A stretch of 64,000 nt of DNA. Origin: Candidatus Latescibacterota bacterium (lineage in GTDB: Bacteria; Latescibacterota; UBA2968; GCA-2709665). This document shows, piece by piece, positions 1 through 64,000 of the stretch. The first letter of the stretch is position 1, and every line of letters begins with the position of its first letter. The translations under genes and the position numbers were made by a program. Location: NCBI GenBank assembly GCA_965116875.1, contig OZ220733.1, forward strand, positions 4,992,001 through 5,056,000, given 5' to 3'. Below the pieces are notes generated by a model. The model saw only the letters and a program-made list of their open reading frames with translations. It was not told the DNA's origin and searched no databases.

Positions 1-195
1 GCCGCCGCACAAATGATGCTCGACGTCCTGGGAGAGACCGAAAGCGCCGTCATCCTGGAAAACGCCATCATCCGGGTCGTCGGCACGAAACTCAAGGGCA
101 TGGGCGCCGGAGAAATGGGCTACAACACCTCGGAAGTAGGCGATCTCATCGCCGACGAGGTCACGCGCGCATCGCATTGGAAAAACAGGGAATGA
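1..195 (+). CDS. leuB: 3-isopropylmalate/isocitrate dehydrogenase family protein, C-terminal part (5' truncated by window)
   Basis: Frame reads AAAQMMLDVLGE...MGYNTSEVGDLIA, the typical C-terminus of beta-decarboxylating dehydrogenases; lies upstream of cimA. Confidence 0.7.
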   Translation, partial: AAAQMMLDVLGETESAVILENAIIRVVGTKLKGMGAGEMGYNTSEVGDLIADEVTRASHWKNRE

Positions 196-363
196 CACAC
201 CTGAATTCTTCAGAAGGGAAGTGGAATCGACCGGGCGGCTGCGACCGCCCGGGCCGCATTGGATCGGCGATTTGCTGATCGCGCGGGCGCGGCCGGCGAG
301 CCGGTCGAGGCGCGCCTGTTCCGGATTCACCGAATCTCCCACCCAATGCACAAGGAGCTTCTG

Positions 364-1971
364 ATGTCCAACCAGGTTCAGATATATGATTCCACCCTCA
401 GAGACGGCGCGCAGGCCGAAGGGATCGCGTTTTCGCTGGATGACAAGCTCACAATCGCACAGCGACTGGACGCCCTCGGCGTTCAATACATCGAGGGCGG
501 ATGGCCGAATCCCACGAACCCAAAGGATATGGAGTTTTTCAATCGCATTCGAGAATTCCCGCTGGAGCATGCGAAGGTTTCCGCCTTTGGCAGTACACGC
601 CGGGCGAACAATCATCCGGAGGACGATGCCATCCTCAATACGCTGCTGCAGGCGGGCACCCGCGTCGTAACGCTCTTCGGCAAGTCCTGGGAACTGCACG
701 TCACCCACGTCCTTCGAACCACTCGCGAAGAGAACCTGAGGCTCGTTCGGGACTCGGTCGAGTTTATTGCATCGAATGGGCGGGAGGTCGTCTACGACGC
801 AGAACATTTCTTCGACGGGTACAGGGCCGATCCTCAATACGCCATCGCGACACTCCTGGCCGCACAGGAGGGTGGCGCCGGCATTCTGGTCCTCTGCGAC
901 ACAAACGGCGGAACGCTGCCGTCGGAACTCAGGGATACCATCGAAGATGTGAAGACAAAGATCGCCGCGCCTTTCGGGATCCACACCCACAACGACGCCG
1001 GCGTCGGCGTCGCCAATGCGCTTGCGGCCGTCGAGCTGGGCGCCATTCAGGTACAGGGGACGTTCAACGGATACGGGGAGCGGTGCGGCAACGCGAACCT
1101 CTGCTCCATTATCCCGAGCCTGGAACTGAAACTCGACAAGTCCAGTATCGGCCCGGAAAAACTCGCGGGACTCATGGACTTCTCCCGTTTTCTCAGCGAA
1201 ATCGCAAACGTCCATCACGATCACCGCCAGCCTTACGTGGGGGAGAGCGCGTTTGCGCACAAGGGCGGCGTTCACATCGATGCCATGGTCAAACAGCCCG
1301 CGACGTACGAACACTGCCGTCCCGAACTGGTGGGCAACGAGCGTCGCTTTCTTTTGTCCGAGCAATCCGGAAGCGCCACCATCGCCGCCAAGCTGAACCA
1401 TCTCCTTCCCGGACTCGACAAGAAACATCCTGCGCTTCAGCGCCTTCTCCGACAGATCAAGCAACTCGAACACGAGGGATACGTCTTTGAAGCTGCGGAA
1501 GCGTCCTTCGAGATTCTGGCGCGGAAAGCGATTGGCGCCATCTCCGATCCATTCCGCCTGATCGGATTCCGCACAATCAACCGGAAGTCGGCTGAAGGAA
1601 CCGAAGTCGAAGCAATCGTCAAGGTCGAGGTGGATGGCCGGGTCTATCACACCGTGGCCGACGGCGACGGTCCGGTGAACGCGCTTGACGCGGCGCTGCG
1701 GCAGGGTCTGGAACCCGTGTACCCGATTCTCAAGGAAGTCCATCTCGAAGACTACAAGGTGCGCGTCCTTTCCACCCGGGACGGCACCGCGGCAAGAGTA
1801 CGCGTGCTCATTGAGTCGTCAGACAGTCATCGGGTCTGGAATACGATCGGCGTGTCCGAGAACATCATTGAAGCCAGCTGGATCGCTCTGGTGGACAGCC
1901 TCACTTACAAGCTGCTCAGAGAGGGCTTTCTGACCGCCAGTGAACCGATCCTGCAGGAAGCGCTCGCATAA
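364..1971 (+). CDS. cimA: citramalate synthase (DRE-TIM metallolyase, LeuA family)
   Basis: YDSTLRDGAQAEG, HTHND, GYGERCGNA, AFAHKGGVH motifs plus C-terminal regulatory domain; AAGGAG RBS before ATG at 364. Confidence 0.9.
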   Translation: MSNQVQIYDSTLRDGAQAEGIAFSLDDKLTIAQRLDALGVQYIEGGWPNPTNPKDMEFFNRIREFPLEHAKVSAFGSTRRANNHPEDDAILNTLLQAGTRVVTLFGKSWELHVTHVLRTTREENLRLVRDSVEFIASNGREVVYDAEHFFDGYRADPQYAIATLLAAQEGGAGILVLCDTNGGTLPSELRDTIEDVKTKIAAPFGIHTHNDAGVGVANALAAVELGAIQVQGTFNGYGERCGNANLCSIIPSLELKLDKSSIGPEKLAGLMDFSRFLSEIANVHHDHRQPYVGESAFAHKGGVHIDAMVKQPATYEHCRPELVGNERRFLLSEQSGSATIAAKLNHLLPGLDKKHPALQRLLRQIKQLEHEGYVFEAAEASFEILARKAIGAISDPFRLIGFRTINRKSAEGTEVEAIVKVEVDGRVYHTVADGDGPVNALDAALRQGLEPVYPILKEVHLEDYKVRVLSTRDGTAARVRVLIESSDSHRVWNTIGVSENIIEASWIALVDSLTYKLLREGFLTASEPILQEALA

Positions 1972-2022
1972 CGACCTTCCGACCCGGGCCGAACGGAATC
2001 GGCTCTGTTTCAGGGTTCATAA

Positions 2023-3195
2023 GTGAAAATTACATCACGCAGAATCGAACGCCTTCCACCGTATGTGTTTGCCGACGTCAACGCGCACAAGATGCGCCTG
2101 CGCCGGCAGGGTATGGACATTATCGACCTGGGTATGGGAAACCCGGACCAGCCTACCCCCGCGCATATTGTCGACAAACTCGTCGAAGTTGCCGGTGATC
2201 CGAAGACCCATCGCTATGCGCCCTCTCAGGGCATCGCCGCGTTGCGCGCGGCCATCTGCCGGCATTACAGGCGTCGCTTCGGCGTCGATCTGGACCCGGA
2301 CACGGAAGCCCTCGCCACCATCGGTTCGAAGGAGGGGCTCGCACACATCTGCCTGGCGCTTCTGGACCCGGGCGATCTCGCAATCGTGCCGAATCCCGCG
2401 TATCCGCTGCATCTCTACGGAGTCGCCATTGCAAACGGCAATGTGCTGAGTCTGCCTCTGCGACAGGAAAAAGAGTTCATTCCCGAGATCCAGATGGTGG
2501 CGAGAGAGCTGTGGCCAAAACCGAAGATGATGATCTTCAATTTCCCCAACAACCCGACGACCGCCACGGTAGACCCCGCTTTCTTTGAAGAAATCGTGGA
2601 CTTTGCGCGGAAGCAGGAAATCGTCATCATCCACGACATGGCGTATTCCGACATTGTTTTCGACGGCTACGAGGCGCCCAGCCTGCTACAGGTAAAAGGG
2701 GCCAAGGAAGTGGGCGTGGAATTCTACACGATGTCCAAGACCTACAACATGGCGGGTTGGCGGGTCGGATTCTGTCTTGGCAATCCGGAAGTCATCGAAG
2801 CGTTGAAAACCATCAAGCACTACTACGACTACGGTATCTTTACGCCCATCCAGGTTGCCGCTATCGCCGCTCTGGACGGTCCCCAGGACTGCGTTGCCCA
2901 GGCCGCCGACATCTATCGATCCAGGCGCGACGTTCTGGTGGAGGGACTCAACCGGATCGGCTGGCCCGTGTTCAAACCCAAAGCGTCCATGTTCATCTGG
3001 ACTCAGATTCCCGACAAATACCGCTACCTGGGCTCGATGAAGTTTTCGCTCAAAATGATGGAGGAAGCGGAAGTCGCCGTTTCACCCGGAATCGGTTTCG
3101 GCGACATGGGCGAGGGTTACGTGCGTATTTCCCTCATCGAGAACGAGCACCGAATCCGACAGGCGGTAAGGAACATCAAGCGGGCTTTCTTCTGA
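2023..3195 (+). CDS. class I/II PLP aminotransferase (AlaC / LL-DAP aminotransferase-like)
   Basis: DIIDLGMGNPD, NFPNNPT, HDMAY, SKTYNMAGWRVG motifs. Confidence 0.85.
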   Translation: MKITSRRIERLPPYVFADVNAHKMRLRRQGMDIIDLGMGNPDQPTPAHIVDKLVEVAGDPKTHRYAPSQGIAALRAAICRHYRRRFGVDLDPDTEALATIGSKEGLAHICLALLDPGDLAIVPNPAYPLHLYGVAIANGNVLSLPLRQEKEFIPEIQMVARELWPKPKMMIFNFPNNPTTATVDPAFFEEIVDFARKQEIVIIHDMAYSDIVFDGYEAPSLLQVKGAKEVGVEFYTMSKTYNMAGWRVGFCLGNPEVIEALKTIKHYYDYGIFTPIQVAAIAALDGPQDCVAQAADIYRSRRDVLVEGLNRIGWPVFKPKASMFIWTQIPDKYRYLGSMKFSLKMMEEAEVAVSPGIGFGDMGEGYVRISLIENEHRIRQAVRNIKRAFF

Positions 3196-3206
3196 AAGGT
3201 TCGGCT

Positions 3207-4400
3207 TTGAAAGTCACCGAAGGCCGTTGTATCCGCCCCGAAGGCTTTCGCGCATCCGGAGTGGCCTGCGGCCTGAAGCCGGAGGGCCGGGATCTCGCCC
3301 TTATCACGTCGGACAGACCCGCGGCAGCGGCGGGTGTGTTTACCACAAACCGGGTACAGGCGGCGCCGATTCAGCTGAACAGGGAACACCTGGCGGACAA
3401 TACCGCCCAAGCCATTGTCGTCAACAGCAGGAACGCCAATGCCTGCACGGGCGAACGGGGTCTGTCCGATGCCCGGCAGACGGCCCGCGAGGTGGCGCGT
3501 GAGCTCAACGTTGCGGCGGAATACGTGCTTGTCAACTCAACGGGCGTTATCGGCGTACCACTTCCCATGGACAAGATCCGGTCGGGCATCCCCGCGGCGG
3601 TCCGGGATCTTCGCGAAGATGGCTGGGCGGACGCCGCCGCTGCCATGATGACCACCGATACGGTACCGAAGATGGCATCGGTCCGAATGCACCTGGAAGA
3701 ATGCATCGTCACCGTCTGCGGCATCGCGAAGGGTGCTGGCATGATCGCTCCCGACATGGCCACCATGCTCGGATTCGTCGCAACGGACGTTCGAATCGAT
3801 CCGGACCCACTGGAAAAATGCCTTCGAGACGCCGTGGACCGGTCATTCAACTGCATTACGGTGGACGGCGACACGAGTACGAATGACACGGTTCTCCTGC
3901 TGGCCAACGGCGCCGCTTGTGAACGAGCGCTTTCCCCTGGCGAAGTCACGTCATTTCAGGCAGGATTGAACGCCGTCTGCGTCAGTCTGGCCAGACAGAT
4001 CGCCCGTGACGGCGAAGGCGCAACGAAGCTCATCACCATCCGGGTCGACGGAGCCGCGTCCACCGCTGATGCCCGGACCGTGGGGCTTTCCGTGGGCAAC
4101 TCGAAGCTCGTCAAGACCGCCGTCTTCGGCCGGGATCCGAATTGGGGCCGTATTCTCTGCGCAATCGGGTACGCCGGCGTTCCTGTCAATCCGGACGAAA
4201 TCTCCGTTTCGATGGCCGGCATTCCGATTTACGGTCAGGGCCGCGGCCTGCGCTTCGATGCGGACGACGCGATACGGGCATTGTCGGCAAGCGATATCGA
4301 CATCGAAATCAGCCTCGGCCAGGGAAACTGGTCCGCCACAACTTACACGTGCGACCTGACGTACGACTACGTCCGTATCAACGCCGAATACACCACCTGA
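3207..4400 (+). CDS. argJ: bifunctional ornithine acetyltransferase / N-acetylglutamate synthase
   Basis: GVFTTN, NANACTG, STGVIG, KGAGMIAPDMATML, DGDTSTND, INAEYTT motifs; TTG start at 3207 inferred. Confidence 0.93.
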   Translation: MKVTEGRCIRPEGFRASGVACGLKPEGRDLALITSDRPAAAAGVFTTNRVQAAPIQLNREHLADNTAQAIVVNSRNANACTGERGLSDARQTAREVARELNVAAEYVLVNSTGVIGVPLPMDKIRSGIPAAVRDLREDGWADAAAAMMTTDTVPKMASVRMHLEECIVTVCGIAKGAGMIAPDMATMLGFVATDVRIDPDPLEKCLRDAVDRSFNCITVDGDTSTNDTVLLLANGAACERALSPGEVTSFQAGLNAVCVSLARQIARDGEGATKLITIRVDGAASTADARTVGLSVGNSKLVKTAVFGRDPNWGRILCAIGYAGVPVNPDEISVSMAGIPIYGQGRGLRFDADDAIRALSASDIDIEISLGQGNWSATTYTCDLTYDYVRINAEYTT

Positions 4401-4486
4401 ATGGACGTATGGCATGACTGCCGTCCAGGAACGAACGGCAGTTCGCGCGAACGCTGTCCACGATATTCCGATACGTCCTGACATCT

Positions 4487-5695
4487 ATGACAATCCATAC
4501 GATGAACAAGGCCGTCCCCACTTTTTCCGATCGCGTGCTCGACGTCGATGAATCGCTTACGGTAGCCACCTTCGCCAGGATGGGGGAACTGAAACGCAGG
4601 GGCGCGGACATCATTTCTCTGGTAGCCGGTGAACCCGATTTCGATACCCCGGCCAATGTCAAGAAAGCCGCGATCCGGGCCATTGACAAGGGATACACGA
4701 AGTACACGGCGCCTGCATCGGGCCTGCCCGAACTCAGACAGGCAATCGCACGAAAGCTGAAGATGGAGAACGATCTGGAATACGACCCGTCCCAGATTGT
4801 TGTTACGTGCGGCGCCAAGCAGGTGATATTCGACGCGGTGGTCGCGCTGATCAACCCAGGAGACGAGGCCATTATCCCCTCCCCGTTCTGGGTCAGCTAT
4901 GCCGATCAGGTCCGGCTGATGGGCGGGCGACCGGTCATATTGCATACATCCGAGGAGACAGGTTACCGGCTGACTCCCCACGCTCTTGCAAATGCCATCA
5001 CGTCGAGGACAAAGATCCTGTTTCTGAACAGCCCTTGCAACCCGACCGGTGAAGTCTACACGCCCGGTGAACTGGGCGCACTTGGGGACGTCATCTCGGA
5101 CGCCGGCATCTTTGTGATTTCAGACGAGATATACGAAAAAATCACCTACGATCCCGCCCGGCACGTCTCCATCGCCGCAGCGCACCCCGGGGCCGGATGC
5201 AGGACCCTCGTTGTCAACGGATTTTCCAAAGCGTACGCGATGACGGGATGGCGTGTGGGCTATGGCGCGGGTCCGCCCGATCTGATGCGGTTGATCGCCA
5301 GAGTACAGAGCCAGGAAACCACCAACACCTGCACCATTTCCCAGGTTGCGGCCATCGAAGCGCTCACGGGAACCCAGGAGACCGTGGAAACCATGCGGGA
5401 CGCATTTCAAGAGCGCCGCGATCTGATCGTTGCGCGCCTGAATCGCATGCCGGGCGTCTCGTGTCGCCTTCCTCAAGGCGCTTTTTACGCATTTCCAAAC
5501 GTGTCCGGTCTGTACGGCGACCGTGTCAGGAACGACGTCGAACTCACGAATTATCTGCTGGACGAGGCCATGACGGGATGCGTTCCCGGCAGCGGTTTCG
5601 GTTCCGGAGACCACCTGCGTTTTTCGTATGCCGCGTCTCTGCCAATGATTCACGAAGCCATGGACCGCGTCGAGGATGCCGTCAGCAGGATTTGA
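4487..5695 (+). CDS. aspartate aminotransferase family PLP enzyme
   Basis: GEPDFDTP, NSPCNPTG, SDEIYE, FSKAYAMTGWRVG motifs. Confidence 0.88.
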   Translation: MTIHTMNKAVPTFSDRVLDVDESLTVATFARMGELKRRGADIISLVAGEPDFDTPANVKKAAIRAIDKGYTKYTAPASGLPELRQAIARKLKMENDLEYDPSQIVVTCGAKQVIFDAVVALINPGDEAIIPSPFWVSYADQVRLMGGRPVILHTSEETGYRLTPHALANAITSRTKILFLNSPCNPTGEVYTPGELGALGDVISDAGIFVISDEIYEKITYDPARHVSIAAAHPGAGCRTLVVNGFSKAYAMTGWRVGYGAGPPDLMRLIARVQSQETTNTCTISQVAAIEALTGTQETVETMRDAFQERRDLIVARLNRMPGVSCRLPQGAFYAFPNVSGLYGDRVRNDVELTNYLLDEAMTGCVPGSGFGSGDHLRFSYAASLPMIHEAMDRVEDAVSRI

Positions 5696-5718
5696 ACGCC
5701 CGGAAAGGACAACTGAGC

Positions 5719-6684
5719 ATGAATGGCAAGAAGAAAATCTACCTGGACTTCGAGCGTCCTATTGCTGCCCTGGACAGGAAAATCGAGGAACTCAAGGCGC
5801 GCGCCGAGGCTGAGCCAGGTGAGGTTGAGGGCGAGTTGTCCGCCCTGGAGAAGCGGTTGCAAAAGGTGGAAAAGGACGTTTATGCGGACATGAGCAGGTG
5901 GCAGATATACCAGGTGGCGGGGCACCCACAGCGCCCTCATACGCTCGACTATATCCGATTGATATTCACCGACTTCATGGAACTTCACGGAGACCGGAAT
6001 TATCGGGACGATCCGGCGGTCGTAAGCGGCTTCGCCCGTCTCGACGGACAGCCACTTCTTGTCCTGGGTACGCAAAAGGGGCGCAACACCACGGAAAACA
6101 TCCATCGAAACTTCGGCATGGCGCACCCTGAAGGGTATCGCAAAGCCCTCCGCGTAATGAAACTCGCCGCCAAATTCAAACGACCGGTCCTCTGTCTGAT
6201 CGATACGCCCGGAGCGTATCCCGGCATCGGATCGGAGGAGCGAAGCGTCTCGGAAGCCATCGCCAGGAATCTCTTTGAAATCTCGCGTCTTCCGGTCCCC
6301 ATCATCGTGGTCATTATCGGGGAAGGCGCAAGCGGCGGCGCGCTCGGCATCGGCGTCGGCGACCGAATCCTGATGCTGGAGAACGCGTGGTACTCCGTCA
6401 TCAACCCCCAGTCCTGCTCTCTCATTCTCTGGAGGAACCGCGACAAGAAAGAAGAGGCCGCCGAGGCGTTGAAGATAACCGCACAGGACCTCGTCCCTCT
6501 CGGGATCGTCGATCGAATTGTGCCCGAGCCCTTTGGCGGCGCGCATAGAGATCCGAAGACGGCCGGTCAGAATCTGAAGCGAATCCTGTCGGACGAACTT
6601 CAGAATTTGCTGCGCAAACGACCTGAGGAACTGATCCAGGAGCGCGTTGACAAATTCGGTCGCATGGGCGTCTGGGACGAGTGA
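5719..6684 (+). CDS. accA: acetyl-CoA carboxylase carboxyltransferase alpha subunit
   Basis: YLDFERPI, ELHGDR, FGMAHPEGYRKALR, IDTPGAYPG, GEGASGGALG; GAAAGGA RBS before ATG 5719. Confidence 0.95.
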   Translation: MNGKKKIYLDFERPIAALDRKIEELKARAEAEPGEVEGELSALEKRLQKVEKDVYADMSRWQIYQVAGHPQRPHTLDYIRLIFTDFMELHGDRNYRDDPAVVSGFARLDGQPLLVLGTQKGRNTTENIHRNFGMAHPEGYRKALRVMKLAAKFKRPVLCLIDTPGAYPGIGSEERSVSEAIARNLFEISRLPVPIIVVIIGEGASGGALGIGVGDRILMLENAWYSVINPQSCSLILWRNRDKKEEAAEALKITAQDLVPLGIVDRIVPEPFGGAHRDPKTAGQNLKRILSDELQNLLRKRPEELIQERVDKFGRMGVWDE

Positions 6685-6741
6685 CCCGCCGGCGCCGTCG
6701 CGGCACCCCTTCTGTGACATCGGAACACATATGAAATCAGC

Positions 6742-6774
6742 AAAAAATGGGCCACTGGTTGGCCGCTTTTTTTT
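6742..6774 (+). terminator. intrinsic terminator after accA (possibly bidirectional)
   Basis: A6-TG-GGCCA-ctggt-TGGCC-GC-T8. Confidence 0.65.
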
Positions 6775-6931
6775 AAGCACGAAAACCCTGCGCCTCGGGA
6801 ATTCACTAACTTGCTGTTTACGTGGGGGGTTCCGCAATTCGACCGGAAATGGGGAATTTTTCCGGCGAAAAAGGCGCCTCACATACCGCCTCCACACGAA
6901 AAAAAACATTCACAACGTGCAGCCGATTGAG

Positions 6932-6944
6932 TATCAATATCTTA
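6932..6944 (+). promoter_or_regulatory. IHF-like binding site
   Basis: TATCAAtatcTTA matches WATCAANNNNTTR exactly. Confidence 0.5.
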
Positions 6945-6990
6945 TGTGAAAGTTGCGGGTTTCGCACGTTCTTTTTTATCAAATTACCCC

Positions 6991-7019
6991 TTGACGACTC
7001 CCCGATCGGACTATATATT
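6991..7019 (+). promoter_or_regulatory. sigma70-type promoter
   Basis: TTGACG-17 nt-TATATT preceded by an A/T-rich UP-like tract. Confidence 0.65.
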
Positions 7020-7025
7020 TCAATC

Positions 7026-7466
7026 GTGCTTGCCAAGAGCCTGTTTGCGCATAAGGCATTGTCTTGGAGCAAGTTACATACTTCGGATCCGTGCGTCTTT
7101 TCCACAGATATTCCCATGCAAAGACGGCCGGATTCGAAGAGGCACCGGGAGATGGCCGAGGTTCGTTTTCACGTTGGGCAGGACCCCGGATCATACCGGT
7201 TCAATTGATTGAAATTGCGCATTTTCGGCGCCAGATTCTCAGGCGTTCATTGCATGAATGGGCGGCATGGCCGTTTCCGGGATTCGCTTCAGCACCTGAT
7301 CCAGCCTGGGGGAAGTTGAAAGCATCGGCTCTTTGGTTGGCGGCAGTCTTATTGGGGGAGATAATACTGCCGGCTATACCTACTCAATCAGAACTGCTGC
7401 TTTTCTTCCAATGCATCGTGGCTCAGTGCTGATTCGGCATTCCTGGACGGCTATCCGCCCATTTTA
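7026..7466 (+). ncRNA. candidate large structured non-coding RNA (family unknown; 3' part is a 6S-like rod)
   Basis: Hairpins at 7028-7074, 7081-7139, 7144-7200, 7227-7247 and a 207-nt rod at 7257-7463; G-U pairs favour the + strand; promoter upstream, U-run after; no credible ORF. Confidence 0.6.
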
Positions 7467-7522
7467 GCATGGTCAGTTCAACCCTCCACCCAACACCCGC
7501 CGCGACGGTTCCTTTCGCTTCG

Positions 7523-9889
7523 TCACCGCCCTTCCAGCCATCCCCGGGCGTCGATTCCCTTTTCATCGATCCGGATCTCTACGGCGCCGACCTCGTCGGT
7601 CCTGTAGATGGAAATCCCCATTGCCTCGCAGCGCTGGATCACCTCGCGGGACGGATGGCGGAATCTGTTCCGGACACCGCACGAGATGGCCACAAGATCC
7701 GGTCGTACTGCGCTCAGGAAAGCAGCGGTGGACGAAGTTCGGGATCCATGGTGCGCCGCCTTCAGCACCTCGGCATGCAGCAGATCCCCCCACCGCAGGA
7801 GATCCGGATCCGTTTCATGCTCAATGTCGCCCGTCAGCAGAACAGCAGAGCCTCCATGCTTCAGTCGGATCACCACGGAACCGTTGTTCAGGCCCATCGG
7901 CGCAGCGCCATGCCTCGAAACGTAATCCGGCGTCGGATGCAGTACGAGGGCGTCCACACCGCCCAGCCCTCCAAGCCGGTCTCCCGCCTCGATCGTCATA
8001 TAGCGTACGCCCTTTTCCCGGATCAGAGTCCGGATCCGACGGGCGGTCCATGAGTCGTAGAATTGCCCGGCGTCGAGGTACCAGCCAACTTCCACCCTTT
8101 CCAGGAGCGTCACGAATCCACCAATGTGATCGCTGTGGGGATGAGACGCGACCACGGCGTCGATCCGGTTGATTCCCTCAGCCTTGAGAAACGGGATCAG
8201 TACCCGTTCACCCATGTCGATGTTCAACGCGCGCAAGCCGCTGTCTACCAGCATCGTCCTCCCGTTCGGGAACCTTATAAATATCCCGTCGCCCTGGCCC
8301 ACGTCCAGTACCAGCATACGCAGGTCAGCGGGGCGCGGCCACACTCCCGACCAGACCCAGAGATTCGCAAGTGACAGTCCCGCGATCACAAGCCGCCGGC
8401 CCCACGGTCCGGACCTCGTCTCCGGAAGAATCAGAAGCGCGGCACACAGATACAGCCCTGTTACAGTCCATCCGGGTCCTCGCATTTCCACGGCGGCCCA
8501 CGCCGGCGAGGCGAACCATTCCGCGGTCTGGATGGCGCCCTTCAGGACAGCCCAGTTCGCACCGTTCAACAACGACGCGACCGGCGCAGACACGTGATAG
8601 ACGATGACCCCAAGCAACCCCAGCGCAACGGCGGCCGCCATCAGAGGTACCACAATCAGGTTGGCGAGGATAGAGACCACCGAGAGAAGTCCGAAATAGG
8701 TCAGCACGAGAGGGAGCGTGCCTATCTGTGCGGCCAACGACACCGCGAGCGGCGCCCATACCCAATGACCGATGCCGCCCTCGCCGGCCCCGGGCAGGCA
8801 GCCGCGGACAGGCCGATAGAAAATCAGGATTCCACCGGTCGCGGAAAAAGAGAGCTGAAAGCCAACGTCGAACAGGTCCTGCGGCCTGAAAATCAGGATG
8901 ACCAGGGCTGCCAGGCCGAGAGAATTGAGTCCCTCGCCCTGCGTGTTTCCCAGGCGCCCCCAGATGGTAATCGCGCACATCATGGATGCCCGGACAACCG
9001 ATGGCGGCAGGCCCGTGACCAGCGCATAGAGCAGCACAGCGCCTATGGTGGCCCAGGCGGTCGCCTTCCTTCCGCATCCGACCGCGCCGAGTGCAAAAAA
9101 CACCACCGCGGCAATCAGGCCAACGTGCAGGCCCGAGACCGCGAGTACGTGGTTGACCCCGGCCCGGGTAAACGCGGTACGGACGGGGTCGGGAACCCCG
9201 CGTTTTTCGCCCAGCAGGATCCCGTTCAACAGCCCTGCCGGACCACCGGACAGATTGCACGCGACCCCGGCGCGCACGCCTCTGCGCACCGGCAGCACCA
9301 CGTACGTCCACAGCCAGCCTCCCCTGCCCGGGCGGATTTCGAGAATCTGTTCCCTCCTTGACAAGGAGCCCATGGCATGGATTCCCTTCCGCTCCAGGAA
9401 GGCGCGGTAATCGAACGCGCCCGGATTCCTGGATGGATGGGGACGGCGAAGGTGCAACCGCGTCGTCAGACGGTCCCCATAATCCACGTCCGGCCGGAAC
9501 TTGCGGAACCGCAGGAGAACCGTTCCCTGAATCGCATACACTGTGTCGCCAACGGTGATCCGCTCTGAGGCGACCCGAAGGCGCAACCCGTCTTCCATCC
9601 ATTCGGGTTCCTCAGCCGCGCGCCCGTCAAGCACGACAGGACGGTCTCGTCCGGCAAACCGTGCGACGTGGTCTTCGGGCAACCCCTTCATCACGCTTTC
9701 GTATCGCATCGCCCCCAGAACGAGCAGCAGGGCTGCCGGCCACGCGCAATGGGTCCTCGCGCTGACCAGGCACACCATCCAGAGCCCGAGGCCACCTGTC
9801 CACAGCGCCCACACGGGCACGTCCAGACGATGTGCCATGAACACCCCCGCGGCAAAGAACGCCGCGGACAGCAGCGCCGGACGCCGCAT
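7523..9889 (-). CDS. comEC: DNA internalization competence protein ComEC/Rec2
   Basis: RNPGAFDY, HVLAVSGLHVG, SVVRAS, GFQLSF, and MBL domain DVGQGD, SHPHSDHIGG, HHGSRTS. Confidence 0.93.
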   Translation of the reverse strand: MRRPALLSAAFFAAGVFMAHRLDVPVWALWTGGLGLWMVCLVSARTHCAWPAALLLVLGAMRYESVMKGLPEDHVARFAGRDRPVVLDGRAAEEPEWMEDGLRLRVASERITVGDTVYAIQGTVLLRFRKFRPDVDYGDRLTTRLHLRRPHPSRNPGAFDYRAFLERKGIHAMGSLSRREQILEIRPGRGGWLWTYVVLPVRRGVRAGVACNLSGGPAGLLNGILLGEKRGVPDPVRTAFTRAGVNHVLAVSGLHVGLIAAVVFFALGAVGCGRKATAWATIGAVLLYALVTGLPPSVVRASMMCAITIWGRLGNTQGEGLNSLGLAALVILIFRPQDLFDVGFQLSFSATGGILIFYRPVRGCLPGAGEGGIGHWVWAPLAVSLAAQIGTLPLVLTYFGLLSVVSILANLIVVPLMAAAVALGLLGVIVYHVSAPVASLLNGANWAVLKGAIQTAEWFASPAWAAVEMRGPGWTVTGLYLCAALLILPETRSGPWGRRLVIAGLSLANLWVWSGVWPRPADLRMLVLDVGQGDGIFIRFPNGRTMLVDSGLRALNIDMGERVLIPFLKAEGINRIDAVVASHPHSDHIGGFVTLLERVEVGWYLDAGQFYDSWTARRIRTLIREKGVRYMTIEAGDRLGGLGGVDALVLHPTPDYVSRHGAAPMGLNNGSVVIRLKHGGSAVLLTGDIEHETDPDLLRWGDLLHAEVLKAAHHGSRTSSTAAFLSAVRPDLVAISCGVRNRFRHPSREVIQRCEAMGISIYRTDEVGAVEIRIDEKGIDARGWLEGR

Positions 9890-10068
9890 CCCTGCCTCCT
9901 CCGTTTCGGTCCGAAATCCCCGAACACAATTGCAAAATCCGTACCACGACAGATGAAGGCGGATCTGCCGGCTTTTGCGTTGCCAGATTGAAAGACTCGT
10001 TCAATCGATGCATCGAAAGTTCCATCAGCGACCCGTCCCACGGGACGTAAAGCCACCTGAACAATCCA

Positions 10069-10097
10069 TTGACTTTGTCGGTTGGAGATGCTATATT
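10069..10097 (+). promoter_or_regulatory. sigma70-type promoter for the truA operon
   Basis: TTGACT-17 nt-TATATT in the divergent comEC/truA gap. Confidence 0.6.
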
Positions 10098-10251
10098 TCG
10101 TAGCATTCCCGTCGGTTACCGGTCTGCTTTCCGGCAATTCCAGTTCGGTCTTCACCTGCGGCGTCACCGGGACCCGGTGTCCATTCCTAATACCGCGTTG
10201 GACCGTGGCCCCGTCCGCGCCGTTTCCGAAATTCAAGCCGAACCAGCTCGA

Positions 10252-10998
10252 ATGCAACGGAATATTCGGCTCCAACTGGAATACGACGGTACAGACTTCA
10301 AGGGCTGGCAGGTTCAGCCGGACCAGCGCACGGTCCAGGGAACTCTGGAATCCTGTCTGGCTTCGCTTTTGGGATATCCCATCCGCGTCATCGGCGCTGG
10401 GCGCACGGACGCAGGCGTCCACGCACTTGGACAGGTAGCCAATTTTTCCACGTCGAATGGCTTGCCGTTACAGCGGATCGGCGCAGCGCTCAACGGCATA
10501 TTGCCGCCCGATGTGGCTGTTCTCGACGTTGACGAAGTTCCGTCCACGTTTCATGCCCGTCGTTCCGCGAGGCGTCGGACGTATCTGTATCGCATTACCT
10601 ACCGCCCCAGGGCCATCGGCCGCAACGAGGCGTGGCACCTGCGAAGCAGGCTGAATATCGAGGCAATGCGGTCCGCCGCGAGCCGAACACTGGGTCATCA
10701 CGATTTCACGTCGTTCTGCGTTGCTTCGTGGGAGAAGGAGAACCGGAACTGCCGTGTTTTCGAGTGCGCCCTGGACTGCCTCGACGACGCCGTCCACGTG
10801 GAAATCTCGGCAGACCGCTTTCTCCGATCAATGGTACGCGGCATCGTCGGCACTCTGGTCCAGGTGGGCCGGGGCAAGCGCGCACCGGACGAGATCGACG
10901 CGATTCTACTGGCCCGAAACAGGCAGGATGCGGGGCCCAACGCTCCGCCCCACGGGCTGTTTTTAAAAGAAGTCTCCTACGAAGAACCGGAAGAATAG
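10252..10998 (+). CDS. truA: tRNA pseudouridine(38-40) synthase
   Basis: EYDGTDFKGWQ, GRTDAGVHALGQ, HDFTSF, FLRSMVR, APPHGLFL. Confidence 0.95.
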   Translation: MQRNIRLQLEYDGTDFKGWQVQPDQRTVQGTLESCLASLLGYPIRVIGAGRTDAGVHALGQVANFSTSNGLPLQRIGAALNGILPPDVAVLDVDEVPSTFHARRSARRRTYLYRITYRPRAIGRNEAWHLRSRLNIEAMRSAASRTLGHHDFTSFCVASWEKENRNCRVFECALDCLDDAVHVEISADRFLRSMVRGIVGTLVQVGRGKRAPDEIDAILLARNRQDAGPNAPPHGLFLKEVSYEEPEE

Positions 10999-11001
10999 GA
11001 C

Positions 11002-12147
11002 GTGCGGCGACCGGTCTGGATCCTTCTTGCAGGCGTCTTTACGGCATTGTACCTGTCACCTGCCGCCGAAGATCAGTCGGAAAGTGCGACTCCGGCTTCG
11101 GCCGCGGGTTCCGAAATCGACGCCTCCAGAAAAAACGCCATCGTCCGTGCGGTCGAAAGGGTCGCGCCTTCGGTCGTGGGGGTCACCACGGTGAGCCTCA
11201 AGCGGTACGACGTCGGGTATGTGCATCCGTTTTTTGATTTCTTCTCATACCGCGGCACCGTCCACAAGGAACGGCCGGGGATCGGATCCGGCGTCGTGAT
11301 CCGATCCGATGGTTACATACTCACCAACTACCACGTCGTCGAGGGCGCGCGGGAGATCACCGTCACGTTCTCCGACGGCCGGGACTTCAAGGTCCAGAAC
11401 GCGCGCACGGACGTATTGGTCGACCCCGGCGCAGACCTGGCGGTCATCCGCGTCAACGCGACAGATCTCGCTGTCCCGGACCTGGGAGATTCCGAAGACG
11501 TCATCATCGGCGAGTGGGCGATCGCCATCGGCAACCCTTTCGGGCTGCTCATCGAAGATCCCCAGCCAACCGTTACGGCGGGCGTGGTCAGCGCGGTCAA
11601 CCGCAATCTGAGACTGGAACAGGATGAGGGCGGACTCTCGTATTCCAACATGATCCAGACCGACGCGTCCATCAATCCGGGCAACAGTGGAGGTCCCCTG
11701 GTAAACGGCGTCGGGCAGGTCATCGGCATCAACACCTTCATCTTCACGAAAAGCGGAGGGTCACTCGGCATCGGTTTCGCAATCCCCATCAGCCGGGCGA
11801 AAAAAATCGCCGACCGGCTGATCGCGGGGGGCGTTCAGGAGTTCTGGGCCGGCTTCGAGTTGCACCCGAAACTGACGCGAGGGCTGGCGAACGCACTGGG
11901 GCTGTTCACGCATCAGGCGGTCCTCATCACGGGTGTGGCCGACAACAGTCCCGCGTCCCGCGCAAAGCTGAATCCGGGTGATCTGATCATCGCTGTAAAC
12001 GGCAAACCTGTTCAAAGCGCCGATGACGTGGAGAAGATCCTGGAAAACGCGCACGTCGGTGACGACCTGTCGTTGGAAATCGTACGTGGCCGGCTGCGGT
12101 TTGCAACACGCCTTGCGCCGGAGAAGGCGCCTGCCGGGCAGCAATAG
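11002..12147 (+). CDS. HtrA/DegP-family serine protease with PDZ domain
   Basis: Signal peptide, GSGV, TNYHVV, IQTDASINPGNSGGPL, C-terminal PDZ. Confidence 0.92.
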   Translation: MRRPVWILLAGVFTALYLSPAAEDQSESATPASAAGSEIDASRKNAIVRAVERVAPSVVGVTTVSLKRYDVGYVHPFFDFFSYRGTVHKERPGIGSGVVIRSDGYILTNYHVVEGAREITVTFSDGRDFKVQNARTDVLVDPGADLAVIRVNATDLAVPDLGDSEDVIIGEWAIAIGNPFGLLIEDPQPTVTAGVVSAVNRNLRLEQDEGGLSYSNMIQTDASINPGNSGGPLVNGVGQVIGINTFIFTKSGGSLGIGFAIPISRAKKIADRLIAGGVQEFWAGFELHPKLTRGLANALGLFTHQAVLITGVADNSPASRAKLNPGDLIIAVNGKPVQSADDVEKILENAHVGDDLSLEIVRGRLRFATRLAPEKAPAGQQ

Positions 12148-12188
12148 ACAATGAACGAAGAGCAGCCGAAATCCGGAGCCGATACGAC

Positions 12189-12905
12189 ATGAGAAAGAGG
12201 GCCGCCGTCCCGAGCATGGTCACACTCTGCAACCTCTGCTGCGGTTTCCTTGCGATCGCGTATGCCATGGACGGAAAACTGGTCCCGGCGGCCTGGCTGA
12301 TTGTTATCGCGGGTTTTCTCGATGCCTTCGACGGCAAACTCGCCAGGCTGATGGACTCGCCCAGTAACTTCGGGGTTCAGTTCGACTCCCTGGCCGACAT
12401 CTGCTCGTTCGGAGTGGCGCCAGCCGTGTTGATGTTCCAATATCTGCAGGGAATGCTGGATGCGGTGTGGTTGCCGTTCGCGGCCTGTTTTCTTTTCCTT
12501 CTGTGCGGTGCGCTGCGCCTGGCGAGGTTCAATGTTCAGGTCAAGGGAGACGAAAAGGAAGACTTCGTCGGCCTTCCCATTCCCTCAGCCGCAGCTACCA
12601 TGGCTGCCTATATCGTCTTTGCGGAACGGGTCTGGCAGAGCACCCGCGAACCCCACGTCGGCCTTCTGTTGTGCCTGGTTCTGGGCCTTCTCATGGTCAG
12701 CCAGTTCGGATATCCCGCCTTTCCCAGGTTCAGCATCGAAGCGCGAAGGGACCGTTGGAGACTGGGGATCGCCATCGCCGCGTTTATCCCCGTCGCGATC
12801 TTTCCGGACGAAGCATTTTTTCCGATCGCCTTCGCATTCTCGATTTCCGGCGCGGTACGGTGGCTGTCGCATCTGATCGTACATCGTGAAGTCGCGGACA
12901 TGTAA
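12189..12905 (+). CDS. pssA: CDP-diacylglycerol--serine O-phosphatidyltransferase
   Basis: CDP-alcohol phosphatidyltransferase motif DAFDGKLAR...FGVQFDSLAD; LRLARFN; FVGLPIP. Confidence 0.88.
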   Translation: MRKRAAVPSMVTLCNLCCGFLAIAYAMDGKLVPAAWLIVIAGFLDAFDGKLARLMDSPSNFGVQFDSLADICSFGVAPAVLMFQYLQGMLDAVWLPFAACFLFLLCGALRLARFNVQVKGDEKEDFVGLPIPSAAATMAAYIVFAERVWQSTREPHVGLLLCLVLGLLMVSQFGYPAFPRFSIEARRDRWRLGIAIAAFIPVAIFPDEAFFPIAFAFSISGAVRWLSHLIVHREVADM

Positions 12906-12936
12906 CGCCCGCCGGAACCGCAATGGAGTGGGGTCG

Positions 12937-13218
12937 ATGAGGAACAAGAGCGTTGGTCACCTGATTGTTGCGATCTTCGTGGGCATTCTTGCCAGCCGGG
13001 TCTTCGGTGCGGTCTTGAACCTGGTTTTCGGCGGCCTCGGCCTGGAAGACAATATGGTGTCCAGGGTGCTGGTGGATCCTCTGGTCTCTTACGAATTCTA
13101 CCCGATGCGCCTGAACCTGCTGGTGCTTACAGTCACTTTCGGCTTTTCTCTCGATTTCAACGTCCTCAGCCTGATCGGCATTGGTGCGGCGTATTATTAC
13201 GTCAAGTATTCCTACTGA
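12937..13218 (+). CDS. small membrane protein (DUF4321-like)
   Basis: Hydrophobic helices with LNLLVLTVTFGFSLDFN pattern; GGAG RBS. Confidence 0.6.
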   Translation: MRNKSVGHLIVAIFVGILASRVFGAVLNLVFGGLGLEDNMVSRVLVDPLVSYEFYPMRLNLLVLTVTFGFSLDFNVLSLIGIGAAYYYVKYSY

Positions 13219-13352
13219 CCCACAGTCGCGCCTGTTTGCCGGTATCGGCTGCCGCGCGATGCGGCTTCTTCGAGATTCGGCAGACGCGGAAACATCGCCG
13301 ACGGGCCCGCCGGACGATTGGACGGCGGTTCTTTACGAATGCGAGGCAAATT

Positions 13353-13577
13353 ATGCTGGGTGGAATCGGAACCTGGGAAATCCTCCTGATCTTCCTGGTC
13401 ATCCTTCTGCTGTTCGGGGCCAAACGCATTCCCGACATCGCCAAGAGCGTGGGCAAAGGCGTTACGGAATTCAAGCGAGGCCTTCGGGATATTCAGGATG
13501 AAATCGAAACCGGAGTCGATCCCCCTTCCAAGTCCGATCCCAAGACACCGGATTCGGAAAAAACCGCCAAACCGTAG
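13353..13577 (+). CDS. tatA: twin-arginine translocase TatA/E subunit
   Basis: GIGTWEILLIFLVILLLFGAKRIPDIAKSVGKGVTEFK. Confidence 0.92.
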   Translation: MLGGIGTWEILLIFLVILLLFGAKRIPDIAKSVGKGVTEFKRGLRDIQDEIETGVDPPSKSDPKTPDSEKTAKP

Positions 13578-13598
13578 AAACAGCCTCAGGGAGGAAAG

Positions 13599-15059
13599 GT
13601 GGCCGTGTCCGGGAAGCCACTGAACGAACGGCCCGCCCACGAACTGACGGCGTCGATTCTGTCGGGCAATATTACGTCCAGACAGCTTGTCGAGGCCGTT
13701 TTTCATTGCATTCGAGCGACGAATCCGGCGCTGAACACCTACATCACCCTGAATGAAAGCGAAGCGATCCGCAAAGCCGACGAGGTTGACGCCAGGGTAT
13801 CGGCCGGAGATCCGGTGGGTCCGCTGGCAGGTATCCCCGTCGCCCTGAAGGACCTTCTTTGCACCCGCGGCCTGCTCACGACCGCAGGCTCCCGCATCCT
13901 GGCGAACTTTGTTCCACCCTACGACGCGACCTCCGTTGCGCGACTGAGGGAAGCCGATGCGGTACTCGTTGGCAAACTCAACATGGACGAGTTTGCCATG
14001 GGTTCCTCCAACGAAAACTCGGCGTACGGACCCGTGCGCAATCCCCACGATCCAACGCGCGTTCCCGGCGGTTCAAGCGGCGCCAGCGCCGCCAGCGTGG
14101 CCGCGAATCAGACCGTACTCGCCCTGGGCACCGATACGGGCGGGTCAATTCGTCTGCCCGCCTCGTTCTGCGGCGCCGTCGGCCTCAAGCCCACCTATGG
14201 TCGTGTCTCCCGATACGGCCTCATTGCCTACGCGTCGTCGCTGGACCAGATCGGCCCCGTAGCACGGAACGTAAAGGATGCCGCCCTCCTGCTGAACGTC
14301 ATTGCCGGACACGACCCGCGAGACTCCACGTCCGTAGATGTACCTGTACCGGACTATACGGCGGGCCTTGAAGCGGGCGTCGCCGGGCTGACCGTCGGGC
14401 TCCCGGCGGGGTATTTCGGACAGGGCCTTGACGACGAGGTGCGTTCGGCGATCATCGGAAGTGTCGAGGTCCTGGAAAATGCCGGCGCGGAAATCCGGGA
14501 GGTCGACCTCCCCGTAGCCTGCCATCCGGCCTACTCGGTAGCCGCCTACTACATCATCGCCACCGGTGAGGCGTCCTCGAATCTCTCCCGGTACGACGGC
14601 ATCAAATTCGGCAGTCGGACAGAGGGAGATGATCTCTTCGACATGTACTGCCGAACCCGAAGCGCCGGGTTTGGAGAGGAAGTCAAGCGTCGCATCATGC
14701 TGGGCACGTACGCCCTCAGCGCAGGCTATTACGATGCCTATTATCTGAAAGCCCAGAAGGTGCGTACTCTCATCCGGCAGGACTTCGAAAAGGCCTTCGA
14801 AACCTGCGACCTTCTCGCCGCGCCCGTATCGCCAACGGCGGCTTTCCGCATTGGCGAAAAGACCAGCGACCCGCTCCGGATGTACCTGTCCGATATCTAT
14901 ACCGTTTCGGTAAACCTGGCCGGAATCCCGGGTATTTCCGTCCCCTGCGGCGTCTCAGAGGCAGGCCTGCCCATTGGACTGCAACTGCTCGCGCCGGCCT
15001 TCAGGGAAGATCGTCTGCTCAGGACCGCTAACGTGGTCGAACAGGAGTGGAACCGATGA
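13599..15059 (+). CDS. gatA: Asp/Glu-tRNA amidotransferase subunit A
   Basis: Amidase signature [31 protein letters not shown]; SAGYYDAYY. Confidence 0.95.
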
Positions 15060-16525
15060 AGTACGAGCCCGTCATCGGTCTTGAGGTCCATGCCCAGCTC
15101 GCCACGAGAACCAAGATATTCTGCGGCTGCGGCGTGTCTTTCGGAGACGAAGCCAATTCGCGCACCTGCCCGGTCTGTCTCGGGTTGCCGGGTGCCCTGC
15201 CCGTGTTGAACCGGGAGGCCGTAGACCATGCCATTCGCATCGCCCTGGCGGTAGGCTGCACCGTCCAGCGTCGAAGCCGCTTCCTGAGAAAGAACTATTT
15301 TTATCCCGATCTGCCAAAGGGGTATCAGATTTCCCAGTTTCAGTCCAACGAAGAAATGCCCCTGGCCACGGGAGGAGGCATCGAAATCCCCTCGGGGAAC
15401 GGCACGAAGACCGTGCGCCTCATTCGCATCCACATGGAGGAAGACGCGGGCAAGAGCATCCATGACGAAGCTTTCGTAGCCGCCGGCGAGTCTCTGGTGG
15501 ACGTCAATCGCTGCGGGGTCCCTCTCATCGAAATCGTCACCGAACCGGACATCGCTTCGCCGGAAGAAGCTTACCATTTCATGTCCCGCCTGCGCCAGTT
15601 GCTGACCTACACCGGCGTTTCGGAAGGGAACATGGAAAAGGGCCACGTGCGGATCGACGCAAACGTGTCGATCCGGCCGAGTGGAACCAGCGGACTCGGC
15701 ACGAAAGTCGAAATCAAGAACATGAACTCCATACGCAACTGCCGGCGTGCGCTCGAACTCGAAATCCTGCGTCAGATCGACACGTCCGAAGCCGGCGGCG
15801 AAATCAGACAGCAGACGCTGTTGTTCGATCCGGACCGCAGCCGGCTGCGCGCGATGCGGGGCAAGGAGTCTTCCGACGACTACCGCTATTTCCCCGAACC
15901 GGATCTCGTTCCGGTCGTCGTCGATCGTGAGTGGGTCGACCGGGTGCAGGCCACCGTCCCCGAATTGCCTCGCGAGAGACGCGCCCGTTTCGCGTCTGCC
16001 TATGGTCTCCGGACGGAACAGATCGATACGCTGGTCGCGGAACGAAATGTGGCCGACTATTTTGAAGCCGCCATATCGGCCGGGGCCGAGCCTGCAGCCG
16101 CTGCGAACTGGGTGCAAGGCGACGTCCTGCGCACGCTCAACGAGCGCAAGATCGATATAGCTGAACTCAGGGCCACCCCGGAAGGTCTGGCCGCGCTGCT
16201 CGATCTGATCGGGGCCGGCGCCATCAGTGCAAACATTGCGAGAGACGTATTCGCGACGATGGCCGAGACCGGCGCGTCGCCCGAAGCGGTCGTCGAACAG
16301 CAGGGTCTGGCGCAGATCAGCGATTCAACCGAGATCGAGGAATTGATCGCCGGCGTGATTTCGGAACACCCCGACGAGGTTGCCCGATACGGAAGAGGCG
16401 ACAGAAAGCTGCTGGGTTTCTTCATGGGGCAGATTATGAAGGCCACAAGAGGCCAGGCGAACCCCAAAGTGGCCAATCAGTTGTTGCGCCGGAAGCTGGA
16501 GGATGGGACCGCACGTCCCGGTTAG
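15056..16525 (+). CDS. gatB: Asp/Glu-tRNA amidotransferase subunit B
   Basis: [44 protein letters not shown]. Confidence 0.96.
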
Positions 16526-16527
16526 CC

Positions 16528-17208
16528 GTGAGTACCTTTCTCGTTCTCTTTGCAAGGAACCCCGAACCCGGCTCAGTCAAGACCAGACTGCATACCCGGT
16601 ACACGCCGACTCAGGCTGCTGCAATCTATCGCGCATTCATCCTGGATACCGTAAACGCCGCGAGTGAAGCGACCGCAGACCGGCGCTGCGTGGCCTGCGA
16701 CCCGCCCGGTTCCGAAGCCGTACTTTCCGATCTGGCCGGACCGGGCTGGTACCTGTTCCCGCAGGCCTGCGCCGATCTCGGCCAACGTATGTTTCAGGCC
16801 GCCCGCCACTGTTTCGATCTGGGCGCCGGACGCGTCGTGATCGCAGGAACCGACGTGCCTTCGCTGCCCCCGGACCACGTCAACCGGGCCTTCGAACTCC
16901 TTCAGGAGCACGACGTCGTACTCGGTCCCAGCATCGACGGCGGGTACTACCTGGTTGGCCTCGCCAGGCCCCTGCGCGAGATCTTCCTGGACATCGCATG
17001 GAGTACGGAGCGCGTTTTCGACCAGACGCTTGAACGGGTGCGGGCCCTGGGTGTCACCGCCGGCATCCTGCCGACCTGGTACGACGTGGACACCCCGGAG
17101 CAGTTGGACCATCTTGTCGATGACACGCGCGCGCATCTCCAGTCCGGTTCGACGGACCCCATACCACACACGCGCGCCTGTCTCTCAACCCTGAACCGCC
17201 TTGCCTGA
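16528..17208 (+). CDS. DUF2064 / TIGR04282-type glycosyltransferase-like protein
   Basis: FARNPEPGSVKTRL, DLGQRM, VLGPSIDGGYYLVG, WYDVDT. Confidence 0.8.
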   Translation: MSTFLVLFARNPEPGSVKTRLHTRYTPTQAAAIYRAFILDTVNAASEATADRRCVACDPPGSEAVLSDLAGPGWYLFPQACADLGQRMFQAARHCFDLGAGRVVIAGTDVPSLPPDHVNRAFELLQEHDVVLGPSIDGGYYLVGLARPLREIFLDIAWSTERVFDQTLERVRALGVTAGILPTWYDVDTPEQLDHLVDDTRAHLQSGSTDPIPHTRACLSTLNRLA

Positions 17209-17257
17209 GGGGACGGCGCAAAGGGAAGGAAACGGTGCTGACCATGAAGGAAACCGG

Positions 17258-18400
17258 ATGAAAATCGATCGCATCGAACAGTTCTTTCCACGGCCGCGCA
17301 CCCGCCTTTTGAAAATCACGACCGATAACGGTCTCACGGGATGGGGGGAAACCACGCTGGAAGGCCGGCCCGGAAGCACCGTGGCCGCTATCGAGGAACT
17401 GGCAGCCTATCTCTCGGGCAAGGACCCGCTCCGAATTCAGCACCACTGGCAGCATATCTACCGTTCCGCGTTCTATCGGGGAGGCGCCGTCCTCATGACC
17501 GCCCTGTCGGGGATCGACCAGGCGCTCTGGGACATCGCCGGCAAAACCCATGGCGCGCCCGTGTACCGGTTGCTTGGCGGACCGGTCCGGGACAGGATCC
17601 GGGTCTATGCGCACTGGGGAATCACCGGTCTTTCGGAAGAGGAGCAGGCCCAGTCAAGGCGACGACTGGACAACCTCCGGAGAACCGGAGGCTATCAGGC
17701 TTTCAAGACCGGACCCGGCGGAAAGTGGCGGGGCCATGAACCCCCCGCCGTGATCGATGAATTCGTCCGCCGGGCGTACCTGATGCGGGAATGGGTGGGG
17801 CCCGACGTGGAGCTGTGTTTCGATTTTCATGGGAAGATGACGCCGGCGCTGGCGATTGAAATCTGCCACGAACTCAAGGGGATGCGTCCGATGTTCGTGG
17901 AAGAACCCGTCCCGCAGGAGAACGTGGACGCCCTGAAGCGCGTCTCCGACCGGGTCCCTTTTCCCGTCGCCACCGGCGAGCGGCTGCTCAGCAGATGGGA
18001 ATTCCGCAGGATATTCGAGAATCAGGCCGCAGCCTACATCCAGCCGGACGTTTCGCACGCCGGAGGCATTTCCGAAACCCTCAGGATTGCGAACATGGCC
18101 GAAGTTTACTATATGCACATCATGCCCCATTGCGCCATCGGACCTGTCGCGTTCACGTCATGCCTGCACGTCGATGCCGTTGCGCCCAATTTTCTGATTC
18201 AGGAGCAGGTCGACGCTTGCCTTGGAGAAGGACTGCTGCAGAACCCCTGGCGGGTGAAGGACGGACACATTCTGCTGCCCACGGAACCCGGACTGGGCAT
18301 TGAACTCGATGAACGCGAAGTCCGGAGAGCGTGCAGGTACACGGAGGAACTCGGCGGCGAATACACGTATGAGTCCGACGGGAGCGTGGCCGACTGGTAG
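17258..18400 (+). CDS. mandelate racemase family enolase (galactonate dehydratase-like)
   Basis: SGIDQALWDIAGK, DFHGK, FVEEP, ATGERL, QPDVSHAGGI. Confidence 0.85.
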   Translation: MKIDRIEQFFPRPRTRLLKITTDNGLTGWGETTLEGRPGSTVAAIEELAAYLSGKDPLRIQHHWQHIYRSAFYRGGAVLMTALSGIDQALWDIAGKTHGAPVYRLLGGPVRDRIRVYAHWGITGLSEEEQAQSRRRLDNLRRTGGYQAFKTGPGGKWRGHEPPAVIDEFVRRAYLMREWVGPDVELCFDFHGKMTPALAIEICHELKGMRPMFVEEPVPQENVDALKRVSDRVPFPVATGERLLSRWEFRRIFENQAAAYIQPDVSHAGGISETLRIANMAEVYYMHIMPHCAIGPVAFTSCLHVDAVAPNFLIQEQVDACLGEGLLQNPWRVKDGHILLPTEPGLGIELDEREVRRACRYTEELGGEYTYESDGSVADW

Positions 18401-18480
18401 GTGAATCCAATTCTTCCGATGGACGCCATACCGGGGCATGGGCCGGCGACCGCGCGGGCGATTGCGCGGTACATTTCAGG

Positions 18481-19749
18481 TTAACGCCAGTGTCGCTGAA
18501 TCGGTACCGGCACAATCGTCGTCTCCCAGTAGTCCTGGGGCAGATCACGCCACTCCGCGACGGTCAGGGCGTCGCTGTCCCATACCACCTCGCCCCTTCG
18601 CAGCGTCAGTTTGCACACCAGGCGTTCGTTTCCGTCCATCCGACCCCATCCGCAGTCGCGGAAGGAAACCGCTCCCTTCAGGCGGGCGAGTACGGCAACG
18701 TCCGCCTCCTCCCCAACCCCGAGCGTGCCCAGGTCCGGCCTGCGAATCGCCTGCGCCGGCGCCGCCGTCGACCGGTAGATCACCTCCCGCAACGGCATGC
18801 CCATCAGGAGACACTTGGACATCGTGTCGGTCATGCCGACCACGGACCCGCGGATGTTTCCGGTATGCAGGTCCGTACTGATCGAGTCCGGCGGAAACCC
18901 GTCCGCTATCGCAGGCACGCCGTTGCGGTACCAGAAACTGGCCGCGCCGTGGCCGAGATCAAACCAGACACCGCGTTCTCTGGCCTCGAACATGTAGTCC
19001 TGCACCTTACCGTGCGCGTCGACGACGGGAAACTGCCGGGCAAAAACGTGCGTGTGAATGTCGGCCGGACGCAGCTTGCGGAGGATCAGATCCCGGTAGG
19101 AACGCTGCGGCGGCCGGGGCCAGAAGTCAACCATCACCGGCATCCCGCACAGGTCGCCGGCCGCCACCGCCCCTTCAACGGAGGCCCAGGGAGGATGGCC
19201 GGCGTCGAACGGCCCTCGCGGCCAGTAGTGTGCCGTCTTGATGCCAACGACCACGTCCCTGTGGTCCAACGCGGCCGATGCCGCGCCGGGTGCGTCGAAC
19301 GTGCGGATATCCTGCTCCGAACTCCCCATTCCCGGCGCCGAGATGTTCACGAACGCCAATATCCGGCAGATCCTCTTCTCCATCACGGTCTGTCTGAAAT
19401 GCGTGATTTCTTCACATCCCGCCGTCCCGGTATCCACGCAGGTCGTCACGCCGTCGCTCAAAAAGTGCGCGTCCGCGTTCAGACTGGCGGTGAATTTTCC
19501 GGACCCCGGGTCCAGCCGGGTGTCGTAGGCATGGACATGAATGTCCACCAGCCCCGGCGTGACCAGAAGGCCCGATACGTCGATGACGCGCGCCGCCGCC
19601 CGCCGCAGGTCCGTACCCGCGGAGACTATGGCGATCTTTCCGTCCCGAATGCCCACGTCGCGAATTCCTTCAACGTCGTTCGCGGGATCGATGACGTACC
19701 CGCCCTTCAGCAGCAAGTCCAACCGAATATCCTCCGGAACTCGTTCCAT
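18481..19749 (-). CDS. amidohydrolase/deacetylase family metallohydrolase (dihydroorotase-like)
   Basis: PGLVDIHVH, GVTTCVDTGTAG, DLGHGAASF, SISTDLH. Confidence 0.85.
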   Translation of the reverse strand: MERVPEDIRLDLLLKGGYVIDPANDVEGIRDVGIRDGKIAIVSAGTDLRRAAARVIDVSGLLVTPGLVDIHVHAYDTRLDPGSGKFTASLNADAHFLSDGVTTCVDTGTAGCEEITHFRQTVMEKRICRILAFVNISAPGMGSSEQDIRTFDAPGAASAALDHRDVVVGIKTAHYWPRGPFDAGHPPWASVEGAVAAGDLCGMPVMVDFWPRPPQRSYRDLILRKLRPADIHTHVFARQFPVVDAHGKVQDYMFEARERGVWFDLGHGAASFWYRNGVPAIADGFPPDSISTDLHTGNIRGSVVGMTDTMSKCLLMGMPLREVIYRSTAAPAQAIRRPDLGTLGVGEEADVAVLARLKGAVSFRDCGWGRMDGNERLVCKLTLRRGEVVWDSDALTVAEWRDLPQDYWETTIVPVPIQRHWR

Positions 19750-19944
19750 TGTTACGAACTCCCTCTCTTCGGGTGAGATTACGACGGCTGCGAGCGTGGC
19801 GGCCGATGGCATTCTGGCGGCCTGCTTCCGCGCGCGTCACGGTGTGCCGCAGGCCCCGGGCGCCGCACATTCGAAGCCCGGGATTTCCGTTTCTGGCCGG
19901 ATGTGCGCGTCAATTTTTCCTGCGTTAACCCGGCGACTAGAATT

Positions 19945-19972
19945 TTGAATTTAGTACGCCATATGTTATATT
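19945..19972 (+). promoter_or_regulatory. sigma70-type promoter with extended -10
   Basis: TTGAAT-16 nt-TATATT with TG upstream of the -10, in an AT-rich divergent gap. Confidence 0.45.
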
Positions 19973-20069
19973 GTAGCCGCAATTGTCAGCAGTCGTCCAC
20001 TCTTTTCGCACGGTCCGGCTGGCGCACCGAAGGAAGAGGCTCACGCCGGATCGGTGAGCGGGTGAAACC

Positions 20070-20612
20070 TTGAAACGGAAGAAGCTCGGGCTGAACAGAT
20101 TTCAGAAGCGCGCATTCAGGATCGGAGAGGCGCGCTTCAGTGGCGAGAACATCGGGAAGCTCATCGAACTCTCCCGAAGCCGCGACCCGGAAGACCGGGA
20201 GACCGCCGCCAGATTCCTCTGCCCCTGCCATATCAGACGGCGCCGTGAGGACGTGTGGCAGGCGCTTTACCGTATGCTCGAAGACCCCGATCGGGGCGTG
20301 CGCAAAGCCGCGTGGCACACCCTGGAAGACGGCGGACGACCGGACGACCCGGCACTTGGCGCCATATTCGAACGCACTGCGGAAAAGGAGCCCGACAAGG
20401 GGATCCGGCGCCAGGCCGCCGCCTATCTGAAAGCCCGCGGAGGCCCTTCAGAATCTGCACGCAGGGCAGATGCGCAAACCGGGAGACGCAAACGCGGGAA
20501 ATGCGACTATTGCGGCTCAACGGACGTATTCGTCAAGACCGACTTCGAGATTGAGATTCCGGACGGCGGCCAGATGCGGTTCGGCCTCGTCTGCGAGTGC
20601 TGCGCCAGTTGA
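20070..20612 (+). CDS. HEAT-repeat protein with C-terminal CxxC...CxxC zinc ribbon
   Basis: EDPDRGVRKAAWHTL and EPDKGIRRQA HEAT-like repeats; CDYC...CECC. Confidence 0.65.
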   Translation: MKRKKLGLNRFQKRAFRIGEARFSGENIGKLIELSRSRDPEDRETAARFLCPCHIRRRREDVWQALYRMLEDPDRGVRKAAWHTLEDGGRPDDPALGAIFERTAEKEPDKGIRRQAAAYLKARGGPSESARRADAQTGRRKRGKCDYCGSTDVFVKTDFEIEIPDGGQMRFGLVCECCAS

Positions 20613-20637
20613 GTTCAGCGTGTAAACAGGAGGAGAC

Positions 20638-21429
20638 ATGCAGATCATCGTCCGGAACGAAGCCGAACTGAAGCATCGCTGGAACGGCCTTCAGAATTTC
20701 CTGATCGACCCTGAGTTCTTCCGCTTTGACATGGAGTTTCCACCCGCCGACGAAATCGTGGACATCCTTCGAAAGGACGGTCAGGCACGAATCAACATTC
20801 GAGGTGACATCTCGGAAGATGAGAAAAAAGCGAGGGCTGAGGAATTTAAATCGCTACCCATCGCCGACGTCATCGACCGCCCCTTCTCACTGGCGCACTT
20901 TCACCTGCAGAATTTCTACGGCGAGGGTCAGTTCCTGCGGGATTTTCAGAAGAAGATCATGATTCCATGGCGCACCTTTCTGGCATCGAACGGATTTACC
21001 TGGCAACGCTGTTATCCCATCATTTTTATTTCCGGAAGGAACTGCAGCTCGTCATACCACATGGATACCTCGCACGTCGTGGCGTGGCAGGTCTGGGGCG
21101 TAAAAACCTTCAATGCCTTCAAGGATCCCTACAAATACGCACCCCTCGACGACGCCGTCAACAACCGCGACGCGCTCAGGGGACCGAACGGACCGCCGGA
21201 TCACGACCCCGAGGACATACTTTCGTACAAGATGAAAAAAGGGGATTTGCTCTGGAATCAATTGCTCACGCCCCACTGGGTGCCCGCCGGTGACAGTGTC
21301 GCCGTGAGCGTCAACATATCGCACGGCGGCATTTCCTACGGCGGGAGGTTCAGCCCCAACGAGACGGCCCTGAGAAAACGCTGGGAGACCCATCCCAAAG
21401 AGGCCTGGCTTGTGGATGTCCGTTACTGA
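20638..21429 (+). CDS. cupin / JmjC-like protein
   Basis: YHMD...WQVWGVK...GDLLW...PHWV (HxD...H metal triad); AGGAG RBS. Confidence 0.65.
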   Translation: MQIIVRNEAELKHRWNGLQNFLIDPEFFRFDMEFPPADEIVDILRKDGQARINIRGDISEDEKKARAEEFKSLPIADVIDRPFSLAHFHLQNFYGEGQFLRDFQKKIMIPWRTFLASNGFTWQRCYPIIFISGRNCSSSYHMDTSHVVAWQVWGVKTFNAFKDPYKYAPLDDAVNNRDALRGPNGPPDHDPEDILSYKMKKGDLLWNQLLTPHWVPAGDSVAVSVNISHGGISYGGRFSPNETALRKRWETHPKEAWLVDVRY

Positions 21430-21564
21430 CGGGCACGGTCCTGAGGATCCTTTCCTGGCCACGTGGCCAACCTCAAACCATCATTCGGCGATCCGCGCGT
21501 TCGAGGTCATCCTTGCGGTGAGAAACGCGAGGTTACAGTTGCGTTCACGTTCGGTACCATCCTG

Positions 21565-22395
21565 ATGATACACGTACATAACGGCCGCCGGCCGGTCTCC
21601 GGATGGCGCCTGCGTCTCCGGCACATCATGTTCGATTCGGAAACGCCTGCGGGGCGCCGTTTCGCACTCGCTCTCATTTTCACCATCATTCTGAGTGTCC
21701 TGACCGTGATGCTGGACAGCGTCGACGCTGTCCGGAAGACCCACGGCGACTTTCTTTACGGCCTTGAGTGGTTCTTTACGCTCGTTTTCACGCTCGAGTA
21801 TTTTTTGCGGCTTGTCTGCACCGGCCGCCGATTGCGATACGCGACGTCCTTCTTCGGCATTGTTGACCTTCTCGCTATCCTCCCCACCTATATCGACGTT
21901 CTCCTGCCCGGCAGTCATTACCTGGTTGTCATACGCGTCCTCCGCGTGCTCCGCGTTTTTCGCGTACTCAAACTGGTACAGTACCTGGCCGCGGCGCGGA
22001 TGATGCTCCGGGCGATTCAGTCGAGTTACCGAAAGGTTGCGGTTTTTGTGCTTACGGTGATGACGGCGGTTGTCATCCTGGGCTCATTGATGTACGTGAT
22101 TGAGACACCCGAAAACGGGTTTACGAGTATTCCCCGCAGCATCTACTGGGCCATCGTGACGATCACCACCGTCGGATACGGAGACATTTCTCCCAAGACC
22201 GCGCCGGGACAGATGCTTGCGACCATCGTGATGTTGCTGGGGTTCAGCATCATCGCTGTGCCCACCGGCATCCTGTCGGCTGAAATCTCGCAGGCCATGA
22301 GAACCCGGGGCGGCGCCCGGTCCTGTTTGAAATGCAACGCCGAGATCCGGGAGCCCAATGCGAAATATTGTCAATACTGCGGCACGGAATTATAG
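21565..22395 (+). CDS. voltage-gated potassium channel (ion transporter family)
   Basis: S4 RVLRVLRVFRVLK, pore TITTVGYGD, C-terminal zinc ribbon; start uncertain. Confidence 0.9.
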   Translation: MIHVHNGRRPVSGWRLRLRHIMFDSETPAGRRFALALIFTIILSVLTVMLDSVDAVRKTHGDFLYGLEWFFTLVFTLEYFLRLVCTGRRLRYATSFFGIVDLLAILPTYIDVLLPGSHYLVVIRVLRVLRVFRVLKLVQYLAAARMMLRAIQSSYRKVAVFVLTVMTAVVILGSLMYVIETPENGFTSIPRSIYWAIVTITTVGYGDISPKTAPGQMLATIVMLLGFSIIAVPTGILSAEISQAMRTRGGARSCLKCNAEIREPNAKYCQYCGTEL

Positions 22396-23368
22396 GGCGC
22401 TGGCCGTACTGCTTCCCGTGGCGCTGGCATTCATCTGGTTTCGGCCGGCGTCCGGGACTCCGGAACAGCGGGCTGCCGATCTCTGCGTCCGCGCCGAGGC
22501 CGCATTGAAACACGGAGACGACGAAAGAGCGATGGCGTCGTACCGGAAATCCATCGCCATCCACTCTCCCAACGTACGTGCCCGGTACGGTCTTGCGGAT
22601 CTCCTGGCCGCACGGGGTCGGTTCGCCGAGGCGAAGAAGACCCTGAACGCGATAACGCACTCTGTAACCGGCCCGCAGGAGTGGATAAGATACGCGCGCG
22701 CCCTTCGCCACGCACGGGCGGATACAGAGGCCGAGGCCGCCTTTTTGAGAGCCGTCGAAGGGATGCCGGACAACCCCGCGCACGCCCTGGAACTGGCGGA
22801 ATTCTATCTCGCGGCGGGAAACCCGGACAGCGCGGAAGCCCATTTCCGGCGCGCCGGGTCCATCGGCGGCGACCGCGGCCGGACTCTCGCCGGTCTGGGG
22901 CGCGTTCACTTCAGCCGCGGCGAACTCGATTCCTCCGCGGCCTGCTTCCGGCGGGCCCTCGAGGACGCTCCCGGAGACGTCGAACTGCTCTGTGACATCG
23001 CCAGCACCGAACTCCGGACGATGTGTCCGCGCACTGCATTGTCCCATCTCCGGCGGGCCGTCGCTGTGGATCCTTACCACTCGCGCGCGCGGTATCTGAC
23101 GGGTCAGGCCCTGCTCGCCCTCGGGCGTGACGGGGAGGCCGGGGCGCAGCTGACTGTATTCGAACGCCAGAGCAGGCTGGCCGCGCGCATTCGCTATCTG
23201 GAACGCAACGCCGCGGAAAATCCGACGGCGGAACGCTTTCAAACCCTTTCGCACTACTACATGCTTTCGGGGAAGGACAGCCTTGCCGCGGCGTGTCTGC
23301 AAAGGGCGACCGCGCTGAATCCGCTCGTTACCGCGCCCGCCGAAGCCATTGGACCCGACCCCTTCTGA
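22358..23368 (+). CDS. tetratricopeptide repeat protein, exported
   Basis: N-terminal hydrophobic segment followed by TPR-like A/L/G/Y repeats. Confidence 0.75.
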   Translation: MRNIVNTAARNYRALAVLLPVALAFIWFRPASGTPEQRAADLCVRAEAALKHGDDERAMASYRKSIAIHSPNVRARYGLADLLAARGRFAEAKKTLNAITHSVTGPQEWIRYARALRHARADTEAEAAFLRAVEGMPDNPAHALELAEFYLAAGNPDSAEAHFRRAGSIGGDRGRTLAGLGRVHFSRGELDSSAACFRRALEDAPGDVELLCDIASTELRTMCPRTALSHLRRAVAVDPYHSRARYLTGQALLALGRDGEAGAQLTVFERQSRLAARIRYLERNAAENPTAERFQTLSHYYMLSGKDSLAAACLQRATALNPLVTAPAEAIGPDPF

Positions 23369-23464
23369 GCGGTCCGACCGCGGGATAGCGGCAGCTGGCA
23401 ACCGGCGCCCTGTTCCGTGCGGGATGCCGGTCCCGCGCAACTTCGTTTCAGGAAACACCAGTCC

Positions 23465-25462
23465 ATGTCAATGCCATCTGCGAAATCGATGAGTTCCGAT
23501 GCCGGCCGGGAAGCAGTGAAGAGTCGTGGCGTAACCGTCCGGTCCATCGTCTACGGCCTGTTCCTCTCGGTGGCCATCGGCATCCTGGGCGACACGGTGC
23601 GCTACATCCTTCACGCATCGTTTATGGCGTACAGCCATATGCCCATGGGCAACCTGATCCTCACGCTGGTCTCCATCATCGTCTGTTCGATACTGGCCTA
23701 CAAATTCGGCAGGAGGTTTCTGTTCTCCTCGTCGGAGTGGATCACCATCTTCTGCATGGGATTCATCAGTTCCCTGGGGCCTACCTACGGGATCAGCGGC
23801 TACCTCGTGGGGATCATGGTCGCGCCGCACTATTTCGTCACCCAGGAGAACGAATGGGCGCGATACCTTCATCCGTATCTGCCGGGTTGGCTGATTCCGG
23901 AAAACGAAGGCAACGCGATGGCCTGGTTCTACGAAGGTCTGCCCCAGGGCGCGTCCATTCCGTGGGGCGTCTGGGCCGTGCCCCTGTTCTGGTGGTTCAC
24001 CTTTCTCTGCGCGGTCGCTCTTGCCGCCGCCTGCCTCTCCATCATCTTCCGAAAGCAGTGGTCCGAATACGAGCGCCTCGTCTTCCCGGCGATGGAACCC
24101 ATAATTGAGTTCACCACGCAGGGCGGAACGGGGAAACGATGGTTCCCGGAATTCATGAAGGGAAAGACGTTCTGGGCCGGGTTCATGCTCACCACGTTCG
24201 TTTTCGGCTGGAACATGATTGCCTGGTTCTATCCCCAGTTCCCCCGCTTTCCCACGGCTTCCGCCCGCTGGTTCTTTTTCTCACGGGATTTCCCGCCCGG
24301 ATTTTTCTTTTTGAGCACGGTTGTCATCTGTTTCTCGTACTTCGCCAGCCTCGAGATCCTCTTCAGCCTCTGGTTTTTCGATGTGCTTTTCATCCTCGAG
24401 GGCGGCATCCTCAGCGGGCTTGGCATCTCGGCCATCTCGCCCTACTACGGCCGCGGGCGTTACATCTGGCAGACGGCCGGCGGGTTTACGGCCTTCGCCC
24501 TCTGGGGGATCTGGGTCGCAAGACACCACCTCCGCGACGTCATCAGGAAAGCCTTCAATCCGGATCGGCCGACACCCGACGACAGCAACGAACTGCTCTC
24601 GTACCGGCACGCCGTAATCGGCCTGATCGCCGGATGTCTCTACATGGCGCTCTGGCTGGGATGGATCGGCATGCAGCTGAAGGTCATCGTCCTTCTCATC
24701 CTGTGCATGCTCGTCGTCTATACGACCGTATCGAAGATGCTCGCCGACTCCGGTATTGTCTATCTCAACCCGCCCACGTCGGCCTGGGGTCTCCTCAGCC
24801 GGTTTCTGGGCGGTTCCCATACGTTTACCGCGCACACCAAGATGGCGCTGAGCATGTCCTCCCGCGCGGTAAACCACTACCGCGGTCTTACCATGGGTAC
24901 GATGACCCACATCAACCGCCTGGCGGAGTTCCTGCCTGCGGGCAAACGCCGGCTCTTCGGGGCGGTCTGCGGGGCATTCGTCGTGGGGATGGTCACTTCC
25001 ACAATCTACACCGTCTGGCTCGGATACACAATCGGCGGATACAATATCCAACCCAACTGGCTGATCATCCACGCCGGTGTCCGGCAGATCCAGGGCATCG
25101 CCAACTCCATCAAGGCCGTGGACAGCCCCATCGAGCCGGTCAACTACTGGTTTTTCTTCGCCGGGGCCGCCGCGATGGCTTTTCTGAATCTGATGCGGTA
25201 CCGCTTCGTCTGGTGGCCGCTGCACCCGATCGGATTCGCGCTCTCCGGCACGGCGCTTTCGAGGCTTACCAGCGCGACCATATTTGTGGCATGGCTGGTC
25301 AAGCTGACCATGCTCAAGCTGGCCGGCGCCGCCTTTTACCGGAAATCCAGACCGTTCTTCATCGGCATGCTTGTGGGGTACATATTGTCCGTGGCCGCCG
25401 GCGTTGTGGTGGACGCCATCTGGTTCCAGCCGGACGGCCACGTGGTACATAAATGGTACTGA
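23465..25462 (+). CDS. large polytopic membrane protein (DUF6785/DUF6784-like)
   Basis: Many TM helices; QWSEYERLVFP, WWPLHPIG, RPFFIG patterns recalled from this family. Confidence 0.7.
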   Translation: MSMPSAKSMSSDAGREAVKSRGVTVRSIVYGLFLSVAIGILGDTVRYILHASFMAYSHMPMGNLILTLVSIIVCSILAYKFGRRFLFSSSEWITIFCMGFISSLGPTYGISGYLVGIMVAPHYFVTQENEWARYLHPYLPGWLIPENEGNAMAWFYEGLPQGASIPWGVWAVPLFWWFTFLCAVALAAACLSIIFRKQWSEYERLVFPAMEPIIEFTTQGGTGKRWFPEFMKGKTFWAGFMLTTFVFGWNMIAWFYPQFPRFPTASARWFFFSRDFPPGFFFLSTVVICFSYFASLEILFSLWFFDVLFILEGGILSGLGISAISPYYGRGRYIWQTAGGFTAFALWGIWVARHHLRDVIRKAFNPDRPTPDDSNELLSYRHAVIGLIAGCLYMALWLGWIGMQLKVIVLLILCMLVVYTTVSKMLADSGIVYLNPPTSAWGLLSRFLGGSHTFTAHTKMALSMSSRAVNHYRGLTMGTMTHINRLAEFLPAGKRRLFGAVCGAFVVGMVTSTIYTVWLGYTIGGYNIQPNWLIIHAGVRQIQGIANSIKAVDSPIEPVNYWFFFAGAAAMAFLNLMRYRFVWWPLHPIGFALSGTALSRLTSATIFVAWLVKLTMLKLAGAAFYRKSRPFFIGMLVGYILSVAAGVVVDAIWFQPDGHVVHKWY

Positions 25463-25551
25463 CGATCTGTTATCCGGACGTAAACCATACCCGGCGGGAA
25501 TGATCATGACGTCCCGTTTACGAGAATCCTTATCCTGATTCAGGTATTTCC

Positions 25552-28500
25552 GTGAAAACAAAAAACATCACCATCGGCCTGGTCATGCTGATTGCCTTTC
25601 TCGCATTGACCCTGGTCTCCCCTCAGGCGCTGACCGACCGCCTGTTCGAGTGGTTCGATATCCGCTATCCCGATCCACCGCCTGAACGGCTGGCAACCGA
25701 CCAGCAGCAACTGGCCGACAGCATTCGGGAGCGGATCACGCCGGCCGGAGTCGAATCGCGACTGCTCCGGCTCAGCGGGTCGGGTTCGCGGGTGGTTGGC
25801 TATCCGGGCCACAGGGCCGCATCCCTCTATATTCGGGAAGAGTTCGAACGCGTGGGCCTGGAAAATGTCTCCGTGGAAACCTACGACGTCACGTCGCCTG
25901 TCGACAAAGGCGGCGGCCTTCGCATTATCGGCGAACCCGGCGTCATCCCGATTCATGCGGTCTGGCCCAACCTGGTCCGCACGTCCACGCTGCCGAGCGC
26001 CGGGCTGCGAGCCCCGCTGATCGACGGCGGCGGCGGCGAATTCGCCGACTTCAACGGCAAGGAGCCCGACGGCAGCGTCGTTCTGCTGGATTTCAACTCG
26101 TGGAACCGCTGGATGAACGCCTCCATGCTGGGCGCCAGGGCGATTGTCTTTGTCGCGCCGGATTCCACCACGACGGCGGAAGCAGAGCAGAAATTCTTCC
26201 AGGTTCCGCTCAATGCGCCCCGTTTCTGGATTGGCAAGTCCGAAGGGGAACGCCTCCGGCGCCGGCTTGCCGCCGGCGAGCGGATCGAAGTGGAACTGAA
26301 AGCCCGGATGGACTGGGAACGGCACCCCACGCAAAACATCATCGGCTGGATACCGGGCGCGGACCCTGAGTTGCGGGAACGCGTGGTACTCATCGATGCC
26401 TATTACGATGCGATGTCCGTGGTGCCCGCGCTTGCCCCGGGCGCCGAACAGGCATCCGGAATCGCCGCACTGCTGGAAATGGCAGCATACTTCAAGGCGC
26501 ATCCGCCCGCCCACACCGTCCTTTTCCTGGCCACGTCCGCGCATCATCTCGGTTTTCGCGGCGTGTGCGACTTTCTGGGGAGGCATGCACGGAAAGAGGA
26601 ACACTTCGCCGCGTTGATGACGGATCCCATCGATATCCGGTTGTGGATCTCCCTGGACCTCACCTCCCAGACCGACCAGATGGCCGTGTGGAACGGTTCC
26701 ACCGCGTTCTATTTCCAGCGGTTCTTCACGCCCCTGGGCAAACGATTCAGCAGGCTTGGGGCAGACCTCGCGCCGGTATTCGGCATGGACGCAAAGCAGT
26801 CGCTGGTTGACGGCATCAACCCGCCTTCGGGCATGAGCTGGAGCATGTTTATTCCCGGCGGGAATCTGAAGACCGACTCGCAGGTGGTTCTCACCGCTGG
26901 AATGCCCACACTGGCGTTCGTAACCATCAACGACGCCCGCTTCAGGGTCGACACCCCCCACGACACCGTGGACAAGGTCAATCTGACCAATCTGACGAAT
27001 CAGATCCGGCTGCTTACCGCGGCGCTCAGCAAGGCCCTGAACGATCCCGGCTTCCTGCCCGACTACCGCGTTGAGATGAAGGATCGCATGCGCGCACTGA
27101 AGGGACGCATCCTCACCTTTCCCCGGCGAAGCATCACGCCGGACCGGCCCCGAAAGGGCGCGGTGGCGGTATTGCGCATGTCTTACGAGAAGTCGGTCAA
27201 GGGCGTCCGCGCGATATTTTACGATCAGGCCGACGAAAACGGCGAGTTCTACGTTCCCGGTCTGGCGGTGCGCTGGGTGGGCCTCGATGCCTTTTATCTA
27301 GACCCGGAAAGCGGCGAAATCACCTATGCGTGGGATCGAGGGCAGGCCGCGCGGATCTATAAGCCCGAATTCGGCATGGACTGGTGGATTACGCGTGGCA
27401 CCCGTATCCTGTTTCCCTGTGTTTCAACGGACTTCTACGAAACCGTGGATCCGCGTTATCTCACGAAGCTTCCGAATCTCTCCCTGTACGGCGACGGGAA
27501 CACCGCCCCGCGGGAGTACGGCTATACCCTGGGCTATGGCCCCAACGAGCCGGTGGGCGTCGTGTTCACTCCTCCCGGCACACGACTCAAAATCACCATG
27601 CATACGCGCGGCATCGGCATCCGCTATCTGCTGCTGAATGCAACCGATACAACCAGCGTCGAGGCGGCGCACAAAAGCGGATTCGTCGCCGCCACACACG
27701 GCGCAATCACGCATACGGCGTACCAGGCCGCCAAGGACATGTGGGTACTGGACCACGCCAGGATGCGCGAACTGCACGCCTACGGAATCGAAAACGACCG
27801 CCTTGACGATCTGCACACGCGGGCGAAGAAACACCTGGACCAGGCGGATATGGCCCGTGACGAGCTGCGGTGGGACGATTTCATCAGACATTCGCGGGCG
27901 GCGCTGGGACTCGAGTCGCGCGCGTATCCGGATGTCAAGGGGACGCAGAACGACGTGATCCGGGGCATCATCTTTTTCATGGCGCTGGTCCTGCCCTGTG
28001 CCTTCTTCGCGGAACGACTTATCTTCACGGCGGTGGACATCCGGTGGCAGATTGCGGGATTCGCCGGTATTTTCATGGTGATCTGGATCTTCCTGTCGAT
28101 CGTCCATCCCGCATTCGACCTTTCCAATCCCTTCGTCATTCTCCTGGCCTTTGTGCTCCTGGCGCTGGCCAGCTTCGTGATCAGTCTGGTATTTTCCCGC
28201 TTTAACAGCCAGATGCGCAACCTACGCACGGAGGCCGCCGTTATCCACGACGTGGACGTGGGTCGGATATCGGCCTCTCTGGCTGCCTTTCAGCTGGGCA
28301 TCGCCAATATGAAGCGGCGCAAACTCAGAACGCTGCTCACCTTCACCACGCTCGTTTTGCTCACCTTTACCGTCCTGTCATTCTCCTCCATCAAGTCGCA
28401 GCTCAAGTTTCATCAGATCGCGCGGGACAATCTGGGCCCGTATCCGGGGATGCTCATCCGCAGCAAGTACTGGGCGCCGCTGGAGGAATCCGTCCTCGAC

Positions 28501-30090
28501 TACGTTCACGCCAACTTCGGAAAGGAAGCCGTTGTGGCGGCGCGCAGCTGGTACGCCTCCAAGGAGAAAAAAGCCATCCAGGTTGTATCGGACAGCACGT
28601 CGGCCAACGCGCTGGGCATTCTGGGACTGACCGCGCATGAGACCGACGTGATCGGCATCCAGGACTGCCTGTCCGCCGGCCGGTGGTTCCTTCCGGGCGA
28701 ACGAAACGTCACCGTTCTGCCCCAGGCGATGGCGGACCTTCTGAAAATTGACGAATCCGACGTCGGCAACGCGGAAGTACGCCTCTTCGGAGAGCGTTTC
28801 AAGGTTGTCGGACTGATCGACGCCGAGCGAATGAAGGACCTGGAAGACCTGGATGGCGAGCCGCTGACACCCGCGGATTTCGTGCTTACCGATGAGAACG
28901 TGTTCATGCAGATGGCACAGCAGGAGAAGCGGGAGAAAGCCGGACTGGAGGAGACCGACGTTGAAATCATGGAGTTCGAACACCTCGACCCGGCAAACGT
29001 CATGGTGGTCCCCTACCAGACCCTGAGGGAAGTCAACAGTCCGCTCCAGGCGATTGCGGTCCGGTTCAGGGACCCATCGGTGGTCAAGGCGCGCGTGGAG
29101 AGTTTCATCTCGCGGCTCTCCGTGGTCCTGTTCGCGGGGGTGCCGGAGATTTCTCCGGAGGGAAAGATCGGGCGCATTGCCGTTTCCGTCTACTCCTCGT
29201 ACGGGCAGGCGTCGCCCCAGGGCCTCGCCAACCTCTTCATTCCCATCGCAATTGCCGCGCTGATCGTGTTGAACACAATGATGGGATCGGTGTACGAACG
29301 ATTCCGGGAAATCGGCATCTATTCCTCGGTTGGCCTGGCGCCGGTACACATCGCCTTCCTCTTCCTGGCCGAGTCCTGCGTGTACGCCGTGCTTGGCGCG
29401 GTCTCGGGTTATCTGCTCGCACAGGGCGTGTCCAAGCTCCTCTTCTGGCACGGGCTCCTCGAGGGCCTCACGTTGAACTATTCCTCCGTGTCGGCGATGG
29501 CCTCGTCCACGCTTGTCATGCTCGTGGTCATCCTGTCCACCGTTTACCCCGCCCGCCGGGCTTCCCAGATGGCGGTACCCGACATTACCCGGCGCTGGAA
29601 GCTCCCCGATCCGGACGCGGACCGCTGGCATTTCGAGTTTCCGTTCACCATCTCCGGCGGCGAGGTTCTGGGGCTGTTTACGTTTCTCACCAGATATTTC
29701 GACTTTCATACCGAAAGTTCAATGGGGACCTTCTTCACCCACGGCGCCAACCTGTCCGAGTATGACACCGACCGGGGACGCGGGTATCGGATAGATACCA
29801 CCATCTGGCTGGCGCCGTTCGATCTCGGGGTCAGCCAGAACATCAGCCTGACGTCCACGCCCACGGGCGCCTTCGGCATCCATGCGCTCGAAATCACCAT
29901 TGACCGGCTTTCGGGCGACCTCGCCTCGTGGAAACGATGCAACCAGCGCTTCATGAACCAGATCCGGAAACAGTTCCTCATCTGGCGTACCATTCCCGAA
30001 GAGAGTCAGCGTCAGTACGCGAGCGAGGGCGATGAACTGATCGGCAAGGGAACGGCGGCCAACCTGGCGCCCGCCGGGGAGAACGTCTGA
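25552..30090 (+). CDS. M28-peptidase-like/PA domain fused to FtsX/MacB-like permease
   Basis: SRVVGYPG, NIIGWIPG, IDAYYD, GAEQASG, DTPHDT; TM bundles with NMKRRKLRTLLT and VYERFREIGIYSSVG, FLAES (FtsX). Confidence 0.8.
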   Translation: MKTKNITIGLVMLIAFLALTLVSPQALTDRLFEWFDIRYPDPPPERLATDQQQLADSIRERITPAGVESRLLRLSGSGSRVVGYPGHRAASLYIREEFERVGLENVSVETYDVTSPVDKGGGLRIIGEPGVIPIHAVWPNLVRTSTLPSAGLRAPLIDGGGGEFADFNGKEPDGSVVLLDFNSWNRWMNASMLGARAIVFVAPDSTTTAEAEQKFFQVPLNAPRFWIGKSEGERLRRRLAAGERIEVELKARMDWERHPTQNIIGWIPGADPELRERVVLIDAYYDAMSVVPALAPGAEQASGIAALLEMAAYFKAHPPAHTVLFLATSAHHLGFRGVCDFLGRHARKEEHFAALMTDPIDIRLWISLDLTSQTDQMAVWNGSTAFYFQRFFTPLGKRFSRLGADLAPVFGMDAKQSLVDGINPPSGMSWSMFIPGGNLKTDSQVVLTAGMPTLAFVTINDARFRVDTPHDTVDKVNLTNLTNQIRLLTAALSKALNDPGFLPDYRVEMKDRMRALKGRILTFPRRSITPDRPRKGAVAVLRMSYEKSVKGVRAIFYDQADENGEFYVPGLAVRWVGLDAFYLDPESGEITYAWDRGQAARIYKPEFGMDWWITRGTRILFPCVSTDFYETVDPRYLTKLPNLSLYGDGNTAPREYGYTLGYGPNEPVGVVFTPPGTRLKITMHTRGIGIRYLLLNATDTTSVEAAHKSGFVAATHGAITHTAYQAAKDMWVLDHARMRELHAYGIENDRLDDLHTRAKKHLDQADMARDELRWDDFIRHSRAALGLESRAYPDVKGTQNDVIRGIIFFMALVLPCAFFAERLIFTAVDIRWQIAGFAGIFMVIWIFLSIVHPAFDLSNPFVILLAFVLLALASFVISLVFSRFNSQMRNLRTEAAVIHDVDVGRISASLAAFQLGIANMKRRKLRTLLTFTTLVLLTFTVLSFSSIKSQLKFHQIARDNLGPYPGMLIRSKYWAPLEESVLDYVHANFGKEAVVAARSWYASKEKKAIQVVSDSTSANALGILGLTAHETDVIGIQDCLSAGRWFLPGERNVTVLPQAMADLLKIDESDVGNAEVRLFGERFKVVGLIDAERMKDLEDLDGEPLTPADFVLTDENVFMQMAQQEKREKAGLEETDVEIMEFEHLDPANVMVVPYQTLREVNSPLQAIAVRFRDPSVVKARVESFISRLSVVLFAGVPEISPEGKIGRIAVSVYSSYGQASPQGLANLFIPIAIAALIVLNTMMGSVYERFREIGIYSSVGLAPVHIAFLFLAESCVYAVLGAVSGYLLAQGVSKLLFWHGLLEGLTLNYSSVSAMASSTLVMLVVILSTVYPARRASQMAVPDITRRWKLPDPDADRWHFEFPFTISGGEVLGLFTFLTRYFDFHTESSMGTFFTHGANLSEYDTDRGRGYRIDTTIWLAPFDLGVSQNISLTSTPTGAFGIHALEITIDRLSGDLASWKRCNQRFMNQIRKQFLIWRTIPEESQRQYASEGDELIGKGTAANLAPAGENV

Positions 30091-30182
30091 TGCGGATTCG
30101 GCCCCTCCTTTCACGCCCATCGGCGGCCCCGCCACCTCGCCCGGCCTGTCAATACCCGCACCCGCGGTGGATACCGTAAGCT

Positions 30183-31469
30183 GTGCCTCTCGGCAGACAC
30201 ATTCTGGTGGAGCTGTACGGGTCTCCCGCATCCGTACTGAACGACGTCATCCGCATTGAAGCGTGTATGGTTCACGCGGCTCGAGCGGCGAACGCCACGG
30301 TAATCAACACCTCCTTCCATCGTTTCTCGCCGTTCGGCGTCTCCGGCGTCGTCGTTATCCACGAGAGTCACCTCTCCATCCACACCTGGCCCGAGTACGG
30401 ATTCGCCGCGGTCGATCTGTTTACCTGCGGAGACACGATCGACCCGTGGGCAGCGTATGAAGCGCTGAAATCGGACCTGAAAGCCGCTCACGGCACCACC
30501 CGGGAGATAGACCGCGGTCAGTTCGATGGTCCTGTTCACGCCGATGCCGCGCCGGCCCAGGAGGCCGCGGAAACGGCTCCGGCACACATCCGCAATCTCT
30601 GGTTTACCAGACGGGAGGAAGGGATCGCCCTTTCGCTCAGGCACGCCGGCGCGCTCTTTCAGCATCAGTCGCCCCATCAGAAAATCGAAATCCTCGACAC
30701 CTACGGGTACGGAAAGACACTGGTGATCGACGGGGCAATCGTGTGCACGGAACGCGACGAGCACATCTACCACGAGATGATCGTCCACGTGCCCATGCAG
30801 ACCCGCCCCGAAGCCAGGCGCGCCCTGGTTGTCGGGGGCGGCGACGGCGGCGCCCTGCGCGAGCTGTTGCGCTATCAGCGGATCGAGGAGGTCGTCGTCG
30901 TTGAACTCGACGCCATGGTTGTCAGCGCATGCAGGCAACACTTCCCTGCCCTTGCTCCGGCATTCGAAGACTCCAGACTCTCGCTTCACATTGGCGACGG
31001 GTTCGACTTTCTGCAGACCTGTCCTGCCGAATCCTTCGATCTTGCGATCGTCGACGTCGCAAATCCCTCCGGCGGACCCCGGCATCTGTTCTCGGAATCT
31101 TTCTACGGGCGCGTTCGCGCGTGCCTCAGGCCGGGAGGCGTTATGGCAGCGCAGACCGAACCGCCCGCACTCGACAGCCGGACCTTCTCTGAAATATACA
31201 GCCGCCAGGAGACTGTTTTCGGTCCGGGAAACGTGCACTGCTACCTGGCCTGCATCCCCACGTATACGACCGGGCTGCTCAGCTTTTCATATGCCGCGGC
31301 GGGGTGCGCGGACCCTCTTGACGCTCTGGATCCGTCGATGGCTCGCCGTTTCGCGGACGCCCATGGCCTGCAATACTACAACGACGAAATCCACAGAGCC
31401 GCCTTTGTCCTCCCCCCCTTCGTCAGACGTCTTCTGCGAGGTGAATCCCTGGAGCCGGCGAGGTCCTGA
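30183..31469 (+). CDS. fused S-adenosylmethionine decarboxylase (SpeD) / polyamine aminopropyltransferase (SpeE)
   Basis: [30 protein letters not shown] (pyruvoyl ES site), then [19 protein letters not shown]. Confidence 0.9.
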
Positions 31470-31550
31470 CACCGCCAGGACGTCCGCAGCAGATCCCCGG
31501 CGAAGACGCGCTGGGCCGTCTGCATGGGGTCCGCCTCCACTGATTTCCGG

Positions 31551-31579
31551 TTGACAATGCGCATGACTGAACGTAGCTT
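31551..31579 (+). promoter_or_regulatory. sigma70-type promoter
   Basis: TTGACA-17 nt-TAGCTT upstream of the RDD gene. Confidence 0.5.
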
Positions 31580-31631
31580 CAGCGGCGACACGTGAGTTGA
31601 AAACGTCAGAACAGCAGACAAGGAGACAACC

Positions 31632-32174
31632 ATGGCCGATGACCCGCCCGCGGAGATGATTCCGGTTGACGCCGCCGGCAGAATCGGATTCAACAGGCGA
31701 TTCTGCGCATTTGCAATCGACGTCATCGCCATTGGGATCCTGACATTCATCTCGAACCTTCTGACGGGCGAAAACGGCGCCGAGGGTCAGGCAAGTCTGC
31801 ACCACCTCTCCGATCTGACGCTGCAGATGGCAAGCGTGGGCGTCTTCGCATCTTCGGTTCAACTCCTCTACTGTCTGATCGAGGGTCTGACCGGCGCATC
31901 GCCGGGAAAGATGATACTCGGGATTCAGATCCGGGCCGCCAGCGGCGCGCCGGCGGCCACAGGTACGCTGATCCTGCGTATGATTGCAAAACAGATCAAG
32001 GTCGTTGCGACGCTGATTGTCTCGCTCACCGGGAGCCAGTTGTTGACGGTCGTGGGGTTGTCTGGGGGCGTGATCTTCTTCTTCGGATGCTTTCTTGCAC
32101 TTGGCGCCGCCCGGCAGGCGCTGCACGACCGGATTCTCCAGACCGCCGTGTTCCCGGCCGAAACCCGTGTCTGA
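31632..32174 (+). CDS. RDD family membrane protein
   Basis: RRFCAFAID, GASPGKMILGI, RQALHDRI; AAGGAG RBS. Confidence 0.88.
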   Translation: MADDPPAEMIPVDAAGRIGFNRRFCAFAIDVIAIGILTFISNLLTGENGAEGQASLHHLSDLTLQMASVGVFASSVQLLYCLIEGLTGASPGKMILGIQIRAASGAPAATGTLILRMIAKQIKVVATLIVSLTGSQLLTVVGLSGGVIFFFGCFLALGAARQALHDRILQTAVFPAETRV

Positions 32175-32228
32175 ACGCGTTTTCGATCCCGTCGATTCTC
32201 CCCCAAAGCGGTATCCCGGGAGGATTTT

Positions 32229-33113
32229 TTGGAAAGTTTGGAAACAGTCAGCGACCTGACGTCGGCCGGGGAAGACGTCGTTCCCCGGACACATACGCTC
32301 GATACGCTTTACCGGGACCTGAAAACGCTTGGCGTGGAACAGGGCGATACGCTCTTTGTTCATTCGTCTTTCAAGAGCCTTGGAGAGGTCGAAGGAGGGG
32401 CCCATACCGTCGTGAGCGCCCTCGAGAACGCGGCGGACCCCGGCGGCCTCATCCTGATGCCATCATTCAATCTCCTGGAGGACAACCGGTTGCGCGCCGA
32501 GACGTGGAACCCGGATACAACCCCCTCCACCGTGGGCTGGCTCACGGAGTTCTTTCGCACGCTGCCCGGAACGTACCGCTCCGACCACTATTCCCATTCC
32601 GTCGCCGCCCGCGGCAGAAACGCCGGGGCATTCGTTGGCGGCCACCGCGACCGAAACGGGCGATCTTCTCCGTGGGACCGCGACCCGTGGGGTAAGACCT
32701 ACGGCGACAATTCACCGATGGTCCGCGCGTACGCGGCCGGCGGCAAAGTGCTCATGCTGGGGGTGACGTACGAAACCTCCACCTACATTCACCTTGTGGA
32801 AGTCATCTGCTGGCACCGGCGCCGGGAAAACGAGCCGGATGCGGAATACATGTGGATCGACAGGACGAACCTCGGCGCTTTCTGGGAAGCAAACGGTCGC
32901 ATCCGGCGGGGCCCGGTCGGGGACTCCGACTCCCGGCTGTTCCCCATCCGGACCTATGTGGATACGCTCGTCGAGGAAGCGGAATGCAGGCCCGAGGCGT
33001 ATTTCAAACAGGCCGTTGCCCGCCAGGCCACTCGCCAGCTGAATCACGGCAATCCAATTCCGGGACGAACACCGGACCGAACCCGCCGCAGGCAGGATCC
33101 TGAAGGAGGTTGA
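32229..33113 (+). CDS. AAC(3)/YokD family N-acetyltransferase
   Basis: GDTLFVHSSFKSLG, YRSDHYSHSVAARG, STYIHLVE; start uncertain. Confidence 0.8.
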   Translation: MESLETVSDLTSAGEDVVPRTHTLDTLYRDLKTLGVEQGDTLFVHSSFKSLGEVEGGAHTVVSALENAADPGGLILMPSFNLLEDNRLRAETWNPDTTPSTVGWLTEFFRTLPGTYRSDHYSHSVAARGRNAGAFVGGHRDRNGRSSPWDRDPWGKTYGDNSPMVRAYAAGGKVLMLGVTYETSTYIHLVEVICWHRRRENEPDAEYMWIDRTNLGAFWEANGRIRRGPVGDSDSRLFPIRTYVDTLVEEAECRPEAYFKQAVARQATRQLNHGNPIPGRTPDRTRRRQDPEGG

Positions 33114-33114
33114 T

Positions 33115-33360
33115 GTGACGTCGGCACAGGCTGCATCGCTGAGGAAGGCATTGGAAGCGCTGATGGACGCCATTGCAAAGAGGGAACCGATCGCGGACCA
33201 CCTGCACCATCTGGCCACGCTCCACCGGAATCTCGCTCCCTTCACGTCCCGGCAACTGGATCATTTCCTGCAGAACAGAAGTTATGCCAAGGCGCTGGAA
33301 TACATCCGCCAGGGTGTCGTCATCGAGGACCCGGATCGTCCCGACTGCGACGACAGATAA
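33115..33360 (+). CDS. small hypothetical protein
   Basis: GGAGG RBS, operon position, LDHFLQNRSYAKALEYI helical motif. Confidence 0.6.
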   Translation: MTSAQAASLRKALEALMDAIAKREPIADHLHHLATLHRNLAPFTSRQLDHFLQNRSYAKALEYIRQGVVIEDPDRPDCDDR

Positions 33361-33483
33361 TCGCAACCATGCGCCTCGCGCGGATCCACCCATCCGGGAT
33401 CCCACACCGGTGAGGTCGCTTGACGGCCTGCGAGGATTCGCCGCGTCCTCACGATCCACATCACCCTACAGAAAGGCTCCACC

Positions 33484-34251
33484 ATGGTAAAGAGCATACG
33501 CCGGCGCGCGCTTGCGCGTGAAGTCGTGGCCGGGACCTTCTTGAACCTGGGGTCCGCCGTTACGGCCGAAATCGCCGGTAAGAGCGGTCTCGACTGGGTC
33601 CTCATCGACATCGAACACGGCGCATCGGACCTGGAGACGCTTCGAGTCCAGCTACAGGTCGTCTCCGGAACCCCCGCCGTGCCCATCGTCCGCATCGCGG
33701 CAAACGAACCCCCGCGGTTCAAACGCGTCCTGGACATGGGCGCTTCGGGCGTGATGGTACCCTACGTGAGTACGGTGGCCGAGGCCGAGCAGGCGGTGGC
33801 TTCAAGTCGCTATCCGCCGAGGGGTGTTCGAGGCGTTGCCAAGTTGAACAGGGGCAGCGAGTTCGGAAGGGATTTCGATGAATATTTCAGAAGGTCCCAC
33901 GAGCTGCTGACAACCGTCGTGCAGATTGAAACCCCGGAAGCCGTGAACGCCATTGACGAGATCGCCGCGGTGGACGGCGTGGACGTACTGTTCATCGGTC
34001 CCCTCGACCTGAGCGTGAACCTGGGGATTCCGCAGCAATTCGACCATCCCCGGTTTCTGGATGCGAGGACAAGGGTTTCCGAAGCTGCAGGGCGGGCCGG
34101 CAAGGCCGCCGGAATCCTTCTGCTGGACCCCGGCCACCTCGATGCCGCGGTGCGGGACGGATTCACCTTTATTGCGCTCGGATCGGACGGCGGCCTGGTC
34201 GCGGCGGGCATGCAGAACATCGCGGACGCATTCGATTCGCATACGGCGTAG
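33484..34251 (+). CDS. HpcH/HpaI class II pyruvate aldolase
   Basis: DWVLIDIEHG, RYPPRGVRG, VQIET, LFIGPLDLS. Confidence 0.9.
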   Translation: MVKSIRRRALAREVVAGTFLNLGSAVTAEIAGKSGLDWVLIDIEHGASDLETLRVQLQVVSGTPAVPIVRIAANEPPRFKRVLDMGASGVMVPYVSTVAEAEQAVASSRYPPRGVRGVAKLNRGSEFGRDFDEYFRRSHELLTTVVQIETPEAVNAIDEIAAVDGVDVLFIGPLDLSVNLGIPQQFDHPRFLDARTRVSEAAGRAGKAAGILLLDPGHLDAAVRDGFTFIALGSDGGLVAAGMQNIADAFDSHTA

Positions 34252-34299
34252 CCGGCGCACGAATGCGCATCGGTCCGGTACTCGCGGAGAACGTCAATC

Positions 34300-35250
34300 A
34301 TGGACCATAGCGAAACAATCCGGAGGTCGGCGGACGCGCAAGGGGTCTACGTCTTTGTGATGACGCCGATGACAACCGCCGTGAACCGGAAGGGCGTATA
34401 CCGGATCGATGCAGCGGGCCTGGAGAAAAACGCCCGTTATTTCGCGGGTGTCGAGGGCCGGAAGACCCTGGTGATCTGCGGCGGATCGGGGGAATTCTAC
34501 GACCTGTCGCCATCCGAAGTCAAGGAACTCGCTGCCGCGGCGGTTTCCGGAGCCCGGGGGTCGTGCGGGATCGTATGCGGGATCGGTTGGAGTACGGGAA
34601 CAGCCGTGAAGATGGCGGAAAACGCACAGGACGCAGGCTGCGACGCCCTGCTTGTGATGCCTCACGACCCGGTCGTCGCCCGCGGCGAAGAGGCGATCTG
34701 GAGGCGCCACCAGGCCATCGGGAAAGCGGTGGATATCGGCGTCATCCCGTTCCGGGCGCCGCGGCAACTCCTCTCCATCAACCTCGTGAAGCGCTTTTCG
34801 GGTCTCAAGAAGGTCGTCGCCATCAAGGAGGAGAGCAACGCCGTCGACTGGGTGCGCACCGGCTGCAGGGCCGTGGGTCACCGCGTTCCCATTATCACGG
34901 GAGGCGGCGAGAACATGGCGCCCTATTATTATCTCGCGGGCGCCAGCGGATTCACGACGGGAATGGCCAATCTTACCCTGTCGAAGTCCATCGAGATGCA
35001 CAATGCCGGAATGCGGCGACGCTGGAAGACGGCGATGGACCTCAGGGACTGGTTCGAGCCCCTGACGTCCCTGAGAGGCGAACTCGGCACGCCCATGCTC
35101 AAGGCCGGCCTGGAGATGATGGGTCTGGCGGGAGGCCCCGTACGGGGCGCGGCACAGGCGCAACCGGCCGCGGCTCGCTCCGTCGACGTACTCGCGGCGA
35201 AGGACCGAGCCAGGCTCCGGCGTCTGCTCAAGAAAAAGGAGGTGCTGTGA
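34300..35250 (+). CDS. dihydrodipicolinate synthase family protein (KDG dehydratase-like)
   Basis: GGSGEFYDL, DALLVMP, VAIKE catalytic Lys, GFTTG. Confidence 0.8.
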   Translation: MDHSETIRRSADAQGVYVFVMTPMTTAVNRKGVYRIDAAGLEKNARYFAGVEGRKTLVICGGSGEFYDLSPSEVKELAAAAVSGARGSCGIVCGIGWSTGTAVKMAENAQDAGCDALLVMPHDPVVARGEEAIWRRHQAIGKAVDIGVIPFRAPRQLLSINLVKRFSGLKKVVAIKEESNAVDWVRTGCRAVGHRVPIITGGGENMAPYYYLAGASGFTTGMANLTLSKSIEMHNAGMRRRWKTAMDLRDWFEPLTSLRGELGTPMLKAGLEMMGLAGGPVRGAAQAQPAAARSVDVLAAKDRARLRRLLKKKEVL

Positions 35251-35329
35251 GCAGCGCCCCCTGTCTGACTCCCTCACGCCGGTGAGGGTTGAATATCCCG
35301 CACTTGTCGCGTCCGTCCACGGCCGGCCG

Positions 35330-36601
35330 TCACCCGGATCGAGGTCCGGACGTCGCCAGATTGCCCTCCCCGTCGAAATTCATCTCCGCCGGTTCGCCCG
35401 ATACCTCCACTTCCGGCATCCCGGAGATCTCCGGGAGCAGCGACTCTGACGCCTTGAGGTGTTCCAGTTCCAGCGTCGAGCGTATCCGCATCACTCTCGC
35501 ATCCGGGTTGCCGCCGTTGCCGGACGAGCCAAGTGCGATCTCAATCGCCTCCCTGTCGTTTTCGCCCACGATGGGTATGTACGCGCGATTCAGGAACGTG
35601 CTGGTCATCGCGTTGGCATAGGTCGCCTTGAAGTCGATATTGTCCACGAGACGGCGGGTGGTCACGTCGGCCAGGCCGATCCCGTTGGCGTTGCCGTGGG
35701 TCTCGGGTGTCAGGTCCCGCACAACGATGCGTTCGATACGCGGTGATTCCGGCTCCTCGATCCCCTCCAGCCATATCCGTCCGATGATGTTTGGATCCAT
35801 TCCCGTACCGCTGATATTCTTGCCGATCCGGTCCACGATCAGGACGTCGATCCGATCGACGGGTATCCGGGGCATCAGCTCCCGGGCCTCATCCAGCAAT
35901 CCCGGCTCGACCGCCGCCAGCTCGTCCGGCTCCACGGCAACCACTTTTGCCGTCTGCTCGCAGGCGTTTTCGAGAATTGCCACGCCGAGCGCGATGGGGG
36001 CCTCCTGAAGGATGATCCGGCCCCAGGCCGGTATGATCCGCGGCAATCCCGCCGCACCCATCGAATGCGCCAGCGTGGCCCCGTGGTGCGATCCCAGCCC
36101 GATCGTCATCATCTTCATCAGCCCGCTCTCGAACGGCCCGCGGAACGACGTGTGGGGCTTGACCCGGTTCACCAGCACCACCGCGTCGGCCTCTCCTGCC
36201 AATCGGTTCAGCACAACCGGGATACCATCATCCGTTTCCCCGACCTGTACCACGTCCATCGTGGCATCGACCGGCGCTCCCATCGTGGACTCGTCGATGC
36301 CGTACGAGGCCAGAATCGCTTTCTGTCCGTTGGCCGTGGCCCCGCCGTGACTGCCCATCGACGCCAGAACGAAGGGAACGCCACCCAGCTCACGGACGCA
36401 ATCCACGACCGCCCGCGTCATCTGTGCGATCCGGTGAATGCCCCTGCTGCCGGCCGTAATCGCCACCCGTGCGCCGCCGGAGACGCGGGCGCCCAGCGAT
36501 GAGTCCAGGACGCACCGCCGCGTCTGTTCGACGGGGTCGTCCAGACTCTCCGCGTCAAAGGCCTGGCGCAGCGGAAACATCCGGGGAAGATCCATCTCCA
36601 T
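35330..36601 (-). CDS. LarA-like / DUF2088 lactate racemase-domain protein
   Basis: AITAGSRGI, MGSHGGAT, NRVKPHT, GKNISGTGMD, HGNANGIG. Confidence 0.8.
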   Translation of the reverse strand: MEMDLPRMFPLRQAFDAESLDDPVEQTRRCVLDSSLGARVSGGARVAITAGSRGIHRIAQMTRAVVDCVRELGGVPFVLASMGSHGGATANGQKAILASYGIDESTMGAPVDATMDVVQVGETDDGIPVVLNRLAGEADAVVLVNRVKPHTSFRGPFESGLMKMMTIGLGSHHGATLAHSMGAAGLPRIIPAWGRIILQEAPIALGVAILENACEQTAKVVAVEPDELAAVEPGLLDEARELMPRIPVDRIDVLIVDRIGKNISGTGMDPNIIGRIWLEGIEEPESPRIERIVVRDLTPETHGNANGIGLADVTTRRLVDNIDFKATYANAMTSTFLNRAYIPIVGENDREAIEIALGSSGNGGNPDARVMRIRSTLELEHLKASESLLPEISGMPEVEVSGEPAEMNFDGEGNLATSGPRSG

Positions 36602-36624
36602 CCTTTTTCGTCAGGTCGTGCTAA

Positions 36625-36810
36625 GAAGCTGTTTTAAAATTACCGGTGAGTTCCCGAGCGCGAGCGAAAAAGTGGCGGTCAAGGCGGGAAAATCCGGCTA
36701 TGAGAGGCGAGCAAGCGCAGCCTCGATCTCGTAAGACGGGTGGATTTGACCAACGCCGACCGGCGCTTTTGCAGCCGTGCGAAGACCACTGGGAATTTTA
36801 AGACAGCTTC
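36625..36810. mobile_element. MITE-like element (186 bp) with terminal inverted repeats
   Basis: GAAGCTGTTTTAAAATT ... AATTTTAAGACAGCTTC (1 mismatch), flanked by TAA on both sides; no ORF. Confidence 0.7.
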
Positions 36811-37658
36811 TAAGATAAACGGAACACCGATTCCGCGTTTCCGGCCGTGATGCGTTCAAAGGCGTCCCTTGAAAGATCGGCGCTCCGGATAAAGTCCAGC
36901 ATGGGCGGGATGCCAACGATGGAACACGCCGGCGACGGCCGCGTGTGGATCGTGTCCGTGGCGAACATCAACCGATGTTTCCATCGCTTCACGAAGTTCA
37001 GCCCGAATGCCGGGTCCCGGGTGACGGCGTTGTAACCCGATTGCGCCGAGAGGTCGGCATACAGATTCGAATATCTCCGGAACAACGTATCCAGACGTCC
37101 GCCGGGCGCCACAGGTCCTTCCGGATAGCGCTCGCCCTGTCCGACCTCCCCCGAGATTTCCCGCCAGAAGTATTGCGCGTGGCCCACCCACTTTACGTTC
37201 CGGTAGGTCTTCACCATCCGCTCGAAACCCGGCAGTCCGGTATCGTCCCTGTTAATCCAGTGGTCGATATGCATGACGATTGCCAGTCCCAGCCGGTCGC
37301 ACGCCTCGTAAACGCGCTGCTGCATCGGATCGTCCACCGGCAGGCCGCAAAGGTTCTCGCCGTATCCCACGCATCCCTGGTCCATATAGTGCTCGAGGAT
37401 CGGGTACGGCTGGAACCGGCCGGGGTATCGATGCCTTGGATCCACGGCGCAAAGCGGCAGCAGCCGGTCCCGGTGAGGCCGGGTGAGCCTCAGCAACTCT
37501 TTCGTCGTCATGTAGAAGTCGAGTTCCTCGGGCACCTCCACGGCCATGACGATGCCCTTTTCAATCCCATGCCGGTCCATCCAGCGCAACAGCCTGGCAG
37601 GAGTGAGGCCCGGGTCTTCCAGCACGAGCTGTCCCAGATGCAGGTGTGTATCGATCAT
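36810..37658 (-). CDS. amidohydrolase_2 family protein (paralog 2)
   Basis: MIDTHLH, YADLSA, LMFATD. Confidence 0.85.
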   Translation of the reverse strand: MIDTHLHLGQLVLEDPGLTPARLLRWMDRHGIEKGIVMAVEVPEELDFYMTTKELLRLTRPHRDRLLPLCAVDPRHRYPGRFQPYPILEHYMDQGCVGYGENLCGLPVDDPMQQRVYEACDRLGLAIVMHIDHWINRDDTGLPGFERMVKTYRNVKWVGHAQYFWREISGEVGQGERYPEGPVAPGGRLDTLFRRYSNLYADLSAQSGYNAVTRDPAFGLNFVKRWKHRLMFATDTIHTRPSPACSIVGIPPMLDFIRSADLSRDAFERITAGNAESVFRLS

Positions 37659-37723
37659 TGGCCAACCCCTTGGGTGTACGGGCAAGTTTCCCCAGGAGCC
37701 GTTTCATTGCTCCCGGCGGCCCG

Positions 37724-38545
37724 TCAGATCCGGAAGACCTTCTCTGCATTCTTCCGCGTGATGCGATCGAACGCGTCCTTCGACAGCGGCGCATCCTTAA
37801 TATAATCGACAATCGGCGTTTCCTGCCCCACCCGCAGGTAGTCGGTGGCGAACATCAGCCGGTGTTTCCAGCGTTTCAGGAACTTCAGACCGAATTCCGG
37901 ATCCCGTGTGATGGCCCCGTACCCGGAGCCCGCGGAAAGGTCCGCGTAGAGATTGGGGTACTTTCGAAACAGCGCTTCGACCCTGCCTCCAGGCGCCACT
38001 CTTCCTTTGGGATATCCCGCCGAGGCGTCCACGTCGCCGGAAATCTCACGCCAGAAGTGTGGAGAATGCCCGATGAATTTCACGTTCCGGTAGGTCTTCA
38101 GCATGCGTTCAAACCCGGTGAGCCCCGGCTTGTCACGGTTGATCCATGCATCGAAGTGCATCACGATGGCGATATTCAACCGGTCGCACGCTTCGTACAC
38201 GCGTTCTTGCATCGGATCGTCCACAGGCAGACCGCACAGGTTCTCCCCGTATCCCACACAACCCTGATCCATGTAACTCGCGATGATCGGGTACGGCTGG
38301 AACCGGCCGGGATACCGATGACGGGGATCCACGGCGCAAAGAGGCTTCAGCCGGTCGCGATGCGGGCGCGTCATTCTGAGCAGTTCCTTCGTGGTCACGA
38401 AGAAGTCCAGCTCCTCGGGCACCTCCACCGCCATCACCACCGCCTTTTCGATTTCCTGCCGGTCCATCCACCGAAGGAGTTTGGCCGGCGTCAATCCCGG
38501 ATTGTCGAACAGGAGCTGTCCCAGATGAACGTGTGTGTCGATCAT
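37724..38545 (-). CDS. amidohydrolase_2 family protein (paralog 1)
   Basis: MIDTHVH, YADLSAGSG, LMFATDY. Confidence 0.85.
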   Translation of the reverse strand: MIDTHVHLGQLLFDNPGLTPAKLLRWMDRQEIEKAVVMAVEVPEELDFFVTTKELLRMTRPHRDRLKPLCAVDPRHRYPGRFQPYPIIASYMDQGCVGYGENLCGLPVDDPMQERVYEACDRLNIAIVMHFDAWINRDKPGLTGFERMLKTYRNVKFIGHSPHFWREISGDVDASAGYPKGRVAPGGRVEALFRKYPNLYADLSAGSGYGAITRDPEFGLKFLKRWKHRLMFATDYLRVGQETPIVDYIKDAPLSKDAFDRITRKNAEKVFRI

Positions 38546-38615
38546 TGTCTTCACTCCACCCTTTTGAGTTCCGCTTCCTCTGCGTCCCGTTGAAAAGCCC
38601 ATCCCGGCCGCCGGT

Positions 38616-39764
38616 CTACCCGCGTTTCGAGCCCTTCCTGAGTGTATCCATGATCAAAAGCGAAATCGACTGCACGGTCTCGTCCAGATCCGCATTCTCG
38701 AACGACGGCACGCCGGCAATGTCGCCAACGTCCAGAATATGCTGCTGGATTTTCATGATCTGTTTCAGGGACCGGACGTACCGGTGCCGCGTACGGCCGG
38801 CGGCGCTCTTTCCCCGGCTTTCAAACCGGTCCGTAAATTGCTGTAGATCAGTAAGATACAGATTCAAATGGATAAAAATCGCCTTTCCGGAAAACCCTTC
38901 CAGTTCGAGGAGATCGGGCATCAGATGAACGCCGTCCACGATCAGGCTCACGTTTTCGTCGATCGCCCGTGCGATGGTCGCCCGCACGCCCACGGATACG
39001 CGGGCGGCCTGTTCGCGAAAGCCGTAGATGACGGGATCGGGCGCCTCGCCGGCCGGCACAGGGATCGCTTCCCACGCCGCGTATGACGAGACCTGCAATT
39101 CGGGCATGAGATCGGACGAAATCATCAGCCGCATCACCTGCCGGATTTCGTCGGTAGACGCGACCCTCGACACCCGCAGCAGATTGGCGAGCGCAACGCC
39201 TACCGTGGTTTTGCCAACGCCCGTACCCCCGCCGATCAGCACGATCAGCGGCGTTGTCTGCCCGCCCTTTCGAAACCGGTTCCAGATGCCGTACCGCTCC
39301 GCGAACGCGTCGCCCGAATCGTTGCTGAGCATGTTCAGCGTGGCTTTCAGGATGTCGTCGCGGTTAACCACCGTCCTGTTGCTCTGGATGAAATCGCCCT
39401 CGATCCGTTCGGCGATCCGGTAGGCCTGGCTTTCGTCAACGCCGGTAATGGCCAGCGAGTCGGAGAGATGGTCCTTCGAAAAGGGCCGGGTGCCCAGGTC
39501 GTCTTCGACCAGGATTTGCCTGGACCTCGGCGCCCAGAAAACACCGTCTCCCACCGGACGGTCGGCGAAGAGCTCGCGCGCATGGGTATGGACCAGGTCA
39601 ATCATCCTGCCCGCGGGCACCTTCTTCTGCTTCTGAATGGAACTCCGGACCCGGTCCGCGACCTGGTATGCCTCCCGGAAGGAGAATCCCTGTTCCAGCA
39701 GGTAGTGGGTCAGCATTCCTCGAAGGAACGGAATGCGCCTCCCGCTATCCACGATGATGGCCAA
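38616..39764 (-). CDS. 2-phosphoglycerate kinase-like P-loop protein with two ATP-cone-like domains
   Basis: PFLRGML and PFSKDHL cone starts, GGGTGVGKTT, STDEIRQVMR, IVDGVHL; AGGAGG RBS. Confidence 0.75.
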   Translation of the reverse strand: MAIIVDSGRRIPFLRGMLTHYLLEQGFSFREAYQVADRVRSSIQKQKKVPAGRMIDLVHTHARELFADRPVGDGVFWAPRSRQILVEDDLGTRPFSKDHLSDSLAITGVDESQAYRIAERIEGDFIQSNRTVVNRDDILKATLNMLSNDSGDAFAERYGIWNRFRKGGQTTPLIVLIGGGTGVGKTTVGVALANLLRVSRVASTDEIRQVMRLMISSDLMPELQVSSYAAWEAIPVPAGEAPDPVIYGFREQAARVSVGVRATIARAIDENVSLIVDGVHLMPDLLELEGFSGKAIFIHLNLYLTDLQQFTDRFESRGKSAAGRTRHRYVRSLKQIMKIQQHILDVGDIAGVPSFENADLDETVQSISLLIMDTLRKGSKRG

Positions 39765-39807
39765 CTCAGCCTCCTGAGACGCCGTGGTATATCACGATGA
39801 AAGCCGG

Positions 39808-39832
39808 TTACGGGGCGATTGGCGCCCCGTAA
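39808..39832. terminator. intergenic hairpin, possible terminator of the M24 gene
   Basis: TTACGGGGCG-attgg-CGCCCCGTAA, 10-bp stem. Confidence 0.4.
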
Positions 39833-39937
39833 GAATTAGGCCGGTCGGCAGACGGAAGTCAACCGAAATTGTACGCGACCGCCGTTGAGACGCCTCGCCG
39901 CTGAACCGCCGTCGGACCGTTCCATTGCCCGGCAATT

Positions 39938-41077
39938 TCACCCCTTGAAAGGCAAGAGATCCAGAGGATAATCAGAAAGGGTTTCCACGCCGGCGGGCGT
40001 GATCACGAACGTATTCTCCAGACGGATTCCCGCGCGCAGGACGTCACTGTAGGCGCCCGGCTCACAGGAAAACACGTCGCCAACTTCAAATTCCGCGTCC
40101 CGGTCGCGGTTGATGTCGGGCGCCTCGTGCGCGCGCAGCCCCACGCCGTGGCCTCCGTGGTGGATCAGCCCGGAGTCGGCCAGGTGCGGGTGCTCGCGAA
40201 TGCGCGCGTCGATCGTCTTCCACAGCCCGGTTGCGCTTTCCCCCGGCCTCACCAGGTCCGGAACGTCGCGCAGAATGGCGGCAAGGTGCTCGTAGACGGA
40301 CGACTGCAGGTCCGTGGGCTGCCCCCCAACCGCGAACGTGCGCGCCAGGTCCGACCAGTATCCGCGATAGGTGGACTGGGCGTCTATGATGTAGAGTTCC
40401 CCCGCTTCGATCCTTCGATCCCTCGCGGTACCGCCAATAACGCCGGCGCGATAGTCCCCCCCGTGATAGACCACCTCCCCCGCCGCCTTCATGGCCGCCT
40501 GCTGCGCCTCCGCCAGCACATCGAGTTCGTTCACACCCGGTTCGATGACTTCCCGGGCGCGCGTATATGCCGCCAGATCGACTTCGACGCTTTTTCGCAG
40601 CAGGGCCAGTTCGTCGGCGTCCTTCCTCTTGTGCAGGCCGGCCAACAGTTCATCGACTGCTGCCCAGGCATCCGGAGACAGCCTGGCGTCCACCGTTTCC
40701 GCAAGCAACCGATCCAGTCCCTCCTGCTGCCATCCGACGCGGGAGACCGGTTTCGCGCCGCTCAGTTTTAACGACACCGCTTTTTCGAGCTGACGGACGG
40801 GATCGGGATTCATCGTACTCATTTTGTGCCATTCGTAGATGATCCGGTCGTCCACCAGCGCGTCGCCCTCCCCGCTATGGGCCGCCAGCCAGGAACCGCC
40901 ATCCGTCTCGAAATACAGGAAAGCCGGGAAATGAAACGCGGGGAATCCGCACAACAGCACGCCGGTCAGATAGTATATCTCGAGATGGTCCGTCAAAACG
41001 ACGGCGTCTATGCCTTCCTCATTCAGTTGTTCGCGCAGCCTGTTCTGCCGGTCCCTGCAGCCTTCCAGTGTCAACAT
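39938..41077 (-). CDS. M24 Xaa-Pro aminopeptidase family protein
   Basis: GYWSDLARTF, HHGGHGVGLRAHEAP, SCEPG, GIRLEN. Confidence 0.88.
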   Translation of the reverse strand: MLTLEGCRDRQNRLREQLNEEGIDAVVLTDHLEIYYLTGVLLCGFPAFHFPAFLYFETDGGSWLAAHSGEGDALVDDRIIYEWHKMSTMNPDPVRQLEKAVSLKLSGAKPVSRVGWQQEGLDRLLAETVDARLSPDAWAAVDELLAGLHKRKDADELALLRKSVEVDLAAYTRAREVIEPGVNELDVLAEAQQAAMKAAGEVVYHGGDYRAGVIGGTARDRRIEAGELYIIDAQSTYRGYWSDLARTFAVGGQPTDLQSSVYEHLAAILRDVPDLVRPGESATGLWKTIDARIREHPHLADSGLIHHGGHGVGLRAHEAPDINRDRDAEFEVGDVFSCEPGAYSDVLRAGIRLENTFVITPAGVETLSDYPLDLLPFKG

Positions 41078-41225
41078 GAACGGGGCTCCCTTCGTTTTCA
41101 GCCGGGTTGTTTTGCTGTTCAGAAACCGGTTTCTTTCGTATGATAACAGGGCCCGAGGCGGCCGGTCAAGTGAATTGGCCGCCGGAGATTCAAGTGTGTT
41201 TTCAACGAAGACTGAAAGGAACGCT

Positions 41226-42260
41226 ATGGCATCTCTTCGTGCCGGCGTGGTCGGCGCAGGAAGCATCTCCCGCAGACACATCAACGCATGGAAGGCCCAT
41301 CCGGACGTGGAACTGACCTGCATTGCGGACATCAGCGAACAGGCCGTGAACAGCCGCGCGGATGAATTCGGCATTCGGGACCGTTATACCGGCTACGCGG
41401 ACATGTTCCGGACGGAAAATATCGACGTCCTCAGCATCTGCACGTGGATGAATACGCACGCGGAGATCGCGGTAGCCGCGGCGGAGGCCGGCATCGGCGG
41501 GATCCTGTGCGAAAAGCCGCTGTCGGGCAGCCTGGAGGAAGTGGATCTCATTCTCGACGCCGCAAACAGAAACGGAACCCGCGTAGCCGTGGGCCATCAT
41601 CACCGGTTCCGCGGCGCCTGCGAGAAAGGGCGGGAACTGATTTTGGAGGGCGCGATCGGGCAGCCCGTACTCTTTCACGGCCACACGACGGGCGGCCTGC
41701 TCAACAACGGCACCCACTTCGTGGACATCGCGCGTTACCTGATGGATGATCCGGAACCCTCCTGGGCGATCGGCCAGGTGGTGCGGCACACCGACCGGCA
41801 CGAACGGCACGACCCCATCGAAGACTTGTGCGCGGGAATTGTTGCACTAGAAAACGGCGCGCGCATCCTGATCGAAAGCGATATGCCCGAACCGGCGCCG
41901 CCGGACAACGCGATGACGCTGCAGGGAACCGGCGGCACGCTGGTGGTCACGTCCAAGGGTGCGCGATTGCTCAATGACGCGGGATCCCGGGACGTGGACG
42001 CCGCACAGGAGACGGACGTTGGGGTCGCGCAGGCCGCGGAACTCGTGGACTGGATGGAAGGCCGCGTGGACGAGCACCGCAACGCCATCCGGAAGAACCG
42101 CGGGGTCATCGAAATCCTCATGGGCGTCTATGAATCCGCCCGCATTCGCGACGTGGTCACCTTCCCCCTCGAATCCGGACCCTCGCCCCTGCACCGGATG
42201 ATCGACGACGGAGACCTGCCCGTGACCGTGCCCGGGAAGTATGATATACGGATACGTTAG
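41226..42260 (+). CDS. Gfo/Idh/MocA family oxidoreductase
   Basis: GVVGAGSI, LCEKP, NGTHFVD. Confidence 0.9.
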   Translation: MASLRAGVVGAGSISRRHINAWKAHPDVELTCIADISEQAVNSRADEFGIRDRYTGYADMFRTENIDVLSICTWMNTHAEIAVAAAEAGIGGILCEKPLSGSLEEVDLILDAANRNGTRVAVGHHHRFRGACEKGRELILEGAIGQPVLFHGHTTGGLLNNGTHFVDIARYLMDDPEPSWAIGQVVRHTDRHERHDPIEDLCAGIVALENGARILIESDMPEPAPPDNAMTLQGTGGTLVVTSKGARLLNDAGSRDVDAAQETDVGVAQAAELVDWMEGRVDEHRNAIRKNRGVIEILMGVYESARIRDVVTFPLESGPSPLHRMIDDGDLPVTVPGKYDIRIR

Positions 42261-42296
42261 ACAGTCTCGCCAATGTAAATCACCCAAGGATTCGCG

Positions 42297-43517
42297 ATGA
42301 CCTCTACTCGAAGCACCCCCACGGTCACCGTCGGTCTTGCCGATGCCGATATAACCGGGAACGACAACCGGGCGCTCCAGGCGGCCGTGGACTATATCGC
42401 GGGTCTGGGCGGCGGGACCGTGGAAATCGGTCCAGGGACCTACACGATGCGGGACTCGCTGCACCTGAGGAACCGAGTCACCGTCCGCGGACAGGGTCGG
42501 GAATCCGTTCTCTTCAAGGCGGATGCCGTTGAGAGTCCGCTCACGCTCGACGGGGACTACGGCGAGGAACAGATCACGGTTGCCGACCCCGCGGGGTTCG
42601 CGCCCGGTGTGGGAGTGAGCGTAACGGACGACAACTCGGGCGGATTTCACACCGTCGTCTGTACGCTGATCTGGGCGGATGGCGACACATTCGGCGCCGG
42701 CAAGCCCATGCTGGGCGACTACCTCGTGTCACGAAACGCACGCGCGGCAACCACGTTTCCGGTCATCAGCGGCTATGGCGTCACAGCCGCCGGCATCGAA
42801 AACCTGGCGATTCAGGGCAACAAAGAAAACAACCCGTACCTCAACGGTTGTAGGGGCGCGGGCATCTTCCTGTACCGCAGCCATGGGACGAGGATCGCCG
42901 GCTGTACGATCGAAAACTACAACGGCGATGGAATCAGCTTCCAGCAAAGCAACGGTGTGTCGGTGGAAGACTGCGTCTGCAGGGGGAATACCCACCTGGG
43001 CCTGCACCCGGGCAGCGGAAGCGGCTCGCCCGCCATCCGCAACTGCCGGTCTGTCGGGAACGGCCGCATCGGCCTGTTCCTCTGCTGGCGGGTCAGAAAC
43101 GGGATCTTCGAGAACAACCGTCTGAATGACAACGGCGAGACCGGGATCTCCATCGGTCACAAGGATACGGACAACACGTTTCTGAGCAACGAGGCAAACG
43201 GAAACGGACGGGAGGGCGTGCTGTTCCGCGATGAATCCGAACCCATGGCGGGGCACCGGAATTACTTCGAGAGGAACGAAATCCTGGACAATGGAGAGGG
43301 ATCCAACGGATGCGGCGTCCGAATCCTGGGCGATACCCGGGACCTGACCTTCGTCAACAACCGCATCGGGAATTCGCCGGACGGCAAGCAACAGATCGGC
43401 ATCGTGATTGGAGAAAAAGCAGACCGTATCCAGCTCAAAGAGAATGAGTTATCCGGAAACGTTAATCGAGAAATCGAAGATCGGCGCGAGGGGAAAAATA
43501 AACCGGACTGTGATTAG
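42297..43517 (+). CDS. right-handed parallel beta-helix protein (pectin lyase fold)
   Basis: ALQAAVD...GGGTVEIGPGTY and repeated N-x-x-x-G-I beta-helix rungs. Confidence 0.85.
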   Translation: MTSTRSTPTVTVGLADADITGNDNRALQAAVDYIAGLGGGTVEIGPGTYTMRDSLHLRNRVTVRGQGRESVLFKADAVESPLTLDGDYGEEQITVADPAGFAPGVGVSVTDDNSGGFHTVVCTLIWADGDTFGAGKPMLGDYLVSRNARAATTFPVISGYGVTAAGIENLAIQGNKENNPYLNGCRGAGIFLYRSHGTRIAGCTIENYNGDGISFQQSNGVSVEDCVCRGNTHLGLHPGSGSGSPAIRNCRSVGNGRIGLFLCWRVRNGIFENNRLNDNGETGISIGHKDTDNTFLSNEANGNGREGVLFRDESEPMAGHRNYFERNEILDNGEGSNGCGVRILGDTRDLTFVNNRIGNSPDGKQQIGIVIGEKADRIQLKENELSGNVNREIEDRREGKNKPDCD

Positions 43518-43620
43518 GCAGGATTAGAACCGGATTAAAGGCTGATTAAAACCAAGATCAAAGTCAAAACCGGACCGGGATTATGCAGGATTAGAGCAGG
43601 ATTAAAGGCTGATTAAAACC
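43512..43620. repeat. two 42-bp direct repeats built of phased GATTA units
   Basis: Copies at 43512-43553 and 43579-43620; GATTA spaced 10, 11, 11 bp within each. Confidence 0.8.
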
Positions 43621-43743
43621 CATTGAAAGACTCTGATTGCGTTCCGGCGAAGAATGAGCATCCTGTAGTTTACATTATCTCACATCTTTGGCCCTGGACA
43701 CCGAGCCGCTCTGTGAGCCGTTGTCCTGCTTGTGCTGCCTGCA

Positions 43744-44149
43744 CTGAGCCTGTCGAAGGGTCGAAGGGCCGTCAGACAGTCGAAGTGTCCGCGCACAAGT
43801 TCATCTACAAAGACCAAATGCGACACGTACAATCGAGAATACGGGAGATTCTTCGCTGCGCTCTGATTGGCATGTTTTGCGATAACTATTGGCAAAACGC
43901 TGAGCCCACACCTTCGCAGAATATGTCATCCTGAGGAGGCCCGCGCGCTCAGAATGACATGTTTTATGATCGTCAGGCACGTGGCTTCCCGCTGTCATCC
44001 AGAGGAGGCCCCCAGGCCGACGAAGGATCTACTGCAGCATCGGATTATCCCCGTGCGATTTGTACGCGTCAATACCTGAGAGGCAGCACGTCCGCCTGCA
44101 GCGCGGGACAGAAGGGGCGAAAAATGCTTCGACTCCGATCAGAATGACA
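43744..44149. repeat. cluster of degenerate REP-like palindromic elements
   Basis: CTGAGCCTGTCGAAGG, GAGATTCTTCGCTGCGCTC, TGTCATCCTGAG...CTCAGAATGACA, TGTCATCCAGAG, ATCAGAATGACA. Confidence 0.6.
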
Positions 44150-44593
44150 TTCGTTGCCACAGACACGAACCGATGGCAACCTGGTTTCCGTAAACCAAGC
44201 CAAACCCGTACAAGATCGCGAATTGAAGCCACTATTCGAACCTTATCTCTGCGAGTTCCACGGTTCCTGGACAGCAGTGAGGCCGATTGAAATCCGAGAA
44301 AAGACTCTGATTGGCGTCCTTGCGACGACATATTCGGCAGACTTGCCTTCTGATCATATATTGAGGCAAGATCCGACTGCAGCCCTCGACAGCGCCCGAA
44401 TCGTGAGGATAACGGTAATGGGTGCTTAGACAATTGTCTAAGGTTTTGGGCAAATGATATATAGGCCCTTAAAACAAACTCGGAGTTTGCCATGGTTGTA
44501 CTTGCAATGTCAATGATCGACCTAATGCGTCCAACGCATGATCGGCTGAACAGGCCACCTGATAGCGGATGAGGTTTCGGATCGCCAGCAGGG

Positions 44594-44656
44594 CTGTCAA
44601 CACCGGTTTTGTTTTTGACAAAAGCACCGGCTGAAATTTGGACACTATAGACAGGA
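44594..44656 (+). mobile_element. orphan IS21-like terminal sequence, copy 1
   Basis: TGTCAACACCGG start with internally repeated CCGG..TT unit; 57/63 identical to 45515-45577. Confidence 0.5.
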
Positions 44657-44739
44657 TGGTGGGTCGCCGGCAGGTCGGTGCGCTTCGCGAGGTGGCAGTC
44701 CGAGGGAATCGGATTCTCCATCCGTTTCATTATCGACTA

Positions 44740-44768
44740 TTGACTTCCCTATAACTATTGCTTAAAGT
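44740..44768 (+). promoter_or_regulatory. sigma70-type promoter for small ORF
   Basis: TTGACT-17 nt-TAAAGT. Confidence 0.6.
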
Positions 44769-44792
44769 TGGTTTAGACAAAGGAGGTGACCG

Positions 44793-45029
44793 ATGAATCA
44801 TCCATTCAAGTGGTGGTGCTGTCGGTATCTGTTGCGGGTCATTTTCGTCCGGGACAATAGAGCCTCGAAAAACCAACCGAATCCAGCGACAATCGTCCAC
44901 CGGTGCAGGGACCTGAAATACCGGCCCGAGAGACCGGAAATGATCTGCGAGAAGGAAGACTGCGAAAACTGCCGTCAGAAGCACGGACGACCGCAGACCG
45001 TATTGCACTATTTGACTGAAGGTATGTAG
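44793..45029 (+). CDS. small Cys/Arg-rich hypothetical protein (78 aa)
   Basis: AAGGAGGT RBS 5 nt upstream of ATG, own promoter and downstream hairpin. Confidence 0.6.
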   Translation: MNHPFKWWCCRYLLRVIFVRDNRASKNQPNPATIVHRCRDLKYRPERPEMICEKEDCENCRQKHGRPQTVLHYLTEGM

Positions 45030-45045
45030 GCTCGATTGAAGGCCG

Positions 45046-45092
45046 CAAGACAGAAGCCCAGGGCGATCGAATCGTCCTGGGCTTCTGTCTTG
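45046..45092 (+). terminator. 22-bp stem hairpin after the small ORF
   Basis: CAAGACAGAAGCCCAGGGCGAT-cga-ATCGTCCTGGGCTTCTGTCTTG (one G-U on + strand). Confidence 0.7.
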
Positions 45093-45206
45093 AGAGGCGG
45101 TCGGACTGAAGCGACGGAGTTGATCTGATTCAAACGGGACAACCCACGACAATCGCGCATTGTCCCGTTGCATCATTCTCCGCGAAGGGTATTCAGCGAA
45201 TGGGTT

Positions 45207-45514
45207 TCACGACTGTTCCCGATCCAACAATTGCCCGAACTCCTCCGGACTGGAAACCTGGACCGCTGCGCGAAGCAACGCTTTCAGGCGTCGGACGTCG
45301 TCAATCGTCTCAATGCGAGCAGTCAGAGGATGCGGCGCAGGATGACCGAATCGAGTCTCCAGTACAGCGAAGATACTCTCCCGGAGCCCTTGCTCAAGGC
45401 CTCTTTCGATGCCTTGCTCGATGCCTTGCTCGATACCTTGCTCAATGCCCTGTCGGGTGAGGTATTGTGCAAAGGATGATTCGCGTATGAGGTCCATCAG
45501 GCCCTCCTTCGAAA
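45207..45514 (-). pseudogene. 3' remnant of Rpn/YhgA-like (DUF4351-like) protein
   Basis: MDLIRESSFAQYL-(EQGI)n-LETRFG...IDDVRRLKALL tail; upstream part replaced by the IS21-like end. Confidence 0.65.
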
Positions 45515-45577
45515 CTGTCAACACCGGTTTTGTTTTTGACAAAAACGCCGGTTTAAATTTGGCCACCATAGACAGGA
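45515..45577 (+). mobile_element. orphan IS21-like terminal sequence, copy 2
   Basis: Direct repeat of 44594-44656, abutting the truncated Rpn-like gene. Confidence 0.5.
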
Positions 45578-45705
45578 AGTTGAGTGGATCAGGGTGGAAA
45601 GTCAATTACATCCCCAGGAGTTTTCGGAAATCCGTAAACCGGGGCTTCCAGATGGTCCTATTGGATCAATCATCAGCCGGCTGCATATGGGCGATCGCAA
45701 ACGCG

Positions 45706-45819
45706 AGACTCAACCCTCCCCCACCTCCGCCAAATCCACCCCGAATTCCGCTCCGATTTCGCAAACCGTTTCCCACGTCCGGTCGTCCACCTCAATGCCC
45801 TCCGTGGCACGGCGTTCGG
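45706..45819 (-). repeat. duplicate of the 3' end of the Ldh-family gene (att-like direct repeat)
   Basis: 45706-45805 matches 50870-50969 with 3 mismatches in 100 bp, including the stop codon. Confidence 0.9.
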
Positions 45820-45905
45820 TAGATTGAAACTGCATTGCCGGTTGATCACGCTCGGGGACCAATGCCGGCGGCGGGGATGACGGAGGCCGGTACCCACCGT
45901 CGAGG

Positions 45906-46119
45906 TCGATATATCGAAAAAAAGGTCGATATTTCGATCCAGCTACAACTAACTGTTTCTTAATAACATAAGCGATCCAGGCTGAAAAAGTGGGGCGATA
46001 TATCGTCCAATTAACCAGCCTTGCTTTTTGTTGTTGTGAATTGCCATACTTCTATCCTGCATTAAATCAATATCTTACAGTTATTTCAGGCAATGCTAAC
46101 ACATTGGCACACATTTCGC
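45906..46119 (+). promoter_or_regulatory. sigma54 promoter with UAS dyads and IHF site
   Basis: TCGATATATCGA (45906), TCGATATTTCGA (45926), GCGATATATCGT (45995); AATCAAtatcTTA (46065); TGGCAC-acatt-TCGC (46105-46119). Confidence 0.6.
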
Positions 46120-46382
46120 GTTTGCATAAGATCTCGTCATTCACCCGACCATACTCCGATCAAGAACCTGGCGTAGACCAGGACAACCGCTTTGCCCGAT
46201 ATCAGAATTCACACCCTGGAAGCCAGACCATGGTTGCACTTCCGGACTGGGAAAATGAGAATCGGCACACTAAAGTACATTCAAATCATGCTCGATCTGA
46301 ACCCGGGCGACGATCACCGGCCTGCCCGATTGCCGTGACAAAGACACTATAAGAAGAGGCTTCGGGAAGAAAGGTAACATCG

Positions 46383-49300
46383 ATGGAGTCAAATCTAAAC
46401 AGGTGCTATCTGGTACTCTTCTCGTTGGCAATATGCGGAACTGTAATGATCTGCCGGCCGAATGTGATTTCAGCTTCGTCGGTTCAGGCTGACAGCGTGC
46501 ATTTCTGTGCGCTGTTTGACTACGAGCAGTGGCTGCGCGACAATCCCGCGCCCGCAGGAAAGCTAGCGGCGGAACGAAACGTCGGCCCGCCGCGCACGGT
46601 GCGATTGTTCTATTTCCTGCCGAACGACCGCCCATTTCGGCAGGAAGTGGTCGATTCGATGAAAACAGTGATCAAGCAGATTCAGACGTTCTACGCCGAG
46701 CAAATGCAGACGCACGGCTACGGGGAGATGACATTTCGTTTCGAGGCCGATGCGCAGGGCGACCCGTTGGTGCATCGCGTGGATGGTGAACACGCGGACG
46801 ATTCCTATTATGACAACACGGTGGGCCCCGTGTTAAGGGAGATCCGGCAAGCGTATGATCGAGAACAGAATGTCGTTTTCATCGTTGTCGATAACAATGC
46901 CAACACGTCTATTGGACTTCATGGTACAAGAATTGGCGGAGGCGGTGGAATTTCGGGCACGCCGAAGCGCAGTGGTTTTGTGATGATTCCCGCCGGATTC
47001 AGCTTCGGCACGGCCGTGCATGAACTCACCCACGCCTTCGGCATGAACTGGCACGACTTTCGGGACCGAAACTATGTCCTGTCGTATGGATCCAATTACA
47101 AAAGGATCTCGGACTGCACTGCGGGTGTGCTCGCCGTGAATCCGAATTTCAATTGGGATATTCCATTCGAAACGTCAACAGGGCCAATGATCGAGCAAGT
47201 TTCCCCGGCCAGGTATCCTGCCGGATCAAAGAGCGTATCAATTCGACTCAAAGCTTCTGACGTGGATGGGGTGCATCAGTTGATCCTGCAGGCTGTAACA
47301 ACAGGTATCTCCGCCACATCGGGATCCTGGGAAGTCCTGGCATGCCGTCACTTTTCAGGTGAGAAGGAGGCGATCGCCGAGTTCGAATATGACGGCGTTG
47401 TTCCATCTTCTGACTTTACCAGCCTTTCCGATCCTCCTTCACATTACTTTCGTGTCATAGCGATTGATACGGATGGGAACGACCGGAAACCGTATAGCGA
47501 AATTCACTTTGGTATTGCGGAAGATTCACCATACCTGATCACGACCCTTGAAGGTCGTTCGTCGTATGTCAGTTCCGTGGCTTTTTCGCACGATGGTTCC
47601 ACTCTTGCGGCCGGTTCTGCGGACAGCACGGTTGTATTGTGGGATGTGCGCACGAGAGAACAGATCGCTGTGTTGGAAGGGCATACCGCTCGCGTCTGGG
47701 CGGTTTCATTTTCTCCTGACGGATCCATTCTGGCTGCGGGATCACAGGATGGTACGATCATGTTTTGGGACATGGCGACACGAGAGGCCATCCCGCCCGT
47801 GGAAAGGCATTCAAATTACGTAACCGAGGTGGCATTTTCACCCGATGGCAAGACGTTTGCCGCCGTTGGGTTGGGAGATGATACGGTTAAACTGTTGGAC
47901 GTAGCGACGCGCGAGGAGATCGGGACCCTGCAGATGCCAACAGATCTGGTTTCTTCGATGGCATTCTCGCCTGACGGGAAGACGCTTGCTGCCACATCGG
48001 ACGGCGCAGTCCTGCTGTGGGACACAGCAACACTTGAAGAGATCGCAACCCTGCAACATGCCAAGCCAGTGAATGCAGTAGCGTTTTCACCCGACGGCGC
48101 CATACTGGCTGCCTCTGTGCCAGGTGAGAGCGCAGTTGTTCTATGGGACGTGGCGACTCATAGTAAGATTACCGCCTTGGCAGTGAATCCCTGGTGGGCA
48201 AATTCGTTGGCGTTCTCGCCCGATGGTACTACGCTGGCATCGGGCACCGCCAACGGTACCGCCATATTGTACAATATCATGAGCGAAGAGTTGGAACAGG
48301 CGTTTCCACACGCAGCAGGAGGGGTTACCTCGGTAGACTTCTCACCGGACGGCGCCACGCTGGCTGCGTCATCGACGGATGGCAGAGTCGAGTTATGGGA
48401 TACTTCTGAGTGGCTTCGGCCGCGACCCTCTCGCCTGGCCGAGATTTCGGGCAATGGCCAGCAAGGAGCGCCAGAGGCCGCGTTGACGCGCCCGCTCGTC
48501 GTGGAAGTCAGAGATCAGTACGGCGATCCACTTCCCGGTGTACCGGTCACGTTCACCGTTACCGCGGGCGGCGGGACGCTGGGTGGGAAGTTTACGATAG
48601 AGCGCCCAAAAACCGACACCAGCGGACGTGCTGGCGTTTTCTTCACCCTTGGACCGAATCCGGGAACAAATACCGTTGAAGTTTCGCTTGGAGGCCGTCC
48701 ACTGGCAACGTTCAACGCGCAGGGTGTTGGGACCATTGGGATCACTCGTGAGGATGATTTTCGTAAATGGCATTTGCCGAACGGCGCGATTGCGCGCCTT
48801 GGAAAGGGAAGCCTCAATGGAGGCCAGCATGGGCTGGACATATCGAAAGATGGCCGATACCTGGCCATCGCCACCGAGACCGGCGTGTGGGTCCAGGAGA
48901 TTGCATCGGGGCGGGTTACGGCGTTGTTACCAGCCCCTAACGCCAGTTCGGTTTCGTTCTCACCCAATGGCACGACGCTGGCGTCCACGGGCTGGAGCGA
49001 AATCGAGCTCTGGAATATCGAATCGGGCAGGCGGATCGGCATCCTCGATCGTGAGCCGTTGTATTTCCCCACTGCGGTGTTTTCACCGGATGGAGCCACA
49101 CTTGCCTCGGGTCAAAATGACGGCTCCGTCCTGCTGTGGGATGTCTCGAGTCGAAAAGAGATCGCCGTACTGGAGGGACATACAAACCGCGTCAGATCGC
49201 TGGCGTATTCGCCCGACGGTAATTCGTTGGCGACCGAGTCGGACGATAGAACCGTCAGATTGTGGGACGTGCAGACAAAAGAAGAAATCGCTTTGATCGA

Positions 49301-50771
49301 GAAGCATAGCGGATCGGTCGCGTCGGTGGCGTTCTCCCCCGACGGGCGCATCCTGGCATCGGGCTTATGGAGCGGCATCGTCGGAATGTGGGACGTGGCA
49401 ACCACAGAGGAAATCGCCATGCTGAAAGCGGGATCGGGGCACGTAAGGTTAGCATTCTCGCCCGACGGGCGCACACTTACGACCGGATCCTGGCGCCAGA
49501 TGGATCACTGGAATGTCGAAACCCTGGAACGTGTCGCCACGCAGGACGTACCTCGCCCTGGGATCACTTCACTGACGTATTCGCCTGACGGCGCCATCCT
49601 CGTTACAGCGTCAGGGAACGGAACGGTGACGCAGCGATACCTCGAGTCGGGAAACGCCGTCAGGCTCCCCGGATTTTTCTCCTTGAGTGCGATGGCGATG
49701 TCACCAGATGGATCGATAATTGCTGTGGGTGCCGACGGTGGCGCTATACTGCAGTGGGATTTGGCGACACTGACAGCACTTCCGCCCCTGCAGCCGGTCG
49801 GAACTTACGCCGCCGCCAGTTCCCTTGCGTTTTCGCCAGGTGGGGATATCATCGCAGCCTCCATACCGTCCGACGGAGGGGTCGGTGATATTTTATTGTT
49901 GGACGTGGCAACACATAGAGTGCTCACCACACTTTCTTCGAAACAGCATATCGTCCGTTCAATGGCTTTTACGCCGGATGCGAAGACGTTGGCCGCCGGG
50001 GGATGGGGGGACGATAGGGTCAAGTTATGGAACGTGGCGACAGGAGACCAGATCGCCTCGCTGGAGGGACATGATAACACAGTCAATGGGTTGGCGTTTT
50101 CGCCGGCCGGGAACATACTGGCTTCAGGGTCGAACGACAATACGGTCAAACTGTGGGACGTAGCGTCATGGAAAGAGATCGTCACGCTGACGGGGCATTC
50201 GAACGCCGTCACTTCGTTGGCGTTCTCTCCCGATGGTAACACATTGGCCTCCGCATCTTTGGACCGGACGGTCAAGCTGTGGGACCTATCAACCAGAAAA
50301 GTGATGGCCTCATTGGGAAATGGAGAACTTGTCCATTCCGTGTCGTTCCTTCCCGATGGAACCACGCTCGCGGCCGGAACATTCGGAAAGATTACACTGT
50401 GGGACATGGGAACCCGGAAAGAGATCGCCACGTTGGAGGGACACGCCAGCAACGTCATTGCGCTATCTTCTCTGCCCGACGGATCCAGGCTCGTGTCTGG
50501 CTCGCAGGACGCCACCATGCTGATTTGGGACATGCTTCCATACATCACGCCACCCGAGCCAGATCCCGACTTCGACAGAAACGGGGTGGTGGGCTTTTCC
50601 GACTTCGTACAGTTTGCCGAAAAGTTCGGATTGAGCCGGCGTGACGTCGGATATGAAGTTCTTTACGATCTGGACAGAAACGGCACGATCGGATTCTCGG
50701 ACTTTGTGTTGTTCGCAGCCGCCTTTGGTGCAAGCAGCCGACAGTCTGCCCTCAATCCGAGACTCGGATAA
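46383..50771 (+). CDS. secreted zinc-metallopeptidase / WD40 x21 / Ig-like / dockerin-EF-hand protein
   Basis: Signal peptide, HELTHAFG, 7+14 FSPDG-type WD40 repeats around a Big_1-like domain, duplicated DxDxNGxxGFSDF C-terminal motif. Confidence 0.9.
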   Translation: MESNLNRCYLVLFSLAICGTVMICRPNVISASSVQADSVHFCALFDYEQWLRDNPAPAGKLAAERNVGPPRTVRLFYFLPNDRPFRQEVVDSMKTVIKQIQTFYAEQMQTHGYGEMTFRFEADAQGDPLVHRVDGEHADDSYYDNTVGPVLREIRQAYDREQNVVFIVVDNNANTSIGLHGTRIGGGGGISGTPKRSGFVMIPAGFSFGTAVHELTHAFGMNWHDFRDRNYVLSYGSNYKRISDCTAGVLAVNPNFNWDIPFETSTGPMIEQVSPARYPAGSKSVSIRLKASDVDGVHQLILQAVTTGISATSGSWEVLACRHFSGEKEAIAEFEYDGVVPSSDFTSLSDPPSHYFRVIAIDTDGNDRKPYSEIHFGIAEDSPYLITTLEGRSSYVSSVAFSHDGSTLAAGSADSTVVLWDVRTREQIAVLEGHTARVWAVSFSPDGSILAAGSQDGTIMFWDMATREAIPPVERHSNYVTEVAFSPDGKTFAAVGLGDDTVKLLDVATREEIGTLQMPTDLVSSMAFSPDGKTLAATSDGAVLLWDTATLEEIATLQHAKPVNAVAFSPDGAILAASVPGESAVVLWDVATHSKITALAVNPWWANSLAFSPDGTTLASGTANGTAILYNIMSEELEQAFPHAAGGVTSVDFSPDGATLAASSTDGRVELWDTSEWLRPRPSRLAEISGNGQQGAPEAALTRPLVVEVRDQYGDPLPGVPVTFTVTAGGGTLGGKFTIERPKTDTSGRAGVFFTLGPNPGTNTVEVSLGGRPLATFNAQGVGTIGITREDDFRKWHLPNGAIARLGKGSLNGGQHGLDISKDGRYLAIATETGVWVQEIASGRVTALLPAPNASSVSFSPNGTTLASTGWSEIELWNIESGRRIGILDREPLYFPTAVFSPDGATLASGQNDGSVLLWDVSSRKEIAVLEGHTNRVRSLAYSPDGNSLATESDDRTVRLWDVQTKEEIALIEKHSGSVASVAFSPDGRILASGLWSGIVGMWDVATTEEIAMLKAGSGHVRLAFSPDGRTLTTGSWRQMDHWNVETLERVATQDVPRPGITSLTYSPDGAILVTASGNGTVTQRYLESGNAVRLPGFFSLSAMAMSPDGSIIAVGADGGAILQWDLATLTALPPLQPVGTYAAASSLAFSPGGDIIAASIPSDGGVGDILLLDVATHRVLTTLSSKQHIVRSMAFTPDAKTLAAGGWGDDRVKLWNVATGDQIASLEGHDNTVNGLAFSPAGNILASGSNDNTVKLWDVASWKEIVTLTGHSNAVTSLAFSPDGNTLASASLDRTVKLWDLSTRKVMASLGNGELVHSVSFLPDGTTLAAGTFGKITLWDMGTRKEIATLEGHASNVIALSSLPDGSRLVSGSQDATMLIWDMLPYITPPEPDPDFDRNGVVGFSDFVQFAEKFGLSRRDVGYEVLYDLDRNGTIGFSDFVLFAAAFGASSRQSALNPRLG

Positions 50772-50873
50772 ATTATCGCTTTAGCCCGAATGAGTCCGGT
50801 TGAGTGACTCTGGATTGCGTGATTTTGCGAATCGCGCACGTGAAATGACTGTGTCTGCCCGTTCGCGCAAGAC

Positions 50874-51935
50874 TCACCCCTCCCCCACCTCCACCAAATC
50901 CACCCCGAATTCCGCTCCGATTTCGCAAACCGTTTCCCACGTCCGGTCGTCCACCTCGATGCCCTCCGTTTCCCGGCGCTCGGCGGTCCGGAACTCCGGT
51001 TCGCCCGGGGCGAGGATTTCATTGAACCCCGGCGCGAGGCGGCTGGATTTCACGTGGCGCATCAGCCCCTCCACTTCGTCGTAGAACGTCTCCATATCCG
51101 TGAAGTGTTCGATATCATAGGCATTGATCAACACGCCGTTGCTGATCATCTCACGGTCCCCGGCCGCGCACCCCTGGCCGCTCAGCGCCCCGCCGAGCAG
51201 TTCGACCATAATGCTCAGTCCATATCCCTTGTGCCCCGCGTCGCCCCCGAGCGGCAAGATGGCGCCCGGCGGGTCGTCCTTGAAGTCGTTCGGCTCCGTG
51301 GTTGGTTCACCCTTCCCGTCGATCAGCCATCCTTCCGGCACCTGGACGCCCTGATTGATCGCCAGCCGGATCTTGCCCTCGGCCACGATCGACGTGGTCA
51401 TATCCACGAGGATCGGTTCCGCGTCCCGCCGCGGCGCAGCGAATGCGATCGGATTCGTACTCAGCCGGCCATCGATGCCGCCGAACGGCGCAATCTGATA
51501 TCCCAGCCTGCCCGCATTCACGAAGATCTGCCCGATCATCCCCTCTTTCGCAACCATCAGCGGATACGCGCCCACCCGCCCGATGTGGCTCGTATTGCGC
51601 AGAACCACGGTCGCAACGCCGCTCTGTCGGGCCTTCTGGATCGCCAACCGGGTCGCGAACGTCGCCCCCACCTGCCCCATCGCGCCGCCGCCGTCCACCA
51701 CGGCGGTGCATGCGCGCTCGTTTACGACCCTGGGAGACGCATCCGGATTGAACCGGCCCTCCTGCACGGCCTTCGCGTACTCGTAGAAACGGATGGCGCC
51801 GTGGGAATCGTGCCCGAACAGATTGGAGTCCACGAGGTGGTCCACCACCGTACGTGCGTCCTCTTCGCGGCACCCGGCCGCTCGAAACAACGTATACCCC
51901 ACCCCACGCAATACGTCGGGCTTGAACTTTGGCAC
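50874..51935 (-). CDS. Ldh_2 family (type 2 malate/L-lactate/sulfolactate) dehydrogenase
   Basis: GHDSHG, HIGRVG, TNPIAFA, GHKGYGL, PGEPE. Confidence 0.9.
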   Translation of the reverse strand: MPKFKPDVLRGVGYTLFRAAGCREEDARTVVDHLVDSNLFGHDSHGAIRFYEYAKAVQEGRFNPDASPRVVNERACTAVVDGGGAMGQVGATFATRLAIQKARQSGVATVVLRNTSHIGRVGAYPLMVAKEGMIGQIFVNAGRLGYQIAPFGGIDGRLSTNPIAFAAPRRDAEPILVDMTTSIVAEGKIRLAINQGVQVPEGWLIDGKGEPTTEPNDFKDDPPGAILPLGGDAGHKGYGLSIMVELLGGALSGQGCAAGDREMISNGVLINAYDIEHFTDMETFYDEVEGLMRHVKSSRLAPGFNEILAPGEPEFRTAERRETEGIEVDDRTWETVCEIGAEFGVDLVEVGEG

Positions 51936-52381
51936 TTTAACTCCTTGCGTTAGAACGTTTCACGCCGCGACCGGCATCACCGCCGAGCCGGGCTACGACG
52001 CAACAATCGTCCGGCCTGATGTGTTTCGCTTGATATGGCCGAACGATACGCCCTGTCCGGCCCGGAATCAAGGACAAAACGGAATGTATTACCTGGACTT
52101 CGAACAGTCGTGATGCAGATCGCACCGGGATGAAATGACATCCGAGAACCGAACGGTAATCCAATCGAAAACGCCGTCTCTCTTCCATCCCGTGAGACGG
52201 CGGCGGTGAGTCGTGGCGTGTCCGGACGCAAGATTCCAATGTTTCGGTTTCGTTTACGTGAGCAGACAGGAATGTCCGCTCCACCCTAAAGGCGCTTTTC
52301 CGGATCCGCGAGCGGTTGTCAGAAGACGCGGATTGGAATCATCCCCCAGGTTTGTATAGGAGGAATCGCTTCTGCGACGTC

Positions 52382-53419
52382 CTATTCCGCTGATTCCTCT
52401 TCATCCGCGTCTGCTCGCGCATCGTACAGTCGTTTCCTGTATTGTGCGGCGGTCATTCCGTGTTCCGACATGCGGAGTTGAAAATACTGGCGCCCGATGC
52501 CGCTTTTCAGGGCCGCCCGCGACACGTTTCCGTCCGTGCTCACGAGCGCCCGGTGCAGGTACTCTTTCGTGAACCCGTCCATGCAGATCCTGCGCGCGTC
52601 CTTGTAGGGAAGATTGTAGATGCCGCGGTCCGGCACGTTCTCCGCGTCCCGGAGCTCGGCGGGAAGGTCATCAGGCCCGATAACGTCACCATCGGTAAGC
52701 GCCTGCGCGCCGGCAATCGCATGCGCGAGTTCTCTGATGTTCCCGGGCCAGTCATATCCTTCCAGTAGGGCGAATGTCTCCGGGGACATTCTGCATGCTG
52801 CCTTTCCGACACGGGCGAACCGCTCCAGAAAATGGGCGACCAGAAGCGGAATGTCGCTTCTGCGTTCCCTCAGCGGGGGCAAATGGAGCTGGATTACCCG
52901 AAGGCGGAAATACAGGTCATTTCGAAACCGCCCCGCTGCAACCCCCTGCTTCAGGTCCCGGTTCGTCGCCGCGACAACCCGGACGCCCGCCGTTTTCCAT
53001 CGGTGGTCGCCGACCATCCGGTATTCGCCTTCCTGAATCAGCCGAAGCAACTGCCGCTGGAGGGGTTGATCGAGCTCACCAACTTCATCGAAAAAAAGCG
53101 TTCCACCTTGTGCGACCCCAACCAGTCCGGGGCGGGAATCCGTGGCGCCGGTGAACGCCCCCCGGACATGCCCGAACAGTTCGCTCCGTCCCATCTCTTT
53201 TCCCAGCATACCGCAGTCCACAACGACAAATGGAGCGCCCGCACGAGGGCTGCAGTCGTGGATCTCCCGGGCGATGAGTTCCTTCCCGGTCCCGGACTCG
53301 CCGGTAACCAGTACGGGCAATTCGCTCTCGCCTGCCCGGCGCGCGAACGTCCGCACCTCGACGAATGAGGGATGAACGCCCACCATCGTGTCTGTACTGC
53401 AGCAGGAACTCCCGGGCAT
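52382..53419 (-). CDS. sigma54-dependent activator lacking an N-terminal sensory domain
   Basis: GESGTGKE, ELFGHVRGAFTGA, FFDEVGE, WPGNIREL, Fis-type HTH. Confidence 0.88.
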   Translation of the reverse strand: MPGSSCCSTDTMVGVHPSFVEVRTFARRAGESELPVLVTGESGTGKELIAREIHDCSPRAGAPFVVVDCGMLGKEMGRSELFGHVRGAFTGATDSRPGLVGVAQGGTLFFDEVGELDQPLQRQLLRLIQEGEYRMVGDHRWKTAGVRVVAATNRDLKQGVAAGRFRNDLYFRLRVIQLHLPPLRERRSDIPLLVAHFLERFARVGKAACRMSPETFALLEGYDWPGNIRELAHAIAGAQALTDGDVIGPDDLPAELRDAENVPDRGIYNLPYKDARRICMDGFTKEYLHRALVSTDGNVSRAALKSGIGRQYFQLRMSEHGMTAAQYRKRLYDARADADEEESAE

Positions 53420-53521
53420 TTCTCGAAGCCTGGTCCGCCCTTCCTCGCAGGTGAGGGAACGACCGATTTAGCGTTGGGTATGCCGGCAAACAACGCGCAT
53501 GCGATACAACAGCGTCTTATC

Positions 53522-53656
53522 TGCAAACATCGTACCGGAAAACAATAAAGCGCCCCCAATTCATCGCAGGCGCTTTTAAAACAACAGTTTGAGATTTCAG
53601 TCTTCATATGCAACCCGGCTGTTCACGTTCCATCCGGTGTCTACCTGTGTAGACAC
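53522..53656 (-). promoter_or_regulatory. sigma54 promoter with IHF-like site and palindromic UAS
   Basis: Minus strand CGGTAC-gatgt-TTGCA (53537-53522); AAACAAcagtTTG (53579-53591); GTGTCTAC-ctgt-GTAGACAC (53637-53656). Confidence 0.55.
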
Positions 53657-53766
53657 ATTGTTCACCGGAAAGCGCCGCAACTCCATTCGCACGCATAACC
53701 TGTTGGAAATACATCATAATTCGACTGTCTGCCCGAGTTGACGACATATCAGAACCTGACCGGCTG

Positions 53767-56592
53767 TCAACCGGCGTCAACCCGGGCGCTGAGGCCGTGG
53801 CGGTCCATTTTCTTGTACAAACCGGATCGCGAAAGGCCCAGCTCCAATGCGGATCGGGTGATGTGCCCGTTGTTCTTGTCGAGCACCTGAGAAAGATACC
53901 GTTTTTCGACCGACTGCAGAAACGCTCTCAGGGTACCTGACGGTTCGCTGACCCCACCCGCTTCATTGCGTATGCGCTCTGAGAGCAGCCCCACGTCGAG
54001 AATACCGCCGTTCTCGGCGAGTGCCACAGCGCGGCGTATCTCGTTGTCCAGCTGGCGTATATTACCCGGCCAGTCGTATCTCGCCAATGCCTTCAGCGCG
54101 CCCGACGTCAGACCCGTCATGGTCTTCCCGGCTTCACGCGCGGCGTTGCGCAGGAGATGCCCCGCCAGCGGCGGAATGTCGTCCTTCCTGTCTCTCAGCG
54201 CCGGCATCTCGATGGTCAACACCTGGAGCCGATAGAAGAGATCTTTCCTGAACCTCCCTCGTGAAACCGCCTTTTCCAGGTCCGTATTCGTCGCCGCAAT
54301 GACTCGCACGTCTACACTGCGCGTTTTACTCTCCCCCATGCGCCGGAGTTCGCCGTTCTGCAGCACGCGGAGCAGGCTGGCCTGCGCCTGAGGCGCCGCG
54401 TCCGCGATTTCATCGAGAAAGACCGTGCCGCCATGCGCCGTTTCGAACAGCCCGGCTCGATCCGACACGGCGCCCGTAAACGATCCTTTTTTGTGACCGA
54501 ACAACTCGCTATGGATCAGTTCTCCGGAAAGCGTGCCGCAATTCTGAGTCAGAAACAGGCGATCTCTGATGCCGCTGTTTTCGTGAATCGCACGAGCAGC
54601 CAATTCCTTTCCCGTTCCCGTTTCGCCCAGTATGAGGACCGGCAGATCCGTCCTGGCGGCCAACTCGATCAGGCGATAGACGGCCTGCATCGCCTGACTT
54701 GCGCCTACAAGCCCGCCGAATTCCTTCCTTCCCGTCGCGTCGCGCTCCCGGTACAGCGTACGTTCCTTCAGTCTGCTTCTCATTCGGGCTTGAACCACGC
54801 CTACAGACAGTATGCCGGCCAGCGCCACCAGGAACCTCCGGTCTGCTTCGGTAACTCCCCTGCCGGTGCCACGAAGCTCCAGAACCAATGCCCCCGGCAA
54901 TCCTGACTCTGACCGGTACAGAGGTATGCATGCCACCGGACGGCTGCCGAAGTCGAATACACGTTGCCGTTTCTCGAAACGCATTTCCGGCCCGGCCTCT
55001 GCGCCAAATAACGGCTTGTTATTCTCAAGCGCCCGGCGGGTCACCTCACGGAAAATGGCATCTGCCTCGCCGTCTTCGCCGTCTCGAAACCGTGCCACTT
55101 CGGTACGTAATGCTCCAGACGCGGCATCCTTCAACACGATGGCGGCCGATACCGCGCCCAATACCTCCAGACAAATGTCCACGGTTCTGTTCATCAGTAA
55201 CGTCAGATCGAGGCCCCGCCCCAGAACCGCTGCAAGGTCTGAGATCGCCACAATTCTGTCCATGGCAGGACGATGCGACGGCGAACCCGCGGTACCAGGT
55301 CGGACCTCCAGCCGTGCCAACCTGGCAAGCAGTTTCGATGCTTTCCGTGCGTAGAAGGGTGTCTGAATGGCAGTCGCCTTGCGTTTCGCCGCCTCGAGCC
55401 GCCGGTGCGCCATTTCACTGTTACCATGCTCCAGGAAGAATCGACCCGACGCCAGCAGCGAACGGCACCATTCAAACCGCCGGCTTGCCTCATTGCACTC
55501 AATCGCCTGTTCAAAGGCGTCTTCCGCCTCCTTGAAACGCTTCGCGGACGCCAACGCGACGCCGATACCGCGCCACGCCACGGAAGGGGTTTCGCCCGAC
55601 ACACGGGTACCAGGCCGGGCTCTGTCCGCCCACTTCACCGCCTCATTCCCATTTCCCAGAGCCGCGTGAGCCTCCGCCAACAGTCCGCATGCCCAGTACT
55701 GTTGATATGCGTCCTTTACGTGAGACAGAACCTCCACTGCCTTTCTTCCGTACGCAACCGCGGTCTTTGCATCGTTCTTCTCAAGCGCAATCGAGCCGAG
55801 GTAAAACTGGCTCACGCCTTCTTTCGCGGTTCGCCTCCAGTCGCCTTCCGAATCCAACTTTGAGCGGAAGATGTCTTCTGCACTATCGAATTTTCCGGTC
55901 TGAAAGGCGGTCGTTCCCACCAGAATCATATCGGCGATGTGCCCGCGCCCACAGCCCCCGTCGTCGGACCGTTGCAGAGCAGATTGGAACCCGGCATGCG
56001 CATCCCCGAGACGTTCGTCCAGATGTGCGATACATGCCCTGAAATAGCTGGCTTGCGACGTGCTCATTGCGTCATCGGACTGTCCGTAGTGTTCTGATAT
56101 GCGCCCAAACTGCACTCTGGCTTCGGCCCGTCGCTCCATCCGTACATACAGGTCGGCGAGCCATCCCCTCGCTTCAATTTCCTTCTTCCCCCGTCCGAGC
56201 TTGCTGTAGATTGCAATCGCATCCAGAAATGCCCGCTCGGCGTCGTCGAACAGACGGGAACGGGCATTGAGGATACCGAACTGGCACAGAACCAGCGCCT
56301 TCTCACCGGGAGTGTCGTCTGAAATCAGCGACCACGCGTCCTGCGCGCTTTTTCTGGCCTCCTCGACATTTCCCCGCAAAGACAGCGCATTGGAATAGTC
56401 GCACAGAAACCTTACGGCGGATCTGACGCTCCCTGCAGGCACAGCATCCGGATCATCGACTTTGGTACGCGGCTTCGACACGTCTTCAATCATAACTTTC
56501 GCGCGGAATATTCTCTGTACGATGAGCGCCGGCTTACAGGCGTGGACGAGGTGGTTATCGGCCTCCTCGACATCTCCGAACTTCCGGCGCAA
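53767..56592 (-). CDS. TPR-GAF-AAA+ sigma54-dependent activator
   Basis: TPR-like N-terminus, GAF, GETGTGKE, GHKKGSFTGA, WPGNIRQL, HTH; start may be ATG 56493. Confidence 0.85.
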   Translation of the reverse strand: MRRKFGDVEEADNHLVHACKPALIVQRIFRAKVMIEDVSKPRTKVDDPDAVPAGSVRSAVRFLCDYSNALSLRGNVEEARKSAQDAWSLISDDTPGEKALVLCQFGILNARSRLFDDAERAFLDAIAIYSKLGRGKKEIEARGWLADLYVRMERRAEARVQFGRISEHYGQSDDAMSTSQASYFRACIAHLDERLGDAHAGFQSALQRSDDGGCGRGHIADMILVGTTAFQTGKFDSAEDIFRSKLDSEGDWRRTAKEGVSQFYLGSIALEKNDAKTAVAYGRKAVEVLSHVKDAYQQYWACGLLAEAHAALGNGNEAVKWADRARPGTRVSGETPSVAWRGIGVALASAKRFKEAEDAFEQAIECNEASRRFEWCRSLLASGRFFLEHGNSEMAHRRLEAAKRKATAIQTPFYARKASKLLARLARLEVRPGTAGSPSHRPAMDRIVAISDLAAVLGRGLDLTLLMNRTVDICLEVLGAVSAAIVLKDAASGALRTEVARFRDGEDGEADAIFREVTRRALENNKPLFGAEAGPEMRFEKRQRVFDFGSRPVACIPLYRSESGLPGALVLELRGTGRGVTEADRRFLVALAGILSVGVVQARMRSRLKERTLYRERDATGRKEFGGLVGASQAMQAVYRLIELAARTDLPVLILGETGTGKELAARAIHENSGIRDRLFLTQNCGTLSGELIHSELFGHKKGSFTGAVSDRAGLFETAHGGTVFLDEIADAAPQAQASLLRVLQNGELRRMGESKTRSVDVRVIAATNTDLEKAVSRGRFRKDLFYRLQVLTIEMPALRDRKDDIPPLAGHLLRNAAREAGKTMTGLTSGALKALARYDWPGNIRQLDNEIRRAVALAENGGILDVGLLSERIRNEAGGVSEPSGTLRAFLQSVEKRYLSQVLDKNNGHITRSALELGLSRSGLYKKMDRHGLSARVDAG

Positions 56593-56688
56593 TGAAACGC
56601 GAAGGGGTCGACATCCTGAGGCGTCTTCCCGGTACGATGGACCCCCAGCGCGAAACCTGAAATATTGCTGATCCGAAGATTACTCCGT

Positions 56689-58824
56689 TCAACCCCGCTC
56701 CATCAGCAGTTCCAGCGGATGGATGACCCTGATGCCGGTACCCTCGCGCAGGTGGATGGCGCACACGCTGCTTTCGGTGACGATGGTGTCCACGTTCGCT
56801 TCCTGAAAGGCCTGGAACAGCGGCTCTCCCACGGCCTGCGAGAGCTCGTACCCCAGCAACCCCTTCTTCATACCGAACGTCCCGGCCATGCCGCAGCAGG
56901 TGCCCGTCTGAACCAGTTCGACTTCCGCGCCGCGGCGTCTCAGATAGTCCATCGCCTGCCGGCCGGCATCCAGGGGCCGCTGGTGACACGACACATGGAA
57001 GCCGAACCGGCGGCCTTTGTACAGGGTCGTTTGTTCGGCGCCGCCGGCGAGCGTTTCGAGCATTTCCAGATAAGCGAACAGTTCGAACGTCCGATCGGCC
57101 ACTGCCTGGGCATCCTCACGGCCGTGCAGCAGCTTGGGGTACGAAACCTTCAGACAGTATGCCGCCGTCGGCTCGGTGGCCACAACGTCGTACCCGGCCC
57201 CTATATGGGGCATCATCAGACGTACGTTCTCGTCAGCCAGCTTTTCCGCCCGCTTCAGGTCTCCGTATCCGATGTAGGGATAACCGCTGCCGCGCTGCCT
57301 CGGCAGGATGACCTCGCACCCGAGCGCTTCCAGCGCCCCCACCGCGGCCCGGCCCAGTTCCGGCGCATTGTAGGCCGCATATATATCCGCGAAGAACACC
57401 GCCCGTCGAACCGGGTCCTTCGACCGCTGCACCGCACCCCGCTTCCTGAACCACTTCGACAGTGTCTGGCGCCGGAACGGGGGCAGCGCCCGTCTCCTGT
57501 CGATACCCGTAAACGCCTCCATCGCCCACCGGAACAACCCGTTTCTCATCATCCAGTTGGAGACCGGCGCCGTGGCGCAGCCGAACTTCGCCATCCCCTC
57601 CGCAGCCATCAGAATCCGGTTCACTCGTGGATGCCCGTTCTGCTCCCCGTCTCTATCCTTCACGCCGGCGATCATCATGGGTATATCGATTCCGGCCGGG
57701 CAGATCTCCTTGCAGAGCCCGCAGGAAACACAGAGCGGCGCGAATTCGGCGGCCTTGTCCAGTCCGTGCACTTCCGACGTCCAGGGGATCCCGATCGGCC
57801 CCGGATAGATGTAGCCGAACGTGTGCCCGCCCACCACGCCGTAGGTGGGGCAGATATTCATACAGGCGCCGCAGCGGATGCAGTTCAATGCATCCTTGAA
57901 CAGGGGATCTTCCCGCATCTTGCTGCGCCCGTTATCCAGTATGATGATGTGCGACTCCCTCGGTCCCCGCCCCTCCCCCTCGCCAAGCGGAGACCTCCCC
58001 CCCATCATGGTCACGTACGTCGTCAGATGCTGCCCGACGGCGCTGATGGGATGCGCCAGCATCATCTGCAACGCATCCTCCACGGTATCCACGATTTTCT
58101 CCCGCCCCATGATGCAGATATGCACGTCGGGAATGCTGGATACGAGTCGCGCGTTGCCCTCATTCGTCTCGATCACAATGGCGCCGGTCTCGGCGACCCC
58201 CACGTTGGCCCCGGTCATCCCGATATCGGCATTCAGGAAAATCGGACGCAGATACTTGCGCACGATCCGCATGATGGCGTCGACGTCATTCGGCACGTCC
58301 TGCTGCGTCACCTCCCGGAAGATCTCCGCCACCTGCACCGCCGTTTTGTGCACCGCGGGGAAGACGAGGTGAAAGGGCTTTTCATTCACCTTCTGGATGA
58401 TCAACTCGCCCAGATCCGTCTCGATCACATCCACGCCGGCTTCTTCCAGCGGGTGATTCACTTCGATTTCCTCGCTCGTGAGCGACTTGGACTTGGCCAC
58501 GGTCCCGGCGCCGCGTCTCTTCACAATATCCAGAATGTATGAAATCGCGGCGGGCCCGTCGTTCGCCATGAATACCATGGCGCCGCGCTCCCGCACCTTT
58601 CCTGCAAACCGGTCCACCAGTTCGTCCTGCTGATCGAGACACCGGACCTTTACGGAACGAACCGTGTTACGAAACGACTCGCCTCCAGGCAGCGCGCCAA
58701 CCGCCTTGTGCCGGCTGTCCCGCCCGCGTTTCATGGCGCGGTAAAGCGCCGTCCGGCTGGATCGCTCCTTCAGTGCATGATCGATCTTTTCTTCCAATTG
58801 TCGATACCGGCCCTTCAACATCAT
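56689..58824 (-). CDS. LutB/LldF iron-sulfur protein fused to Cys-rich (CCG, GlpC/LutA-like) domains
   Basis: ETDLGE, TNEGNAR, CIRCGACMNICP, CVSCGLCKEICP, TCCGMAGTFG. Confidence 0.88.
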   Translation of the reverse strand: MMLKGRYRQLEEKIDHALKERSSRTALYRAMKRGRDSRHKAVGALPGGESFRNTVRSVKVRCLDQQDELVDRFAGKVRERGAMVFMANDGPAAISYILDIVKRRGAGTVAKSKSLTSEEIEVNHPLEEAGVDVIETDLGELIIQKVNEKPFHLVFPAVHKTAVQVAEIFREVTQQDVPNDVDAIMRIVRKYLRPIFLNADIGMTGANVGVAETGAIVIETNEGNARLVSSIPDVHICIMGREKIVDTVEDALQMMLAHPISAVGQHLTTYVTMMGGRSPLGEGEGRGPRESHIIILDNGRSKMREDPLFKDALNCIRCGACMNICPTYGVVGGHTFGYIYPGPIGIPWTSEVHGLDKAAEFAPLCVSCGLCKEICPAGIDIPMMIAGVKDRDGEQNGHPRVNRILMAAEGMAKFGCATAPVSNWMMRNGLFRWAMEAFTGIDRRRALPPFRRQTLSKWFRKRGAVQRSKDPVRRAVFFADIYAAYNAPELGRAAVGALEALGCEVILPRQRGSGYPYIGYGDLKRAEKLADENVRLMMPHIGAGYDVVATEPTAAYCLKVSYPKLLHGREDAQAVADRTFELFAYLEMLETLAGGAEQTTLYKGRRFGFHVSCHQRPLDAGRQAMDYLRRRGAEVELVQTGTCCGMAGTFGMKKGLLGYELSQAVGEPLFQAFQEANVDTIVTESSVCAIHLREGTGIRVIHPLELLMERG

Positions 58825-58887
58825 CCCTTTCCTTTCGTACCTGGCGTTTCATCAGTCCTTTCGAAACCGGGTCTGCAGATCCTGTTG

Positions 58888-59454
58888 TTACTGGTTCAGA
58901 ATGACCGCGTGGGCCATCTCAGGGCCATGTACACCCAACGTGAGACGCATCTCTATATCCGCCGTGCGGCTTGGACCGGATATGAACGTCACGGTTGCAT
59001 TCTCCGGCTGCGCCGCCATAAAGGCCCGCACCCTCGGTCCGGCGTCCAACAGTGACTCCTCGATCTCCCCTGCGCGAACGATCCCCAGATGTATCCTTGG
59101 CAACGTGGATACCAGGCGTGTCGCGTCGTTTGTCGCAAATTCAACGAGCGCACCGGCCTCCGCCACCGCGAACTCCGCCCAGGACACCCCGACGTGAGCG
59201 GCGTCGATGGCGCCCGGGAGCGTGCGGCCGTCGTATGGCGGCTTCAACAGGTCAACTCCCGCATCGGCACAACGCCGCTCCAGCGTCCGCGTCAACTCGT
59301 CCGGGAGTTCGGCCGCGGCCAGCCGCGTGCCTCCGGCGTCGTGGACCACGGAAAGCACCGCCTCGGCGGCGGATTCCGTGCTGTCCACCAGATGCGCGCG
59401 TCCTGACAGCGTTTCGTACTTTGAGACAAACCGTTCAATCACATCGACCGTCAT
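58888..59454 (-). CDS. LUD domain protein (LutC/YkgG-like)
   Basis: ISGPSRTADIE, GVHGP. Confidence 0.9.
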   Translation of the reverse strand: MTVDVIERFVSKYETLSGRAHLVDSTESAAEAVLSVVHDAGGTRLAAAELPDELTRTLERRCADAGVDLLKPPYDGRTLPGAIDAAHVGVSWAEFAVAEAGALVEFATNDATRLVSTLPRIHLGIVRAGEIEESLLDAGPRVRAFMAAQPENATVTFISGPSRTADIEMRLTLGVHGPEMAHAVILNQ

Positions 59455-59820
59455 AGCCCCGCCCCTTTCGATAACACCTGGAAACCGCCCCGATCGGGCG
59501 CCACCAAGGTAAGCGCAAAACGGCCTGCGGTCAACCGTCTACCGTACGGACTGATCACCCGAACCCGATCGTTTTCGTTTGGCGCGTTTGCCACGCGAAC
59601 GTATATTCGTCGGGCTCAGCATGAGGCCCTGTTTCTGCCGCCGCCAGCCGGTTTCCATCATACCGGTACCGGCCGATTCGGTACATCGAAACCGGTGTCA
59701 ATGCCCGCGTCCGGGGACGGATTTCCGCGTGTGAATCCATTGGCGCGGAGATTCCGGGCGGCATGGCGGTCGAATTCCATACAGGTACAATCTTCACAAC
59801 GGATACCTGGAGCATTCCCG

Positions 59821-60816
59821 ATGTCGAATCCCATTCGCATTGTACATATCGGTCTGGGGCCGCTCGGCCGGATGCTGGGGCCCTATCTCACGGAAAAGGA
59901 CCATTTGCGGGTCGTCGGCGCCGTCGACGTGGACCCAGTAAAGGCCGGCCAGGATCTGGGGGCCGCGTACAATCTGGATCGTCCGCTTGACGTCGCCGTG
60001 GAGGGATCATTGGACGCCGGAATGATGAATGACGCCGACGTGGCCGTTGTCACGACGGTGTCCGACCTGCAAGCGCTGTACCCCACGCTGGAACAGGCGA
60101 TGGAAGGCGGTCTGAACGTCGTTTCCACCTGCGAGGAACTGGCGTATCCCTGGGATGCCGAGCCGGAACTCGCCGGGCGCATCGACGACCTCGCAAAGGC
60201 GAACCGGGTATCCGTATTGGGCACAGGCGTGAATCCGGGGTTTCTGATGGACTTTCTTCCTGTGGCCACGACGGCGGTGTGCCGTAACGTTGAATCCATC
60301 CGGATCGAACGCATCCAGGACGCTTCCCTGCGTCGCCTCCCCTTCCGTCGGAAAATCGGCGCGGGACTCTCCATCGAGGCGTTTCAGGAACGTGTCAGAA
60401 GCCGCCGGATCCGCCACGTGGGATTGACGCAATCCATGCAGATGGTCGCCTCCAGACTCGGCTGGCGCCTGGACAGGACCGAGGATGCCGTGGAACCGGT
60501 GGTCGCACAGACGGAAGTACGGGGAAAGGACTGGTCCGTCCCGGCCGGCGCCGCAACCGGCGTCAACCAGACGGGACGGGGTTTTGTGGACAATCGGGAG
60601 GTCCTCACGCTCGTGTTTCGCGCGACCGTGGGCGAAACGCAACCCAGAGACCGCATCTTCGTCAACGGCACTCCGGAAGTCGACCTTACGGTTGCCGGCG
60701 GCATCAACGGAGACGTGGCCACGTGTTCGATCGTTGCCAACGCGATTCCGGTTATCCATGGGGCTTTGCCGGGCCTGCGCACCATGGTCGATATCGCCCC
60801 GATATCGGCTGTCTAG
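59821..60816 (+). CDS. 2,4-diaminopentanoate dehydrogenase-like NAD(P)-dependent oxidoreductase
   Basis: GLGPLG, NVVSTCEELAYPW, GTGVNPGFLMD, GDVAT. Confidence 0.8.
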   Translation: MSNPIRIVHIGLGPLGRMLGPYLTEKDHLRVVGAVDVDPVKAGQDLGAAYNLDRPLDVAVEGSLDAGMMNDADVAVVTTVSDLQALYPTLEQAMEGGLNVVSTCEELAYPWDAEPELAGRIDDLAKANRVSVLGTGVNPGFLMDFLPVATTAVCRNVESIRIERIQDASLRRLPFRRKIGAGLSIEAFQERVRSRRIRHVGLTQSMQMVASRLGWRLDRTEDAVEPVVAQTEVRGKDWSVPAGAATGVNQTGRGFVDNREVLTLVFRATVGETQPRDRIFVNGTPEVDLTVAGGINGDVATCSIVANAIPVIHGALPGLRTMVDIAPISAV

Positions 60817-61047
60817 CCCGTCCGGGAACTGCCGCTCTGACAATCGCCTGTCATCCTCGGCCCCGGGCGCCTCGTCGTCCTCTCTGCGCTTTCCGATCCC
60901 GGACTGCACCCCGGGAACCACAAACCTGTTGCAAAACAACCACATCTGTGTTATTCTTTCACAGAACAGGCCCATGTGCCTGCCGCGGGATTCGGCGTAA
61001 ATCGCGGTTTTTCAATCTCATTTGCGTCCGATTTCAAAAGGCCGTAC

Positions 61048-61062
61048 TGGTACGGTTTTTGC
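61048..61062 (+). promoter_or_regulatory. sigma54 promoter
   Basis: TGGTAC-ggttt-TTGC, 56 nt upstream of ATG 61119. Confidence 0.65.
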
Positions 61063-61118
61063 GCATTCTGATTTACCGCTCTGAATGTGGTCGATGGATT
61101 CCAGCGGAGGTCAGTACG

Positions 61119-62408
61119 ATGTCGCGCACGATTGTCCTTTTCACCCTCCTCTTCGCCTGCACGAATTCCTCCGTGTACGCCCAGGATGCCACCGGATACG
61201 TCGTCGAACGAATCGAGGTTCGGGGCAATCACAAGACAAAAGCGGACATCATCCTGCGGTCCCTGCCCATCCACAAGGGTGACCGGCTGACGCCCGGAAG
61301 ACTGGACGCCAGCCGCGAATCTCTCTACCGCACCCGCCTCTTCCGCACGGTACACGTCGCGCCAAAACCCGGCACCGAACAGGGCAAGGCGGTGCTGGTC
61401 GTCTACGTCGACGAGAAGCGATTCGGCGACGTCGGCGTCAGCTTCGAATATACGGAACTGGATGGTTTCGGGCTTGCCGCCGACGCCTATCATGTCAACC
61501 TCGGCGGAGAAGGCAAGACCGTAGGCGTGGAGTATTCGCACGGCGAGCGCCTGCAGCGCTTCGGTTTCCGCTATACCGACCCCTGGCTTACCAGCGGGTG
61601 TACGTCGCTTCACGTGAAAGCCCTCTTTTCAAGGGCCGACCGCGATATGTACCGCAGTCCCGACCCACAGAAGCGCGGCCTGTACGACGTGGACAGAATT
61701 GGCGGCGCGGTGGGCCTCGGAAAGCCCATCGGCGAGAAATACCGGCTGGTGGCCCGTTATGCCCTCGACGAGATTCGCATCAACGACTTCGACGAGCCGG
61801 AGGTTTTCATATCCGGCCCGGAATTCACCCGTGAAATCAGCTCGGCACTGGGCCGAACGCCAATTTCCACCCTGGGAATCGAACTCTACAGGCAGCCCGC
61901 CTCCAGGTTCTGGGGCGGCGCGGCGGGATTCGATCTCAACTTCCGACTGGACTTCGCCCCCGGCGCCCTGGGCACCAACGCGAGTTACCTCCGGTCCCGG
62001 GTGGAGGCCTATCGCCATTTTGCCACCCTGCCCGGTCAGACCCTCAGCGTGGGCGGAAGGGCGGGGCTGATCATGGGGTCGCCGCCCTTTTTCGAGCGGT
62101 TTTACCTGGATGGCGAGAATCAGCTCAGGGGGTTCGAACGACGTGCGATCGGCCCCGAGGGCGGCACGGAGTTTGTTTCAATCGAAGGTGTCTATGCGAT
62201 TGCGACCCGACCGATCGGCAGGCTCTACTGCTTTGCCGAGTGGGCCGCCATACGCAGGCCGGTCGCGGCATTTCATCGAAGAGATTCGAATGGCACCTAT
62301 GGAATCGGCGCGCTGCTGTTCAACCGGGTCGACATCAGCTACGGCTTGAAAAGGGGCACGCTAATCGTAAAATTCCACCGGTTCGGCGGTATCAATCTGG
62401 GCCTGTGA
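61119..62408 (+). CDS. Omp85/BamA-family protein with a single POTRA domain
   Basis: Signal peptide, IEVRGNHKTK POTRA, ERFYLDGENQLRGF loop motif; GGAGG RBS. Confidence 0.8.
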   Translation: MSRTIVLFTLLFACTNSSVYAQDATGYVVERIEVRGNHKTKADIILRSLPIHKGDRLTPGRLDASRESLYRTRLFRTVHVAPKPGTEQGKAVLVVYVDEKRFGDVGVSFEYTELDGFGLAADAYHVNLGGEGKTVGVEYSHGERLQRFGFRYTDPWLTSGCTSLHVKALFSRADRDMYRSPDPQKRGLYDVDRIGGAVGLGKPIGEKYRLVARYALDEIRINDFDEPEVFISGPEFTREISSALGRTPISTLGIELYRQPASRFWGGAAGFDLNFRLDFAPGALGTNASYLRSRVEAYRHFATLPGQTLSVGGRAGLIMGSPPFFERFYLDGENQLRGFERRAIGPEGGTEFVSIEGVYAIATRPIGRLYCFAEWAAIRRPVAAFHRRDSNGTYGIGALLFNRVDISYGLKRGTLIVKFHRFGGINLGL

Positions 62409-62537
62409 GTCAGTGGGAGCGCCTTTGCAACGCCGACAGATCGGTCGAGTCCGGCCCCGTGGACATGTCACCATCCGGCGATGCTTCCACCACGGCCCCC
62501 GTTATCCCAACCGCTGAATACTCACCAATCTCCTGAA

Positions 62538-63164
62538 ATGCATACCAATCGAGGCAAAGCGGAGGCGTCCGGGCGAACTGTCAGCATTTGCGCTTGCCTC
62601 TTTTTTTTTGTGTTATCCCAGGGTGGTGCCGACGCCCGCGGCGTCGCCGTCGCCGCGCAGAAGGTCTACCTGCAGGCCGACACGCTGAAGCTGAATATAG
62701 AACTGGATTCTCTCTTCTCCAGGCGCGCCATGGATGCCATCGCATCCGGCCTGATCACATCGGTGGTCATGGAGTTCCGGCTGGATTCGGGCCGGCAGTC
62801 GAAAGCGCTGGAGTACACACTCGGCATGCGGCTCGATCACGACATCTGGGAGGGCCGGTACCGGGTGGTGCGCGATACCGGCCGACCGGACACCCTTCAG
62901 ACTGCCCATTTCGACACGGTCAGGACGTTCTGCTCGGTGCACCGGGGGCTCCCGCTTGGGCCGCTTCCCGACGGACGGAACTTCAAGCTCAGCCTCCGCA
63001 TTGGCGTGACACCCATTTCCGTTGAGCAGGAGCAGCGTTCACGCCGCTGGCTCAACGTCCTGCAGAAGGGAAGCCTGCTGGAGCTCTTCATCTCACTGGA
63101 CCGGCCCACGGAACGAACGCCATGGATCGAAGTCAGCCAATTCTCGCCGGAGGATCTGCAATGA
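62538..63164 (+). CDS. DUF4390-like exported protein
   Basis: DAIASG, LDHDIWEGRYRV pattern; stop overlaps the kinase start (ATGA). Confidence 0.6.
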   Translation: MHTNRGKAEASGRTVSICACLFFFVLSQGGADARGVAVAAQKVYLQADTLKLNIELDSLFSRRAMDAIASGLITSVVMEFRLDSGRQSKALEYTLGMRLDHDIWEGRYRVVRDTGRPDTLQTAHFDTVRTFCSVHRGLPLGPLPDGRNFKLSLRIGVTPISVEQEQRSRRWLNVLQKGSLLELFISLDRPTERTPWIEVSQFSPEDLQ

Positions 63165-64000
63165 GATCCCTACCCTTGCGATGGCGCATCATTATCGCCC
63201 TCATCGCGCTCACCCTGGGCACGACGCTGGCATTGTCCCTGCTGGCGCAACACTTCCTGGAATCCGGCCTGCAACTCCAGGACAACATCAGCGCAAGCAC
63301 CAGCCGGGCGTTGAACGACGCGGTGGGACTGGCAAGAAGCCACTACGAAGACCGGAAAGCGGCGCTCAGCGATATCGGGAACCGCCTTTTCCGGTCGCCC
63401 CTGCCGGCGGAAGCCGTCCGTACGCAAGACCTCCAGCCCATCCGCGATCTGCTGGACAGGCACGAGTTGGGCGACGCACAGCTCCGATTCGCGGAGGCGG
63501 CGGAAATCGCGTCGCTGGACCGGCAGGGTCCTCCTTCCGGTCCCGTCGTGCGCAGGGCGGGCGAACGCGACGCATCGCTGGAGATGTTCGTGCCCGTACG
63601 CCGGCATGGATCCTCGGCCGCGGCCCTCGTTATCACGAGTCCCATGGTCGAACTCAACAACGTCGAACAGGCGGTCCAGGCCCATCAGTACCTGCGGATG
63701 ATCGGAAGCGACCTCAGGGGCGAGTTTTTCTTCTATTTCCTGATTGCGACCATCGTACTGCTTCTGCTCGCCTGCCTGATGGGCGTGCGCATCGGCTTCG
63801 GCGTTACGCATCCGCTGGATGAACTCGTCAAAGGAACCCGCGAACTCGCCAAGGACAATCTGGACTACCGTATTCCTGCCGGACGGGACGACGAAATCGG
63901 GCTGCTGATCTATTCCTTCAATCGGATGGCGGAAGACCTGACCCAGAACCGCCGGCAGCGTCTCGAGGCCGAAAAAATCGCTGCCTGGCGTGAGATCGCC
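63161..64000 (+). CDS. NtrY-like HAMP sensor histidine kinase (3' truncated by window; absent from ORF track)
   Basis: Translated by hand: MRSLPLRWRIIIAL..., two TMs, HAMP PLDELVKGT...DEIGLLIYSFNRM, then EKIAAWREIA leading into the H-box. Confidence 0.88.
   Translation, partial: MRSLPLRWRIIIALIALTLGTTLALSLLAQHFLESGLQLQDNISASTSRALNDAVGLARSHYEDRKAALSDIGNRLFRSPLPAEAVRTQDLQPIRDLLDRHELGDAQLRFAEAAEIASLDRQGPPSGPVVRRAGERDASLEMFVPVRRHGSSAAALVITSPMVELNNVEQAVQAHQYLRMIGSDLRGEFFFYFLIATIVLLLLACLMGVRIGFGVTHPLDELVKGTRELAKDNLDYRIPAGRDDEIGLLIYSFNRMAEDLTQNRRQRLEAEKIAAWREIA

What the first reader, a model, noticed from the sequence alone, without database searches (positions are those of the whole stretch)
7026..7466. 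Candidate novel ~440-nt multi-domain structured ncRNA between accA and comEC
Seen pairings: GCTTGC/GCAAGT with CAAGA/TCTTG (7028-7074); CTTCGGATCCG/CGGATTCGAAG with CGTCTTT/AAAGACG (7081-7139); ACCGG/CCGGT, GAT/ATC, CCG/CGG, GGTTC/GGACC (7144-7200); GGCGCC/GGCGTT (7227-7247); then a long rod at 7257-7463 ending in a U-run. A possible closing helix 7018-7026/7206-7214 overlaps the -10, so it may not be in the transcript. Most helices contain G-U pairs that work only on the + strand, which points to selection on RNA rather than DNA palindromes. I saw no RNase P, tmRNA, SRP, tRNA or riboswitch signature, and there is no downstream same-strand gene to regulate. Inference: a stand-alone large RNA of unknown family.
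Basis: partly seen in the sequence, partly recalled or inferred. Interest (0 to 1): 0.85.

Follow-up and report, generated by a model that had tools for sequence, protein, structure and literature searches.

The report
New rod-shaped RNA gene in Latescibacterota
This is a real, transcribed, non-coding RNA gene whose 210-base hairpin-like rod is kept in every sampled genome of one order of the uncultivated phylum Latescibacterota and matches no catalogued RNA family, so it is a good candidate for a new housekeeping RNA, possibly the group's missing 6S-type RNA.

Summary
Window 7026-7466 (+) is a single-copy gene with its own near-consensus sigma-70 promoter (6991-7019), ending in a stem plus U-run at 7466. 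It lies between accA and a converging comEC.

No Rfam 15 family matches. RNase P, tmRNA and SRP RNA lie elsewhere in the genome. No ORF is conserved.

The conserved core is not the whole 440 nt. It is the 3' rod (7257-7466, about 210 nt).
- My covariance models find exactly one copy in 18/18 and 30/30 sampled genomes of the two families of this order.
- They find none in 102 other genomes of the phylum.
- 57 of 66 rod base pairs show compensatory double changes.

The 5' part (7026-7256) is lineage-specific, 66 to 577 nt in other genera. Within this genus only P1, P2 and a small P3 hairpin are conserved.

Metatranscriptome contigs of 433, 410 and 301 nt from relatives cover 5' domain plus rod in one piece.

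Function is inferred. It is probably a trans-acting protein-binding RNA. The best specific guess (about 1 in 3) is a 6S-like RNA polymerase decoy. No 6S is detectable in this genome, but the central loop is small and the 6S models do not match.

The parts
6915..6946 (+). Conserved upstream element, about 45-80 nt before the -35 box, preceded by an A-run
   Evidence: Nearly invariant in the 15 genus sequences. A recognisably similar block stands at the same distance from the -35 box in 17 of the 18 order-wide loci where a promoter was found (G031 keeps only its 3' part). A role as a regulator binding site is inference.
6970..6986 (+). A/T-rich tract just upstream of -35 (UP-element-like)
   Evidence: Sequence. 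The T-run and the AAATTA-like part are kept in the genus alignment and in other genera. Function is inferred.
6991..7019 (+). Sigma-70-type promoter: -35 TTGACG (6991-6996), 17-nt spacer, -10 TATATT (7014-7019; TATATATT from 7012)
   Evidence: 10 of 12 consensus matches. The same TTGAC...TATATATT was found upstream of the rod in 18 of 19 loci of the order. There are only 5 such strict sites in the 5.45-Mb genome.
7026..7077 (+). P1 hairpin; start of transcript inferred at about 7026
   Evidence: MFE. In the genus alignment the helices are 90-92% paired with 8 pairs showing double changes. The TSS is inferred from the -10 position. RNA contigs of relatives reach to about 7035-7036.
7081..7139 (+).
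   Evidence: MFE. It forms in nearly all 15 individually folded homologues. It is 86.7% paired in the genus, mostly through one-sided G-U changes.
7142..7164 (+). P3 small hairpin (GAACCG...CGGUUC type in relatives; weakened in this genome)
Evidence: RNAalifold consensus. It is 92.4% paired but with no double changes.
7165..7256 (+). Variable linker; a possible long-range helix 7170-7182 with 7225-7237
   Evidence: The two genus subclades differ here. The G000-specific helices are 45-67% paired. The long-range helix is 84% paired with one double change: weak.
7257..7466 (+). Conserved rod: closing stem 7257-7265 with 7455-7463, internal loop, apical arm, apex loop; ends in a U-run
   Evidence: Models R1-R3 find one full-length copy per genome across the order. 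57 of 66 pairs have double changes in 24 sequences, and 88.7% of cells are paired against 39-51% when partners are slid.
7304..7309 (+). 5' strand of the central internal loop (GCCUGG), followed by a G-rich run that pairs
   Evidence: Unpaired in the consensus. The purine-rich GGRGGA-like run is kept in most genera.
7410..7418 (+). 3' strand of the central internal loop, holding the near-universal self-complementary hexamer AUGCAU (GUGCAC in family f2)
   Evidence: Order-wide alignment. The change A..U to G..C keeps the palindrome.
7349..7365 (+). Apex hairpin with loop GGGGGA; GGGGGAGAU is invariant across the order
   Evidence: Invariant columns in 24 sequences, while the stem below covaries.
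7381..7389 (+). Asymmetric 9-10 nt A-rich bulge on the 3' strand of the apical arm, next to the invariant GGU/ACC pairs
   Evidence: Unpaired in all folds. Its sequence varies but its position and the flanking pairs are kept.
7455..7466 (+). 3' half of the closing stem plus U-run: likely intrinsic terminator in this genus
   Evidence: Sequence. Conservation stops here. In family f2 and genera g2, g4 and g11 a separate GC hairpin plus T-run follows the rod instead.
5740..6684 (+). accA (upstream neighbour, same strand), with its own terminator at 6750-6774
   Evidence: Pfam ACCA 8.8e-138. Terminator scan.
7523..9889 (-). comEC (converging neighbour)
   Evidence: Pfam Competence, DUF4131 and Lactamase_B.

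Best explanation
SHOWN: a stand-alone, single-copy, non-coding RNA gene. A near-consensus sigma-70 promoter drives a transcript of about 441 nt (about 7026-7466, + strand). The transcript has a genus-specific 5' domain (hairpins P1-P3 and a variable linker) and an order-wide conserved ~210-nt rod. In this genus the rod's closing stem plus U-run ends the transcript. INFERRED (about 0.9): it acts in trans as a stable structured RNA. Its three invariant single-stranded patches are contact sites for a conserved partner. The patches are the apex loop GGGGGAGAU, the RUGCAY strand of the central internal loop, and the bulge beside GGU/ACC. COMMITTED MECHANISM (about 1 in 3, the most likely single one): the rod works like 6S RNA. 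It would be an abundant double-stranded rod with a central opening that occupies the sigma-70 RNA polymerase holoenzyme as a promoter decoy. The variable 5' region would be a lineage-specific leader or add-on. I do not file it as a member of the Rfam 6S family.
For: - Gene-like anatomy and strand.
- One copy in the own genome.
- Full-length homologues in 14/14 congeners at 73-92% identity, with conservation bounded by the -35 box and the U-run.
- Covariation: 57/66 pairs with double changes against 38.5 +/- 2.6 in shuffles (0/500); 88.7% paired against 39-51% slid.
- The promoter is kept in 18/19 loci although its distance to the rod ranges from 95 to 606 nt.
- RNA-library contigs of 433, 410 and 301 nt from relatives join 5' domain and rod.
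- No conserved ORF, and 94 of 99 gap runs are single bases.
- For the 6S-like reading, the shape fits the definition read in PMC8876501 (Introduction passages): about 200 nt, rod-shaped, a closing stem and an apical stem around a central unpaired region, limited sequence identity.
- The arms are about 48 and 45 nt either side of the loop.
- No 6S is detectable elsewhere in the complete genome with RF00013, RF01685, or an nhmmer profile of the phylum's own 6S-like RNAs. RNase P, tmRNA and SRP RNA are all found.
Against: - RF00013 and RF01685 give no match to the element even at E<=10, nor to 7 divergent homologues at E<=5.
- The central loop is only about 6-8 x 9 nt. The short helices around it themselves covary. 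The large unstructured bubble that defines 6S is therefore not seen.
- The most conserved part is the apex loop, which is not a known 6S determinant (recalled).
- The lack of a 6S hit is not specific to this order. RF00013 is over cut-off in 0/151 genomes of the phylum, and the sister family f3 is 0/64. There is therefore no complementary distribution.
- RF00013 itself rings in only 4-5 of 14 control genomes, so absence of a hit is weak evidence.
- My models do not hit the phylum's weak 6S-like loci.
- The 5' domain stays joined to the rod in RNA contigs and is conserved within the genus, which is more than a disposable leader would need.
- The RNA contigs show neither strand nor abundance, and no silent control stretch or DNA run was laid beside them.
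Confidence: 0.4

Rival explanations
1. Same RNA, but a new class. It would be a ribonucleoprotein or decoy RNA whose partner is not RNA polymerase. The rigid rod would present the invariant apex loop, the palindromic internal-loop strand and the A-rich bulge to some other conserved factor. For example, the two Shine-Dalgarno-like G-rich patches about 45 nt apart could bind a G-rich-sequence binding protein or the 30S subunit. Alternatively, the self-complementary AUGCAU/GUGCAC hexamer could pair two RNA molecules.
For: - The invariant 9-nt apex motif and the near-universal RUGCAY hexamer point to sequence-specific recognition rather than shape mimicry.
- The hexamer stays self-complementary when it changes: AUGCAU in f1, GUGCAC in f2, with G-U tolerant variants.
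- The family is confined to one order, 48/48 against 0/102. That fits a lineage-specific invention better than a universal RNA.
- The 16S rRNA 3' end carries CCUCC, so the G-rich loops could pair with it.
- No Rfam family of any kind matches.
Against: - No partner is identified.
- CsrA, the best known binder of GGA loops, is not found in the genome.
- The 5' G-rich patch is largely base-paired and is not alignable in genus g8.
- Self-pairing of an internal-loop hexamer is unproven.
- Confinement to one order may only reflect the reach of the models.
Confidence: 0.35
2. A cis-acting element of its neighbours. It could be a long 3' UTR or terminator structure of accA. It could instead be a barrier or antisense element against the converging comEC. 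The conserved gene order accA > RNA > < comEC would then reflect a functional link.
For: The gene order is kept across the order. AccA lies upstream in 17 of 19 loci and ComEC converges downstream in 18 of 19, and likewise in 3 further loci. The rod ends 57 nt from the comEC stop codon.
Against: - accA has its own terminator at 6750-6774, and the RNA has its own strong, conserved promoter.
- In f2, g2, g4 and g11 a separate, apparently two-way terminator stands between rod and comEC, so read-through antisense is not the design.
- Sequence-invariant loops are not needed for a terminator.
- Gene order kept within one order is also expected from common descent alone.
Confidence: 0.08
3. Not a functional RNA. 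It would be a DNA-level palindrome, the remnant of a mobile element, or a small protein-coding gene.
For: The minus strand also folds well (z = -3.92). One run gave a fold-back contig inside the rod (X6). A 32-44 aa TTG-started ORF lies in the invariant rod in 7 of 15 genus members.
Against: - There is one copy per genome.
- The G-U excess is strand-specific, 123 against 14.
- Compensatory changes occur in 57/66 pairs.
- The promoter is conserved.
- No ORF is conserved in the other 8 of 15 members, and indels are almost all single bases.
- Pfam finds nothing in the local ORFs.
Confidence: 0.04

Closest known systems
6S RNA (Rfam RF00013; 6S-Flavo RF01685)
   Same: It is about 200 nt and rod-shaped, with a closing stem and an apical stem interrupted by small loops around a central unpaired region (definition read in PMC8876501). 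It is present once per genome and in every sampled genome of the group. It has a strong sigma-70-type promoter. 6S RNAs are known to be matured from longer precursors (abstract of PMC10578484 in the listing; the E. coli case is recalled).
   Different: Neither covariance model gives a score. The central loop is about 6-8 x 9 nt instead of a large bubble. The apex loop is invariant. A 66-577 nt 5' region is conserved within genera and stays attached in RNA contigs. The family is confined to one order.
Ms1 RNA of mycobacteria (recalled, not tested beyond the Rfam-wide scan)
   Same: It is a longer-than-6S (about 300 nt) rod-like RNA once taken for a 6S homologue. It shows that 6S-shaped RNAs can have other lengths and partners.
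   Different: It comes from a different phylum, and no Rfam family matched here. Its partner, core RNA polymerase, is known for Ms1 and unknown here.
Large orphan structured RNAs of bacteria: OLE, GOLLD, ROOL, raiA motif (recalled; all in Rfam)
   Same: These are several-hundred-nucleotide, highly structured, lineage-restricted RNAs found by comparative genomics, with function unknown or only partly known. The raiA motif also sits beside a competence gene (comFC; recalled).
   Different: None of their models matches. Those RNAs are multi-branched and ornate, whereas the conserved part here is a single unbranched rod. The neighbour here is comEC, not comFC.
CsrB/RsmZ-type protein sponges
   Same: They have G-rich GGA-containing motifs displayed in a hairpin loop and an internal loop.
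   Different: There are only two such motifs here, and no CsrA gene is found in the genome.

Membership tests
6S RNA | [quoted passage not shown] | tested here: met
   The rod is 176-214 nt in all homologues. The folds are, the covariation.
6S RNA | Large, relatively unstructured central bubble between the two arms | tested here: not met
   There is only a 6-8 x 9 nt internal loop at the mid-point of the arms. The flanking 2-3 bp helices covary, for example CG:10/UA:9 at one pair. The alignments were fitted to my model, so some over-pairing is possible.
6S RNA | Match to the Rfam covariance models RF00013 or RF01685 | tested here: not met
   There is no match at E<=10 on 6700-7600, none at E<=5 on 7 divergent loci, and none in the whole genome. 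The RF01685 control rang over cut-off in 0 of 14 genomes, so that search is poorly controlled.
6S RNA | Binds sigma-70 holoenzyme and templates short product RNAs | not testable with these tools
   This needs binding assays or small-RNA reads. Only contigs were available.
6S RNA | One or two copies per genome, near-universal within the group | tested here: met
   One hit per genome in 48/48 sampled genomes of the order. Two draft genomes of genus g5 gave no hit.
RNase P RNA / tmRNA / SRP RNA | Match to the family model; a single essential copy | tested here: not met
   All three are found elsewhere in the genome over cut-off. None matches in the window.
Any Rfam 15 family (including OLE, GOLLD, ROOL, raiA, HEARO, riboswitches, ribozymes) | Score at or above the gathering threshold | tested here: not met
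   There are 0 matches in the 64-kb window. Only chance-level matches with eukaryotic miRNA/snoRNA names appear at E<=10, and only terminator-like noise in 7 homologous loci.
MITE / dispersed repeat | Many copies per genome | tested here: not met
   One place in 5.45 Mb; one per genome elsewhere.
CsrA-sponge RNA | Presence of CsrA and many GGA loops | tested here: not met
   PF02599 is not found in the genome (the control rings in 3 of 14). There are only two conserved GGA-bearing patches.
Small protein gene / type I toxin | ORF conserved in frame, start and length | tested here: not met
   No ORF is shared by all 15 genus members, and 94 of 99 gap runs are 1 base. Pfam finds nothing.

The most novel reading that the evidence does not exclude
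The rod is the core of a previously undescribed class of housekeeping ribonucleoprotein RNA invented in one order of Latescibacterota, many of them sponge and reef associates. It would be unrelated to 6S. It would be recognised through an invariant GGGGGAGAU apex loop and a self-complementary internal-loop hexamer that may pair two molecules. Each genus would have added its own large 5' domain of up to about 580 nt.
Probability: 0.35. Interest if true: 0.75.

Novelty: new variant of a known kind. Interest (0 to 1): 0.62.

Why it matters
Latescibacterota have no cultured, genetically tractable member, and I found no paper on their non-coding RNAs. Searches looked for Latescibacter together with 6S RNA, ncRNA, sRNA, small RNA and riboswitch. 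One search found no paper with both terms. None of the papers listed contains the phylum name.

The RNA is present once in every sampled genome of an order. It has one of the five best promoter matches in the genome, and it carries invariant loops. It is therefore likely to do something central.

If it is the 6S equivalent, it widens the known structural range of 6S RNAs, with a small bubble, an invariant apex and long 5' add-ons. It also explains why model-based annotation finds no 6S in this phylum.

If it is not, it is a new, easily modelled family. Covariation already supports 57 of 66 pairs, so it is ready for Rfam and for biochemical partner hunting.

Tried and rejected
**Known RNA families**
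- Rfam at gathering score and at E<=10 / E<=5 gave nothing usable.
- The hits named FAM13A-AS1, snoRNA, mir-4716 and similar are chance (E 0.58-8).

**Mobile element**
- Rejected: one copy.

**RNase P / tmRNA / SRP**
- Rejected: all three are found elsewhere.

**CsrA sponge**
- Rejected: no CsrA.

**Coding**
- Rejected.

**Link to the phylum's own 6S-like RNAs**
- Model R2 with filters off on the six weak RF00013 loci gave only noise (best 11 bits).
- An nhmmer profile of those six RNAs against the own genome gave a best E of 0.035. That hit lies inside a 554-aa ORF, so it is chance.

**Sister family f3**
- In 5 genomes the region downstream of accA holds neither comEC nor the promoter motif. 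Synteny therefore could not carry the family further.

**Metagenome scan with the apex motif**
- 106 stretches were reported, and I ran R2 on the 80 that became loci.
- Only L202 was a real rod. The rest are chance matches.

Its count of double-change pairs is no better than shuffles: 17 against 15.4, with 141/500 shuffles reaching it.
- I replaced it with the genus consensus.
- A candidate long-range helix (A1 columns 73-77 with 211-215) competes with P2 and was not kept.

**RNA contigs**
- There was no cover of 6700-7039 or 7482-7700 in the four runs laid.
- That is absence of cover in contigs only. It proves nothing about the flanks.

**Other leads and limits**
- Pyrimidine-rich stretches in several leaders look complementary to the apex loop (by eye). 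This was not tested statistically.
- Supplementary files of papers were not consulted.

Full report
**1. What is there**

The window is part of a complete 5.45-Mb, 59.6% G+C genome. By AccA (90% identity), its nearest named relative is a record titled 'MAG: Candidatus Latescibacterota bacterium'.

The element lies at 7026-7466. Upstream is a gene with an ACCA domain (E 8.8e-138). Downstream on the opposite strand is a converging ComEC gene.

A sigma-70-type promoter stands at 6991-7019: TTGACG, 17 nt, TATATT, 10 of 12 consensus matches. accA has its own terminator further upstream at 6750-6774. The element ends with CCGCCC followed by a U-run at 7466.

It is more stable than all 100 dinucleotide shuffles (-175.1 kcal/mol, z = -3.81). 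The minus strand has a similar z (-3.92) but a weaker energy (-151.9).

**2. Not a known RNA, not a repeat, not coding**

- cmscan against all 4227 Rfam 15 families gives no match at gathering score anywhere in the 64 kb.
- It gives only chance-level names at E<=10 around the element.
- RNase P RNA, tmRNA and SRP RNA are each found elsewhere in the genome above their cut-offs.
- The 441-nt stretch occurs once in the genome.
- Pfam finds nothing in the overlapping ORFs.
- In 15 genus members no ORF is conserved in start, frame and length. 94 of 99 alignment gap runs are single bases.

**3. Conservation in the genus**

blastn finds a full-length homologue in 14 of 14 congeneric genomes at 73-92% identity. 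In 26 other genomes of the same family and order it finds only one weak partial hit.

In the alignment with flanks, conservation begins at the promoter region and stops exactly at the U-run. Downstream sequence diverges completely.

The 3' half is almost invariant. The 5' half is variable.

**4. The rod is the conserved core**

I built a covariance model from the rod (R1). It found full-length single copies in 20 of 22 genomes of the family.

- A second model (R2) found it in f1 18/18, f2 27/30 and 0/102 other genomes of a 151-genome phylum sample.
- With laxer filters, two of the three f2 misses were hits.
- A third model was built from 24 sequences of both families plus one metagenome contig (R3). 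It found f1 18/18, f2 30/30 and others 0/102, always one hit per genome.
- Two draft genomes of genus g5 (80% and 94% complete) gave no hit.

On the family alignment (19 sequences):
- 95.7% of cells are paired, against 38-54% when partners are slid.
- 34 of 66 pairs show double changes, against 12.7 +/- 2.2 in shuffles.

On the order-wide alignment (24 sequences):
- 88.7% of cells are paired, against 39-51% slid.
- 57 of 66 pairs show double changes, against 38.5 +/- 2.6 in shuffles (0/500).

These alignments were fitted to the model, which favours it. However, RNAalifold on the same alignment, and independent single-sequence folds of very different sequences, give the same rod.

G-U pairs outnumber A-C/C-A cells 123 to 14, which fixes the + strand as the RNA.

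**5. Anatomy of the rod**

- A closing stem GGGYGG/CCRCCC.
- About 48 nt of interrupted helix per arm.
- An internal loop. Its 5' strand is GCCUGG here. Its 3' strand carries a near-universal self-complementary hexamer: AUGCAU in family f1, GUGCAC in f2, with G-U tolerant variants.
- About 45 nt of apical arm per side, with invariant GGU/ACC pairs next to a 9-10 nt A-rich bulge on the 3' strand.
- An apex hairpin whose loop and 3' flank, GGGGGAGAU, never change, although the stem below covaries.

**6. Promoter, leader and terminator across the order**

The same TTGAC...TATATATT promoter is found upstream of the rod in 18 of 19 loci examined. Its distance from the rod varies by genus:

| Genus | Distance to rod (nt) |
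|---|---|
| g6 | 95-100 |
| g1 (this genus) | 265 |
| g10 | 334-344 |
| g3, g11 | 376-379 |
| g4 | 424 |
| g2 | 556-606 |

The leaders are therefore 66 to 577 nt long. I saw no similarity between genera.

A further block about 45-80 nt upstream of the -35 box (6915-6946 here) is recognisably conserved across the order. Only five sites in the whole genome match the strict promoter pattern.

In g1 and g3 the rod's closing stem plus U-run looks like the terminator. In f2, g2, g4 and g11 a separate GC hairpin with a T-run follows within about 5-15 nt.

The gene order accA, RNA, converging comEC holds in the loci examined. AccA was seen in 17 of 19; the two misses have the longest leaders. ComEC was seen in 18 of 19; the miss is a truncated contig. 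It also holds in L202, L264 and L265.

In five genomes of the sister family f3, the region after accA has neither comEC nor the motif.

**7. The 5' domain in this genus**

When the fold of this genome alone is tested on the 15 genus sequences, only 71.2% of cells pair. The count of double-change pairs is not above shuffles.

| Helix | Cells paired |
|---|---|
| P1 | 85% |
| P2 | 73% |
| 7200-7256 helices | 45-67% |

A genus consensus from RNAalifold keeps P1, P2, a small P3 hairpin and one long-range helix. In this consensus:
- 88.4% of cells are paired, against 34-48% slid.
- 12 pairs show double changes, against 6.1 +/- 1.6 in shuffles (0/500).

P3 is weakened by two substitutions in this genome.

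The 5' domain is thus real but only partly resolved. The sample is 15 close relatives.

**8. Transcription**

The run index lists holders that include reef and sponge metagenomes and several RNA libraries with small shares. I laid four runs.

- **X16, a sponge metatranscriptome:** a 433-nt contig. It matches 7046-7079 and 7254-7468, with 171 differing letters between and 10 more letters at the 5' side.
- **X19, a marine metatranscriptome of another study:** a 410-nt contig. It matches 7059-7077 and 7257-7443, with 24 more letters at the 5' side.
- **X17, same study as X16:** a 301-nt contig. It covers 7254-7457 plus 98 letters of a relative's 5' domain.

The loose letters resemble P1 and linker rows of other genus members in my alignment (by eye). 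These contigs therefore come from relatives.

They show that 5' domain and rod exist joined in RNA libraries. Their outer ends fall about 10 nt inside the predicted start and at or just inside the predicted end.

This is a weak hint of a discrete transcript, for four reasons:
- Contigs give no strand and no level.
- DNA carry-over is not excluded.
- No DNA run or silent stretch was laid beside them.
- A fourth run (X6, RNA only by guess) gave a fold-back contig inside the rod.

**9. What it does**

*Shown:* a conserved, structured, independently promoted, non-coding gene. *Inferred:* it acts in trans through its invariant unpaired patches.

The most likely single mechanism is 6S-like. The case for it:
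- The shape meets the textbook description, which I read in passages of PMC8876501.
- The copy number and ubiquity fit.
- The promoter is strong.
- No 6S can be found in this complete genome by RF00013, by RF01685, or by a profile of the phylum's own 6S-like RNAs.

The case against it:
- The 6S models do not score the rod at all.
- The central loop is small and its neighbours covary.
- The apex is invariant.
- The lack of a 6S hit is general in the phylum: 0/151 over cut-off, with only weak hits in f9 and f12. It is also a known weakness of the model, since the control rings in 4-5 of 14 genomes.

I put this mechanism at about one in three. A new RNP or decoy class with another partner gets about the same. 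A cis role for the neighbours gets under one in ten.

A CsrA sponge is excluded by the absence of CsrA.

**10. Novelty**

The family is not in Rfam 15. My full-text searches found no paper that mentions the phylum together with 6S RNA (0 papers). None of the listed papers in two broader searches contains the phylum name.

I rate it a new variant of a known kind: a rod-shaped, stand-alone bacterial RNA of the 6S type. Membership in 6S is not established.

Noticed in passing
window 6915-6946; same relative position in L126-L146: A sequence block about 45-80 nt upstream of the -35 box, preceded by an A- or T-run, is conserved across both families of the order. It looks like a regulator binding site or a second promoter element. 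I found no convincing -35/-10 pair in it on either strand by eye.
   Followed up: partly
L147-L152 (genomes G054, G050, G069, G045, G062, G058; families f9 and f12): Weak RF00013 hits (22.7-43.2 bits, all under the 46.4-bit cut-off). They are full-length, about 176-180 nt, and fold as closing stem, open centre and apical stem with a U-run. They look like genuine 6S RNAs that Rfam's threshold misses in this phylum. They are not next to accA or comEC.
   Followed up: partly
leaders in L137-L146 (g6) and L126-L128 (g4, g2): Pyrimidine-rich stretches in the 5' leaders (UAUCUCC-like in g6, UAUCCCCC-like in g2/g4) are complementary to the invariant apex loop GGGGGAGAU. This hints at a leader-apex interaction. 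It was seen by eye and not tested against shuffles.
   Followed up: no
window 5197-6684 and 4487-5695: The longest accA ORF (495 aa from ATG 5197) overlaps the preceding aminotransferase gene by about 500 nt. Its ACCA domain starts only at residue 182. The true accA start is probably much later, near 5740.
   Followed up: no
window 7263-7434, run X6: A 202-nt contig at word depth 41, more than 99% identical to the window, folds back on itself ('goes back 172'). This is as expected if a hairpin RNA self-primed or an assembler collapsed the inverted repeat. The run is RNA only by guess.
   Followed up: no
whole window 1-64000: Not a single Rfam family reaches its gathering score in 64 kb: no tRNA, no riboswitch, no leader.
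   Followed up: no
G000:C1 about 4162181: The conserved 16S 3'-terminal motif occurs once in the genome, so there is probably a single rRNA operon. The 16S 3' end carries the canonical CCUCC anti-Shine-Dalgarno sequence.
   Followed up: no
L266-L271 (genera g7, g8, g9): The rods in these genera are shorter (176-182 nt). In g8 the G-rich 5' strand of the internal loop could not be aligned, while the AUGCAU strand and the apex are kept.
   Followed up: partly
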